Part shown: positions 1 to 64,000 of the stretch, piece after piece | Position numbering within the stretch: the first letter of the stretch is position 1 | How the letters are laid out: every line of letters begins with the position of its first letter | Origin: Candidatus Babeliales bacterium | GTDB taxonomy: Bacteria > Babelota > Babeliae > Babelales > Vermiphilaceae | Direction of reading: 5' to 3' | DNA length: 64,000 bases | Assembly (NCBI GenBank): GCA_963743635.1 | Contig: CAVUQO010000003.1 | Location: 416,001 to 480,000 of the forward strand | Translations under genes and position numbers: made by a program | Notes under the pieces: model-generated | The model's database searches: none | Told to the model about the DNA's origin: nothing | Seen by the model: only the letters and a program-made list of their open reading frames with translations

Positions 1-811
1 CTGTAGTTGTAGTAGTTGTCGTTGAGATAGAATTGTGTGTTTTACTCGTATCAATCTCATCATCCTGATGAGTCTGCGTAGACTTTTCTGATTTACTTGT
101 ATCATTGCTGCGCACAGGAGCAGGTATCAGTATGTGTTCATCACATCGTTTTTTAGCCAAAAGGGCATCCAATTCTCGAGATAACTGCATATCATCGGGC
201 GATGTGCCTTGAACGAATCTAATGGTTTTTGATATGGCGTCTAATCGAGCTCGTTCGACTTCAGCAAGTGCGATGAGTTCTTCGCGCTCCTCTTTCCATC
301 GTTTGAGCATTGCCATTACTTGTTTGTCGGTTTCTTCGAGCGACGCTTTTTTTTGTGCAGCGTAATAATTTGCAAGTGGCTCTCGAAGTAACTGTGCATA
401 CGCAGGGTTCATAGAATATTGTAATTCTACTTCAGTTTTATGTGCGTTATTGTAGCTTGCAACTTTTGTCAGCAATCTGACCAGGGTAGCAATATCATTA
501 GCTTTATAGAGATCGTCTATTGACGCATTAAGATTATTGCATCTGTCTTTGAGATTAGAGGTTGCCTTGCTGGGGTGATCCAGTTCGTCTTCGAGCAACG
601 CGGCGCGGCCATTCATTTTTCGTTGTATACCAACAACGACTGCATGGGTTGCATCTGTGGCAGTAGTAGCGGCAGCAGATGCAGCAGCTGATAGGGCCCT
701 ACCGGTAGTCGTTTTTATATTCTCGAATAGATTGTCCATTGCATGAACATGCGGTATTGAAGTGAGAGATATGAAACCGAGAACAATAGTGTGAAACTTT
801 AAGTTTTTCAT
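1..811 (-). CDS. Secreted hypothetical protein, partial (runs off the window start)
   Basis: Read manually: ATG at 811 after a GGAG RBS, MKNLKFHTIVLGFISLTSIPHVHA|MDNLFEN...; signal peptide; absent from the ORF track, consistent with no stop inside the window. Confidence 0.75.
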   Translation of the reverse strand, partial: MKNLKFHTIVLGFISLTSIPHVHAMDNLFENIKTTTGRALSAAASAAATTATDATHAVVVGIQRKMNGRAALLEDELDHPSKATSNLKDRCNNLNASIDDLYKANDIATLVRLLTKVASYNNAHKTEVELQYSMNPAYAQLLREPLANYYAAQKKASLEETDKQVMAMLKRWKEEREELIALAEVERARLDAISKTIRFVQGTSPDDMQLSRELDALLAKKRCDEHILIPAPVRSNDTSKSEKSTQTHQDDEIDTSKTHNSISTTTTTTT

Positions 812-1014
812 TGATATCTCCTTCCTAAGGCCCTGATATTTTGGAGGTAGTGTATATTTTTTCATTTAGCAACGCAAAGAAAATGTGTGTTAGCTATTCG
901 CATAGGCTTGCGTCATATGGCAAATCATATATGCTATGGGAAATAGATCTGCGCAAACCTGCGCGTATTACTAAAGATCATATGTTTAACACACTCAAAA
1001 AAGAGGATCGCTTT

Positions 1015-2118
1015 ATGAAGAGTGCTTCAATGGTACGTAAATCATTATCAATTTCATTGTTAGTAGTAACACTTGCAATGCTCCCTGGATGTTCTCCTTT
1101 TGACTGGTTTAAAACGCAAAGTGGCTCCGATAACGCGGCCGTCGCTGAGTCAGGTGAAAAAGGCATGCCTGCTGGAGACCAAAAGTCTGCAAAAGAAGCC
1201 GCAATGCCTGGCGATGTTCTTGTTTCTATGGATGGCAAACCAGTGGTAACCAAAGCAGATCTTGAAGAACAATATCGACAAGTAATCGAATCACAACCTG
1301 AATTGGCAAAGCTTGAAGGCTGCGTAAAAGATAGTTTATTACAAGGTTTGGTAAAACAAGCAGTAGTAGATCGCGCTGCAAAAGATAATAAGCTTAAAGA
1401 AAGTGCCGAATACAAGAAAGATCTTGCTTTGATGTATGATCATTGCGAAAAGATTTTGAATCTGAAGTATTTCAGAAAAATGTTTGAATCAGAATTGGAA
1501 GTAACTAAGGCTGAAGTTAAAGATTTTTATGACAAAAACAAAGGCAACTTTAATGAGTTGATTCTTGATCATGGTGGCGTTGAAACTAGAGGAGTTTCAT
1601 TTGATAAAAAAGCTGATGCTGAAGCATTCCTTGCTAAGGTAAAAGCCGCACCAAAAGATTTCGATAAACTTGCACAAGCATTCCCTCCAAAAGATGTATT
1701 CCAAGCTTTTGTACAAGCACACAGTCCAAATGTTGACGTAGCGATTAAGACCGCGGTTGCTGCAATGAAGAGTTTCCCTAAGATTGAAATGGTAACTACT
1801 GCAGCTAACGTGTACTGGGTAATCAATGCAACGAGCAGAAAAGAACCACAATACCGTCCATTGGATAAAGACATCGAAGCAGGTTTGACTGAGTTAATCA
1901 AACAAGAAAAAGAAGCAAAAGTAATGCGCACTAAGATGGAAGAATTAGAAAAGAAATATAATGTTAAAGTCAACCATGCGGCATTGCAAAGCGCACAAAC
2001 TCAAATTGATTTTGAACAATCATTGGGCATGATGCTTGATAATGATACGCAAGTTGCAGAAGCTGATCTTGATCAAACAGCTGAATCAGCTGCTAATCAC
2101 ACAGCACACGTTGCATAA
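1015..2118 (+). CDS. PrsA/PpiC-like parvulin-type foldase lipoprotein
   Basis: Lipobox-like LPGC, SurA-N-like VLVSMDGKPVVTKADL, EVTKAEVKDFYDKNK and a degenerate rotamase segment; start probably MKSASM at 1015. Confidence 0.7.
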   Translation: MKSASMVRKSLSISLLVVTLAMLPGCSPFDWFKTQSGSDNAAVAESGEKGMPAGDQKSAKEAAMPGDVLVSMDGKPVVTKADLEEQYRQVIESQPELAKLEGCVKDSLLQGLVKQAVVDRAAKDNKLKESAEYKKDLALMYDHCEKILNLKYFRKMFESELEVTKAEVKDFYDKNKGNFNELILDHGGVETRGVSFDKKADAEAFLAKVKAAPKDFDKLAQAFPPKDVFQAFVQAHSPNVDVAIKTAVAAMKSFPKIEMVTTAANVYWVINATSRKEPQYRPLDKDIEAGLTELIKQEKEAKVMRTKMEELEKKYNVKVNHAALQSAQTQIDFEQSLGMMLDNDTQVAEADLDQTAESAANHTAHVA

Positions 2119-2139
2119 ACGTAACGATAAACATACACT

Positions 2140-2175
2140 AAAGGGGAGCGTCTGAGTAAGACGTTCCCCTTTTTG
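2140..2175 (+). terminator. Rho-independent terminator
   Basis: AGGGGAGCGTCT-loop-AGACGTTCCCCT followed by a T-tract. Confidence 0.75.
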
Positions 2176-2223
2176 TTTAGATGCAAATAAAAAACGGTCA
2201 CATGAATTTCGTTAGGGAGTATA

Positions 2224-3156
2224 ATGAAAAAAATAATCTTGAGTCTCACACTGTTGGTAACCGTAGCGCCGATGACGCTCTGTTATAAAGTCAAAGCAAA
2301 GGACGCTGAACCTGAAGCGCCTATCAAACCTGAACCAGAATCAACCAAAGAAAGTAAACGCTATAAAATCGATGGTATTCTTGCGGTTGTGCCGAGCTCA
2401 GAAGGCAATAGAGTCATTATGGAATCGAGTATCACCCAGCCCGCCATCGACGGTACCATGCGTACGCAGGAAGACCTGATTCGTGCGGCTCGTTTATATT
2501 CTGAAGCGGCAAAATATGGAATGTTGCCAAGCGAGCAGGATATTGACGAGCATCTTAATATGATTAAACGTGAAAATAAGTTGACGCATGATGATATTGT
2601 TAAGCTCTTTGACTCAGCAGGATACACGTTTGCAGAAGGTCGCGAACAACTCGCTGAGATGTCCGCTATTAATACGCTTTTGAGCGTTAAAATACATTCT
2701 CGGTTATTGATTCCAGAACGTGAAATACGCGCCTATTATGAGGCGAATCCTGAATATATGGAAGCGCAGTATGAATTGCAGTATGGCGTCATGTCATTCA
2801 TGATGAATGAAACCAAAGAAGAACAGTTTGAAAAAATCGAAGATGCCTTGAAAGAAGGAAAAGAAGTTCCGCATATCGAGTGGAGAAATCCTTACTGGAC
2901 GAGCGCGGAAGAGATTGCAGAAGATCGCAAGTTTGTTACGCAGATGAAGCCTGGCGAGGTTCGCATGACGCAAGAACTGTTGGATGGCTTTGAATTCTTT
3001 AAGATGCTCAACGTTGCAGAACGCCGCTTGAAAACATTCGAAGAACGATATACCGAAATTGCGGATATATTACGCCGGCCACGCTATGAACGGCTTTTCT
3101 CTGAATTTGAACAGCATTTAGAAGCAACCATGCCCGTTATTTTCATGGCTCACTGA
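2224..3156 (+). CDS. SurA N-terminal-domain chaperone
   Basis: Signal peptide, IDGILAVV, EQDIDEHLNMIKREN, EREIRAYYEAN pattern typical of SurA/PrsA. Confidence 0.65.
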   Translation: MKKIILSLTLLVTVAPMTLCYKVKAKDAEPEAPIKPEPESTKESKRYKIDGILAVVPSSEGNRVIMESSITQPAIDGTMRTQEDLIRAARLYSEAAKYGMLPSEQDIDEHLNMIKRENKLTHDDIVKLFDSAGYTFAEGREQLAEMSAINTLLSVKIHSRLLIPEREIRAYYEANPEYMEAQYELQYGVMSFMMNETKEEQFEKIEDALKEGKEVPHIEWRNPYWTSAEEIAEDRKFVTQMKPGEVRMTQELLDGFEFFKMLNVAERRLKTFEERYTEIADILRRPRYERLFSEFEQHLEATMPVIFMAH

Positions 3157-3165
3157 GGAAACAAT

Positions 3166-3498
3166 ATGGCGACTTTTCAAGAATTTATGAATATTGATAT
3201 TCGGGTAGGTAAAATTATTGAGGCGGAAAGCTTTCCGGAAGCTCGTAAGCCAGCATACAAACTTACGATTGATTTTGGCCCGGAGATTGGCATTAAAAAA
3301 TCATCAGCTCAAATTACGGATCATTATTCGAAAGAAGATTTGATCGATAAATTGGTGCTGTGTGTTGTTAATTTTGCCCCGCGCCAAATAGGCCCATTCA
3401 TATCTGAAGTCTTGACCTTGGGAGTACCAGGGGAAAACGGGACGGTCGTTATTGTGGAGCCAGAACGACCGGTCGCTTTGGGCGGTCGATTATTCTAA
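3166..3498 (+). CDS. csaA: tRNA-binding protein / secretion chaperone CsaA
   Basis: DIRVGKI, FPEARKPAYKL, SSAQIT, VVNFAPRQIGPFISEVLTLG. Confidence 0.93.
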   Translation: MATFQEFMNIDIRVGKIIEAESFPEARKPAYKLTIDFGPEIGIKKSSAQITDHYSKEDLIDKLVLCVVNFAPRQIGPFISEVLTLGVPGENGTVVIVEPERPVALGGRLF

Positions 3499-3764
3499 GA
3501 ATCGATGCATGACATAGGCATCTACGTAGCCAAGTGTTTGATGGTTATATACTTTTGGTAATGTGCCAACTATTGCAAATCCCATTTTTTGCCACGCCTT
3601 AACGGCAGGGGTATTAGTTGCAATCACCATGTTAAATTGCATTGCCTTAAAGCCCAAATCTTTTGCTTTTTTAATTGAATCAGCAGCCATGAAAGATCCG
3701 ATGCCGCGTCCTTGATAGTCTGGATGCACCATGTATGATGCATTGGCAACATGTGAGCCAAGTC
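3490..3764 (-). pseudogene. GNAT acetyltransferase, C-terminal half only
   Basis: LGSHVANASYMVHPDYQGRGIG acetyl-CoA motif and FNMVIATNTPAVKAW; a stop lies immediately upstream and the N-terminal half is absent. Confidence 0.75.
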
Positions 3765-3994
3765 ATTTCATGAAGGTTCATAGATTACACCATGGTGTTT
3801 TAACACAATAATTAAATTCGTATCCATGAAATGATTAACATTTTTGAGCTTATTGCAGGTTTGATATGCAGGAGAAAAAGTTATCATATATTATTATTTA
3901 TTATCTTTAGGTTAATAATAACTTTAGCTTTTTTGATTTTTAGCCTTAATTATTGTAATATAAAGGCTCGTGATTTTTTATTATTGTTGAGACT

Positions 3995-5000
3995 ATGGGG
4001 GGATCCATGCCTTTGTTGAATAAGATATATAACCTGCTTCTTTTACTCTGTTTAATTGCCTTTCCTGTTCTTTCCGCTGCCAAAAGCCCCAAATATGAAA
4101 TGGGTTCTCAAGAGGCGTGTGAGCATATTTACGATGCTTTGAAGTCCTTTGGTTTTTACGAAATAGGAAACCATCAGTTTTTGAAAAAAGACTATAACGA
4201 ATTGTATAACAATTTTGATCAGTTCATTGAACTTATGAGCCAGGATGAAGAATTTTCTGTGCGCATATATGACCTTGAGAAAGAATTTTTATCGATTGAG
4301 CAGTATAAGCAGCGATATTGCGCAGCGCCTCCTAGTTATCGTGATCCAAGAGTTCATGCAACAAAGCGTTTTAATAAAATCTATTTTCAGTTCATTAAGG
4401 AACATCAAGAGCTGATTCGCGAAAAGCATCCTGATATCTTTGCCTATAGTCCAGAAGTAGTAGCTTTTTTACAAAGTATGGAGATGCTCGATACCATGGC
4501 GCGAGAGCTATTCACCGAAATTATAGATATTCTTGAGGAAAGAAGACCTGGTATTAAAGCGCTTGTCTATGGCAAACATCAGGAGCTAACGATTATTTCT
4601 AAGATTGTACGGTATGAAAAAACCGAAGGCTGGGGAACAACGCCACATCGTGATAAATCCTGCATAACGCTTATATGGGATTCAAATGATGATAACGATG
4701 ATTCTTTGCTTTTGTGTGAAGATACTCAGAATCCGAGTATTAAAAAATTAAAAAAAGCCAGTTAGATTGTTCTCTCAAAAAGATGATGCAACTTCTACCA
4801 TTCTTATACCCGGTGCGGCATGTTCGAAGGTTGGTATAGAACTTAATCCGACCATTCATGGCGTTGCGCCTATCGAAAAAGAATATAGGCATGCAGTTAT
4901 ATCTTTTCTTTTGATACCAGATATTGATATGTCTGATATTACCTCTGATTTCATTGAATCAGGTGAAAATAATGAGAGCTTGGCAACTCAGGGAGTTTAG
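3995..5000 (+). CDS. 2OG-Fe(II) oxygenase-like protein with signal peptide, split by one frameshift in the A-run near 4750-4757
   Basis: FGFYEIGNH, HxD (PHRD), then distal H (IHGV) and R (YRHAVIS) in the second frame; removing one A joins ORFs 3995-4765 and 4767-5000. Confidence 0.65.
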
Positions 5001-5449
5001 TGGTGTATTTCCCATCAGCAAAAATTATTATTCGTCATCCTGCTGATGCAGATAAAATATTGTTGGTGCAGCGGAATACTTACTATGAGCCCGCTGGGGG
5101 CAAGCTAGAGATCAATTTCTCGACGCGAACTGCTGAAAACTTAGAACAGTGTGCTATACGTGAGGCACGAGAAGAGCTGGGACTTACGGTGTCGATCGAA
5201 CGATACATTGGAAGTTATTACTTTTTCTGGAGTATAGATCCGAGTAAGTTTAGTTCCTGTGCAGTGTTTGTTGGCGGTATTGTTGCGCAAGACAAGGACT
5301 TTATTGCCAATGCCGACACGTGCGAATTAGCAATCGAGCCAGCGTGGGTTTCCGTCGATGATGTTTTGAGTAACAAAGTCCCTATTGATCCTCTTTACAT
5401 TGGTCTGGAAGATTTACTTCTAGATTACTGCCGCCAATTAAAAGGCTAG
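5000..5449 (+). CDS. NUDIX hydrolase
   Basis: GGKLE...CAIREAREELGL Nudix box with an insertion. Confidence 0.85.
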   Translation: MVYFPSAKIIIRHPADADKILLVQRNTYYEPAGGKLEINFSTRTAENLEQCAIREAREELGLTVSIERYIGSYYFFWSIDPSKFSSCAVFVGGIVAQDKDFIANADTCELAIEPAWVSVDDVLSNKVPIDPLYIGLEDLLLDYCRQLKG

Positions 5450-5456
5450 CATTCAT

Positions 5457-6314
5457 TTACTGCCAGAGCAGTTCTGTATCAAGATCCAGTGCGGCAAATT
5501 CAAGCTCTAAAAGTTTGTCTCTAAAATCAGCATAAGGCCAATCACGAGGTTCTTCGCCTTTAAATTTTAAACGGCAGATTGGTTGGCCAGTATATTCAGT
5601 AGTTTTCTTGTAATCCAAACCTTCAAATCCCTTATTAAGTTGGTGCCGCAGTATGGCCATTGATGTTGGGTTTAAATACGGAGAAGGGTCTGATGGGTGA
5701 TGAAATCTATAACATACTCTTAAATGACCACTGAGTATTTTGGGTCGCAATATGGATATCCAAAACAATGAGGGAATTCGTGTTTCAGTATCTTCTGGAT
5801 AGGCATTGGGTTTGAGTTTGCTTACGCCGATATAATGCTCTTCGCCGGAATCTCTGATTGCAGTAAGCCACTGACATACTGCAATCGTGCGTTGCTCGGC
5901 TAATCCAAAACATTGAAGCAATGTGTTACGAGTGCCAGCATCTCCCTCTTGTTTTATTTGTTTTAAGATCAATTGTTGCATGACAAGGGCCCCCATAAAC
6001 TCATCGAAGCATTTTATGTATTTGGTAAAGCGGGCTTCGATTTCAGTGCTTGGCAGAGTAGGTAATGTTTTTGCATATTCAGCAGTGCTGCGATCATCGA
6101 TAACATTGTTCTTGAGGCTTTGTTTCTGTATTCCTTGTATTATTGTTTGTTCTATGATCTCACTTGGCGCTGCCGGCATTTCTTCATCGCCCCACGGATT
6201 ACCGTTTTCTATGTACTGTTCGAATGCGTCATCGGGAGTAAGGGGATACATGGCATGCAATGGTATGCTCATGTAGAGTACCATAACCGTCAACGTGATA
6301 CTTTTTCGAAACAT
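5457..6314 (-). CDS. Secreted hypothetical protein
   Basis: Start MFRKSITLTVMVLYMSIPLHA|MY at 6314, directly after the sbcD stop. Confidence 0.7.
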   Translation of the reverse strand: MFRKSITLTVMVLYMSIPLHAMYPLTPDDAFEQYIENGNPWGDEEMPAAPSEIIEQTIIQGIQKQSLKNNVIDDRSTAEYAKTLPTLPSTEIEARFTKYIKCFDEFMGALVMQQLILKQIKQEGDAGTRNTLLQCFGLAEQRTIAVCQWLTAIRDSGEEHYIGVSKLKPNAYPEDTETRIPSLFWISILRPKILSGHLRVCYRFHHPSDPSPYLNPTSMAILRHQLNKGFEGLDYKKTTEYTGQPICRLKFKGEEPRDWPYADFRDKLLELEFAALDLDTELLWQ

Positions 6315-6315
6315 G

Positions 6316-7557
6316 TTACGCCCCTTCGGTATCTTGCGTTTGCTGTTCTTCGACGAGGAGCATTGCTTTCTTAATAAGATCTTCTTTGCGATCTTTGAGT
6401 TCTGGTTTTGAATCGAAATATGAGCCGAGGAGCGTTGGAAGGTCCATATCAACATTGAGTCCAATGCGTTTTTCGCGTGCGACCGGCTTATGGATAGGTA
6501 TGATGCCGACAACGTGCATGGCGTTTCCGCAGGCGCGTTGCACATCATGCAAACGAACCAGATCTTTTTTGCCGGCAGGAACGTGATATACCACTTTCAC
6601 TACGGCATCTTTTACATCATATTTTTCAATTGCTTCAATTACCTGATCGGTATGATCGCGATCGGGGTTGAGTTCAACTTCGATTTGGATGAAAGGGCGT
6701 GTGGCCACTTTAATGAATTCATGGAACGTTTCACCCCGTTTGGTGATGGTGACTAAGCAGAAACCTTTTTCTTCTTTGCGTTCACCAAAATCGATGCGTT
6801 CGAGTGATCCTGAATATACGAGCGCAGGATAGCCATTTTGGTTCAAGTTTTGGTAACGATGCAAATGACCAAGCGCTACATAGTCAAATTCTTGACGTGC
6901 AAGATTGGAAGGCATGAAAAGAGGGTCGGTGCCATAGATTGCCCGTTTTTCTGATCCAGAAAATATGCCATTGCTGACCGTAAGATGCGCAGCAAGGACG
7001 GCAGGGATTTGCGGGTTTAATTTCTCAGCTAAATCTTGAATGATTGCGTTAACTGCTTTTGAGATATATTCCGTGATTTGTGAGGTTGATTTAAAAAGAT
7101 GTGCATCGCCGAGTGAAATGGTGTTACGTGTTGGCCATGGAATGCCCACAATTTGGACGGGGCCATTTTTAGTTTCGAGCATGATCGTCGTTGGTTTGGA
7201 GATCACATGAAAACCGTCAATGGGTAATGCGCTAAATACATCAAGTGATGTTGCTTTACCAAAACTTAAGGGATGATCGTGATTGCCCACCACAATGACG
7301 ACCGGAATATTCGCCGTATATAATCTCAAAAAACATTTGAGTAGTAAACGTTGTTGAGTAGGGCTTGGATTGGCGGTTTTATATGCGTCACCCGCAAACA
7401 AAAAGAAATCAACGTTTTGCGCAATCGCATGATCGATGCAGGCATTAAGCGCCTTTTCAAAATCAAGTAAGCGAGAATGAATGCCGGTTTTAGGATCGAT
7501 GCGCCCATAATTTTCCATGCCAAAATGTATATCAGCGGTGTGCACAAAGCGTATCAT
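6316..7557 (-). CDS. sbcD: Exonuclease SbcCD subunit D (Mre11-like)
   Basis: Metallophosphoesterase motifs DIHFG, AGD, GNHD, LGHLH and YSGSLERIDFGE. Confidence 0.92.
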   Translation of the reverse strand: MIRFVHTADIHFGMENYGRIDPKTGIHSRLLDFEKALNACIDHAIAQNVDFFLFAGDAYKTANPSPTQQRLLLKCFLRLYTANIPVVIVVGNHDHPLSFGKATSLDVFSALPIDGFHVISKPTTIMLETKNGPVQIVGIPWPTRNTISLGDAHLFKSTSQITEYISKAVNAIIQDLAEKLNPQIPAVLAAHLTVSNGIFSGSEKRAIYGTDPLFMPSNLARQEFDYVALGHLHRYQNLNQNGYPALVYSGSLERIDFGERKEEKGFCLVTITKRGETFHEFIKVATRPFIQIEVELNPDRDHTDQVIEAIEKYDVKDAVVKVVYHVPAGKKDLVRLHDVQRACGNAMHVVGIIPIHKPVAREKRIGLNVDMDLPTLLGSYFDSKPELKDRKEDLIKKAMLLVEEQQTQDTEGA

Positions 7558-9029
7558 AATTCCTCAGGGACTATAGGATCATTAGGAGTTGCTATTGCAT
7601 AGGAGTAGCTTGCGCCATCTTTCCCTTCTGGTGATTCAGGCGATTTAAGTTTACAGCTTCTCATTTTTTTCGCGTATCCTTCTTTATTGACCTGCCGTGA
7701 GCGGGCGATTGCGAGTGCTTCTTCAGGAACATTCTGAGTTATGGTCGAGCCGCCTGCAGTATACGCATTCTTTTCAATCACCAGTGGTGCGATAAGCGTG
7801 TTATTGCTGCCAATATAGGCATTATCTTTAATCGTGGTGAGGTGCTTTTGTTTTCCATCGTGATTGCAGATGATGGTGCCGGCGCCAATATTTACATTGT
7901 TGCCGATAATCGCATCACCCAGATAGCTCAGATGTTTCGCTTTGGTATTGATGCCAAGTGTGCTTTTTTTAATTTCAACAAAGTTGCCTACGCGTGCTCG
8001 TTCATGAATTTCGGTTTCAAGGCGCAGATGTGCATACGGGCCTACGTGGGCATGTGCATGGACGGTGCTATCGCGAATCACTGAATGAGCATCGATGACG
8101 ACGTTGTCTTCCAGTTTTGCATTATCAAGAATACAAAAGGGATGAATGATACAGTTTGATCCAATGACGGTGTTGCCCAAAAGATGTACGCCAGCGCCAA
8201 TGACTGTTCCTTTCCCGATAGTTACATCCAGATCGATTACGGTGGTATCGGGCAGCATGAAGCGTACTCCTTGCTTCATGAACGCGTTCATGAGTTGGGT
8301 GCGTTTAATTTTTTCAGCGGTGGCTAACTCTTGTAGTGTATTGATGCCGCGAATTTCATCACATGATACATCGAGTGTGCATACTGTTTTTCCAGCATCA
8401 CTCGCGATACCGATCAAATCGGTTATATAAAATTCATTACTCGTTTTATTTTGCGCAATGGCGGTGCAGTAGTTAACGAGAAAATCTTTATTAATCAGGT
8501 AAATGCCGGCATTAACGTGATACTCTTGGGGAATTGGACCTTTAAATTCTGAAGCTTCAACGATTTTGATAGAGGTTTCATCGTGTACAATTCGTCCATA
8601 ACTTGCAAACAAGGGATCTGTATTGGGTGCCGTTACAAAAGTGACTGCAGCATTATTTTTTGCATGAATATCATAGAGCTTCATGATGATATCATTGCTT
8701 ACGAGCGGCATGTCGCCATTCATAATGAGAATATGATCTTTATTCCAGGTGTGTTTGGTGCAAAGAAGCGCGTGACCAGTACCTCGTTGTTCCGCTTGAT
8801 GTACAAAGTGCATGTTGCTCTTAATATGCGCACTGAGTGTGCGCTCAACATCCTCTCTTTGATGTCCAGTTACTACTGTAATTTGAATTCCCAAATCATG
8901 AAATAATCGTGCGGGATAGACAATCATTGGTTGCCCGCAGAGTGGTGCGAGTAACTTACTTGAACCGGTGCCAAAACGTGTTGACTTTCCTGCTGCTAAA
9001 ATAATTGCTTGAAGGTTTTTATGCACCAT
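7554..9029 (-). CDS. glmU: Bifunctional UDP-GlcNAc pyrophosphorylase / glucosamine-1-phosphate acetyltransferase
   Basis: LAAGKSTR, QRGTGHA, EFYITD, hexapeptide repeats, GNFVEIK, HLSYLGDA. Confidence 0.96.
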   Translation of the reverse strand: MVHKNLQAIILAAGKSTRFGTGSSKLLAPLCGQPMIVYPARLFHDLGIQITVVTGHQREDVERTLSAHIKSNMHFVHQAEQRGTGHALLCTKHTWNKDHILIMNGDMPLVSNDIIMKLYDIHAKNNAAVTFVTAPNTDPLFASYGRIVHDETSIKIVEASEFKGPIPQEYHVNAGIYLINKDFLVNYCTAIAQNKTSNEFYITDLIGIASDAGKTVCTLDVSCDEIRGINTLQELATAEKIKRTQLMNAFMKQGVRFMLPDTTVIDLDVTIGKGTVIGAGVHLLGNTVIGSNCIIHPFCILDNAKLEDNVVIDAHSVIRDSTVHAHAHVGPYAHLRLETEIHERARVGNFVEIKKSTLGINTKAKHLSYLGDAIIGNNVNIGAGTIICNHDGKQKHLTTIKDNAYIGSNNTLIAPLVIEKNAYTAGGSTITQNVPEEALAIARSRQVNKEGYAKKMRSCKLKSPESPEGKDGASYSYAIATPNDPIVPEEL

Positions 9030-9363
9030 AAAAGAAGACCTTCTCCTTGTTAAAAATGAATATGAGGAAATGCTTAAAAATTTTAACATATGAGTGATTT
9101 AAGTCTATACTCAGCGCAGTAGTAAAACTGAATATTTACGTGTATATTCGTATGTTCTTCATTAACTGCACATTTGAAACAATCTTATCACGAGTAAGAC
9201 TTTTAAAAACAATGGAATAGAGTATTATATACGAAAGCATACTATTCGTTTTCATAGCGAGTAGGGTTGTTGGTCCGTCTATGCTCAGAAATGCTATGAC
9301 GTGCCTCTCACGTCAGATTCAAAAAACGAAGACCGATATATTAAATAGAAAAGCGAGAATATT

Positions 9364-10641
9364 ATGCGAGATCTACGAAACCAAACGCGGGGGCAACGCA
9401 GTCACACCTGGTTTATGTATGCAATGATGGGAACTTTATTAAGTTCATTAGCGATGCCTTCATACGCCGGTCTCTTTTATGATAACCGATTTTTCCCCCT
9501 TACCTTATATCCCTACGTTACTTATTACGATCGTGATCGCTATGCAACGATAGGTACCTTTATGACTACAACGCCATCAGCGTTTGAGCGTGAAGAACGA
9601 GAAATGCCATTATTTAACATATACGGCAACTTTGATGAAAAACAAATAGCGGAAGCAATGCCTAGAGCGAATCCGAATTATACCAATCCTTTTATCGATC
9701 AGGGTCAAGAGAATCTTCTTCTCATGCGCAGTACGATACCCTGGAACATGAATGGTAAAATCCAATCGCAGGGACTTTATTTTGGGGCGCAATATGGTTG
9801 TTCTCGTCATGTAACGCTCGGCTTTGAGTGGTATTTTATGCGCGTTAATTCACGCATTAATTTTGTTCCTGAAGAATCCCGCGATAGAAATAGCGAACTT
9901 GAACTGATTCTGCAAAACATTAACGGCCAATTGGGTATCAATGGAAGCCAAGTTGATGAAGCAGGGATGGGTGATTTAGATCTCTATTGCCGCTTTGGGA
10001 ATGATTGGGATTATGAATTTAAGTTCAGACACATTTCGCTTGGTCTTCGATTCGGCCTTTTAGTACCGGCCGGAAAGCGCATTAATATATGCGAGCCAGC
10101 TTCAGTGCCTTTTGGTGGTAATGGCCACTGGGGCTTTTACTTCATGGGTGACGGAGAATTTGAATTAAAAGAAGACTGGAAACTTGGTTTATACATCGGG
10201 TTAAGTAAACGATTAGCTAAAACTCAATGGCTACGTATGCCGCTTGCTAACGAACCAATTAACTTTGGTCTTGTGCAAGGCTATGCGCGGGTCAATCCGG
10301 GTGTTACCTTTATGTTTGCTCCCTACTTTAGCGTTGAAAATTTAAGAGAAGGCTTTGGCGCACGCATTCAATATACGCTTTCTGCTCATCAGGAAGATAC
10401 ATGGGGAGATCGACGATGCGATAAAACAATTCGGGTTAATTTAAAGCGAGTTGCTAGTTTTTCAAGTTGGTCAGGTGGTCATATCACCCTTACGCCTTTG
10501 TATGATTTTGGTAAAATGAAGGTCGAACGTGGTGTAGATCCAATTATATACCTAGCATGGGACGTTCCGGTAAACGTTTTTGTAACGCGACGAATACCAA
10601 AAACAACTAAGGTCTCACTAGGGATTGAATTTAATTTTTGA
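9364..10641 (+). CDS. Putative outer-membrane beta-barrel protein, paralog of 61856-63292
   Basis: Signal peptide, aromatic alternating strands, C-terminal LGIEFNF. Confidence 0.55.
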   Translation: MRDLRNQTRGQRSHTWFMYAMMGTLLSSLAMPSYAGLFYDNRFFPLTLYPYVTYYDRDRYATIGTFMTTTPSAFEREEREMPLFNIYGNFDEKQIAEAMPRANPNYTNPFIDQGQENLLLMRSTIPWNMNGKIQSQGLYFGAQYGCSRHVTLGFEWYFMRVNSRINFVPEESRDRNSELELILQNINGQLGINGSQVDEAGMGDLDLYCRFGNDWDYEFKFRHISLGLRFGLLVPAGKRINICEPASVPFGGNGHWGFYFMGDGEFELKEDWKLGLYIGLSKRLAKTQWLRMPLANEPINFGLVQGYARVNPGVTFMFAPYFSVENLREGFGARIQYTLSAHQEDTWGDRRCDKTIRVNLKRVASFSSWSGGHITLTPLYDFGKMKVERGVDPIIYLAWDVPVNVFVTRRIPKTTKVSLGIEFNF

Positions 10642-10644
10642 TGA

Positions 10645-11743
<1,099 letters not shown>

Positions 11744-11758
11744 GGACATGAGTATTAT

Positions 11759-12553
11759 GTGTGGAACAGCGTGTCAGTAAAAAATACAAACTTTCCGTTT
11801 ATTAAAAAAAGATTTGGACAACATTTCCTTCGTGATGCATCCGTTACGGAACATATGATGGATCAGGTTGTCCTGACGCCACAAAGCTCAGTGTTTGAAA
11901 TTGGGTGTGGTGATGGGTTCTTAACGCGTACCATACTCAAAAGTCCGCTCGAGCGCTTGTGGATTTTTGAAATAGACGAAGATTGGGTTAATTACGTCAG
12001 AAATGAGATTAAAGACGAGCGCATGACCGTGTTTCACGAGAATGTGTTAGATGTTGATTTTGCACGCCTGGCTCCACACGCTCCTTGGACATTACTCGCC
12101 AACCTCCCGTATCAAGTTACCTTCCCGATTTTGCATATGCTGCAACGCAATATTGCATTGTTGAAAGAAGGGGTGATTATGGTACAGGAAGAGGTGGCAC
12201 AAAAAATTGTAAAAACACATGGTCGTGGCTATGGCCATCCATCATTGTTTTTCCAACACTATTTCGAGTGGCGGCTTTTAAAACAAGTTCCGCCACAAGC
12301 CTTTCTTCCGCCTCCAAAAGTATATTCTCGTTTGCTGTATTTCAAACCGCGCGTTCAAAAGCCGGAAATACCCGATGAAGAACAATTCTGGAAATTCGTC
12401 AAAGCCTGCTTTAAGCAGCCGCGACGCACATTGCAAAACAATTTGGCACAAACTCATTATGATCTTGCGAAACTTGATGCTGAAACCCTCAAGCTTCGCG
12501 CTCAGCAAATGACCATGGATGATTTGCTGCGTGTGTGGGATTTGTTACGTTAA
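11759..12553 (+). CDS. rsmA: 16S rRNA adenine dimethyltransferase
   Basis: KKRFGQHFL, EIGCGDG, ANLPYQ, MVQEEVA, FLPPPKVYS. Confidence 0.95.
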   Translation: MWNSVSVKNTNFPFIKKRFGQHFLRDASVTEHMMDQVVLTPQSSVFEIGCGDGFLTRTILKSPLERLWIFEIDEDWVNYVRNEIKDERMTVFHENVLDVDFARLAPHAPWTLLANLPYQVTFPILHMLQRNIALLKEGVIMVQEEVAQKIVKTHGRGYGHPSLFFQHYFEWRLLKQVPPQAFLPPPKVYSRLLYFKPRVQKPEIPDEEQFWKFVKACFKQPRRTLQNNLAQTHYDLAKLDAETLKLRAQQMTMDDLLRVWDLLR

Positions 12554-12640
12554 TACGTCGAAGTTAAACTTTCGAAATCTTTTTTTCTCTGCCCAAAGGG
12601 TATACAGTAATTAAAAAATTGTTATACCGGAGTATTTGTT

Positions 12641-13693
12641 ATGAGAGTAAAGATAATTGCGCTGATTTGTATCCTCATTGGGTCAACCATCTATGCATGC
12701 GAGCATAGTGAGGCGGTGCAAAAATTATTGCCCAATCCTGGTGAATATGTCCTGGCCTGCGATTCATTGTTGGGCGGGCAATCGAGTAATATTTTTCTCT
12801 GCCACACGTCGATCGGCAAATGGTATATCTTTCGGTATTACAAAAACATTAAATCGGGTGCTGATTTTGATCGGGTATTAGCCATCGTTCAAAAAGCGGC
12901 TGAATTACACATACATCCTAAGATATATGGATTTAATGCAGAGCTGCAGCAAACATTGATGGATTATATTGAGGGTGCTCTATGGCCTTCGTATACCAAG
13001 AATAGTCAGCCATACCACGCTGCAATGAAAACGCTTCGTATCTTGCATGATGCATTACGTCCTGAAATAGTGGCACTTCCTCAAGCGCCCGCTCCTTTTT
13101 TAAGCGTCCTCCTCAATGAGCCGATATTAATGAATAATCCCGGCATGCCACGGCAGTTGGGGCTGGCGTTCAATATCGTAAAACAGTGGAATGAAAACGT
13201 TGCCCCTTGGCTTGAAACGCACGCAACGATATGTCATGGAGATTTTAAAAGAAGCAATGTGCTTTTGCAGCGCAATAGAGTGGAATATCGTCCGTGGATT
13301 ATTGATTTTGATTCTGCAGCCGTTGGGCATCCCTATTTTGATGTCGTAAAGTTTTCAAAAAAAGTAACGCATGAGCAGCGCATGGAGTTATTTAAAACCT
13401 ATCTTGATCATGAACCAACGCAGGAAGAGCTGTATCACTATAAGATTGTGGATAATGTGCTGCGCATGGTTGTGGCCATTATGCGTTTCAAATTGGCTCT
13501 TTTGATACAAAAAACGGGCATGTTTGATGAATGCCTCTCGCAAGCAGAAATGGAACAATTGCTAGAATCACCATTTCCACTCCCTTCGCAATCAACTATT
13601 CCCTTGAAAGATCCAAATCTTAAGGCGCAGCAATTGGGTGCGGTCTATGCACTTCATGAATTTCTGCGACTCAGTATGCCATTGATCTCATAG
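12641..13693 (+). CDS. APH/choline-kinase-family phosphotransferase with signal peptide
   Basis: LMDYIEG, CHGDFKRSNVL, IIDFD, GHPYFD. Confidence 0.8.
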   Translation: MRVKIIALICILIGSTIYACEHSEAVQKLLPNPGEYVLACDSLLGGQSSNIFLCHTSIGKWYIFRYYKNIKSGADFDRVLAIVQKAAELHIHPKIYGFNAELQQTLMDYIEGALWPSYTKNSQPYHAAMKTLRILHDALRPEIVALPQAPAPFLSVLLNEPILMNNPGMPRQLGLAFNIVKQWNENVAPWLETHATICHGDFKRSNVLLQRNRVEYRPWIIDFDSAAVGHPYFDVVKFSKKVTHEQRMELFKTYLDHEPTQEELYHYKIVDNVLRMVVAIMRFKLALLIQKTGMFDECLSQAEMEQLLESPFPLPSQSTIPLKDPNLKAQQLGAVYALHEFLRLSMPLIS

Positions 13694-13772
13694 ATATGAA
13701 TAATCTGGTTTTTTTGAAACAATAATGGGATACTTGCATCGTTTTACATAACCAGTTCCTTAAGGAGATCTC

Positions 13773-14210
13773 ATGAGAAAAATAGTTGTTTCATTGTGCT
13801 TATTATACGCAGCAAATAGTTGCGCGATGGCTGGCGCGGGCAAAATAATTGGATTAGCTACAATGCCCTTCACGGTTCCTGGCGCATATTACGCATGCAA
13901 AACTATCATGGATCAGAAAAAAGTTGCTGCTTTGGATAATGATAGTCCAGAATTTAAAGGAATGTCTGCTGAGCAGAGAGAACGCGAAAAACATGTTTTG
14001 ATGCTCAATGCAAATTCATTTTTGCCATACATGGATAGCGTTGCGCTGGGCTTTGCACCGGTTATAAATATCTTTAAGCTCATAGGCTCTTCCAAGGAAG
14101 AGCCTAGCGTAAGCAAGATGCGTGCAGACACAAAAGTAGGATTCTTTGCGGGGCTTGCACTGTGGCCTAATCTCGTACTTGCAATGAGCTTGCTCAAAAA
14201 AGTTAAATAG
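13773..14210 (+). CDS. Secreted/membrane hypothetical protein
   Basis: AGGAG RBS, signal peptide ending SCA|M, hydrophobic C-terminus. Confidence 0.7.
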   Translation: MRKIVVSLCLLYAANSCAMAGAGKIIGLATMPFTVPGAYYACKTIMDQKKVAALDNDSPEFKGMSAEQREREKHVLMLNANSFLPYMDSVALGFAPVINIFKLIGSSKEEPSVSKMRADTKVGFFAGLALWPNLVLAMSLLKKVK

Positions 14211-14224
14211 TTTTTCACCAAAAT

Positions 14225-14265
14225 AAAAAAGCCGGACGATGTCATAAAGATATCGTCCGGCTTTT
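14225..14265. terminator. Bidirectional terminator between convergent genes
   Basis: AAAAAGCCGGACGAT...ATCGTCCGGCTTTT. Confidence 0.8.
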
Positions 14266-14276
14266 ACTTTGATATT

Positions 14277-15704
14277 CTATTTTTGGTCTAATGGTTCTTG
14301 TATTGGCTTACGCAGCTCAGCCTTTGCTCGCTCATTATTTTCCTGCTCTTCAATATGCAGGCGTTGTGCCATAGTGAGTGCGTCTTTAATATGCTGTTCA
14401 TAATCAGCTACAGTGTATGAGTGATCAGGTTTGAATTTCAAGCTAAGTTCCTTGAGTTCATCCAATCTTCCTTCGGGCATGAATTCTCCAACCAGTACCG
14501 TTTGTGATGATTTTTGATTCTTCATAATGTAGACCTCATGCTCAGGGCGGATATCAACGATTGTTGGTGTATCAAAGAGCGCATGATCATCAAATTGACG
14601 TATCGCATCTAAAATGAGTGGAAGTACGGCAACGGCAGGGAGCGGCATTAATGCGAATTGGTCACGATAATTTTGTGGTGTCCAGCCAAAGAACCATAGT
14701 TCAGCATGTCCCGGAGATGAATCGCGGAATAATTTATGTTTACCGGATAAGATAGCAGAATTACTGACATCAAAGCGGCATTTTGGCAATTTCTTTGTTT
14801 TGTGAAACTCGCTATTACGGGTTAAGCGCAATTGAATTTGTATCACTTTATTTTTTGGTACTTTGAAATCATCGCGATCTTTGAAAATACGATCTGAGAA
14901 AAATCGATCAAAGGAGAAGAAATCTAATTTTTGAATACGGTCTCCGCGTGAATAAATATTATAAATTCGTTTGAAGATCGGATCATTCACCATGTAATCA
15001 GTTTCTTTTTGAATGGGAACGCCCATCAAAACCAATTCATCAATGGTGAGTGTTGGAAGATCTTTCACATGCGGTTTTGCAGCTGCAAGATTAAGGCAGA
15101 AATTACCGCCATGGCTGTAACCAATAAGACGAATACGTGGCGTTTTGCCGAGCGCACGCATACGACGCACTTCCTGATCGAGGCTACGATAGAAATCAAC
15201 GGCTTCACGCTTACGTGCTTTATCACTCAAAAGACCAGACCAACCATAGGTATAATAATGATTTTCAGTGGGGGTAATGAGCGTAAGCTCTTTATAAATT
15301 TTTTCATGAATATTGGCTATTGCCCCTGGTGCATAGCCTGGTTCGATACGGTCGAGATAAATTTCTTGGAGACCGTGACCTTGCATAGCCTGATTACAAT
15401 AGAAATGGGGATCATTACGCATAATCTCAACCGTTTTTGAGTATACGCTATTTTCAACGTCGTCAGTCATGAACTTCATGAAATTATGAACCGATAGATG
15501 GGGCTTGATACTCATAATTCCGTGTACGAACACGTTGAGCCATACGATATCGGAATGCAATAGCGGCTCGGCAGCATAATCGACCTGGGTAAAAAGAGCC
15601 GGATTGAGTTTGATATTGCGATAACGAAGACCAAAATGAGCGATAACGGTCACTCCAAGGAGTAGAACCAGTCCCAAGGTCTTTGAAATTAATCGTTTTT
15701 TCAC
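14277..15704 (-). CDS. Alpha/beta-hydrolase-fold protein with N-terminal anchor
   Basis: VFVHG oxyanion segment, GYSHGG nucleophile elbow, LMGVPI, YSRGD. Confidence 0.65.
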   Translation of the reverse strand: MKKRLISKTLGLVLLLGVTVIAHFGLRYRNIKLNPALFTQVDYAAEPLLHSDIVWLNVFVHGIMSIKPHLSVHNFMKFMTDDVENSVYSKTVEIMRNDPHFYCNQAMQGHGLQEIYLDRIEPGYAPGAIANIHEKIYKELTLITPTENHYYTYGWSGLLSDKARKREAVDFYRSLDQEVRRMRALGKTPRIRLIGYSHGGNFCLNLAAAKPHVKDLPTLTIDELVLMGVPIQKETDYMVNDPIFKRIYNIYSRGDRIQKLDFFSFDRFFSDRIFKDRDDFKVPKNKVIQIQLRLTRNSEFHKTKKLPKCRFDVSNSAILSGKHKLFRDSSPGHAELWFFGWTPQNYRDQFALMPLPAVAVLPLILDAIRQFDDHALFDTPTIVDIRPEHEVYIMKNQKSSQTVLVGEFMPEGRLDELKELSLKFKPDHSYTVADYEQHIKDALTMAQRLHIEEQENNERAKAELRKPIQEPLDQK

Positions 15705-15862
15705 CCGTTTTCCCCTACGTTATTGCTATTTTTAAGGCAAAAAGTATACCAAATTAAGCATTTCTTCGCGAATATAACATTGCGTGTTCTATTTCCGCTT
15801 CTATTCTTTCTAGTATATAGAGTAGCAAAAAAAAGCTAATATTTCAAATAGTATTGTGCTCA

Positions 15863-16075
15863 TTGTCCAAAAAGGCGATGGGGAGCCGATTATGAAATGG
15901 TTTGTTTACCGCGCATCTAGCCCCTTTCGGGGTCCGATTGGCGATTGCGAAGCAGTTGACGAGTGAACAGCCTGGGGGGATCGAAGCAGTATTGTCAGGG
16001 AGAAAAGAGCCTCAAGGCTCATATTTGGAATTAATTACCCGTAAGGTCTTGTATTTGGGCCTTTTGATTGGGTAA
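15863..16075 (+). ncRNA. Candidate structured RNA (6S-like RNA or cis-regulatory leader)
   Basis: End-to-end pairing plus three to four internal hairpins rich in G-U pairs; GC-richer than its flanks; no ORF. Confidence 0.45.
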
Positions 16076-16111
16076 GGTAGGGACATAGCGTTCATTATAA
16101 AGGAGGCAAAT

Positions 16112-16780
16112 ATGGGTATGATAGGAAGATTTTTTGAGTGCATTAATATATGGTTTCGCTTGCAGGCGGTGGTGATTCAGCAGGTATATGGTGCTTGGAG
16201 GGTCTTGGCGTTACCGCAGCCCATCGTTACCATTTTTGGGGGGTCACGGTTCGATCAGAAGGATAAATATGCAAAACAGGCCCATGAGTTAGCTCGCAGA
16301 TTTGCGAATGAGGGCGTTTCGGTACTCACGGGCGGTGGGAGTGGTATCATGCAGGCTGCGAGCTGTGGCGCTATTGCATCGGGCGTGGGCAAAGGTAGGA
16401 CTATGGGAATTAGCGTGAGGGGTATTGATGAGATACGTAACCCGTGCGTTCAGGAATTTATTGAACTTGATTATTTTTATGCGCGTAAATGGTTGCTCGT
16501 TCGCTACGCTGCCGGCTTTGTGGTTTTTCCTGGTGGTTTTGGCACCTTCGATGAACTGGGTGAGCTTTTAACACTTATGGAAACAAACAAATCAAAACGA
16601 GTGCCGATCATCTTAATTGGTACTGAATTTTGGAACAATTTTATGAAATGGCTCATTGATGAATCACTTGCCCATGGACTGATCACCAAAGATAGTCTTC
16701 AACTCTTTCATATTACCGATGATTTAGAGGAAGCGTTTTGTATGGTGCGCAATGCATGTAAGTTAGATCATCAAGCGTGA
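16112..16780 (+). CDS. LOG family nucleotide phosphoribohydrolase
   Basis: VTIFGGSR, TGGGSGIM, FYARK, FPGGFGTFDE. Confidence 0.9.
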   Translation: MGMIGRFFECINIWFRLQAVVIQQVYGAWRVLALPQPIVTIFGGSRFDQKDKYAKQAHELARRFANEGVSVLTGGGSGIMQAASCGAIASGVGKGRTMGISVRGIDEIRNPCVQEFIELDYFYARKWLLVRYAAGFVVFPGGFGTFDELGELLTLMETNKSKRVPIILIGTEFWNNFMKWLIDESLAHGLITKDSLQLFHITDDLEEAFCMVRNACKLDHQA

Positions 16781-16788
16781 AATCAGCA

Positions 16789-18139
16789 TTAATCTTTGCT
16801 CATAGTTCCTATGAGGTAAGCTACGAATGAAAGCGCGAGAGCGGCGAATTCTTTCGGTATGCCTATAGGAAATAATCTGAAAAAGAAGAATCCAAAAAAG
16901 CCGGCACAAATGCTATAAATTGCGGCGCGTTTTTTTAGATTTGAACCAAAATAGGCAAAGAGTAATGGCACACACAAGCAGCTTACTGAAAGCTCATAGC
17001 TGCTGATGAGAATATTGATAATATCGGGCGTTACCAAGTAGGAAGCACCAACCGTTACCAAACCGGTCATAAGAGTGATGCCTTTTGAAAGATGCACACC
17101 TTTTTTCAATCCGAATTCAGAGAAGTCAAAATCTTGTGCAAGATTTGAACTGATTGCGCAAAGCAATGAATCAGCAGTCGAGGTGATAGCTGCTAAAATA
17201 CCGCAAATCGCAAACGCAAGCATAGTGGTATTGGTTAGCAATTCAATGGAGGGTAAAAGCGGATCTGCGCCTAATGGCAATAAGACATCAAGCACTCTTA
17301 ACTTCATACCAAAATATAACGGGATACATGAAAAAATAATAATGCAGGCACTCGATAAGAATGCTGAAATCGCCGCAACGCGTGCAGAGCGTGCCGCAAA
17401 AAATCGTTGGGCAAGATCTTGCTCGATGAATGAGAAGAGCGCGGTCACCATAACATATGGTGCCAATGTTTCCGAAATTGATTGATTCGGTGCTAAACTG
17501 TTGTTGTAGAGAGCCGAGTGACGTAAAAAAGTTCAGAGGTTCTTGCCATAAACAATAGATGAAAATTGCGCTGAATGCGCAGAGTATATAGGTAACTTGC
17601 GCGATATCAGTAAGTACCACCGCTGCTAAACCGCCAACCATCGTGTAGACAATAATGAATGCCCAGAGCGCAAGAAACAGCAGTTCGCTTTCGATTCCGA
17701 TGCCGGCAAGGAGCGCTTTGCATCCGATTACTTGAGCGATTAAAATACCGCACATCGAAGCAATGGAAAGGAGCGATGCAATTTTTTTGAGGGTCGGGGA
17801 TCCATATTTGGTTTGAAAGAGTTGAGCCGTGGTTGCAACGTTTAATGATTGCAATTTTGCTGCAAGGCCAAGACCAAGAACCAAAAAGCCGATGCTGATG
17901 CCGAGTGTGTAGTAGATGCCATAAAATCCAATATTGTAGGCTTCTTTAGCGGTGCCGAGTAACATGCCGCCGCCCAATTGAGTTGCTACCAAGGTGAAGG
18001 TTACTTCTGGAATGCCCAGTGCGCGACCGGCTAAAAAGTAGTCGACGTTGGTTGAAACTTTTTTCGAAGCATAGAGTCCAATAACTAAATACATGATGCT
18101 CAGAGAGCCAAAGAGGGCGAGAAAGAGTGTGATATCCAT
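16789..18139 (-). CDS. Sodium:solute symporter (SSS) family protein, one frameshift near 17470
   Basis: DYFLAGR, YTMVGGLAAVVLTD, EQDLAQRFFAARS, AAITSTADSLL in two frames. Confidence 0.88.
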
Positions 18140-18232
18140 AAATTATCTTATATATAGAAGGGTTTTAATGATTATAGTATTTGCTGAGTGCTATCGATTT
18201 TTCAATATATATGAAAATATTGCATAGTTCTT

Positions 18233-18447
18233 GTATCCCCTAACCCATTCGAGACATTTCGATCCTAACGGATCGAAACCCTCAGGGCGAACGGGGAATG
18301 AAAATGATAGATATTTAAAGATCAATTATGTTCAAAATTCTATCATAATTAAGTACTTATATAAAGAAATACCCTTTCCCCGTTCGCCCTGAGGATTGGG
18401 CGTTTCCGTGAGGAAATGACCAATGTCGCGAATGGGTGCGGGGATAC
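18233..18447. repeat. REPIN-like inverted pair of palindromic units (family 1)
   Basis: ...CCTCAGGGCGAACGGGGAA / AT-rich spacer / TTCCCCGTTCGCCCTGAGG..., outer ends GTATCCCC...GGGGATAC. Confidence 0.85.
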
Positions 18448-18458
18448 AGGCGCTGAGC

Positions 18459-19241
18459 CTACAAGATCCCATGAGTTTTGAACCAGTTCAGCAGACTTGC
18501 CGCAGAACGGTAGCGGATGCCGGCAATATTGAAGGCACGCGCAAAGGCAATATTGCGAGCCTTATCATCGATCAAAAGACGCTGTTTGCCGTGCGATGGA
18601 TGATTGACGATGTAGTTATAAAATACGGCCGGGTGTGGCTTGCCTTTATACTTGTTTTCCTTTGATCCGGTGGTGATAGCATCAAAAAGGGAAAATATCT
18701 CGGGATGCTGTTCTTGAAGATCGGCAAAAAGACTTTCTCCAATGTTTGAAAAAAGATGGACTGTATAACCGCGTTCTTTGAGTTGGCGCACGATATCGAT
18801 CGTTTTCCAGGCAGGAATTTGTAAATTAGCGGCGCGCAGAAAGAGGGGTAGGCATGGTTGCAGCGATTCATATTTGGTACCAAGAAACAGGATAAGATAT
18901 TCAGCGATATAGAGATTGCGGCGGAGTTGAAAAGCGTCATAGAGAAAAAAGGGATTGAAACATTGGATAATCAGACGCCCTGCGCAGGGGCTGAAAAGAA
19001 TCAGATTGATCATGCCCGCAACATCCGATTTGAAAATGACCCCATGCAGATCGAAGATGATGATCGTATTTTCAGGCGATACCGCCTCTAATGTTTTATC
19101 GTCTGCCGTAATCATGGCCACATATGATTTATAGATGAACCATGGCAGTATGAATGCGGCTATGGTCATTGGATGTAAAAAACCGAAATGTGCAGCACTG
19201 AGCGCCCATGTTGAGGTCGCTATCGTTGATGGTCTAAACAT
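18459..19241 (-). CDS. HAD-superfamily hydrolase with N-terminal membrane segment
   Basis: IIFDLHGV, LFSN, KPHP, LIDDKARNI. Confidence 0.8.
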   Translation of the reverse strand: MFRPSTIATSTWALSAAHFGFLHPMTIAAFILPWFIYKSYVAMITADDKTLEAVSPENTIIIFDLHGVIFKSDVAGMINLILFSPCAGRLIIQCFNPFFLYDAFQLRRNLYIAEYLILFLGTKYESLQPCLPLFLRAANLQIPAWKTIDIVRQLKERGYTVHLFSNIGESLFADLQEQHPEIFSLFDAITTGSKENKYKGKPHPAVFYNYIVNHPSHGKQRLLIDDKARNIAFARAFNIAGIRYRSAASLLNWFKTHGIL

Positions 19242-19367
19242 AATAATCCCCGATTTTATTGGTAATCCCTACTGAGAGTGTAGCAGAGGGGCAATGGGAA
19301 ATTAAAGGGTTTGGTATTTATTGGTATAATGGTAACTACGTAACATTAAGCTATTTAGGAGTAATAA

Positions 19368-19781
19368 ATGAGTATTATCAAAATCGGTTGCGAAATTTTT
19401 TTGATACAGAACGACGCCATATTATTGGGAAAAAGAAAAAATTGTTATGGCGAAGGCACGTGGGCATTGCCAGGGGGACATTTGGAATATGGTGAATCCA
19501 TATTAGAATGCGCAAAGCGGGAACTTAAGGAAGAATTAGGCATCGATGCACTGGAGCTGACCTTAATATCCGTTGCAGACGATATTAAAGAACATGCTCA
19601 TTATGTACATATGTCTTTTCGCTTGGAGCAATTTACCGGTGAGATACAATGCATGGAGCCAGATTTTTGCTATGAATGGAAATTTTTTTCTCTTTCCAAT
19701 TTACCCCAAGAACTTTTTGAGCCTCACAAGAAAGTCCTTAATAACTATTTTAAGAACATTCTGTATCTTGAGTACAAGTGA
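19368..19781 (+). CDS. NUDIX hydrolase (MutT-like)
   Basis: WALPGGHLEYGESILECAKRELKEELGI, MEPDFCYEWKFF. Confidence 0.92.
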   Translation: MSIIKIGCEIFLIQNDAILLGKRKNCYGEGTWALPGGHLEYGESILECAKRELKEELGIDALELTLISVADDIKEHAHYVHMSFRLEQFTGEIQCMEPDFCYEWKFFSLSNLPQELFEPHKKVLNNYFKNILYLEYK

Positions 19782-19814
19782 AGCATGCAATAATAAAAGG
19801 CGAAAAGGCAGCGG

Positions 19815-20330
19815 ATGCATTATACGCAAGAACAATTATTAGAATATCTCTCGAACCATCACATTCTTTACACGCTCTATACGCACCCCCAACTCTTTAC
19901 CTGCGAGCAAGCAGCAGAGATCGTTGCGCAGCTCAATATGCCAGGAATGGGTGTAAAGAATCTATTTCTCAAAGATAGCAAAAAAAAGTTGTATTTGATC
20001 AGTGCGGCTTATAATACACGGGTAGATCTTAAGACAGTAGGAAAAGTGCTCGAAGCAAAAGAATTGCGTTTTGCAGATGCTCAGTTATTGATGCACTATT
20101 TGGGCGTTGAGCCTGGTTCGGTAACACCGTTAGCCCTCATCAATGATACAGAGCAGGCCGTCCAGGCGATTATAGATGCTGATCTTTTAAAGCAGGAATA
20201 TATTCAGGTTCACCCCTTAAAAAATGATGCAACCGTTGTGATTACTCCTGCTGACCTGATTAAGTTTTTTGGGTTAAGCAATAGACCTTATATGGTTTAT
20301 GACTTTGAAAAGAACGAGATTGTGAGATAG
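19815..20330 (+). CDS. YbaK/ProX-family aminoacyl-tRNA deacylase
   Basis: KNLFLKD, LGVEPGSVTPLALIND, HPLKNDAT. Confidence 0.9.
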   Translation: MHYTQEQLLEYLSNHHILYTLYTHPQLFTCEQAAEIVAQLNMPGMGVKNLFLKDSKKKLYLISAAYNTRVDLKTVGKVLEAKELRFADAQLLMHYLGVEPGSVTPLALINDTEQAVQAIIDADLLKQEYIQVHPLKNDATVVITPADLIKFFGLSNRPYMVYDFEKNEIVR

Positions 20331-20849
20331 TCACTCAGCGTCTTTTATAGATATTTCCTTCAATAACGTTTCCAGATCGATCTCATCATAATGATCGATT
20401 TTCAGGTGGGCGAGTGCGAGGTGTTCCGGTTGATTGCCCGTGTTAATGCCGATGCAAAACATGCCTGCTTCCCGGGCAGCACGCAGACCTTTATGCGTGT
20501 CTTCTACGGCGATACATTCATGAGGAGCAACATTCAGCTGTGCCGCTGCGTGAAGATAAATGTCGGGGCTTGGTTTGGCTTGCGCAACGTGAGACGTTGT
20601 ATAGATATGCTCCCCGAACAGCGCGTCAAGAGATACTATGGGATTAATCACTGCTATCCTGCCTGAGCTGGTATTGGTAGCAATCGCCATTTTAAGATTG
20701 TGTTTTTTTGCTTTTTCATGGAATGCGAGAAAGCCATCTACCATGAATGCATCGCGTGATGGAAGCGTATTGAGAGGTTCTGCTTGCTGGAAGCGCTCAA
20801 GGTACAGAATGGTGCCATTCATATCGAATATAATAGCTTTGTATTTCAT
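20331..20849 (-). CDS. HAD phosphatase (beta-PGM-like) with the cap region largely missing
   Basis: IIFDMNGT, IATN, KPSPDIY, VEDTHKGLRAA. Confidence 0.85.
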   Translation of the reverse strand: MKYKAIIFDMNGTILYLERFQQAEPLNTLPSRDAFMVDGFLAFHEKAKKHNLKMAIATNTSSGRIAVINPIVSLDALFGEHIYTTSHVAQAKPSPDIYLHAAAQLNVAPHECIAVEDTHKGLRAAREAGMFCIGINTGNQPEHLALAHLKIDHYDEIDLETLLKEISIKDAE

Positions 20850-20941
20850 ACTATCTCCGTGCTTGCCCGGCGTAGTTCGCCGAGTCTGAACGACCCGGAA
20901 CGAACGGAGCCTGAGTCAAATATAATTGCTTTGTATTTCAT
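20846..20941 (-). pseudogene. Remnant duplicate of the HAD gene 5' end fused to a palindromic repeat (31-codon ORF)
   Basis: MKYKAIIFD is repeated, then runs into a family-2 repeat; its TGA overlaps the ATG of 20331-20849. Confidence 0.6.
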
Positions 20942-21003
20942 GTATTTAACCCTATACTATTGGTATGTATTTCTAACTTTTTTCAACTAATAGGATATCA
21001 TCT

Positions 21004-21696
21004 ATGAATTTTAAGAGCAGTTATTTTTATACCTTGGCACGTTCTTTCGTTACTGCATGCGGTATTAAGGGCGCATCGCTTCTTAAAACAAGTTATATCG
21101 TCGGATCGTACGCCGCATTTTTCTCAGCATCAAGCATTGCGCTGCCGCTCATGGGCGCATGGAGCAATATTCCCGTTATTGTTACTACCTGCGCATTTGG
21201 CTTTCTGGTTCGTCTTGCATTGGGCGCATCGTTAATGCCGATGTTTGCATATTGGGTTCCTGGTCTTTGTGCTGCTCTGTACTGGCAATTGCCATCTAAA
21301 TTTTACCGCCTCGGTTTACCGCTCTTATGTATGATTCTATTTGTATCCCATCCGGTTGGCGCAGCTGCAGCCCCGTATGCACTCTACTGGTTTATTCCGT
21401 TAATGATTGCGATGATGTCTTCTCGCACTATTTGGCTTGATGCTTTGGCAAGTACCTTTACCGCCCATGCGGTTGGTTCTGTTATTTGGCTCTATACCGT
21501 CCCGATGACGGCAGCAGCGTGGATGGCATTGATTCCAATGGTTGCATGTGAACGCATGCTTTATGCATCGGGTATAGTCGTTGGTCATGCGGTGATTTCT
21601 TACGTAAGTCGTTTTTTTCGCACCCATTCGATACATTCTTCGCCTTCGTTTTACTTGGCTCAGAACACTCAGGGCGAACGGAAAATGGAAGCGTAG
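21004..21696 (+). CDS. Integral membrane protein (possibly ECF S-component-like); C-terminus derived from a repeat
   Basis: About six hydrophobic segments; the last ~25 codons overlap a repeat arm. Confidence 0.65.
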   Translation: MNFKSSYFYTLARSFVTACGIKGASLLKTSYIVGSYAAFFSASSIALPLMGAWSNIPVIVTTCAFGFLVRLALGASLMPMFAYWVPGLCAALYWQLPSKFYRLGLPLLCMILFVSHPVGAAAAPYALYWFIPLMIAMMSSRTIWLDALASTFTAHAVGSVIWLYTVPMTAAAWMALIPMVACERMLYASGIVVGHAVISYVSRFFRTHSIHSSPSFYLAQNTQGERKMEA

Positions 21697-21772
21697 TAAC
21701 TTTTACATTCTTCTAAACACAGAAAATATTCATTCCCCGTTCGTCCCGAGTAGCGCAAGCGTATCGAGGGAT
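21621..21772. repeat. REPIN-like inverted pair (family 1)
   Basis: CTCAGGGCGAACGG...CCCCGTTCGTCCCGAGTAGCGCAAGCGTATCGAGGG. Confidence 0.8.
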
Positions 21773-21825
21773 ATAAGGGGGAACTCGGAAACAAGATCAT
21801 TGTAAACGAAGGACTGTTAAAACTC

Positions 21826-22515
21826 ATGATGAAACATCTGGCCTGCATTATGGATGGCAACCGCCGTTGGGCAAGAAAACGGGGTAAACTATCCGTTGAA
21901 GGCCACAAAGAAGGTGTTGAAACCGTGAAACGCGTGGTGCGTTTTTGTCTTGATAAACAGATTCCTTATCTCACGCTCTATACCTTTTCCCTTGAAAATT
22001 TTAAGCGTCCTGAAATCGAAAAGATGTATCTTTTTGATCTGATTGCAACGCAAGCGCAGCGCTTTATTGATTTATGTGTGCGCGATGACGTGCGCATTTT
22101 CTTCGTCGGTGATCGTGCATTATTTCCCGCCTCAACTATACCGGCCTGCGAACGCATCGAACGCGAGACAGCGCAGGGCAAAAAACTTACGGTGAACATA
22201 CTGTTTTGCTACGGGGGACAACAAGAAATTGTTGCCGGCGTGAAAAGCATTGTGGCGCAGGTTAAGAATGGATTACTCTCTGAAGCAGATATTGACACTG
22301 CACTTTTTAAAAAACAGTTATGGATGCATGATGCCCCGGAACCGGAACTCGTTATTCGTACCGGCGGTCATAAACGCTTGAGTAATTTTCTCCTGTTTCA
22401 CGTTGCATACAGCGAACTGTATTTTCTTGATTGTATGTGGCCAGATTTGACGGAAGCTGATTTAGAAAAAGCGCTCGCGCACTATGCGCAATCGGAGAGG
22501 AATCTTGGAGTATGA
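21826..22515 (+). CDS. uppS: Undecaprenyl diphosphate synthase
   Basis: IMDGNRRWA, YTFSLENFKRP, IRTGGHKRLSNFLL. Confidence 0.96.
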   Translation: MMKHLACIMDGNRRWARKRGKLSVEGHKEGVETVKRVVRFCLDKQIPYLTLYTFSLENFKRPEIEKMYLFDLIATQAQRFIDLCVRDDVRIFFVGDRALFPASTIPACERIERETAQGKKLTVNILFCYGGQQEIVAGVKSIVAQVKNGLLSEADIDTALFKKQLWMHDAPEPELVIRTGGHKRLSNFLLFHVAYSELYFLDCMWPDLTEADLEKALAHYAQSERNLGV

Positions 22516-23510
22516 AGAAAGTATGTGTGCTTGGCGATGGAGCATGGGGCACGGCAGTAGCGACGTTGCTCGCGCATAACGGTTATCAGGTAGCATTGTG
22601 GTGTTATAACCCTGAAAATGCAGCAGCAATTGCACGCATGCGCATGAACGAACGTTATTTGCCTGGAGTTGTCTTATCTGAACATATTATTCCTACCGCT
22701 TCACTCGAAGATGCGGTATGCGGCACGCGATGGGTATTCGAAGCGATTCCCGTACAGTATTTGCGATCCGTTATTCGTGAGGCTGCGCCATGCTTTACTC
22801 GTGATCAGGTATGGGTGGTACTTAGCAAGGGCATTGAACAACACACACTCTTATTACCAACGCAAATCATTGATGATGTCTCTGGTATTGAACACAAAAA
22901 AGCAGTATTTGCAGGACCAAGTTTTGCAGCTGATCTTGCCAACAAACAAGTGACTGCCGTTTCCGTAGCGGCAACCGATTGTAAGCTCGCCTATGAACTG
23001 CAATCCGTGCTTGAAAATGATTATTTCAAACCATTCTTTAACACTGATCTTATCGGCGTTCAGGTAGGCGGTGCGGTAAAAAATGTAATTACCTTAGCCG
23101 TTGGCATGCTTGAAGGTGCCGGATACACCGATAACACAAAAGCATTTTTAGTTACACGTGGACTTCACGAAATGACGATCATAGCCAAAGCGATTGGCGG
23201 CAATCCTGAAACGCTGTATGGCCTTTCAGGCGTTGGCGATTTAGTGCTCACCTCATTGGGAAGTCTAAGCAGAAATTTAGCCGTTGGCAAACGATTGGGC
23301 AAGGGTGACGCACTACAACCGATTCTTGATGAACTAGGGCATGTCCCCGAAGGAATCAACACTGTGCAAACCATGCAGAAGGTGATGCAGAAATATAAGC
23401 TGCAACTGCCGATTTGCAATGCAGTCTATGAGATTATTTTTGCAGGCAAGAAGATCGATCATTTGATCGCTGCTATGATGCAGCATTCGCCTGCAGAAGA
23501 ATGTAAATAA
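22512..23510 (+). CDS. gpsA: NAD(P)H-dependent glycerol-3-phosphate dehydrogenase
   Basis: GDGAWGTA, SKGIE, GPSFA, GAVKNV, GVGDLVLT, SRN. Confidence 0.96.
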   Translation: MKKVCVLGDGAWGTAVATLLAHNGYQVALWCYNPENAAAIARMRMNERYLPGVVLSEHIIPTASLEDAVCGTRWVFEAIPVQYLRSVIREAAPCFTRDQVWVVLSKGIEQHTLLLPTQIIDDVSGIEHKKAVFAGPSFAADLANKQVTAVSVAATDCKLAYELQSVLENDYFKPFFNTDLIGVQVGGAVKNVITLAVGMLEGAGYTDNTKAFLVTRGLHEMTIIAKAIGGNPETLYGLSGVGDLVLTSLGSLSRNLAVGKRLGKGDALQPILDELGHVPEGINTVQTMQKVMQKYKLQLPICNAVYEIIFAGKKIDHLIAAMMQHSPAEECK

Positions 23511-23515
23511 TCCTA

Positions 23516-24001
23516 TTAACCCAGATGATCGACATAACGGCCTGATCCGTCTCCTGGTCTATCAGAGGCAATCAGCATCGCTACTAAGGTTGTTTGCAGT
23601 TCGCGTTCAAGGGCAGCAATGAGATTTTTTTCTTTGTTAATATTTGCTCTGAGCTCGGAATTGTCGGTCGTGCTGCTATCAGTGGTTGCATATTTTTCTT
23701 GTTGGTGCAGCTGAGCGTTCAGGACTTTAATGTTATCAGCGGCTGCTCTTTGAAGCCCGATTAATTGTTCTTTAAATGCTTCATCAGAAAGGGAGGTGAG
23801 TGGTGCTTGTAAAACGGTGTTATAGGCCTGCGCATAACATTCTTTGATATCTTGTACTGTTGTATGAACATTTGCGTTACATAGACCGAGCGCCTTTACA
23901 AGTTTTGTTATCAGCGCTTCTTCCTCAGGGAACATCACGGTAGATGTGCTGCATGAGCTGAGTATCAATGCGGTAAGAAGAATATTATTTATTTTAGGCA
24001 T
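23516..24001 (-). CDS. Secreted coiled-coil hypothetical protein (possible lipoprotein)
   Basis: GGAGG RBS, LSSC lipobox-like motif. Confidence 0.65.
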   Translation of the reverse strand: MPKINNILLTALILSSCSTSTVMFPEEEALITKLVKALGLCNANVHTTVQDIKECYAQAYNTVLQAPLTSLSDEAFKEQLIGLQRAAADNIKVLNAQLHQQEKYATTDSSTTDNSELRANINKEKNLIAALERELQTTLVAMLIASDRPGDGSGRYVDHLG

Positions 24002-24133
24002 ATCAGACCTCCGTTAAAGGGGATGGTATTAACGATTGGCATCATAGCAGGTCGGAAGAAAGAGTGAAAGATTCTAACAATAAGGGCCGAGATTTTGTAT
24101 TCAGCCCTTATTTTTAGAAGTTGTTGATATGCT

Positions 24134-24535
24134 TTAACGCATTGAGCATTGCATGCGTTCCCATAGAGATGCTTTTACTGTGCCTTTATAGCATCGTTGT
24201 TGTTTATCGATATAAAAATCTTTTTTTGCAGTGATAGCAGCTAATTGAGTCTTGAAAGATTCGCGTGCGGAATCATCTTCTGCTTTCAATTCTGATTGAG
24301 CAATTTTTTGCTCTAATTCCTTTTGCTGCTTGGTGAGATCTTCTAAGATTGGCAGCACAAATTGGTTCAAGACACCACAGAGTACGAAACATTCTCCAAA
24401 GTTATCAGATTGCTTACATCTTTCGAGGTGATCATCAAGTGTTTTTAATTCTTCAGGGGTTTTTCCCAAGTCAGTATAGGTGTTTGCGCCAGTGACCATC
24501 AGTGCGGCTAAAAAGATACGTTTTATGTTTTGCAT
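24134..24535 (-). CDS. Secreted coiled-coil hypothetical protein
   Basis: MQNIKRIFLAALMVTGA after an AGGAG RBS. Confidence 0.7.
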   Translation of the reverse strand: MQNIKRIFLAALMVTGANTYTDLGKTPEELKTLDDHLERCKQSDNFGECFVLCGVLNQFVLPILEDLTKQQKELEQKIAQSELKAEDDSARESFKTQLAAITAKKDFYIDKQQRCYKGTVKASLWERMQCSMR

Positions 24536-24725
24536 AATGACTCCTGCAAATAGAATGTAAATAATTGCGGCGATCATAGCACAATATAATGCAGTGTGCA
24601 AAGGAATATTAACGGTAACAGGAACTCGACTTAATAAGTTATATTTTAAGGTTATTTTCCTCCCGTTCGTTCTGGCTTAAGCGCTGCCTACAATGGATCC
24701 TTATTGATAAAGCCTTGCCTTCTCA

Positions 24726-24900
24726 CCGTTCGCCCAGAGGTTTTTTCGACCAGAGGGAGAAAAATAGCGAGGGGTGCAAACCAAAAATTGCTGTTCGCTA
24801 TTTCACATTAAATAAAATTAAAAGTCAAAGCCTATTTATTCCCTAACCCACTCGCTATTTTTCTATCCATAAGGATAGAAAAAACCTCTGGGCGAACGGG
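24726..24900. repeat. REPIN-like inverted pair (family 1)
   Basis: CCGTTCGCCCAGAGGTTTTTTC...AAAAATAGCGAG and its inverse CTCGCTATTTTTC...GAAAAAACCTCTGGGCGAACGG. Confidence 0.85.
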
Positions 24901-25032
24901 AATAAGTATCTCTCTTTGTGCATTCTAAGAGGAAAAAATGTGGGTAATGGATAGTCGTCACCTAGTAGCCCGGAAGGGCGTCATGCGGGACATAAGGAGA
25001 AAGCAAATTTGTGTACTGCTTAAAACAGGAAG

Positions 25033-25713
25033 CTATAGAATCCCAAGCGCTTGCAAATCTTTCTTCACTTGCTTTGCCGATTTAAGGCGAATCCCATCCA
25101 AGCCGTAATCGTTTGCAGCTTTAACGTTCTTCTGATCGCTATTAATATAAATCATGTGCGCATCGACACCAATTAATTTGTGGAGTATGTGCAAAAACTC
25201 AAACAATTCATAGTTTGGTGCTCCGAGCGAGCTCTTATTATCGTAATCAACTGACATGATTTCCTGGTTTAAGACTTCAAGTGCAGCGCGCTTATTGAGC
25301 GGCATAATATCATCAAACGTGTATTCATTGACGCTCGAGACAATAGTTACTTCGTACTCTTTGGCCTCAATAGCGTTGATCAAGTCAATTATATCTTGAT
25401 TAATGCAGTACGCAGCTGACCACTGATTCACGAATTCAGCTTGTTTTGAGTAGCCATGCTTTTTGAGTTTTGATGCATAGGCTTGGCAGTCAGCGCAATC
25501 ATGATTTGACACGTCTTTAAATGCCATGAGCAATCCAGGATAGTTCTGCTTGAAAGCAGCAAGCAAGGATGCTTTTTTGGTTGGTTTGAGCACAACGTCA
25601 TAAAGATCGAAGAAAAGAGCGGTGTTCTCATAATTATGGTTTGCATACATTGCTGAATGTGCACTCAGGGCACAGATAGAAATCAGTGCGTAATTGCGTA
25701 GTGTAGTAATCAT
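25033..25713 (-). CDS. Secreted HAD-like protein with degenerate active site
   Basis: Signal peptide, FFDLYDVV, motif IV eroded to YINSD; tandem paralog of the next gene. Confidence 0.75.
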   Translation of the reverse strand: MITTLRNYALISICALSAHSAMYANHNYENTALFFDLYDVVLKPTKKASLLAAFKQNYPGLLMAFKDVSNHDCADCQAYASKLKKHGYSKQAEFVNQWSAAYCINQDIIDLINAIEAKEYEVTIVSSVNEYTFDDIMPLNKRAALEVLNQEIMSVDYDNKSSLGAPNYELFEFLHILHKLIGVDAHMIYINSDQKNVKAANDYGLDGIRLKSAKQVKKDLQALGIL

Positions 25714-25753
25714 AATATGTTCCTATTTATAGATGGATTAGGTTTATAAAATT

Positions 25754-26461
25754 TTAAAGAATCCCAAGCGCTTGAAACTCTTTCTTCAATTGTTTAGCAG
25801 ATTTAAAGCGTATGCCGTGTAGTCCGCAGTTTTCTGCTGCTTTAACATTTTCCTTTTTATCGTCAACAAATAGTGCATGCGTATCGCTGCCGCAGTTATT
25901 GCGTAAGACTGCAAAATATTCAGGATTTGGTTTTGAGACGAAGTCTTGACCTTCATAATCAACAAAAACGAGCTCATCAAACGATTCAATTGCAGTGCGC
26001 ACTTTTATGCGTTTTTCCAGTTTTTGGCCATTATCAAAGAGATGAGGATTTAAAAGATCATCAAGATTTTGGCGACCAATATTGGATGCCATACTGACGG
26101 TATATCCTTTAGCTTTTAGTGCGTTGATGATCTCAACGACATCCGCATTAACTTTGTATGCGGTAGAAAATTTACGTACAAGCGCTGCCTGTTTTTTAGA
26201 TCCGCGTTCTTTGAGCTTCAAAGCATATTCTTCGCCATTATTAAGACCATCTTTTGACACCATATTGCGGGCAAATCTTATCGTGCGAATGGGATTTGTT
26301 ATGGTTAGTTTGATACGGCGTTTGCTATCTTTCTTGAGTACTACATCATGCAGATCGAAGAAAATGGTCGTATTTTGGGGATTATAGGTCGGATTAGCCC
26401 CGAGTTGGGCTGTGAGTGTGCAGGCGATAATAAGCGCGTAACGGCGAAGCTGATTAACCAT
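25754..26461 (-). CDS. Secreted HAD-family hydrolase
   Basis: Signal peptide, FFDLHDVV, ASN, SKPNP, FVDDKKENV. Confidence 0.8.
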   Translation of the reverse strand: MVNQLRRYALIIACTLTAQLGANPTYNPQNTTIFFDLHDVVLKKDSKRRIKLTITNPIRTIRFARNMVSKDGLNNGEEYALKLKERGSKKQAALVRKFSTAYKVNADVVEIINALKAKGYTVSMASNIGRQNLDDLLNPHLFDNGQKLEKRIKVRTAIESFDELVFVDYEGQDFVSKPNPEYFAVLRNNCGSDTHALFVDDKKENVKAAENCGLHGIRFKSAKQLKKEFQALGIL

Positions 26462-26536
26462 AGAAAGCCTCCATTTATGGCTGAGATACAGTACTTTACC
26501 TCTTTAGTATAGCACATTCTGGGGGTTTAAAAAATG

Positions 26537-26721
26537 CCCCGCTATCGCTAAGGCTTCGAAGGGCAGGGGCCTCTAAAGGAATAAGGGATAAAAGGGGTGT
26601 TCCTGGGAAAGAGACCATTCTCAAGCAAAAGAGGCACCCGATGGAACGGGAATGAATATCATTCTTAAATTGTGGTGTTTTGGGAAGGAACCCTACTTCG
26701 CTAAAAGCTACGAAGGGCAAG
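26537..26721. repeat. Two family-2 REP-like palindromes
   Basis: CCCGCTATCGCTAAGGCTTCGAAGGGCAG and CCCTACTTCGCTAAAAGCTACGAAGGGCAAG. Confidence 0.6.
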
Positions 26722-26936
26722 TGGGGGGATGGTGTGCCGCTGAAAGGCGGGCTTTAATGCGGATTTACCCTACGCTAATACTTCGAAGTGTTACCTCAGG
26801 AAGTGTTTTGCTCTGTCGGCTATTTTACTTCGGCTATACCCGATCTCTAAGTAGATGCTTCTGTATGAAGTAAAATAATAAGGGGCAGCCCGAAAGCCGC
26901 CCCCGCTTCACTCTCTAGAGATAAATCTGGAATGGG

Positions 26937-27278
26937 TTAGATCATAACCTCAGCTACTTCAGCTGCTTTTTCTTCTACAGCAGTAGCTTCTGAATTTTTT
27001 GTGCGAATATCAGCAACGATAGTTGCTACATCTGCATTTACACCTTCTTGATCAAGACGGCTGCGAAGCTCAACGCTTTCAGTGTCAGTAAGATCAAAAT
27101 CAAGTTCTGCTTGGCGTACGATGTCATCAATTGAAGTTTCTTGAGCAACTTCAGCGACTACTGAAGACTCATGAGTGCAATCAGCTGAACAGGTTGTTTC
27201 AACTACTTCAGAGTTAGCAAAAGCTGCAGCTGAAGAAAGAAGTGCTATTGACAATGTTAAACGAGTGATGTTCATCAT
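26937..27278 (-). CDS. Small acidic secreted protein
   Basis: MMNITRLTLSIALLSSAAAFA signal peptide; GC hairpin downstream near 26881-26904. Confidence 0.75.
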   Translation of the reverse strand: MMNITRLTLSIALLSSAAAFANSEVVETTCSADCTHESSVVAEVAQETSIDDIVRQAELDFDLTDTESVELRSRLDQEGVNADVATIVADIRTKNSEATAVEEKAAEVAEVMI

Positions 27279-27418
27279 ATCCCTTTCGTTGGGAAGGTAG
27301 AATTGTTGTGATTTCAAAATGATATACTTGATTACTACTCTGGTATCTCATCACTAAAGTGAGTTTGATACCTGTTTTTAGTGTAGCCTATTGGGCTTTT
27401 TTGTCAAATTGATAGTAA

Positions 27419-27730
27419 TTACTGGTTCAGCAATAGGGCAGCCATAATGATGTATGCCAGAAAGCCAGACCCCATCATTGCGAAACCGTGTTTATAGTCA
27501 GTAGTCCACTCATGCATTACTGCGGGAGCCTGATTGGCTGCTGAATTTGTTGCCGCCCCGGTTACTTTAAGATAGCTTTTTGCTTCTCTGATCTTTTTCG
27601 CGCCTATCAAGCATAAGACGGTGCCCACCCCACCACAATATCCTGAAGCAAATGAGGATACACTTGCAACAAGAGGAGTAGTGGTTGAGATAGATGCTGC
27701 AATGAGGAGTGCGCAGAGTTGTTTCTTCAT
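27419..27730 (-). CDS. Small secreted/membrane protein
   Basis: MKKQLCALLIAASIST leader and two hydrophobic segments. Confidence 0.7.
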   Translation of the reverse strand: MKKQLCALLIAASISTTTPLVASVSSFASGYCGGVGTVLCLIGAKKIREAKSYLKVTGAATNSAANQAPAVMHEWTTDYKHGFAMMGSGFLAYIIMAALLLNQ

Positions 27731-27765
27731 AATGAATTCCTTATGAATTCCTTTTTTCTGTGGAT

Positions 27766-28305
27766 TTAAGCAGGGTTTGTTTTAAAGTTGTCTGTATTTC
27801 TGTAATAAAGATACAATGCCAGAGCAGCGCCGGCAATAAGAAATGCCCCACCATATATATGAGTTTGCTTGCTGATCACTTGTAGGGAACTCGTATCTTT
27901 ATATACAGAAGGTGATGTTTGGATTCCATTATTGCTGATGATTGTGCTAGGATCTTGAATCATTTGATAGAGTTTATTTGCACATTCTTTATAAACGGGC
28001 ACCGTTTCGTACTGATGATTTAAGGTGAAATTGTTTGTATTTTTATGAAAAGATCCATGAGACGCCTTTAAAACGGTTTTGGTATCTATTTGTTTGAGAA
28101 TATATTTTGGTAAATATAACGCATTTTCGGCAGCTGCCATGAGATAAAATCCATAGACGGCCGTAGAAGCTGCGAGTGTGGTAACTATGCCATCTGTGAG
28201 GCCTTGGGCGTAGGCTTTTACGTTCAGGTCAGAATGCTGTTCAGCATACATTGGTGCCGTTGAAACGCAGGCTGCGATCAATAAGGCGAAAATTTTCTTA
28301 TTCAT
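27766..28305 (-). CDS. Secreted/membrane protein related to the neighbouring gene
   Basis: MNKKIFALLIAACVST leader and two hydrophobic segments. Confidence 0.7.
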   Translation of the reverse strand: MNKKIFALLIAACVSTAPMYAEQHSDLNVKAYAQGLTDGIVTTLAASTAVYGFYLMAAAENALYLPKYILKQIDTKTVLKASHGSFHKNTNNFTLNHQYETVPVYKECANKLYQMIQDPSTIISNNGIQTSPSVYKDTSSLQVISKQTHIYGGAFLIAGAALALYLYYRNTDNFKTNPA

Positions 28306-28402
28306 ATAAATTCCATATAAGTGCGGTTTATACTATGTTTTTTACCTTTTCAGGTTATGCAAAAAAGACGATTTTGTCCAATTTGAAAAGGCATTTGAGC
28401 GC

Positions 28403-29107
28403 TTATGGCTGGTACATAACCTGCAGATTGAGCTGCAATGGTTTTGCATCATCGAGAGTGATCAAAGAGCCGGCGAGTGGACGTTGATCGACGATAACGC
28501 ATGCCGTACAGCGATGAGGGGGTGTTGGTGATGTGTGGGATATCTGCGTAGTGATTGGTTGCGTAGCGAGGTGTTCTTGCACTTCTTGGACAGTCAATTG
28601 TTTGAAGTTGGGCAAGAGTATAGGTTTACGGTTTCCTGCTGAGAGGTACACAATCATGGTGTTATCGGTGACTGTCTGATTGGCAGATGGATATTGGGCA
28701 AAGCAATGGTCTACTGGATAGATGCTTGGCAACGAATAGAGTTTCGCGCGAATACCGCGTGCGTGCGCTTCATTCAAAATGGTTTTTTTTGATGCATTAA
28801 TGCATTGAGGCGCGCGTGGTAGTGGGGTTGGTTTTGATATGACCAAGAAAACCGATTGTTGCGGCTTGATGCGTGTTGCTGGCGCTGGTGTTTGGCTTAA
28901 AACGGTTCCTGCGGGAATATCGGAATCTTCTTTTTCGCGTAAGATACGCGGGTACAAATTGCGTTCAGAAAGAAGCGCGAATGCATCGGGCAATTGCATA
29001 CCGATTAATGAGGGAGTGGGTAACTCATCCGCATGGTAGATGGTCCGCATGCTGTAATAGCCTGCAAGAAAAAATATAAACGGAAAAATCCAAATGAGAC
29101 GATTCAC
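28403..29107 (-). CDS. PASTA-domain protein
   Basis: N-terminal TM, then TPSLIGM...GTVLSQTPAP, FAQYPSA, IVDQRPLAG; GTG start at 29107 because the longer ORF overlaps rnpB. Confidence 0.8.
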   Translation of the reverse strand: MNRLIWIFPFIFFLAGYYSMRTIYHADELPTPSLIGMQLPDAFALLSERNLYPRILREKEDSDIPAGTVLSQTPAPATRIKPQQSVFLVISKPTPLPRAPQCINASKKTILNEAHARGIRAKLYSLPSIYPVDHCFAQYPSANQTVTDNTMIVYLSAGNRKPILLPNFKQLTVQEVQEHLATQPITTQISHTSPTPPHRCTACVIVDQRPLAGSLITLDDAKPLQLNLQVMYQP

Positions 29108-29158
29108 AAACTCTCTACTTTTCTTATCAGGATGATTGGGACGTAGATAGGTGAGTAG

Positions 29159-29515
29159 GCGGTGTCCGTAAGCCGGATTCTGTTCTCTACACATTTGCGC
29201 GAGTAGAGTGACAACCATTTATCTATGCGACATACCCGTGTGTTTAAATCGGAACGAATGACCGGACACACTGTTTTGTCTTGCTCCTGGTAGGGTTTAC
29301 CCCTCAAATACATTGCTGCATCTGATCGTGCGCTCTTACCGCACGTTTTCACCCTTACCAAAACCACACGTGGTTTTGGCGGTTATTTTCTGTGGCACTT
29401 TCCATGGGCTTTCGCCCCCCTTACTTGCCTAGACTCGTAAGGCACCATATTCGCTCGGAGTCCGGACTTTCCTCCCCCTGTTTTTTAGGACAAGGAGCGA
29501 TTGCCTGTACACCGT
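29159..29515 (-). ncRNA. rnpB: RNase P RNA (bacterial type A)
   Basis: Minus strand has GAGGAAAGTCCGG, GGAAAGTGCCACAGAAA, GGTAAACCC...GAGCAAG and ACAGAATCCGGCTTA. Confidence 0.97.
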
Positions 29516-29517
29516 AC

Positions 29518-29955
29518 TCACCATATCAAAGAATTACTCAGTAATACTATCATATTAGCAATAAATGAGCCGATTGTATACAGGTTAAGGGATGGGAACT
29601 GATTGGTCAGGCTGTGAATAAGGCCTATTTGTAGAGCCATGCAAAGAGCCAGGATTATGGGCGGATACACCAAGCGGGGCACGAGCACCTTTTTGAGGTG
29701 AAAAACGAGTGCGGTTATAGGGAGTAAAAAAAGGGTTGCGAGGCTCAATGAATCATAGACCATAAACCACTCCAGATGGATGAATGCAACGGCAAGCAGC
29801 AGCGGCCAAAATGATGGCTGGTTAAAGAGCCGTGCGATGTAGTAGCAGAGTACGCATTGGATCAAGAGTTGTTTGAACAGCATGATGCTGCATAGATCAA
29901 GAAAGAAGAGGGCGAAAATGGTTAAGATTTGCAACAAGGGATTTATATAATTCAT
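29518..29955 (-). CDS. Small integral membrane protein (MreD-like size and topology)
   Basis: About five hydrophobic helices, no diagnostic motif. Confidence 0.6.
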   Translation of the reverse strand: MNYINPLLQILTIFALFFLDLCSIMLFKQLLIQCVLCYYIARLFNQPSFWPLLLAVAFIHLEWFMVYDSLSLATLFLLPITALVFHLKKVLVPRLVYPPIILALCMALQIGLIHSLTNQFPSLNLYTIGSFIANMIVLLSNSLIW

Positions 29956-30037
29956 AGTACTTACAAAAACAATTTAAGGTGGCTGGAAGTAATCGTAACC
30001 TGTTGCACTCTATAACTCAAGCTCTTCGATTGATATT

Positions 30038-30073
30038 AAAAAAAGCGAGAGGTATTTGATTACCTCTCGCCTT
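30038..30073 (-). terminator. Rho-independent terminator
   Basis: GCGAGAGGTA...TACCTCTCGC with an adjacent A-run (U-tract on the minus strand). Confidence 0.75.
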
Positions 30074-30091
30074 ATTTATGAGCATTCAATT

Positions 30092-31087
30092 TTAGAAATG
30101 ATATTCTCGGTAGTTTTTTGCAGCGGCAATGTTCCGCTCATCTTCAGGTGTTAGTTTTTTCGGTTGTTCTACCGTTTTTTTAATTTCGGTATTTTCAAGA
30201 ATTCGTTCAGCCATATCAGTTACTTCGCTTGGTAATGAGTCGTTTTTTAGCAAAGCAGGATCAATAGATGCTGTTGGCGTTTGAGCAAGGAGTTCTGCTT
30301 CGAGCGCAGCTTGTTCAGTTTTTAATGCCTGAGCAATGCTGAGACGTTCAGCTCTGAGTGTTGCGCGTTCAATAATAGTGCGCATGAGTTGTTCATTTAA
30401 TGCGCGGCGATCTCTTTCTAAGATTCTGGTATCAGCACTTGATGGTTCTTGAAGCGATAATCTTTTAAACAATTTATTTTCGAGCGCATCTAATGCAACC
30501 ATATCTTTTGACGCTAATTTTTTGTATTTCTCGCTTTTCCATATGGTAACTGATGGATTAAAGAATGTGATGAGAGGTATCAAATCGCGATAATTATTAT
30601 GAAATATTGCATAGGTGTTATCCCACGTATTTTCAATGGGCGATCCGGGTATTAATCCATCTTTAAAACTTTTGGCAAGTCTACTGCCGAGCGTTACTCT
30701 TTTACGTCCATCGGCGGGAAATAAATCCATAGCCCTGCACGTATTGCGCATGACGGCGTTAGTGAGTTTATTTCTGTTTTCATAGGCATCATTCAGCATG
30801 TTTTCAGTGTAGGCATAACGCTGATCTAATGATTCGCTTTGTGCCGTGAGTGCTTTTATTTTGTTCGTGTGTTTGATGATCATTGCTTGATTTGGTTTTT
30901 GGTGATCAATAGCATCGCCTAACCCGCGCGTACCAGTTGAAAAGGTACGAGTGAAGGTCAATTTAAGGCTTTGTATTGCCGTGGAGGCTGCAAGAGCCAA
31001 ACCGCGTGTTCCCTGCATTGCCTGGATGGAGTTACCCAAACAGACTGCAAACAGAGTAATTATAGTGAAATAAGCATGTTTCTTCAT
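30092..31087 (-). CDS. Secreted coiled-coil protein with mitochondrial-presequence-like mature N-terminus
   Basis: Signal peptide ending IQA|M, then 34 aa without D/E including RTFST; helical heptad-rich body. Confidence 0.75.
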   Translation of the reverse strand: MKKHAYFTIITLFAVCLGNSIQAMQGTRGLALAASTAIQSLKLTFTRTFSTGTRGLGDAIDHQKPNQAMIIKHTNKIKALTAQSESLDQRYAYTENMLNDAYENRNKLTNAVMRNTCRAMDLFPADGRKRVTLGSRLAKSFKDGLIPGSPIENTWDNTYAIFHNNYRDLIPLITFFNPSVTIWKSEKYKKLASKDMVALDALENKLFKRLSLQEPSSADTRILERDRRALNEQLMRTIIERATLRAERLSIAQALKTEQAALEAELLAQTPTASIDPALLKNDSLPSEVTDMAERILENTEIKKTVEQPKKLTPEDERNIAAAKNYREYHF

Positions 31088-31363
31088 ACCATTCTCCTGT
31101 TATTAAAAGATATATAGAGGACGTCCTCTATATAATATTATCAAATTGAAATGTTTTGTAAAATGGGTAGGGGCTATTCTATGCCCTTAAAATAGCTATT
31201 TCCAGGGGCAATGCCTGGGGTTGTTTGAACGCATTTTTGAAAATTTGGCTATTTTGAGTTTTTCAGACATGAAATAATGGCGAGGGGATTCTAGGGCAAT
31301 ATTTTGGCGGTAATTTCCTACGGAAGTCGTATACTATATGGGGTATATAAAGGGATTATTTTC

Positions 31364-33275
31364 ATGTCATTGTTGTTGCGTATCATATTTTTTCTGCTTG
31401 TGTCTCTATGCGCGGCTGTTGCCGGCATCGGGGTGTTTTTTGCGCATAATAAATGCATCGATTTTTCTGCGCTTGCACACTATGATCCGGGGACGCCGAG
31501 CGTACTTTTGGATGATGAAGGTATTGAGTGGGCACGGTTTCAGTTAGACCGACGTGAGCCGATTGCATATGCCGCAATGCCTAACCATTTAATCAATGCA
31601 TTTATTGCGGCGGAAGATTGGAGCTTCTTTACTCATTCGGGCATTTCATGGCGCGGCATTTTTCGCTCTACGCTTGTGAATTTGTATCATGGCCGCATTG
31701 TGCAAGGTGCAAGCACTATTACGCAGCAATTAGTAAAGTTGCTTTTCTTGGATTCGAAAAAGACGTTCACGCGTAAAATCAAAGAGCAGTGCTCTGCCTT
31801 TTTAGTTGAGCAGCAATTTTCAAAACAACAAATTTTAGAAACTTATTTGAATCATGTTTATTTTGGGCATGGTATTTATGGGGTGGAAGCCGCGGCCCAG
31901 CGTTTCTGGGGTATTCATGCTGCAGATGTTTCGCTTGATCAAGCGGCAATACTAGCAGCGATTGTTCGTTCTCCGCGTACCTATTGCTCCTTTAGCGCAG
32001 CCACTTTCTGCACGACGCAGACGTAACGTTATTTTACATTCAATGTTAAAACTGAATGTGATTGCGCAGGATGAGTATGCGGCGGCTCGTGCGCGTGAGG
32101 TTTGCGTTATTGAAGCGCAAAACAAGCAGTGTGCGGTTCATTTAAAGGAAACGATTCGACAATGGTTGGAAGAGCAGTTTGGCAGAGAAGCGCTGTATAG
32201 CGGTGGCTTAGTAGTACAGACGACGCTCAATCGTGAGGTGCAGCAAAAGGCAGAAGTTTCTTTTCATGAAACGATTGCGGGTCTTAAGGAGACATTGTTG
32301 CCAGAAATTGATGGCGCGCTCATCACAATGGAAACGGAAACGGGCGCGATAAAAGCGATGATTGGTGGATTTGATTTTACTGCCTCGCAATGGAATCGTG
32401 CATTACAAGCAAAGCGGCAGGTTGGTTCTACCTTTAAGCCGCTCATTTATGCGGCGGCGGTTGCGCAAGGAAAACGGTTTGATGATCGAGAGATTGATGA
32501 GCCGTTTGAAATGGAATCGGGAAATAGTATCTGGAAGCCTAATAACTTTAATCACAAGTTTGCGGGCGAAGTAACTCTTGCCTATGCGTTATCTCATTCG
32601 AATAATATTGTAACGATCAAAACATTCTTAGATATTGGCAGCGATCCGGTGATTGAGCTTGCAAGGAAATGTCGTTTGCCTGGACCATTGCATCCTTATC
32701 CTTCGTTGGCGCTTGGTTGCATCGATCATACGCTTGACGTGGTGACCGGTATGTTTAACGTATTTGCGCATGATGGCGTGTACGTTGCTCCTCATTATAT
32801 GAAATGGGTCAAAGATAAATGGGGCAGTAAAGTCTGGCGCCATACGCCGGTGCAGGAGCGAGTAATGCCATCGGAAGTGGTGGGCCAAGTTGCGAAAGTA
32901 TTGGAACATGGATTGCAGCGGGTGCGTGCCATCTATGCACATAAATGGTTTGCGGGTGATGCGATTAGTAAAACGGGTACCACTAATGATTCGCGCACGT
33001 GTTGGTTCATCGGCTCAACGCCGCGGCTCACGACGGGCATCTATGTTGGATGTGATGGTAATCAATCGCTGGGACGGAACGTTTTTCCATTGCGAACAGC
33101 CTTTCCCATTTGGTTATCTCTGTATCATGCGCTACAACCAGCGCCCGAACGATTTACGTTTGATTCGAGCTTGAAAGAATATTATATTCATGAAAAGACT
33201 GGCTTGAGCGTAGCGAGCTTAAAAGAGCCTGGAGCGGTAGCCATTTTACGTAAAGATGAATCGTGTCATGCATAA
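31364..33275 (+). CDS. mrcA: Penicillin-binding protein 1A, one frameshift near 31988
   Basis: Transglycosylase AAEDWSF, QGASTITQQLVK, RKIKE, YLNHVYFG; transpeptidase GSTFKP, SNN, KTGTTND. Confidence 0.9.
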
Positions 33276-34410
33276 AAAAACTATATTCAGATCGCTTATC
33301 CAGCAAATTGTGGATTTCATTATTGGCATACGTCTTTCCTGCGGGCTGTTGACCGCATCATTACGTTCAATACATACTGTTTTCGCGCTCATTATTTTGG
33401 GCGTGATTTCATTCCTCTATTATATCGACGTCATTATTGGCACCTTGTGCGGCGGCGGCTCAGCCCTTTCATGGGGTATCATTAATCTGTTCAGGCGACG
33501 TGGTCTGAAAGTGAATATGGAAATTCCCGGCATGCAGTGGTTGTTTCATCTTCCTGAATCATTGATTCTTTTTTCACTCTTTGGACTGATTAGTCTCATC
33601 TTCATGCATATTTTAAAAAGTAACTTGAATGGCGAATCATGCGGCGTCGGGCGCGCTTTCTTTCGTGCGCTGCGATCGTGGCGCTTTATTATATTCTATG
33701 CATTGTGCACGGGTACCGTTGCCTGGTGTATTGGTGATATGTATCTTATAGTGCTGCGATGGGTATTTGCCAGAGTTGGTGAATCGGCATTATTAGTGAG
33801 TTGGATCTATTATCCGGTCTACGGTACGAAAGTTATTGAAAAGATAGCGACGACTCCCTACTGGTTGCCCGAAGCCGTGCGATTGGGAATTGGCGGCCTT
33901 TGGTATTTTGGTACCTTCTTATTATTTCCGGTTCTAGTGAGCAAGGAGGGCACCTTCTTTGAGTGTGTGTATCGTTCATTCCGGTTGGCGTTTTGCAATA
34001 TTGGCTTAGTCTTGAGTGCAGCGCTGACATATATTTTGATATATGCGAGCCTTTTGGGAGCAGCAATCTATCTTCAGATCGTTACCTTGCCTTCTTTTGA
34101 ACGGTTGAGTATGACTCTTGCGGCAACAGGAAGGCCTACTCCATTAGAGCTATTGGAAATAAGTATTAAGATGTCCGTGCTGTCGGCTGGGCCCTTGCTC
34201 CTTTGTGCGGTCCATAGCGCGTTCGTTATCAGCGGGTCTTTAATCACCGCCTTCATGATCTATCGAATTTGCACTGAGACCTTGGTTTCTTACCGCAACC
34301 AGTTTTTTGTCGAGCGCCCCTATCGATCGTTCTTTATGTATATCCTGTTTTTTAGCTTGTACTGGATCGTAGTACGGTGCGGGATTTACTTGCTTATGCC
34401 GACCATTTAG
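33256..34410 (+). CDS. Polytopic membrane protein of unknown function
   Basis: Many hydrophobic segments; overlaps the PBP1A stop. Confidence 0.7.
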   Translation: MNRVMHKKTIFRSLIQQIVDFIIGIRLSCGLLTASLRSIHTVFALIILGVISFLYYIDVIIGTLCGGGSALSWGIINLFRRRGLKVNMEIPGMQWLFHLPESLILFSLFGLISLIFMHILKSNLNGESCGVGRAFFRALRSWRFIIFYALCTGTVAWCIGDMYLIVLRWVFARVGESALLVSWIYYPVYGTKVIEKIATTPYWLPEAVRLGIGGLWYFGTFLLFPVLVSKEGTFFECVYRSFRLAFCNIGLVLSAALTYILIYASLLGAAIYLQIVTLPSFERLSMTLAATGRPTPLELLEISIKMSVLSAGPLLLCAVHSAFVISGSLITAFMIYRICTETLVSYRNQFFVERPYRSFFMYILFFSLYWIVVRCGIYLLMPTI

Positions 34411-34504
34411 GAAAAAATATATCTAAACTATTGCTTTTTGGGGGCCGGTCTTGGTAAAACAAGTACTGTATGTTATTTAAATCGTTTCAAAGGAAGGGTA
34501 AACG

Positions 34505-34729
34505 ATGAAGAAATTATTATCATTAGTAATGCTTGTGGCATTAGTTACATCAGTAAGAGCAGATGAAGCAGACGATCGTTGCAACTGCGGTAAACCACCA
34601 AGACCATCAAGAGAAGAAGTAAAACAAGTTGAAGCGCCAGCAGCAGATGAACGCGGCGGTTGTTGCCAAAAGCCATGCGAAAAACCGTGTGGTACACCAT
34701 GTGGCCAAAAGCCATGTTGTGGCAAGTAA
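34505..34729 (+). CDS. Small cysteine-rich secreted protein
   Basis: Signal peptide, CNCGKP and CCQKPCEKPCGTPCGQKPCCGK; RBS upstream and terminator downstream. Confidence 0.8.
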   Translation: MKKLLSLVMLVALVTSVRADEADDRCNCGKPPRPSREEVKQVEAPAADERGGCCQKPCEKPCGTPCGQKPCCGK

Positions 34730-34757
34730 TCTAAAATAGATTTTTAGATCTCCACAG

Positions 34758-34783
34758 AGCCCGGGATTTCGATCTCGGGCTTT
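34758..34783 (+). terminator. Rho-independent terminator
   Basis: AGCCCGGGA-TTTCGA-TCTCGGGCT then TTT. Confidence 0.65.
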
Positions 34784-34856
34784 GTCTATTTTAATGCCTA
34801 GATAAATGCTCATTTGAGCCTCTGAATAGTGGCGAAGTAAAATAACCCGATAAATG

Positions 34857-34885
34857 TTGAGTGCTCACTCTTTTCTTGATATAGT
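34857..34885 (+). promoter_or_regulatory. Sigma70-like promoter of arsM with an overlapping short palindrome
   Basis: TTGAGT-17 nt-TATAGT with a TG extension; GAGTG-CT-CACTC overlaps the -35. Confidence 0.45.
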
Positions 34886-34929
34886 CTGGAACTTATTAAC
34901 ATTTTTCTTTTCAACATAAAGGAAGTTCC

Positions 34930-35784
34930 ATGAAAAGATCATTATCAATACTCTCATGTATGAGTGTTTATGCCAGCATGTATGCATGTTGTCCAGGCGG
35001 CAGTTGCACACCTCCGACTGAAAGCGTCTCAGTGGCAAAAACAACCAAAGAAGTTATTCAGCAAGCATATGGTACCGTTGCTGAAAATGGCGGTGTATGC
35101 AGTTTATTTGGCGGCGGTTGCTGTGGTGGCGGTGAAGAAATTTCAAAAATGATTGGCTATTCAAAAGAAGAGCTTGATGCGCTAGCAGGAGCGAATCTTG
35201 GACTTGGATGCGGTAATCCCATTTCGTTGGGCGATATGCCTGCAGGCGCCGTGATTCTCGATCTTGGTTCTGGTGCTGGGCTTGATTGTTTGCTCGCAGC
35301 AAAGCGAGTTGGTCCAACAGGTAAAGTCATCGGCGTTGATATGACGGATGCGATGCTCAATAAAGCACGAGAAAATGCTAAACAGTATGGCTTTAAAAAC
35401 GTTGAATTCCGTAAGGGAGACATCGAAGCATTGCCAGTGGATAGTAACTCGATTGATATTGTAATCAGCAATTGCGTAATTAATCTTGCACCAGATAAAT
35501 TGAAAGTGTTCAAAGAAGCGCATCGAGTCCTTAATACGGGCGGCAAGATGTATGTTTCTGATATTGTATTGCTCGCTGATCTTACTCCCGCACAGCAAAA
35601 AGATGAAAAACTTCTTTGTGCATGTGTCGCCGGGGCATTATTAAGATCTGATTATATCGCTCAGCTTGAACAAGCCGGATTTGAAGTCAATGTTGTTGGC
35701 GAAGATTTTGGCATTGGTAAAACGTGGTTTAATGATGCCTCATTACCTATTTCAAGCTTGAAGTTTATTGCTACGAAAAAGTAG
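34930..35784 (+). CDS. arsM: Arsenite S-adenosylmethionine methyltransferase
   Basis: ANLGLGCGNP, LDLGSGAGLD, ISNCVINLAPDK, CVAGAL. Confidence 0.9.
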   Translation: MKRSLSILSCMSVYASMYACCPGGSCTPPTESVSVAKTTKEVIQQAYGTVAENGGVCSLFGGGCCGGGEEISKMIGYSKEELDALAGANLGLGCGNPISLGDMPAGAVILDLGSGAGLDCLLAAKRVGPTGKVIGVDMTDAMLNKARENAKQYGFKNVEFRKGDIEALPVDSNSIDIVISNCVINLAPDKLKVFKEAHRVLNTGGKMYVSDIVLLADLTPAQQKDEKLLCACVAGALLRSDYIAQLEQAGFEVNVVGEDFGIGKTWFNDASLPISSLKFIATKK

Positions 35785-35816
35785 TAGCTAGATATTGCAA
35801 ATCATCTTACTCCGCT

Positions 35817-35874
35817 TCCTTCCGTCTTCGCTCCTTTCCGAGCGTAGCTCCGAAAGGAGCGAAGACGGAAGGAT
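35817..35874. repeat. Long palindrome (family-2-like REP), possibly also a terminator
   Basis: TCCTTCCGTCTTCGCTCCTTTC...GAAAGGAGCGAAGACGGAAGGA. Confidence 0.75.
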
Positions 35875-36020
35875 ACAGCGCCGTTTTACTTTAATGCATA
35901 TGCATTAGTAAGTAAGGCAGTAACGCGTTTTTTGCCACATCTTATTTTTTTGTAGGGAATATTATTCTTTTTATATAGAGTGGGATACGGTTTAAAAATA
36001 TTTCATATAAAGGGTGTCAG

Positions 36021-36839
36021 ATGAAATACATACCGTACGGACTATTTGCTTACACATTATTGAGTGCGCTCTCTCTGCATGCAATGGACGATCAATGCAT
36101 GAAGTGGGCTTCAAGGATCAACATAATAGCAGATCGGATGCCAAAATTGGCTGAGGATGTTTTAGGAATGATAACCAACGATGCGTTTACGGTAACAGGA
36201 GATTTGAAAACGCTGGGTAATGATCTCAAATGCATTTCATCTGAAATGCTGAACAAGTATAAAATTCCAGTCATTGAGCAAGACATACTTAAAAAAACAA
36301 CAGACTTATTTGAGTACGAAATCAAATGGTTGCGTCCAGAAAGTCCCGATCTAGCAGGCAAAGATCGTGTTTACATAAAAGATCTTCTTCAAAAGCTGTT
36401 TCGAAATAATAATCATCAAAATTGGCGGAGCATGGCCGAAAAAGACGTGCCCTATATCCCCAATCTTATTGATGCTATGCTTGCCAATAGAAAACTCAAT
36501 GAGAGGGCCACAATAACCTTAGACAGAGCTAAACGCGTATCGGAATTTCATCCACACGATCTTGATTTAAAGATCATAGCCGTGTGTCTTAAAACTCATT
36601 TAGAAGGCGTACCTGATCTTCTTGCTCAGCAAATCACCAATACTATCCAGCATCAACGAGGGCCTCGTTATTATGCCGTTCAGGCAGCGCACCAGTGGGC
36701 GAATGACACGCAAGGAGATGGTGGTGCAGGCGATGATGATGCCGATGAGGATGATGATCAAGATGGTCATAGGCATCATTGTGAATCGCCTCGTCCATTC
36801 AAAAAAATGCGAAAAGCTAAAAGCAATGATGATCAGTAA
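36021..36839 (+). CDS. Secreted hypothetical protein with acidic tail and NLS-like motif
   Basis: LHA|MD signal peptide; DDDADEDDD then PRPFKKMRKAK. Confidence 0.75.
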   Translation: MKYIPYGLFAYTLLSALSLHAMDDQCMKWASRINIIADRMPKLAEDVLGMITNDAFTVTGDLKTLGNDLKCISSEMLNKYKIPVIEQDILKKTTDLFEYEIKWLRPESPDLAGKDRVYIKDLLQKLFRNNNHQNWRSMAEKDVPYIPNLIDAMLANRKLNERATITLDRAKRVSEFHPHDLDLKIIAVCLKTHLEGVPDLLAQQITNTIQHQRGPRYYAVQAAHQWANDTQGDGGAGDDDADEDDDQDGHRHHCESPRPFKKMRKAKSNDDQ

Positions 36840-36884
36840 TCATAGTGAACTATAGTCTGAAATGGCGTCTTAAAGGCGCCATTT

Positions 36885-37901
36885 TTACTTTACAGCCAGT
36901 TGGATAGCCCGTAATAATCGCGAATCATCCTTGAGCTCGTCTTGCTCAATAACCTGCACCAGTTCCGGATGTCGTTCGTGCATGGCCTGTGCATTCGCTC
37001 GTTGATGGTGGGTGGTGCTGGTGATAAGAGGAATCACGATACATTGTTTTTTTAGATACATCATTTCATGTAAACTACCTGATCCTGCGCGGGTGATAAT
37101 GCAATCAGCAGCAACATAATAGCGTACTAATTGAGGATCGTAGGCAAATGCATGCGCTTTAATGCCGTGCTGCGCATAGAGCCCATTCCAATCGGTGGCG
37201 TCCGAAGATCCAGTTTGATGAATAAATTGCAGGGAACGTGCTGCATCAGGATGTGCCATAATGAGTGTTTGTATTGCACGATTTAATGATACTGATCCTT
37301 GTGATCCGCCCACAATGAGTACCATTTTTTTGTCCGGGTCAAAACCAAGTTCTCGAGAATTCTTCACGTGTATCGCGTAATGAGCGAATTATAGTGCTCA
37401 GTGGATATGGGCGTAGCATGCATTGCTTGCGTGGAAAGTATTGGCTTGTTTGAGTAAAGCAGATTGAGATATTCGTTGCAAGTGGCGGAGAGCGAGGAGC
37501 GTTTTTCCGGGCTCAACATCAAGCGCAATGAGTTCTATGGGAATACGTAAGACCCATGCGGCTGCGCATACTGGAAATGCAAGATGGCTGCCCGTTGTAA
37601 TGACATGATCTGGTTTGGCTCGTAAGAATAAGCCGTATGCTTTTAAAGAAAGTGGCAATAATTGATATACAAAGTGCGGAAGTTTGTACCACATGCGATA
37701 GGGCACAGGATTAGATCGAAAGCATGTGTTCAATGCCGTGAGCATCCTGCATAATTTTGATATCAAGTTCGGCTATCAGTCGTGATAAATATGATGCGTG
37801 CATTGAGGATCTTGATGTTGATAATCGTGTGCAAGGTTGAGGGCCGGTAAAATATGCCCGCCCGACGCACCTGCTACAAAACAGTAGGTTTTTGATTTCA
37901 T
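36885..37901 (-). CDS. murG: MurG glycosyltransferase with multiple frameshifts
   Basis: VAGASGGHILPAL at the 5' end, GGSQGS, HQTG, ITRAGSGSL, HQRANA. Confidence 0.85.
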
Positions 37902-37904
37902 AAG

Positions 37905-39491
37905 TTATGAGGTTTTTGGAAGTTGGGTTTTAATATATTCGTCAGCAATATCATATGAGTGATGATCAATGAGCCTGGATTGGAAGCGCATAATGCGTGC
38001 TTCTAAGCGTATTCAACGCATCATCATACGCGCCGGTCAGTTGAAATAAACGTGCTTGCGTAATGCGATAGTATGGATTTGCAGGATCATTGTTTCAGTA
38101 CGACATCGAGTAATTCTTGAGCACGGGTTACATTTTCTTCATACGTCAAATAATGATATGCGAGTAAATGTAATGCGGGCATAAAATCAGGAGATTTTTT
38201 CATGATGATTGCGAGGAGGGATTTCATGCGATCATAGTTTTCTACTTGCTCATATAGGCAGGCAAGATTATACATAATGTGTGTTTCAAGATTGGTATCA
38301 TCAATAGATTCAAGGGCTCGTTGATAGTGAAATATGGTTTCGAGAGGCGCATCCCCTTTTTTTCATACAATTCTGCGATATGTAGATGCACCAGTGGAGA
38401 GTCTGGATGCATGAATGACGTCATACAGGAGTGTAAGTGCTTTTCGTAAAGAAAGACCATTCAAGCAGAGAGCATGCAGTTGTGTGTATGCTATTTCATC
38501 ATGGGGATCTTTATACAAGCATGTAGTAAAGTCTGTATTGCTTGGCGATGTTTTCCCATCACGCCAAGCATATTTATTTTGATGATCGTTGCATCTTTAT
38601 TATCAGGTTTTTTTTCAAGACATTTATTAATTGATTGCATACCTTTGCGATATTCTTTTTGTTGAAAGAGCGAGAGGCCTTCAAGAAAACATTTATTATC
38701 AACAGCCATTGCATTTTGTTTTGCTTTCGAGCATGTGCCGTTTCATGAGTAATTCAAGCAGATGTTTTTCCAGTTGTGGATTCTGGTGCCGGAAAGCTCT
38801 AGAAAATTGGTATATCCTTTAATGGCATCATCTAATTTTCCTGCATTTTCTTCAAGCATGCCAAAAAGGAGCCATCCTTTATCAAAATGAGGATACAATT
38901 CTAAACTTTTCCCGACGCTTGTCGCGTGCATTAGTGGGATCATTTAATTCAGTAAAAAGTTGTGCTTTCATGAAATGAAAAATGAAATTATTTGGTTTGC
39001 GTGATGAATTATTGAGCATGTCATCAATGAGTTTGAATTGCATTTTCTCGCTCTTGATTGCGTCGATAACTATTGACTGCTTGATATATAATTTCTTGAT
39101 GTGTTTTAAATTGACGGCTCAGTTTAATGTAAAGCTGATCGGCTTCCTTTTGTTTGCCAGAATATTCGAGTGCTTGCCCAAAAAGTAATTGAATATCAGG
39201 ATCATTGGCAAAGTGTTCTTGCAGTTGCGGAATGAGTGCAACAATTTGTTGATAATCTTTGAGTGCAGCAAGCAGCGGGAGATATCCTTTATAAACGTGG
39301 ATGGGATGCGTCGACTGAAAGAAGTAATCGTTGATATCCTTTTTGTGCTTTTTGAAGATCGCAAGTTTTCCATTTGATTGTTCATAATTAGCAAGAAAAA
39401 AATTATGGAAAATATCCGTTTCATTCTTGCGTGCATGCGATTGATGATCATGATTGATATAACAAAAACAATATATATTGAGCTTTTTCAT
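37905..39491 (-). CDS. TPR-repeat protein, heavily frameshifted
   Basis: TPR-like fragments LLFGQALEYSGKQKEA, WLLFGMLEENAGKLDDAIKGY, YNLACLYEQ in different frames. Confidence 0.65.
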
Positions 39492-39925
39492 TCTTGCTCC
39501 TGATAACAACGGATTAAAAAGTCTTCTAATGCTTGCTGCAATTGTGGATCTTTAATATGCGTTAATGCACTTTTTTCTTTAGGTGTTAGTGCGACGCTTG
39601 ATGCGTATGCGTGGTTTTGGTTTTGTATAGGTTTGATTTTTTTACGGGTCGTATTCCTATTTTTTTAAAGCGTAACTGTTTAATGCGTGGTCTGATCTAG
39701 TTTTTCATTAATAACCGTAATATAACATTTGAAAGCATGTATAATTCTTGCAACCAACAGGAATCGGTAACGCCGAGCACGAGCGTGTCATCAGCAATTT
39801 TTTCAAGATAGACTTTGGTATTGAGATTTCCTATGATGCTATCCCAATTGCGCAGGAGATCGATCTTCCAATTGTCTTGGCTGATCAAAGACGGCATGAA
39901 TGAGTTGTTTAATGGGCTGTGCCAT
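39488..39925 (-). CDS. DUF721/DciA-family protein, frameshifted
   Basis: NWDSIIG...LVLGVTDSCWLQELYML. Confidence 0.65.
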
Positions 39926-40045
39926 GCAGATACTCTACGTAATTATGAATTGTTGGATACGTTTGATCTTATTATACAATACATGCATGTATAATACATC
40001 AATATCTATATGCATGAACGTTAAATATTAAGTAGGAAAAAAATA

Positions 40046-40487
40046 ATGAGAGATTTTGAACTCATAGATCATACGGCAGATTTAGAAATTCGTGTGTATG
40101 GTGCAACGCTTGAAGCTATTATTTCATAATGCGCTATGCGGGATGTTTCAGGCAATTAAGCCAGAAATTCCCGGATGCAGTATTAAAAATGATCGAGTGT
40201 TATGCAAAGAATTATCTCGCCATCATAAACTGCATATTGAATCTCCTGATCGTGATGCATTGCTCGTTGATTTTTTATCGCAAGCGCTTTACTTATCTGA
40301 TGTGCATAATGAAGCATATCTTGATGTTACCATTCATGCATTGAGTGATACGATGATCGATGCGACAATCCATGGCGCGCCAATTACCGGATTTGCAGAT
40401 GTCGAGATTAAGGCAGTTACGTATCATGATATGAAGATTGAAAAAGTGGATGACATATGGCAGGTCGATATAGTGTTTGATATTTAA
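40046..40487 (+). CDS. Archease, one frameshift near 40118
   Basis: FELIDHTADLEIRVYG and EIKAVTYH...IVFDI. Confidence 0.92.
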
Positions 40488-40572
40488 CCATTCGACTTAA
40501 GAAGTTATATTTTAACGCCAACTTGATCTAAGGAGTTCATGTTAAGTGATGTTTTCATTATAGAAATAAATA

Positions 40573-40773
40573 AAAATCCCCTCCCCCGTTCGTCCCGAGT
40601 GTTGGTAATTTCCGAAGGAAATGACCAATGTGCGAGGGATTGTGGATAAAAATAATATTCCTTATAAATTTTGATGAAAATATGAATTATCTGATTTGAA
40701 ATCCCTCGCACATTTCTATCCTGCGCTTCTCGCAGGAATAGAAACACTCGGGACGAACGGGAGGAGGGATTTT
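40573..40773. repeat. REPIN-like inverted pair (family 1) between archease and rtcB
   Basis: CCCGTTCGTCCCGAGTGTT...AATGTGCGAGGGATT and its inverse AATCCCTCGCACATT...AACACTCGGGACGAACGGG. Confidence 0.88.
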
Positions 40774-40844
40774 ACGATTTTTATGATGTAGGCGCCATTA
40801 ATAGGGTTTGTTTAGATCGAGTTCGCACTATTTAAGGATATGCA

Positions 40845-42293
40845 GTGATACGAAAAGAAGATTTAATTAAAATTAACGAATATACCTACGAAATTTCAGA
40901 TGCATTTCGCTCTGATATGCGCGTTCCTGCGCGTATTTTTACGCATGAAACCATGCTGCAATCAATTACGCAGGATCGATCATTGAGCAGTTAGTCAACG
41001 TGGCGACGTTTCCAGGTATTCAAAAATATGCATTTGCAATGCCCGATATTCATCAAGGATATGGATTTCCGATTGGTGGCGTTGCCGCAATGTCAATTGC
41101 TGATGGGGGCGTGATATCGCCCGGCGGCATTGGATACGATATTAATTGTGGCGTGCGTATGTTGACCGTTGATATTTCGTATGACGAGATCAAGCCATAT
41201 TTAGAAGAATTAGCGAGAGCACTATTTGATGAGTTCCTTCGGGTGTTGGGCGTGGCGGATTAATGAATTTAGATACGCATGAACTTGATAAAGTGCTGCA
41301 GTATGGTGCGAATCGTATGGTAGAGCAGGGATATGGCAATGACCGAAGATTTGCTTTTTTGTGAAGAGCATGGACGTATGCATGACGCGAATCCAGAGCT
41401 GATAACGAAAGAAGCAAAAAAACGCGGTAAAGATCAGTTAGGGACACTTAGGATCAGGCAATCATTTTCTTGAAGTGCAACGTATTACTGAGATTTATGA
41501 TGAACGATAGCAAAGGTGTATGGCATAAAAAAAGATATGATAACGGTGATGATTCATTGCGGTTCGCGCGGATTGGGTCATCAAACATGCACCGATTATG
41601 TGCGGCTGCATGATGAAGGCATTGCCGCAATGGAATATTCAGTTGCCTGATCGTGAATTAGTTTGTGCGCCATTTCATGCAGATATTGCGCAAGAATATT
41701 ATGTGCTATGGCAGCAGCGGCAAATTTTGCATGGGCAAATCGCCATACCATTGGCCATTGGCGTCGTAAAACATTTAAGAAATTATTGGGCGAAAGGTAA
41801 CGATGTAAAAACACTTTATGATGTTTCTCATAATATTGGCAAACGTGAAAAGCATATGATTTATGGCAAAGAAGTTGACGTGATCATGCATCGCAAGGGT
41901 GCAACGCGCGCATTCGGCCCCGGCACGATTGAAACGCCAGAGCCATATCGTTCTATTGGACAACCCGTGCTTATTCCTGGTACAATGGGCACCGCTTCAT
42001 TCATATTATCGGGAACATCTGAGAGTATGAACGTTGCATTTGGCAGCTCTTGCCACGGCGCAGGGCGTAGTATGTCCCGCGCTGCAGCACAAAAAAAGGT
42101 GAGTGGTAATCAGTTACGTAAAGAGCTTGAATCGCGTGGTATTATTATTCGCTGTGATTCAAATAAAGGTCTCGCAGAAGAGGCTCCATTTGCGTATAAA
42201 GATGTACAAAATGTAGTTGACGTCGTACAGGGCGCCGGGCTTGCGCATAAAGTTGCACGCATGGAGCCGATGGCGGTGGTTAAAGGTGGCTAA
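40845..42293 (+). CDS. rtcB: RtcB RNA ligase (archease-associated type) with multiple frameshifts
   Basis: [73 protein letters not shown]. Confidence 0.93.
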
Positions 42294-42303
42294 CTCAGAA
42301 AGA

Positions 42304-42345
42304 ATCCTTCGTGACGGCCGTACCGGCACTCCTCAGGATGAAAGG
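42304..42345. repeat. Single REP-like palindrome (family 1)
   Basis: Minus strand TCATCCTGAGGAGTGCCGGTACGGCCGTCACGAAGGAT. Confidence 0.65.
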
Positions 42346-42386
42346 AAATAATTGTGAATAAAAAAATAACGAGCAAAGGAACAATC

Positions 42387-42779
42387 ATGAACTATAAAAC
42401 AATGTTGCTGTGCGCGGTAATTGGTGCATCGATGCAGAATGCATGGGGTATGGATGAACTACAAAAAAGAGCGGAAGAAGTACGAAAAAAAATAATTGAT
42501 TTGCGGACGAAGATCGTGAATGAGGAAATCACACAAAGAACGAGCGGGATGCTTAAGTTGGAAGGCTTGGTCAGACAGAACAGCACAATTATTTGTAATG
42601 AACCAGAATTCGCAACGATAAGGCCTAAGCTGGCCGCATTTCACAAGACTCTCAAAGAGTCTGATAGTGCGGATATAAATTATGAAATGGCTTCAACGGC
42701 AACAGCATTGGCAAACGAGTTTGAAGCTGCGTTGAAAGAATATCAAGAGAACAGGAACGTAACGAATAATAATAACTAA
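42387..42779 (+). CDS. Array gene 1: shared-leader secreted helical protein
   Basis: MNYKTMLLCAVIGASMQNAWG|MD. Confidence 0.85.
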   Translation: MNYKTMLLCAVIGASMQNAWGMDELQKRAEEVRKKIIDLRTKIVNEEITQRTSGMLKLEGLVRQNSTIICNEPEFATIRPKLAAFHKTLKESDSADINYEMASTATALANEFEAALKEYQENRNVTNNNN

Positions 42780-42789
42780 TGGGAGTACC

Positions 42790-51006: not shown

Positions 51007-51975
51007 ATGGTTTCGGGATTTAGGATTATAATTTTGGGCGTGTGCGGGCTAATTACCAGCGGCTGCTACGCCTTTATTTACGAAATTAAAGTGCTCAGAA
51101 AATGGAATGATGCAACGAATGGTTATCAATATTTTATAGGGTGTAGCGATTTTCATGATAAACGCCATGATGCTACGGAATCCCAACTTGAGGCAATTCA
51201 AGAACTTTTAAGGTCACTGCCACGGACGAAAACAAAGGTGATAGTCGAGGATTTAAGTACCGAAAATAATTGTGGCCGTCGCGTTTGTGGTCGCTTTTTT
51301 CTCAATTCTCGGGGGGGGATTTTGGGCGGTCTTGCTCAAAAGTGCCAGTCTTGCCGTTTGGAAGTGGATAATATTGAGTATCGGTATTGCCGCGTCATTG
51401 CCTTGGGGCCGCTGCTGCATAACTTAAAAGCTGATGTTTCAACTATTCCATCGCTCAAAGGCATTCGCATGCAGGATATTATGCAGGAAATGCAGGGAAC
51501 GGTTGATGAAATCACAAAATATAATGATGGTGAGGTGCTCACCGCATGGTATCGCAAGATGCTCAAGGAGTTTACTCCTCAACTGCAGCAGATGCAGTTG
51601 CAGCGGCAAGGGATTGATACAATGGCCGATTATATAGCCAAGTATACTACGCTGGAAACTCGTCTTAAAAAACTCAAATATTTGCTGACGTTTGACAGCG
51701 CGCTTCTTGATGCACTGTTGATGCATAGCGTGCAGGCTGCTGCGAGCAAGGAACGTATAGTTGCCTTCGCGGGCGGAACGCACATAGCGCGTGTTGTTGA
51801 AATGCTGAAAAAAATGGGATATCAAGAAATATACGGTACGGAATCACGATATTTTCGTGAACATGACTTAGATAAATGTCTCGGGTCTCATATTACCGAT
51901 GGTAACTTTTGTGTACGTCCGCATGCAGTGAAGAACGAGGTTTTTAAAAGAATAGCTAATCCAGAAGCTCTTTGA
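51007..51975 (+). CDS. Secreted protein, possible EreA/ChaN/TraB (TIKI)-fold hydrolase
   Basis: Signal peptide; SDFH, IVED, EYR and terminal FAGGTHI. Confidence 0.5.
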   Translation: MVSGFRIIILGVCGLITSGCYAFIYEIKVLRKWNDATNGYQYFIGCSDFHDKRHDATESQLEAIQELLRSLPRTKTKVIVEDLSTENNCGRRVCGRFFLNSRGGILGGLAQKCQSCRLEVDNIEYRYCRVIALGPLLHNLKADVSTIPSLKGIRMQDIMQEMQGTVDEITKYNDGEVLTAWYRKMLKEFTPQLQQMQLQRQGIDTMADYIAKYTTLETRLKKLKYLLTFDSALLDALLMHSVQAAASKERIVAFAGGTHIARVVEMLKKMGYQEIYGTESRYFREHDLDKCLGSHITDGNFCVRPHAVKNEVFKRIANPEAL

Positions 51976-52080
51976 TTGATTTATTTCTATTGTGAAACAC
52001 GATGTGCTATACTTAGCATACATATTTTCATTATCGAAAAGGTTAAGCTCTCCAAGAGCTGTTTAAAGTGGATTATTCAT

Positions 52081-52758
52081 ATGCGCAGTGCGTACATATA
52101 TAGTTTGGTCTTGTGTCTAGCTGGGGTCTCGTTTGGGTATGCCATGGACCGTCCAATAGGCAGGAAAGAAATGGCACAAAGAATGGAAGCGGTCATTGCT
52201 GAATTCGAAACTGGGGCAATACGCACAGAAGATGAATTCATAAAAAGAGCTTATGCCATTGCTCCATCTATCGCTCAAGCGGCAGGAATGTCAGATCGTG
52301 AAGAGATTATAGCCAAATCAATCATTTACGCCAAATATCATCGTGATTATGCCAAGAAGGAGTCGGTATTCCTGCAGAATCATGCGCAGTCTCAGCAGAA
52401 AGAATTGAAGCGATTGTGTCCTTATTTATTTGTTGTTGTGCCCTATGATTGCACCGTGATCATTAAGAAACAATATGAAAATGGTGTGACAGATAGTGGT
52501 GAGTCTCATACACTATACGCAGGCAAATATACCATTCAAGAGGCGCAAAAGGTTATATCGACTGCTATTTCAAATTATACCCGTGACTATAGCAAACGGT
52601 CTGATGGCAGATTGAATCCAGATCAGGTCATAGAATGCACTCTGCGCTATGGTAAGCCACACACATGTAGGCATTCGTCTTTGATCATTCGCGCCAATGA
52701 CGCGTGGATGGAGATTGAAAGGTGTATGAAAAACCATCTTGCAATGGGTTTAGAGTAA
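52081..52758 (+). CDS. Secreted hypothetical protein
   Basis: MRSAYIYSLVLCLAGVSFGYA|MD. Confidence 0.7.
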   Translation: MRSAYIYSLVLCLAGVSFGYAMDRPIGRKEMAQRMEAVIAEFETGAIRTEDEFIKRAYAIAPSIAQAAGMSDREEIIAKSIIYAKYHRDYAKKESVFLQNHAQSQQKELKRLCPYLFVVVPYDCTVIIKKQYENGVTDSGESHTLYAGKYTIQEAQKVISTAISNYTRDYSKRSDGRLNPDQVIECTLRYGKPHTCRHSSLIIRANDAWMEIERCMKNHLAMGLE

Positions 52759-52765
52759 GAATAAT

Positions 52766-52797
52766 AAAGCGCACCCTTTTTATGGGGTGCGCTTTTC
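52766..52797. terminator. Bidirectional terminator
   Basis: AAAGCGCACCC...GGGGTGCGCTTTT between convergent genes. Confidence 0.75.
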
Positions 52798-52838
52798 ATT
52801 TTCAATAAGACTCGTTGTTCAGTGATGAAATATACTAT

Positions 52839-53246
52839 TTATCTTTGTTGAATAGCAGCTTTTAGTAGCAGTACATACGCTTGGAATGCAGCATGTGCTT
52901 TTTCTCGGGTAGCAGCATTTTTAGTGTGTGCAAACACGAGACTTTCTTGCACTATTGCTTGTTCAAGGTAATCATTTTCTTGGAATGACCTTGTTTCGGC
53001 TGACCATTTAGTAGTAGAAGGTATAAGAGGTTTTAGTAGTTTTGCATACTCTTGGAATGTTTCATGTGCTTTTTCTCTGGTAGCAGTATTTCTATTTTGT
53101 GTAAACACGAGACTTTCTTGCGCTTCTAAGTTTTCAAGTAGTGAGAGTGCTCTTTCCCTTTTCGCCATATCCTCTTTGTAACTTGCAAACACCGATGATC
53201 CGCAGCATACCAATGCCACGAGGGCGACTAATTTTAGATTTTTCAT
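52839..53246 (-). CDS. Small secreted protein with an internal duplication
   Basis: QESLVF...ATREKAH..FQ.Y..LLK occurs twice. Confidence 0.8.
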   Translation of the reverse strand: MKNLKLVALVALVCCGSSVFASYKEDMAKRERALSLLENLEAQESLVFTQNRNTATREKAHETFQEYAKLLKPLIPSTTKWSAETRSFQENDYLEQAIVQESLVFAHTKNAATREKAHAAFQAYVLLLKAAIQQR

Positions 53247-53464
53247 ATTTTCTTACTCCTTTTTATGAAGATTAATACTATTAACAAGTACCAGCATAAA
53301 GTAAGTAGAGGCTAAAAATCAATAGTTTAGCGCATTTAGTTGTGTGCCAATGCGCTATGAAGCGATCTGGATGGTGAATGCGAGAATAGAGGGCTATTAA
53401 GTGGGCTTTGTGTGCTTATTGGAGGGTGCAGGGATGGCCAGGTAGCCATCCCTGTAGAATGAAT

Positions 53465-54373
53465 CTAGTAGAAATTCTTAGTCAGATACGCGCGGCCAGA
53501 ATCGCCAAAGATCATGACTGAGTAGGTGTCTGGTCCGAGGTTTGCGGTGTATTTTTGCGCAGCAGCAGCAACAGCTCCACTGCTTGGCCCTGCCAAGAGC
53601 CCGTATTTGCGGGCAAGGACTTGGAGCATGCCAAGCGCTTCATCATCAGTTACCTCTACAAACTCATTAATAGCCGATTCATCAAGCACTGGCGATTTGA
53701 AATCGATGCCCATGCCTTCAACTTTATACGGTTTTGGATTACCGCCCGTTGCGCGGAATGAATTATTAGAGTCAACTGCAACGATAGTGACGTCAGGATT
53801 TTGTTGTTTTAAATAGCGTCCCACACCGCTGATAGTTCCGCAGGTGCCGGCTGCAGCGAAAAAGTGGGTAATTTTGCCGTCAGTTTGTTTCCAAATTTCT
53901 GGTCCAAGGAGTGAATAGTGGGCAACGGCGTTAACCGGATTGAAATATTGATTTGGCATGAATGAGTTTGGTGTTTTTGCATGGATCGCTAATGCTTGGC
54001 TGTGATAACTGACTGGATCTTCGATGAATGCCGTTGGAGGACACATTACAATTTCAGCGCCATAGGCTTGGATCGTTTGTAATTTTTCTTTACTGATTTT
54101 TTCTGAAACGCACATGATAACTTTGTAACCTTTGACTGCGCCAATCATAGCAACGGCGACCGCATGATTACCGGAAGATGCGTCAACGATAGTACCACCC
54201 GGTTTGAGTATGCCTTTTTTTTCTGCATCTTCGATTAAAAATTTGGCAGAACGGTCTTTTACGCTACCACCGGGATTGAGATATTCCAGTTTTGCATAAA
54301 GCGGTGCGGAATGGAATCCGACTCGTACGAGTGGCGTGTTGCCGATGGCATCAATGGGATTGGCATATATCAT
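53465..54373 (-). CDS. PLP-dependent cysteine synthase / cystathionine beta-synthase family enzyme
   Basis: IGNTPLV, KLEYLNPGGSVKDR, SSGN, GTCGT, VEGMG, GPSSG. Confidence 0.92.
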   Translation of the reverse strand: MIYANPIDAIGNTPLVRVGFHSAPLYAKLEYLNPGGSVKDRSAKFLIEDAEKKGILKPGGTIVDASSGNHAVAVAMIGAVKGYKVIMCVSEKISKEKLQTIQAYGAEIVMCPPTAFIEDPVSYHSQALAIHAKTPNSFMPNQYFNPVNAVAHYSLLGPEIWKQTDGKITHFFAAAGTCGTISGVGRYLKQQNPDVTIVAVDSNNSFRATGGNPKPYKVEGMGIDFKSPVLDESAINEFVEVTDDEALGMLQVLARKYGLLAGPSSGAVAAAAQKYTANLGPDTYSVMIFGDSGRAYLTKNFY

Positions 54374-54478
54374 GTGTGAGAACCTTTGTTGATAATTATT
54401 GTTTTCTATCAGCAGTATACTATACAGTAATCCTAAGACGAACAAAAGAGTGTTTTGATAGAAAGAAAGGGTTTGTGC

Positions 54479-54973
54479 ATGGAACAGGTGATGGGCGGGT
54501 ATTCACTGCAAACTTTTTTGCCATTAATTACTATTTTTTCAATAGTGATTGGCATAACGGTAATTCATCAGTGGTATTATGGTTTTAATCTACACGAAGC
54601 ATTACGCATCTTTATGGCATCATTTTTTTTGGTGTTTGGATTTTTAAAGGTGATCAATATTGGGGAATTTGCAGAAGCATATTCGATGTACGATATCATT
54701 GCAAAGCGGATCTATTGGTATGGCTATGTCTACCCGTATATAGAAGTTGCGCTTGGTATTGCCTATCTTCTTAATTGGCGCCCAAAAATGGTCAACATGT
54801 TTACTTTGTGCATGATGATTGTGTGTGCAACGGGAGTGTTTATCGAATTGCGCGCAGGCAAAAAAATGGTATGCGCATGTCTTGGCGCGATCTTTAAAGT
54901 GCCGATGACCTACGTTACATTGCTTGAAGATTTACTCATGGCCGTTATGGCCGGCCTGATGCTGCTGTTGTAA
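54479..54973 (+). CDS. MauE/DoxX-like membrane protein
   Basis: FAEAYSMYDIIAK, YPYIE, CACLG, EDLLM. Confidence 0.75.
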   Translation: MEQVMGGYSLQTFLPLITIFSIVIGITVIHQWYYGFNLHEALRIFMASFFLVFGFLKVINIGEFAEAYSMYDIIAKRIYWYGYVYPYIEVALGIAYLLNWRPKMVNMFTLCMMIVCATGVFIELRAGKKMVCACLGAIFKVPMTYVTLLEDLLMAVMAGLMLLL

Positions 54974-54983
54974 TATTCGTTGG

Positions 54984-55937
54984 CTAAAACAAATATATGA
55001 GCATAAGTGAAATAAGCAATGAGTAAATTGCGCAGGTATCAATGAGCCCTTGAGCAAATATGCTGACTTTGGAAAGTAGTTCATGCTGGTCGGGATTGAG
55101 TGCAATTTGTTCGCAGGCAGCAGAAGCGGTGATGCCCGAGCTTATGCCTGGTCCGAATGTTCCGAGGCCTGTAGAGAGCGCTGCAGCGAGTAATGCAATA
55201 CTTTTCGCAAGAGCATGATCTGCGGGAAGTGGTGTGAGTAAAATGAGCATTGCAATGACAAGACTAAAAATGATCGGCGTTTCAATCATTGCTTCACTGA
55301 CTAACATAAATGAAAACAATTTATTATATGCTTCGCGATTGATACCAACGCCGCGACACGCTACTTTAGCAAATCGCGCAAGTCCAATGGCAGGTCCGAT
55401 GCTGCCAAGCCCAATGCATAATCCTGCGGCAATTAATTTTAAACTTTCTTCAAACGTCTGTATCGTAGCCGCTTGATTTATGATCATGACTGCAACGATA
55501 AATCCAAAGATGATGGGCGTTTGTAAGATTGATTGAGTAAGGAGCATGAAGCGCAATATCTTTTGGCTGAAGAAAGGCTGACGTGCAATAGCATAACATG
55601 CTTCACGTGTTGGTAATGCAGAAATGAGTCCGATTGTAAGGCTAGAAAAACAGACCGCAAGCATAACGCCGAGTTCCGCATAATAGCCATAAATAGATGC
55701 CGGTTGGCTACGCAATAAAATAATTGCGATTGCAACACCCATGATTGCGGCAGTTTCGATGAGTGCCATGCCAAGTATCGCAGCTTTTGAGATATCGTCT
55801 TGCGCGGCGGGTTGTTGGTTGATGGCATCCAGCGCAGCGCCGCTTGTCATCCCCTCGCCAATACCAACGCCAATAGAGCTGATACCAACTGTCAGAGCGA
55901 TGGTGCTATAGTGTATTAATTCACCCAGTTCTATCAT
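54984..55937 (-). CDS. atpE: ATP synthase Fo subunit c with four fused hairpins (N-ATPase-like)
   Basis: Four repeats with loops QQP, RQP, INR, LNP and outer helices LIETAAI, ILQTPII, MIETPII, LIDTCAI. Confidence 0.9.
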   Translation of the reverse strand: MIELGELIHYSTIALTVGISSIGVGIGEGMTSGAALDAINQQPAAQDDISKAAILGMALIETAAIMGVAIAIILLRSQPASIYGYYAELGVMLAVCFSSLTIGLISALPTREACYAIARQPFFSQKILRFMLLTQSILQTPIIFGFIVAVMIINQAATIQTFEESLKLIAAGLCIGLGSIGPAIGLARFAKVACRGVGINREAYNKLFSFMLVSEAMIETPIIFSLVIAMLILLTPLPADHALAKSIALLAAALSTGLGTFGPGISSGITASAACEQIALNPDQHELLSKVSIFAQGLIDTCAIYSLLISLMLIYLF

Positions 55938-56674
55938 TATGATATTCCTTTTGGCTCGTGTTGAGTGGCAATGGCAAGATACGTAATCGTTAACATGGTA
56001 AATACAAATGCTTGTAAGAAACCTTCAAATAACCCAAAAAAAAGATATATCACCATATTGACTGAGCAAAGACCAATGAGTTGATAAATCCATGAACCGC
56101 TGATTGCATTGAAATATATTGATGAAATGGTGAAGCCGCCATAAATATTACCAAAAAGTCGAAACGCAATTGAGACGATTGTGGCGAGTTTGCCGACGAC
56201 GTGGAGCGGGAACATGAGAAAGAATGGTTCACAAAATTCTTTGAGATATTCCTTAATGCCGTGCGTTTTTATTGCGTAAAATTGTGTGTAGATAAATGCG
56301 ATAATGCCGAGCGCAAGCGTAGTATTTAAATCTTTCGTTGGTTCTTCAATCCAGGGGATGAGTGAGGCGATATTGCAAAAGAAGATAAAGCAAAAAAGGC
56401 TCGTAATAAAATTAAAATGGATTGAGGCGAGATGCCCGAGCGCTTGGTGGGTAAGATCCATAAAAGAAATGATGAATGAAGCAAGCAGATGGCGCAGAAC
56501 ACTTCTTTTCTGAGATAAAATATATTTGATGGGGAGTGAAAGCACAACCAAAAGTATGATTACAATCCATGTATCGAGGATTGTGTGGGCATTAAGAGAC
56601 CAAAATGGATTCGTAAATCCATAGGCCAATAGAGGCTGCCATTGATTATCACTCAGAGCGTGCGCTTCTGTCAT
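55937..56674 (-). CDS. atpB: ATP synthase Fo subunit a
   Basis: PTKDLNTTLAL, FRLFGNI (essential Arg), EGFLQAFVFTMLTITY. Confidence 0.95.
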   Translation of the reverse strand: MTEAHALSDNQWQPLLAYGFTNPFWSLNAHTILDTWIVIILLVVLSLPIKYILSQKRSVLRHLLASFIISFMDLTHQALGHLASIHFNFITSLFCFIFFCNIASLIPWIEEPTKDLNTTLALGIIAFIYTQFYAIKTHGIKEYLKEFCEPFFLMFPLHVVGKLATIVSIAFRLFGNIYGGFTISSIYFNAISGSWIYQLIGLCSVNMVIYLFFGLFEGFLQAFVFTMLTITYLAIATQHEPKGIS

Positions 56675-56975
56675 ATGGTTTGGCCTTATCCTTAAGTATT
56701 ACCAGCCAAAAGGCTGTTAAAAATGATACCAAAACCAGTATAAGATGAATTGATGGGGATCGCAATAAGAAGAAAAAGAGTGTGAGCAAAGTTATGATGC
56801 GCATGAAAGAATACGAAAATGAGGAGTAGGGGTTGCGCTTAATGAGTGGCTGTCCGGCAGGATTTGATTCAGAAGAAAGGACTCTTTTCTTGCAATGAAA
56901 CAAGAAAAAGAGTCCATATATAATTCCAAGACCAAAACCGGCAGCCAACGAAAGCGCGACGGTATAGAGTTCCAT
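56649..56975 (-). CDS. ATP synthase accessory membrane protein (AtpI/AtpR-like)
   Basis: Small hydrophobic ORF directly upstream of atpB; AGFGLGIIYGLFF...R pattern. Confidence 0.6.
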   Translation of the reverse strand: MELYTVALSLAAGFGLGIIYGLFFLFHCKKRVLSSESNPAGQPLIKRNPYSSFSYSFMRIITLLTLFFFLLRSPSIHLILVLVSFLTAFWLVILKDKAKPYDRSARSE

Positions 56976-56984
56976 TACAGTATG

Positions 56985-58403
56985 TTAGAACTTCTTAAGG
57001 CCTTTGTGGCGCCAGAATTCAGTAACAATGCCGGTTGAACCAGTAACAACGACTAAGCCGTTACGTTCATCGACTGTTTTCTGAGCAGCTTCAAATGCTT
57101 CTTTGAAGTTTGCGCACGCCTTAGCTTTTATTTTCATGCTCTTAATTTCATTCGTTACTTTTTCAACATCCCATGATGGGGCATCAACGTGACCTGGAAT
57201 TGATGCAACGGGGCATACAAATACTTGGCCAGAAGTCTTTTTGAAGAAGTAGCGTAGAAGCTTAAGGAATTCAGCAACATTTAATTCAGGATTATTACAT
57301 CCGACAATGAGCGTGAGTCCTTTCAGCGGTCGTTGATAATGTAAGAGACGAATACCAAGCAACAGATTCTTAAATGCGTCGAGATTGTCGGCGCTATCAA
57401 TTAAGAGGCTTGGCTTTTCTTTTTCTAGTAATTGAAAGCGTCCTGCAATAGTGCATTCGCTATCTTTCCAGAATTGATCAATAGTTTTCTTAGGATTCAG
57501 TTCTGATTGACGTTTTGCTTCTAGAGTAGGGCGACCACGTTGACCTTTTTTCTTGGTTAACAAGGTACCACTTACTACGATTGCATCTTTATCAGTAAAT
57601 GAATTGACATAAATAGAGGCGATGCGTTCAGCAAGTGCTGCGCAACGTCCATGAAGTTGTTCAAAAGGATATGCAAGCGGTGAAAGCTTACGAATTGGCA
57701 TTGCCCAGATACCTTTTTTAGCTTCGACCATTTCAAGCATTGTTTGTAAGTTTAATTTGCTTTGGTCAGCAGAAACAAGGTGAGTTCCAGGTTTGACAAT
57801 AGAAACCATTTGTTGGATAAAATCTTTTATTTCTTCAGCATTCGCATCGACATTGTCTGGCGTAACGCGTGTGATAGCGGCAACTTTTGGTGAACAAATA
57901 TGGGTTGCCATGTGTAGGCCGGTGTTATCAACTTCTAGAATTGCAACATCAAAATTTTGTTCTTTAAAATAAAGGAGCGCCATCATAACCAATACATCAT
58001 GAGATGTTGGTTTGAGAGCAAGTGAATCGGCAGTGTTTAATACTTCATTACCAAGTTCGGTGAATGATTTATTGGAGATGATCTCGCCATTGCCAGTAAT
58101 AAGTTCATTGTAGGTCAGTATGTGTGGTTCTTGGAATGTACCAACGGTAAGACCTTCTTCTCTCAGCAATTTTGCTGCGAAATGTATTGTTAACGATTTG
58201 CCGTTAGTACCTGTTACCAAAATGGTATTAAGCTTATCAGCGACGTTATTGAACGCAGCATTAAGTTTTTTAATGCACGTAAGCTGCTTATCACCCTTTT
58301 TTACGTTCCAATGGCTATCCAGGAACTCAACGATTTCGTTGTAATTACGCTGCTTGCCAAGGGTAACCGGGCTTTTGTCAGACTGTTTAGTGATGTCTTT
58401 CAT
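56985..58403 (-). CDS. FolC/Mur-ligase-fold protein with degenerate motifs
   Basis: VTGTNGKS, GRFQ, VTGS retained; SPH, GGRLDATN and DxAHN positions altered. Confidence 0.7.
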   Translation of the reverse strand: MKDITKQSDKSPVTLGKQRNYNEIVEFLDSHWNVKKGDKQLTCIKKLNAAFNNVADKLNTILVTGTNGKSLTIHFAAKLLREEGLTVGTFQEPHILTYNELITGNGEIISNKSFTELGNEVLNTADSLALKPTSHDVLVMMALLYFKEQNFDVAILEVDNTGLHMATHICSPKVAAITRVTPDNVDANAEEIKDFIQQMVSIVKPGTHLVSADQSKLNLQTMLEMVEAKKGIWAMPIRKLSPLAYPFEQLHGRCAALAERIASIYVNSFTDKDAIVVSGTLLTKKKGQRGRPTLEAKRQSELNPKKTIDQFWKDSECTIAGRFQLLEKEKPSLLIDSADNLDAFKNLLLGIRLLHYQRPLKGLTLIVGCNNPELNVAEFLKLLRYFFKKTSGQVFVCPVASIPGHVDAPSWDVEKVTNEIKSMKIKAKACANFKEAFEAAQKTVDERNGLVVVTGSTGIVTEFWRHKGLKKF

Positions 58404-58634
58404 GTCGATCTCCGCTTAATGGTGAACTGCTTATCGAGGTTTAATTAGTTAAAACCTTAAATATCTATTATGCATTTGGCTTGAGCCACTCATAATGGTA
58501 TATAGGGTATACATAATCAACTATACCAGATCAATACAAAATGTCAAAGAAGAAATTTTTTGCCTTAATTGAATCTTGAAATTACAATAAGTTAAAGTAA
58601 ATGATCGATTTTAAGCCCTATTAATAGGATTTTC

Positions 58635-59270
58635 ATGGAAAATAAGCGATTCTCGTGGTTTGATGATGAAGCGTTAAAAGTTGCAGTTAAAGCTGTAAAT
58701 GAGGGAAAAATAGGGGTTGGAGACACCGATACGGTCCCTGGACTTTTTGCCGGATGTACTTCTATGGGGGTTGCCCAGCTGAACGCGATAAAAGAGCGGT
58801 TTGATAAGCCTTATTTGATCTTATTGGGGTCTCGAGACTCGGTCTTTTCCTTCATAAAACAGCCTTTATCTATACAAATAGAAACTTTGATGAAAAAATA
58901 TTGGCCGGGGCCGTTGACCCTTATTTTGCCGGCACAGGAGGATATTCCTGCCTATTTGCAGTCAAAGCAGGGGGGAATTGCGATCCGAATCCCAGAGCAT
59001 CCTCAGGTTCGTGCCCTGGCGCTTGCCTGTGGTGGCGTGCTTTCAACGAGTGCTAATTTTGCCGGAAAGCCAACCCCCAAGACGCTTGGTGAGGTTGAGC
59101 CGCATATGTATGAGGTATCAGCATTTGTGTTGTATGACCCTCATCATCAGGCAAGTGATCAGCCATCAACTATTTTGGATGTAACGGGAAATCAGATTCG
59201 CGTAGTTCGCGAGGGAGCGATTCCTGTAGAGGAGCTTGAAGCCGTGGCTGGCTGCTCCTTTATACGTTGA
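58635..59270 (+). CDS. tsaC: Threonylcarbamoyl-AMP synthase (YrdC/Sua5)
   Basis: TDTVPGL, KER..KP, WPGPLTLIL, STSANFAG, STILD, REGAI. Confidence 0.9.
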   Translation: MENKRFSWFDDEALKVAVKAVNEGKIGVGDTDTVPGLFAGCTSMGVAQLNAIKERFDKPYLILLGSRDSVFSFIKQPLSIQIETLMKKYWPGPLTLILPAQEDIPAYLQSKQGGIAIRIPEHPQVRALALACGGVLSTSANFAGKPTPKTLGEVEPHMYEVSAFVLYDPHHQASDQPSTILDVTGNQIRVVREGAIPVEELEAVAGCSFIR

Positions 59271-59335
59271 TTCTTGACTTTGATCATTGCATAGAGCGTA
59301 TGATCAAGTAAAAATCATTGCTGTAAAGGAGTGTC

Positions 59336-59812
59336 ATGAAGGCAAAAGGATTCACTTTAATCGAAGTGATGGTGGTGATTGCGATTATTGCATTGCTTGC
59401 CATGATCAGTGTACCAAGTATTATGCGTTATTTGGCTAAGGCAAAACGGACTGAGGCGCACGTAAACCTGCGAGCGCTCTATACGGCAGAGAAAGCATAT
59501 TGGGCAGAGCATGGCACATATTCGAGCGTATTGAGTGGCCCCAATGGTATTGGTTGGCAACCGGAAGGATATAGTGGTGGTGGCGCAAAAGAAAACTTTT
59601 GTTACACCTATGGCTTTCCCGGAGCAGAAGGAGTCAATTACTTCACGGGTAATTTAGGAACGCCAGCTTCCAATTTGAGCAAGGCTCAAGCAGGTAAGAC
59701 AGGCTTTCTTGCAATAGCAGCAGGAGATATTGATGGTGATGGTAAACCAGATATTCTCGCCATTGATCATATGGGAAAAATTGTATTGCTCGATGATGAT
59801 TTAATGGATTAG
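59336..59812 (+). CDS. Type IV pilin
   Basis: Class III signal KG|FTLIEVMVVIAII, AKRTEA, GDIDGD. Confidence 0.92.
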   Translation: MKAKGFTLIEVMVVIAIIALLAMISVPSIMRYLAKAKRTEAHVNLRALYTAEKAYWAEHGTYSSVLSGPNGIGWQPEGYSGGGAKENFCYTYGFPGAEGVNYFTGNLGTPASNLSKAQAGKTGFLAIAAGDIDGDGKPDILAIDHMGKIVLLDDDLMD

Positions 59813-59825
59813 CCCTTCGATTACG

Positions 59826-59875
59826 TAAAAAAAGAAAGAGACGAATGCTTTGTGTATTCGTCTCTTTCTTTTTTA
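59826..59875. terminator. Bidirectional terminator
   Basis: AAAAAAGAAAGAGACGAAT...ATTCGTCTCTTTCTTTTTT. Confidence 0.8.
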
Positions 59876-59876
59876 G

Positions 59877-60287
59877 TTACTTCTGAGTTTTTTCCGATTC
59901 AGAATTGAAGATTGCATTTTTTACTCGTTCGCAAGCAGCAATAAGCGCTTCTCTTGCTGCTGGATCAGCAAATCCGATGTACGTAAGTGCAGAGAGAACA
60001 ACAATAACTTTATTTTTGTGTCTGTTGCGTGAGAGCTGTGTAGCTATCTTGTTGAATCCATCTTTATGCGCTTTTTCCAAATCATTCATTTTTTTATTTA
60101 ACTCAATGACATCTTTTCCTATTTCATTGATTCTGGAATCAGAGCGCACAGGAGCCGATTCTGCTGTGGTAGTAGATGAAGAAAAGCGTATCGGTGTATC
60201 GGTGAATGGGAATGCGTGCGTCGTTGCAGCACAAAGAATTGAAAATGCGCAGAGCAATTGAATGTTGAAATATTTAACCGAAATCAT
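59877..60287 (-). CDS. Secreted coiled-coil protein with a late hydrophobic segment
   Basis: Signal peptide ending THA, heptads, VIVVLSALTYIGF. Confidence 0.65.
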   Translation of the reverse strand: MISVKYFNIQLLCAFSILCAATTHAFPFTDTPIRFSSSTTTAESAPVRSDSRINEIGKDVIELNKKMNDLEKAHKDGFNKIATQLSRNRHKNKVIVVLSALTYIGFADPAAREALIAACERVKNAIFNSESEKTQK

Positions 60288-60391
60288 GCATGTTCCTTCA
60301 TAGTGAAAAAATATATTTTTATAATATCGGTTTATCAGTATAGCAACATTTGATCAGAAGTTTAGGAAATTATATTTTTTCGAATCAATTT

Positions 60392-64000: not shown

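Follow-up and report, generated by a model that had tools for sequence, protein, structure and literature searches.

A Sec-type signal peptide followed by a mitochondrial presequence-like leader in a predicted exported protein of a Babeliales bacterium, and recurrence of such leaders before unrelated passengers

Introduction

Two-part leaders made of a signal peptide and a transit peptide, which are read sequentially, are known from the proteins of complex plastids. Effectors of phytoplasmas and of Liberibacter are delivered through Sec and carry eukaryotic sorting signals, and the J-domain effector HopI1 of Pseudomonas syringae acts at a host organelle. Among type III effectors, N-terminal mitochondrial signals are described for Map of EPEC (residues 1–44), for EspF and for VopE of Vibrio cholerae (PMC7492733, PMC2891835, PMC5357651). 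The candidate effectors CTP1, CTP2 and CTP3 of a rust fungus are presented in bioRxiv 10.1101/019521 as a modular secreted family, in which a mimic of a chloroplast transit peptide is both required and enough for organelle entry and is cleaved after translocation. Matrix presequences themselves are characterized in PMC7723863 as segments of 20–60 residues with high Arg content, few acidic residues, R-2 and R-3 sites and a tendency to form an amphiphilic helix.

The phylum to which the bacterium presented here belongs consists of widespread, mostly uncultured protist parasites, and the host action of its many signal-peptide proteins is almost unexplored. For Chromulinavorax, a cultured member of the Dependentiae, it is reported that 44% of the coding sequences bear signal peptides and that the bacterium is wrapped by a host mitochondrion (PMC6561590). 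A search of open-access papers and preprints found none in which mitochondrial targeting signals are connected to Dependentiae or Babeliales. Here we describe the gene P0001 of a Candidatus Babeliales bacterium, which lies in a window of 64,000 nucleotides (assembly GCA_963743635.1, contig CAVUQO010000003.1, positions 416,001 to 480,000 of the forward strand). All positions given below are those of the window.

Results

The gene P0001 is located on the minus strand at 30092–31087, stop codon included, and its ORF encodes a 331 aa near-orphan protein that is predicted to be exported; the stretch 30917–31087 of the minus strand corresponds exactly to codons 1–57. All expression signals named here are on the same strand. 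A Shine-Dalgarno-like AGGAG was read from the sequence at 31094–31098, 6 nt upstream of the ATG. Further upstream, at 31135–31162, there is a sigma-70-like promoter match (TTTACA, 16 nt, TAATAT, with TG ahead of the -10), which is a match to consensus only, the region having 6 such sites vs. 5.0 expected from shuffles. Between this promoter-like site and the ribosome-binding site sits a perfect 24-bp palindrome (31111–31134; 10-pair stem, 4-base loop), a possible operator. The gene looks monocistronic, because a hairpin resembling an intrinsic terminator (30042–30073; 13 pairs, then a T run) lies 19 nt past the stop codon. Terminator-like sites number 6 in the region vs. 1.6 expected.

Residues 1–23 (31019–31087, minus strand) read as a Sec-type signal peptide, and a rule-of-thumb script predicts that signal peptidase I cuts it behind I-Q-A. 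The basic n-region MKKH is followed by an uncharged hydrophobic h-region of 14 residues and then by N-S-I-Q-A, which puts A at -1 and I at -3. Sec signals cut by signal peptidase I have a basic n-region, an uncharged h-region of about 7–15 residues and small residues at -3 and -1, and the start of P0001, as read from the sequence, agrees with this. P0002, P0003 and P0006, which are presented below, share the Q-A|M junction. A Tat signal was rejected, as the n-region MKKH offers no Arg ahead of the h-region. The lipobox pattern at the end of an h-region is [LVI][ASTVI][GAS]C, and a lipoprotein signal (signal peptidase II) was also rejected: the lone Cys is preceded by F-A-V, and the signal peptide of P0003 has no Cys.

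The presequence-like leader comprises residues 24–57 (30917–31018, minus strand), measuring 26 residues up to the F|S site and 34 acid-free residues in all. Its 34 residues include four basic ones (3 Arg and 1 Lys), no Asp or Glu, 10 Ser or Thr, 9 Ala or Leu and 5 Gly. R-T-F-S-T at residues 47–51 (30935–30949, minus strand) matches the R-3 pattern (R-x-F|S) and is thus a candidate site of processing. The leader would become N-terminal only with the predicted removal of the signal peptide. An earlier note on this DNA had reported 34 residues after IQA that lack Asp and Glu and contain R-T-F-S, which we confirm (residues 24–57, D58 being the first acidic residue). The two-part layout that it proposed, a Sec-type signal predicted to be cleavable and then an acid-free segment rich in Arg, Ser, Thr and Ala with an R-x-F-S site, also stands. 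The note had called such a composition and an R-x-F|S site typical of matrix presequences; the composition of leaders of this kind and their R-x-[FLYM]-S-[ST] ending fit matrix presequences and the R-2 and R-3 motifs as described in PMC7723863. The same note explained the Met at +1 by mitochondrial targeting; we reject Met at +1 as presequence evidence, because Met is found after signal-peptide cuts throughout the genome (in 93 of the 545 signal peptides called crudely vs. 14.7 expected), in a set that includes BamA and many proteins with acidic mature ends. G-T-R-G-L is present at both ends of the leader; a recent DNA duplication as the source of the two copies was rejected, the third base differing in four of the five codons.

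By itself the P0001 leader is within chance expectation; what makes it significant is how it compares with other proteins. The ORFs and signal peptides of the genome were called with crude scripts, the crude proteome consisting of 1,460 ORFs and 411,925 residues. An acid-free run of at least 34 residues past the predicted cut was found in 22 of 525 crude signal-peptide ORFs, among which P0001 ranks 22nd and several higher-ranking ORFs are membrane or low-complexity proteins, while 3,624 of the 73,051 windows of 34 residues in the crude proteome (5.0%) are acid-free. The net charge of P0001 over its first 30 mature residues (+3) is attained by 24 of the 188 proteins in which Met follows the signal peptide, a set in which the distribution of net charge is continuous and separates no class. 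The amphipathicity of the leader is only modest, if not marginal: in an 18-residue window (100 degrees) the hydrophobic moment is 0.483, which corresponds to the 89th percentile of proteome windows and is attained by 9.6% of the segment shuffles (p 0.096), and in a 14-residue window it is 0.62 (shuffle p 0.050). Over residues 11–65 the AlphaFold model stays under a confidence of 50.

Single-protein and profile searches found only two relatives of P0001, namely P0002 with 93% identity and P0003 with about 30–33% identity over residues 76–274. P0002 keeps R-T-F-S-T and differs by one substitution in the 34 leader residues vs. 22 differences in 331 overall, which is weak evidence; P0003 has K-A-F-S-T, and its segment is shorter and Lys-rich, with three acidic residues within the first 34. 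In alignment A1 the best-conserved part of the mature passenger (residues 58–331; 30095–30916, minus strand) lies at about residues 105–135. A search with P0001 as the only query returned no match in 40 relatives, and the A1 profile gave only two weak matches in 260 other genomes, both to N-terminal parts (residues 5–59 and 47–103). Pfam returned nothing above cut-off for P0001 (best Pox_F11, 12.7 bits vs. 24.5), NCBIfam no match and the protein atlas no usable match. The AlphaFold2 model is all-helical and poor, with a mean pLDDT of 58.1 and values of about 69–83 for residues 71–150 and 181–210. With this model Foldseek found no match at E ≤ 0.001, and the top VIA-align match was the IpaB coiled coil with a Z of 12.6, a value in the generic range of the tool for long helices. 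The mature part is a probable near-orphan helical, coiled-coil-like protein. Support for the coiled-coil effector of the earlier note is loose: the model, though all-helical, is poor (pLDDT 58), and the coiled-coil folds that it matches are generic ones.

Leaders of this kind recur before unrelated passengers, both in the genome of P0001 and in four more genomes from the same order. P0006, a 649 aa protein from a genome of another family of the same order (G150), resembles P0001 only over residues 6–57 (BLASTP E-value = 3e-6) and is otherwise unrelated to it in its passenger. Comparison of the post-signal segments of the two proteins gave a Smith-Waterman score of 61 (z 9.7), attained by none of 2000 composition-preserving shuffles. 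The G150 genome has 16 matches to this N-terminal module, and 15 further proteins bear it in a metagenome protein set. All 14 G150 starts that were read have a signal peptide, Q-A|M and an Arg-rich, acid-poor stretch, mostly with R-x-[YHQ]-[SA]-T; the residue ahead of S/A is often Q or H, not F, Y or L, and R-x-x-[SA]-[ST] as written is absent from 5 of the 14 leaders scored. In this family the leader is followed by a short stretch of hydrophobic residues and a cluster of acidic ones. Against most G150-type paralogues the P0001 leader showed no significant similarity (p > 0.05 for 10 of 12 tested, including P0015 at 0.0525), nor did it against P0003, P0004 and P0005 (p 0.29–0.57).

The last two, P0004 and P0005, are encoded by the same genome as P0001 and have in common only a signal-plus-leader region of 90–110 residues (E-value = 3e-4), with leaders ending R-S-F-S-S and R-S-L-S-S. 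Past its leader, P0004 has a J-domain at residues 104–159, where Pfam DnaJ scores 48.4 bits with a cut-off of 27.8; the H-P-D tripeptide is at residue 132, and J-domains of the PDB match at an E-value of 7.5e-7 and weaker. A J-domain requires Hsp70 and ATP. Proteins of the genomes G228 and G122 consist of a signal peptide, an acid-free leader of 68–75 residues that ends R-S-F-S-T or R-T-M-S-T, and a J-domain. In three genomes, then, a leader with an R-[ST]-[FLM]-S-[ST] ending separates the signal peptide from the J-domain, and one more leader precedes an unrelated 754 aa protein of the P0001 genome. The G122 leader has 26 Ser or Thr in 68 residues. Orthologues of P0004 were not found: 19 other genomes matched and 14 loci were returned, 12 of them over the J-domain alone, the remaining two being the leader-bearing proteins of G122 and G228. 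Outside the P0001 genome, a profile of the P0004/P0005 leader (A3) gave five weak matches (E-values from 8.7e-4 to 0.009), and at the three of the five loci that still matched on re-scan a signal peptide led into other sequence.

The end motif R-x-[FLY]-S-[ST] is rare: the crude proteome, with its 411,925 residues, has it only 26 times. Three proteins of the P0001 genome had been picked by eye before the motif search, from the 22 long acid-free runs, for their Met-Gln start and freedom from membrane or low-complexity stretches, and each of the three contains it. Near N-termini in general the crude proteome shows no enrichment of the motif (11 seen vs. 8.9 expected). In 20 pooled leaders, among which paralogues are non-independent and for which end motif and leader class were defined after looking, the first 34 residues contain 12.4% Arg, 3.7% Lys (84 Arg vs. 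25 Lys), 1.6% Asp plus Glu, 18.1% Ala and 19.1% Ser plus Thr, while residues +61 to +260 of the same 20 proteins contain 3.7% Arg, 7.6% Lys, 12.6% Asp plus Glu, 9.9% Ala and 12.0% Ser plus Thr. Amphipathicity reached a shuffle p below 0.1 in 12 of these leaders and not in 8 (p 0.34–0.69 for L030, L031 and L034).

The genome of P0001 has four matches to TLC ATP/ADP translocases, and it encodes two secretins, one prepilin and one prepilin peptidase. These lifestyle genes and this exit machinery fit a host-directed reading of the leader. WD40 (four), ankyrin (one) or RING-type (two) domains were found in 7 of 10 sampled proteins with Met after the signal peptide, and the signal-peptide proteins of this genome may well reach the host. 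Near-identical signal peptides are common to paralogue families within it.

Discussion

We propose, with about equal belief and doubt, that P0001 bears a Sec signal and, behind it, a segment that mimics a host mitochondrial presequence. The scheme starts from the observed layout and composition, the modularity and recurrence of the leader and the conserved end motif, and to these we add by inference signal-peptide cleavage, bacterial exit, import and processing. P0001 would be a helical protein exported through Sec by a bacterium that lives inside protists as an energy parasite. Signal peptidase I would cut after I-Q-A and expose a new N-terminus of about 26–34 residues, acid-free, moderately amphipathic, rich in Arg, Ser, Thr and Ala and ending R-T-F|S-T, and this leader would be a portable module that mimics a presequence of the host mitochondrial matrix. 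The protein would then exit the bacterium, plausibly via the secretin/pseudopilin machinery or outer-membrane vesicles. In the host cytosol, the TOM/TIM23 import route would recognize the leader and a processing peptidase would remove it at R-x-F|S, and the helical passenger would thereby end up in host mitochondria. It is also possible, if somewhat doubtful, that a portable leader in two parts has arisen in the order, in which a Sec signal is joined to a presequence mimic with its own processing site, and that it was moved onto unrelated passengers. These would be J-domain proteins, a coiled-coil protein and the members of an expanded family that has a stretch resembling a membrane anchor. 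Hsp70 co-chaperones and other bacterial proteins would then be imported into host mitochondria.

The constant presence of a signal peptide ahead of the leader would also suit a role on the bacterial side, where the leader could be a sorting signal, a propeptide or a tether (to the secretin machinery, vesicles or the surface), or could keep the protein inactive until a bacterial protease cuts R-x-F-S. Its restriction to a small subset of the secretome is what a pathway-specific signal would lead one to expect, the short conserved end motif fits a bacterial protease site equally well, and secretins and a prepilin peptidase are encoded. We nevertheless consider such a role unlikely. RING, ankyrin and WD40 proteins of the genome have signal peptides without such a leader, and the leader thus appears dispensable for exit; the bias of Arg over Lys and the depletion of acidic residues are traits of presequences. 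Basic residues just past the point where a signal peptide is cut tend to impede export by Sec and should be costly on the bacterial side, and we know of no bacterial export signal of such composition, which also counts against this role. More improbable still is a leader that has no specific function and is a disordered low-complexity linker carried along with shuffled 5' gene ends that encode signal peptides. The composition and amphipathicity of P0001, which lie within the chance yield of a proteome of 1,460 ORFs, would agree with it, as would the AlphaFold confidence below 50 over residues 11–65 and the near-identical signal peptides of paralogue families. However, leaders that have diverged past recognizable similarity retain Arg enrichment and acid depletion, and a rare five-residue motif occupies the same place before different passengers in four genomes. 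The single substitution between P0001 and P0002 in 34 leader residues, with 22 in 331 overall, also argues against a linker, as weak evidence.

Finally, there is a slight chance that the leader is directed at another host site, such as a plastid, a mitochondrion-related organelle or the nucleolus, or that it binds organelle surfaces as a cationic amphipathic helix without matrix import. Its richness in Ser and Thr (10 of 34 residues in P0001, 26 of 68 in G122) also fits transit peptides of the plastid type, and the hydrophobic stretch and acidic cluster past the G150 leaders would suit membrane anchoring. On the other hand, classical nuclear signals are more Lys-rich, and Arg outnumbers Lys in the pooled leaders (84 vs. 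25). Going by the description in PMC7723863, matrix presequences are the closest match for a composition that is rich in Arg and free of acidic residues and has an R-x-[FYL]-S end.

If bacteria of the order do have such a portable leader, they would have set their own export signal in front of an imitated import signal of the host. The leader would then correspond, among bacteria, to the signal-plus-transit-peptide leaders known from complex plastids, and it would be a candidate explanation for the way mitochondria are remodelled with Chromulinavorax. It would also offer a sequence handle for mitochondria-bound proteins, the candidates being P0001, the members of the G150 family and the proteins with a J-domain. 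The leaders of complex plastids, the effectors of phytoplasmas and Liberibacter, and HopI1 are likened to P0001 by description; organisms, organelles and delivery routes differ. With eukaryotic matrix presequences (MPP, Icp55, Oct1; R-2, R-3, R-10) the leaders have in common their Arg content, scarcity of acidic residues and, as a pattern, Arg at -3 before F|S, and they may also resemble them in length (20–60 residues) and in a tendency to form an amphiphilic helix. The P0001 leader, a putative presequence, is bacterially encoded, stands behind a signal peptide and is marginal in amphiphilicity. Map, EspF and VopE likewise are bacterial proteins delivered to the host with a presequence-like N-terminus, as is proposed for P0001, with which they have no sequence similarity. 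They have no Sec signal peptide and are injected, their type III signal overlapping the targeting signal, whereas the P0001 leader lies behind a Sec signal; their targeting is experimental, that of P0001 a sequence-based proposal. CTP1, CTP2 and CTP3 belong to a eukaryotic pathogen, address the chloroplast and were characterized by experiment, whereas P0001 is bacterial, has a composition of mitochondrial type and was analyzed computationally; the logic is the same, that of a modular secreted family whose N-terminus imitates a sorting signal of the host.

Gene, Signal Peptide and Leader of P0001

The gene of P0001, the 331-aa protein under study, is located at 30092-31087 on the minus strand, and its codons 1-57 occupy the segment in question (30917-31087, minus). 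A sigma-70-like site is found upstream (31162-31135, minus), and a perfect 24-bp palindrome (31134-31111), a possible operator, lies between this promoter-like site and the ribosome-binding site, which was read from the sequence as AGGAG, 6 bases ahead of the ATG. A hairpin of 13 pairs with a T run follows 19 nt past the stop codon and, judging from these flanking elements, the gene appears self-contained. The first 23 residues are built like a Sec signal peptide, with MKKH, a stretch of 14 uncharged hydrophobic residues, Ile at -3 and Ala at -1. The earlier note had described an acid-free segment behind this signal peptide, and its composition was confirmed on residues 24-57, the leader: Asp and Glu are absent, Arg occurs 3 times and Lys once, Ser/Thr make up 10 residues and Ala/Leu 9, and R-T-F-S-T occupies positions 47-51. 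G-T-R-G-L stands at each end of the leader; a recent duplication behind the two copies was ruled out, because 4 of the 5 codons have different third bases.

The mature part of P0001 is nearly an orphan. No Pfam or NCBIfam family was above cut-off for the protein, and word-indexed and exhaustive HMMER searches led only to two relatives, P0002 (93% identity) and P0003 (about 30-33% over residues 76-274). The profile of the three proteins added no further relatives and, run against 260 further genomes from the phylum, gave just two weak N-terminal matches (residues 5-59 and 47-103); P0001 as a single query had 0 matches in 40 relatives. Its AlphaFold model is all-helical and poor (mean pLDDT 58.1, residues 11-65 below 50). 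Foldseek with this model returned nothing at E <= 0.001, and VIA-align matched it to generic coiled coils, the best being IpaB with a Z of 12.6, which is within the tool's non-specific range for long helices. Between P0001 and P0002 there is 1 substitution in the 34-residue segment and 22 differences in 331 residues overall. P0003 retains A-F-S-T and, around the cut, Q-A/M-Q. Its segment, which is shorter, is rich in Lys, has 3 acidic residues among the first 34 and is less presequence-like than that of P0001.

Taken alone, the segment of P0001 is not beyond chance. In the crude ORF calls of the genome containing the window, G000 (1,460 ORFs of at least 80 aa, some surely spurious), an acid-free run of at least 34 residues follows the predicted cut in 22 of 525 signal-peptide-like ORFs, P0001 ranking 22nd. 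Acid-free windows represent 5.0% of all 34-residue windows of this crude proteome, and 63 ORFs of the crude set have an acid-free window in which K/R number 4 or more and S/T 8 or more, without a membrane-like stretch. The hydrophobic moment of the segment falls on the 89th percentile for windows of the proteome and is matched by 9.6% (18-residue window) or 5.0% (14-residue window) of shuffles. The first 30 mature residues carry a net charge of +3, a value attained by 24 of 188 proteins with a signal-peptide/Met junction, among which the distribution of net charge is continuous. Another signal-peptide/Met protein of this genome (C2:59088-60068) begins acid-free and strongly basic, with 5 Arg and 2 Lys and a net charge of +7 over 30 residues; it may likewise belong to the leader class or carry a nuclear-type signal.

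Mitochondrial targeting had also been offered as the reason for the Met at +1. This explanation fails, since Met after the cut is found genome-wide, in 93 of 545 signal-peptide-like ORFs of G000 vs. 14.7 expected (with a cleavage rule blind to +1), including BamA (with its Omp85 and POTRA domains) and a large number of proteins that are acidic at the mature end. Met at +1 is a property of the genome and not peculiar to P0001. It is directly followed by Q, D, N or E in 61 of the 93 ORFs, while [AGS]-M at residues 15-35 was seen 379 times in the crude ORFs against about 142 expected, and the junction is also present in proteins of other genomes of the phylum. A signal peptidase preference and a shuffling of 5' gene ends are both possibilities behind the pattern. 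Examples in the window are found at 61856-63292 and at 42354-45528, the latter (plus strand) holding six tandem small paralogues of 140-201 aa with closely similar M-N-Y-K-T-I-M-type signal peptides, then Met; two of the six start Pro/Asn-rich and acid-free.

The Leader on Other Proteins

The leader of P0001 is portable. A profile search across the phylum matched the N-terminus of P0006, a 649-aa protein without any Pfam family found, from G150, a genome of another family in the same order. The similarity of the two proteins is confined to residues 6-57 (BLASTP E 3e-6), and their post-signal segments score 61 (z 9.7), with 0 of 2000 composition-preserving shuffles as high. G150 has 16 matches to the N-terminal module in clustered paralogues (C1, about 750-765 kb, 820-841 kb and 1,099-1,108 kb; loci L010 and L019-L035), a family whose ORFs run from 61 to 879 aa and mostly exceed 300, and a metagenome protein set contained 15 further module-bearing proteins, all of the G150 type bar P0002. 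The 14 G150 starts that were read have a signal peptide ending in Q-A (one in H-A), Met and an Arg-rich, acid-poor stretch, which usually closes with R-x-[YHQ]-[SA]-T, Q or H often taking the place of F/Y/L; the leader is followed by a short stretch of hydrophobic residues and a cluster of acidic ones. Against G150-type paralogues, the P0001 segment gave p above 0.05 in 10 of 12 tested, P0015 at 0.0525 included; what unites the leader class is less its sequence than its composition and motif. G041, another genome of the phylum, also encodes a protein with a similar leader.

In G000 itself, P0001, P0004 (438 aa) and P0005 (754 aa) were chosen by eye from the 22 long acid-free runs for a Met-Gln start without a membrane or low-complexity stretch. 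P0004 and P0005 are similar only in their first 95-110 residues (E 3e-4), and their leaders end in R-S-F-S-S and R-S-L-S-S, respectively. R-x-[FLY]-S-[ST] occurs 26 times in the 411,925 residues of the crude G000 proteome, without general enrichment near N-termini (11 seen vs. 8.9 expected), and is present in 3/3 of the proteins chosen for acid-free leaders; at about 6e-5 per residue this lies far from chance, albeit for a motif that was defined after looking. Following its leader, P0004 harbors a J-domain (Pfam DnaJ, 48.4 bits vs. a cut-off of 27.8, with H-P-D at residue 132). Its search matched 19 other genomes and returned 14 loci, 12 with a J-domain-only match; the remaining two, in G228 and G122, encode a signal peptide followed by a leader that spans 75 or 68 acid-free residues (junction set by script), R-S-F-S-T or R-T-M-S-T, and a J-domain. 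The end motif aligns across the three J-domain proteins (G000 C2:560781-562097, L005:501-1817; G228 L061:1465-2832; G122 L059:21-881, minus), and in all three genomes the leader has 56-75 residues, is acid-free and Arg/Ser/Thr-rich, and ends in R-[ST]-[FM]-S-[ST]. J-domain proteins with a signal peptide and no leader were found in G135 and G210.

Twenty leaders were pooled, many of them from paralogues and so not independent, on gene and signal-peptide calls that are crude. In the first 34 residues after the junction vs. positions +61 to +260, they have 12.4% vs. 3.7% Arg, 3.7% vs. 7.6% Lys, 1.6% vs. 12.6% Asp+Glu, 18.1% vs. 9.9% Ala and 19.1% vs. 12.0% Ser+Thr. Amphipathicity gave a shuffle p < 0.1 in 12 leaders (median 0.09 over the 20) and not in 8. 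Matrix presequences are described as 20-60 residues long, rich in Arg, poor in acidic residues and forming a positively charged amphiphilic helix, and MPP as cutting two residues past an Arg, after which Icp55 takes one more, leading to the R-3 pattern (PMC7723863). The pooled values of the leaders appear to match these published features.

Genomic Setting

G000 has 1.45 Mb in 3 contigs and is 85% complete. It has four matches over cut-off to the TLC ATP/ADP translocase (0 in 14 control genomes) and two secretins, and the window encodes a prepilin-type protein and a prepilin peptidase. These lifestyle genes accord with a placement in the Babeliales. A sample of 10 signal-peptide/Met proteins comprised 4 WD40 propellers, 1 ankyrin protein, 2 RING-finger proteins (ankyrin repeats being clear in one and matched below threshold in the other), 1 BamA and 2 without a family. 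RING fingers are meaningful only alongside the eukaryotic ubiquitin system, and so proteins with a Sec signal do get to the host in this organism. For Chromulinavorax, a cultured member of the Dependentiae, signal peptides on 44% of coding sequences, Sec-dependent effector candidates, vesicles and a replicating bacterium wrapped by a host mitochondrion have been reported (PMC6561590).

Elsewhere in the window, a class A penicillin-binding protein is split over two overlapping ORFs in different frames (31304-32026 and 31962-33275, plus), one with the transglycosylase and the other with the transpeptidase domain. The split may reflect a frameshift, pseudogenization or a sequencing error. A 317-aa ORF at 54984-55937 (minus) has three ATP synthase subunit c stretches, lies next to the gene for the a subunit and resembles a c subunit that was fused or triplicated. 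An archease (40092-40487, plus) stands beside a 231-aa RtcB ORF (41598-42293, plus), whose match to the RtcB profile is limited to positions 204-426 of 426, the C-terminal half, and which may be truncated or broken.

Possible Function of the Leader

The anatomy of the leader, its recurrence on unrelated passengers, its composition and its conserved end motif are plain observations, to which we add a pathway of four steps that we infer. Sec export and a signal peptidase cut after I-Q-A would expose the leader, and the protein would leave via secretin machinery or in vesicles. The leader would then engage the presequence import route in the host cytosol, and the processing peptidase would cut R-T-F/S-T between F and S, freeing the helical passenger in the mitochondrion. 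For this pathway as a whole, from export to mitochondrial release of the P0001 passenger, we consider the chances evenly divided.

The J-domain passengers fit the mitochondrial proposal, because a J-domain is useless in the periplasm without Hsp70 and ATP and is meaningful in the matrix or the cytosol. Counting against this reading are the unremarkable statistics of P0001 by itself, the less presequence-like P0003, the frequent Q or H in the G150 motif, a motif chosen with the sequences in view, paralogues that are not independent and crude gene and signal calls. A bacterial-side sorting signal or propeptide is rather unlikely. A linker with no function of its own, moved from gene to gene by the shuffling of 5' ends, we regard as distinctly unlikely. 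A different host destination is quite improbable. As for mitochondrial targeting, the observation of the earlier note was confirmed and its interpretation partly supported: the layout of signal peptide and presequence-like leader, the composition and the end motif held, and the reason given for the Met did not.

Searches of open-access papers and preprints brought up nothing relevant that links Dependentiae or Babeliales with mitochondrial targeting. Effector mimicry of host organelle signals is already established, EspF and VopE being effectors of this kind. The targeting signal of EPEC Map is reported to be residues 1-44 (PMC7492733), and the rust fungus CTP1 family is described as secreted proteins with cleavable transit peptides (10.1101/019521). 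Compared to these, what would be new, if true, is a bacterial Sec signal stacked on a presequence mimic and spread as a module.

Follow-up and report, generated by a model that had tools for sequence, protein, structure and literature searches.

The locus and its fused c gene

The window analysed here, a stretch of 64,000 nucleotides from a Candidatus Babeliales genome, carries a short run of F-type ATP synthase genes on its minus strand, in which the rotor subunit c is encoded as a fused protein (atpE4):

54984..55937, minus strand: atpE4, four-hairpin fused F-type c subunit, 317 aa (ORF, Pfam, AlphaFold2)
55698..55937, minus strand: repeat 1 (about aa 1-80), with E28 and E61 (residue counts over 149 relatives)
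55464..55697, minus strand: repeat 2 (about aa 81-158), with Q139, inner-helix Pro109 and an ARQP loop
55224..55463, minus strand: repeat 3 (about aa 159-238), with E219, L186 and a T-P-x-x-F motif
54987..55223, minus strand: repeat 4 (about aa 239-317), with D300, S267 and Y305
55937..56674, minus strand: atpB, subunit a, sole copy in the genome (Pfam)
56649..56975, minus strand: probable atpI, ring assembly factor (PF03899 E 0.0048, below cut-off; position inferred)
56985..58403, minus strand: folC-like gene, not part of the enzyme (TIGR01499 just under cut-off)

The atpE4 frame (54984-55937) was translated into 317 aa with no internal stops, four ATP-synt_C stretches were detected by Pfam (E 4e-38), and the AlphaFold2 model, built from a 150-sequence alignment, was all-helical with four hairpins (pLDDT 97.9). 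The carboxylate positions are occupied by E61 (LIET), Q139 (ILQT), E219 (MIET) and D300 (LIDT), and the inner-helix positions 33 residues before them by E28, S106, L186 and S267, which leaves a second Glu in repeat 1 only. An earlier sequence-only reading of this locus had described a 317-aa protein with four repeats, the E/Q/E/D series, an inner-helix Glu limited to repeat 1 and no b, delta or F1 genes beside it, and all of these were borne out: the Pfam search that it proposed returned four domains, no stop codon separates the repeats, and ORF and Pfam analysis detected no b, delta or F1 gene adjacent to atpE4. A public contig, which may come from the source sample, spans 54900-56338 including the entire atpE4 with no differences, and 149 of the 150 rows from the phylum among the matches listed align to the fused c over nearly its full length, the named homologues being from Candidatus Dependentiae, Babeliales and TM6. 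On these two grounds an assembly artefact was ruled out, and the fusion of four rotor units into one protein is genuine. By sequence as well as by fold, the closest PDB entry is c1 of A. woodii (4BEM_J); the next-best fold matches are the multiplied c subunits of V/A-type enzymes.

In the relatives, atpB lies immediately 5' of the fused gene in all 87 loci compared, some of which represent the same genome twice. The folC-like gene starts on the same strand 9 bases upstream of the probable atpI and is possibly co-transcribed with atpI-atpB-atpE4; a scan for promoters and terminators at the locus gave signal at chance level. On the other side, a MauE/DoxX-family membrane gene (54455-54973, plus strand) converges with atpE4 across a 10-base gap, and beyond it lies a PLP-dependent cysteine-synthase-like gene (53465-54445, minus strand). 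The window also holds a type IV pilin-like gene with an FG-GAP-like tail (59336-59812, plus strand) and a prepilin peptidase gene (60392-61144, minus strand).

The remaining ATP synthase genes and the type of the enzyme

All other subunits of the enzyme were located elsewhere in the genome, as the sequence-only reading had suggested looking for, and a stand-alone Fo channel was thereby ruled out. The genes are organized in four clusters, atpI-B-E4, atpE-F'-F-H-A, atpD-C and atpG alone, with one copy each of a, alpha, beta and gamma. The second of these is headed by a canonical single-hairpin atpE (G000:C2:143965) on a different contig from that of atpE4. A delta-like gene lies between atpF and atpA; its profile score is below the cut-off and it is frameshifted in this assembly, and the corresponding frames in relatives encode 165-194 aa. 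The survey of relatives, also proposed earlier, detected both the fused and the single c in every one of the 151 phylum genomes sampled, together with atpB in 150 (one match in 149 of them), and V-ATPase subunit I exceeded its cut-off in none of the 151. In the relatives too the two c genes are unlinked, the order c-b'...alpha was observed in 40 of 40 loci, and the single c retains its acid in 149 of 149 genomes. The sequence-only reading had itself named a separate single-hairpin atpE serving the enzyme as evidence against it and had limited the ring to multiples of four hairpins; this limit is not supported, because a single-hairpin atpE is present here and throughout the 151 genomes beside only one a subunit. 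Two ortholog groups of c subunits were already listed in the supplementary table of Yeoh et al. (7/7 and 6/7 genomes), with no comment on them in the main-text passages covered (PMC4776705).

Several genes are broken by frameshifts in this assembly, namely atpF, atpH, atpA, atpD and murA (L006:10574-13131; L134:3942-5382; L135:2232-4434), as well as a cation/proton antiporter gene and a further PF00006 match, and coverage by long ORFs is lower in the contig with the single atpE (C2, 0.75) than in C3 (0.84). Because murA, the antiporter and the further PF00006 match are affected as well, the frameshifts are probably assembly errors. Near the atpE-F-H-A cluster, two tandem paralogues of 651 and 652 aa (L006:15919-19984) were observed, with Cys-rich beta-propeller-like repeats and a secretion-signal-like start.

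The module had been described as N-ATPase-like, and this classification failed when the features of N-type enzymes given by Dibrova et al. 2010 (PMC2881411) were compared. AtpR (PF12966) exceeded its cut-off in none of the 151 phylum genomes, with one weak match at the atpI position and a positive control in M. acetivorans. Instead of accompanying an F- or A-type enzyme as a second ATPase, this one is the only ATPase in the genome, with one a, alpha, beta and gamma, and atpB is single in 149 of 151 genomes; instead of a long b without separate delta there is the delta-like gene between atpF and atpA; and instead of an atpDCQRBEFAG operon the genes stand in four clusters. The beta subunit scored 689 with TIGR01039 and 541, below cut-off, with TIGR03305. 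N-ATPase membership was therefore ruled out. What is shared with N-type ATPases (PMC2881411; Burkholderia c17, PMC5376962) is the pair of Glu residues in repeat 1 and the proposed pumping role, whereas the inner Glu occurs in only 32 of 149 relatives and is absent from the single c. The two-Glu motif is not specific to the N-type (PMC3692424, PMC2881411), and it has also been described for the F-type ring of Fusobacterium (PMC3692424).

Ion sites of the four repeats and their relatives

The residues at each site were counted over the 149 genomes with both c genes, with G064 and G132 excluded for a partial fused gene. Repeat 1 has its acid in 149/149 relatives and Q or E at the inner position in 125 (Gln in 93, Glu in 32). 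At the carboxylate position of repeat 2, Q was found in 108, E in 27, M in 12 and other residues in 2, and judged by its residues repeat 2 is made ion-blind in this genome by Q139. Repeat 3 carries E in 142/149, and repeat 4 carries D or E in 146 and Y in 146, Y305 being the equivalent of Tyr70 that is offered to the next subunit; the loops of repeats 3 and 4 diverge from the usual motif. Over the four repeats, the acid pattern is A-AA in 116 genomes, AAAA in 24, A--A in 5 and another in 4. The ion sites within the fused c are thus unequal as previously proposed, the residue sets differing between repeats, and at least one acid is missing in 125 of the relatives, but the proposed ceiling of three active sites does not hold for the 24 relatives with all four acids.

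Fused F-type c subunits with three to six hairpins were also found outside the phylum, with 120 listed of 2050 matches, and those with a name are labelled as Desulfobacterota (Desulfarculus, Desulfobacterales, Deltaproteobacteria). These proteins (L165-L244; P0289-P0405) mostly have one or two acids and a single c gene behind them; the single c follows directly in 69 of 80 loci, and in the other 11 the contig ends within 340 bases. They share with the Babelota protein the single c partner, the motif order E..F / xTP..F / xTP..F / ..Y, and the inner Pro and ARQP loop of repeat 2, the Pro being present in 116/149 Babelota and 50/54 non-Babelota four-hairpin proteins. They differ in the Gln of the inner and mostly also the last repeats and in the adjacent single c gene. 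When the repeat order was compared with the 54 non-Babelota four-hairpin proteins, 1-2-3-4 was the best of 24 permutations, with repeats 1, 2 and 4 matching their counterparts in register and repeat 3 having no clear counterpart. In a FastTree of 110 hairpins over 66 columns, each group was kept together on a poorly supported backbone, and the Babelota repeats were not paired with Desulfobacterota repeats. A common origin of the two fused c families is likely from these sequence comparisons, and we infer that repeats 3 and 4 may have descended from ion-blind repeats and regained their acids. In the literature covered, no paper on the Desulfobacterota family was found.

Other unusual c subunits were noted among the matches. 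P0199 (cluster P0270-P0280, 12 members) is a 968-aa protein in which each of 13 F-type c hairpins has both Glu and Tyr, and is possibly an entire ring in a single polypeptide; Trp occupies positions at which Gly would be expected, which suggests that it comes from a TGA=Gly organism and was translated with the wrong code. P0241 and P0251 are a four-hairpin c without any carboxylate and a five-hairpin c in which every hairpin has Glu.

In Na+ rings, residues 32 and 65 are provided by one subunit and Ser66 by the adjacent one, and Tyr70 bonds Glu65 (PMC3692424). A rule for neighbouring hairpins was derived from 123 non-Babelota multi-hairpin proteins, which are related sequences, so that the events are not independent. 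Wherever hairpin i has the Tyr, hairpin i+1 has the acid (24/24 pairs), and where the Tyr is missing, the acid of i+1 is missing too in 476 of 484 pairs; the last hairpin has the Tyr in 123/123. From this pairing, the donor of Ser/Thr and Tyr is placed in the preceding hairpin, and each ion site would be composed of the acid and inner-helix residue of its own hairpin and the Ser/Thr and Tyr of the preceding one. We examined the ligand set Q/E32, E65, S/T66 and Y70 (and T67), of which four were scored. All four scored ligands are present at the single-c sites in 110/149 genomes and at the repeat-1 site in 96/149 if a single c precedes it or 113/149 if repeat 4 does, and none of the 149 genomes has the full set at repeat 2, 3 or 4. 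In this genome, the single c has a Phe in place of Tyr70, and position Thr67 is mostly occupied by Ser; for these reasons Na+ coupling is not assured.

Repeats 3 and 4 break the neighbour rule, because their acids are present yet their donor hairpins carry Pro and Phe, the signature that stands ahead of blind sites in the Desulfobacterota-like family. From these residues, repeats 3 and 4 would either be H+ sites or carry no ion. It is conceivable, though we regard it as doubtful, that one rotor combines two ion selectivities, with the single hairpins and repeat 1 binding Na+ and the regained carboxylates of repeats 3 and 4 binding H+ only. If so, one turn would move fixed numbers of Na+ and H+, both gradients would be generated from host ATP by one enzyme, and lineages would adjust the number of ions through Gln/Glu exchanges in repeat 2. 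The N-type ring of Burkholderia has similar ligands and binds H+ (PMC5376962).

Composition of the ring and direction of work

Hybrid rotors provide the closest known parallel. The rotor of the A. woodii F1Fo enzyme consists of one c1 with nine single hairpins c2/3 (PDB 4BEM; PMC9171764), and the atpE1/atpE2 genes of Clostridium aceticum are a further case. As in A. woodii, the Babelota enzyme is of F-type and has a fused and a single c gene to serve it, and the fused c has a hairpin without carboxylate (Q139 here); c1 likewise has an active first hairpin, a hairpin blinded by Glu-to-Gln exchange and a Tyr only in the last hairpin (PMC9171764, PMC7911925). In contrast, c1 has two hairpins instead of four and is encoded next to the single c, whereas the Babelota genes are unlinked, the blind site is here in repeat 2 with acids in repeats 3 and 4, the host is an obligate parasite, and the mixed ring is a prediction. 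Multiplied hairpins and lost carboxylates are also shared with V/A-type c subunits (E. hirae K, the eukaryotic c and archaeal c with 2, 3 or 13 hairpins; PMC9171764), but the atpE4 repeats score better with F-type than with V-type models and their partners are F-type a, b, delta and F1. Mainly on the basis of gene inventory and homology, we consider it probable that the sole F1Fo of Babelota has an A. woodii-like hybrid rotor with one four-hairpin block and single hairpins. The enzyme would work like that of A. woodii and is not placed as a strict member of that type because of its four hairpins, its unlinked genes and the putative nature of the co-assembly.

In such a rotor, the fused c would be one asymmetric block in a mixed ring rather than the sole ring former; one copy of it would be joined by several single hairpins to complete the ring, in the manner of c1 in A. 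woodii. Na+-type sites would be provided by repeat 1 and the single c, in most lineages repeat 2 would be blind, and the acids of repeats 3 and 4 would lack the Na+ ligand set. The effect on the ion/ATP ratio would be modest: an assumed 11-hairpin ring would have 10 acids, or 3.3 per ATP, and 8 acids, or 2.7 per ATP, should repeats 3 and 4 take no part in ion transport.

Other ring compositions were weighed with the help of coevolution. Two interchangeable homo-rings, one of two or three fused subunits and one of single hairpins, could share one stator and F1 and serve different life stages as a gear change. The two c genes lie in separate clusters and could be regulated apart, and the Thr and Tyr of repeat 4 would complete the repeat-1 site equally well, as the count above indicates. 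In mean-field DCA of 318 fused c sequences (effective 236), however, held-out covalent repeat interfaces scored 3.2-6.0, whereas repeat 4 to repeat 1 scored only -0.35 to 1.4 with negative controls up to 2.8, and this absence of signal argues against fused subunits standing side by side. In addition, the related family has mostly blind repeats and an adjacent single c, and three consecutive blind sites would make a homo-ring hard to turn; we therefore judge this arrangement unlikely. Contact between the fused and the single c was addressed by paired coevolution with a template learned on separate sequences, in which repeat 4-single c scored 0.9-2.5 and single c-repeat 1 scored 0.5-1.6, with negatives up to 2.85. 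The diagonal-band score of the single c with repeats 1 and 4 was 4.4 and 2.8 versus 0.35 and 0.41, with no link of the single c to repeats 2 or 3, although the non-adjacent repeats 2-4 reached 3.5 in the fused-only set. When compared with within-cluster shuffles, an excess remained only for repeat 1-single c and repeat 4-to-single c, chiefly at the less strict threshold, and the covalent controls barely stood out; the weak signal between repeats and single c could also reflect shared function. The repeat-4 Tyr is lost in 3 genomes, and the single-c Tyr is absent in all three of them (background 17/149); Gln32 loss in the single c and repeat 1 covaries slightly (6/17, partly one family).

An N-ATPase-like ring built only from the fused c, in multiples of four hairpins and with the single c dispensable or used elsewhere, would agree with the position of the fused gene, and not the single one, beside atpB, and with PRK13468, whose score for the whole protein is above cut-off as the sum of four repeats. 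This reading is very unlikely given that the single c is kept in all 151 reduced genomes beside b', b, delta and alpha with its acid conserved, that AtpR is absent and TIGR03322 is below cut-off, and that the ring-closure signal is missing. Still less credible is a role of the fused c as an assembly scaffold or seed outside the working rotor. It is encoded with atpI and atpB and has divergent loops in repeats 3 and 4, but acids are conserved in three of its repeats (149, 142 and 146 of 149) together with the last-repeat Tyr (146/149), which fits passage past subunit a.

As for the direction of work, the hybrid-rotor enzyme would mostly hydrolyse host ATP and energise the membrane. Across the phylum sample the epsilon subunit has only about 80 aa (L134:5382-5627; L434-L463). 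Its frames encode 79-123 aa in all 60 matches obtained from 61 genomes, compared with models of 130-139 positions, and are too short to include the C-terminal domain. This domain restrains ATP hydrolysis. Four ATP/ADP-translocase matches were found in this genome, in agreement with the energy-parasite host proposed by the sequence-only reading, and COX1, bd oxidase, Rnf/Nqr and complex I were not found in it (85% complete). From the short epsilon, the translocases and the respiratory pumps not found, the enzyme probably runs as an ATP-driven pump, with pumping likelier than synthesis, a direction also suggested by Yeoh et al. (PMC4776705). The earlier reading had arrived at pumping as well, but its argument from the lost carboxylates does not stand, because V-type c with fewer sites still makes ATP (PMC9171764).

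A membrane pyrophosphatase (L245:1462-3495) is present in 58 of 61 genomes and was not found in 3 of the 4 genomes of one genus. All 30 loci read encode the Ala of K+-dependent enzymes together with a Glu in helix 6 that lies one turn above its place in the plant enzyme, which we take to be positions 12.46 and 6.53. According to Table 1 of PMC6882861, such a pattern fits Na+ and Na+/H+ pumps and also one H+ subfamily; in PMC4776705 the enzyme was called a proton pump. Matches to SSF and cation/proton antiporters are present in this genome, and a Na+ cycle appears plausible from these genes. In the window, a partial sodium:solute symporter match (17549-18040, minus strand; profile 1-166 of 406) perhaps represents a split gene. 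The pyrophosphatase also allows a reading that overlaps with the hybrid rotor and differs in direction only, in which the hybrid ring is mainly an ATP synthase driven by the pyrophosphatase gradient and salvages the energy of biosynthetic PPi. The wide occurrence of the pyrophosphatase, its motifs as in Na+-pumping enzymes and the capacity of rotors with fewer sites for ATP synthesis (PMC9171764) speak for it. Against it stand the short epsilon, the translocases that supply ATP, the respiratory pumps not found and the same motif in an H+-pumping subfamily (PMC6882861), and this variant of the hybrid reading is quite improbable in our estimate.

In the literature covered, from which subscription journals were largely absent, no description of a four-hairpin fused c was found, and the experimental evidence for hybrid F-type rotors comes from acetogens only. 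A four-hairpin c kept across a whole phylum of genome-reduced parasites, together with the undescribed family of three to six hairpins, would make position-specific editing of rotor sites far more widespread. Taken together, these proteins may serve as a natural series of variants with which to ask what number of blind or altered sites is tolerated in a rotor as it turns past subunit a, whether Na+ and H+ sites can stand in one ring, and whether lost carboxylates can be regained. Since Babelota has cultured members (Babela, PMC4776705) and E. coli has served to produce the A. woodii enzyme (PMC9171764), such questions on the rotor are testable.
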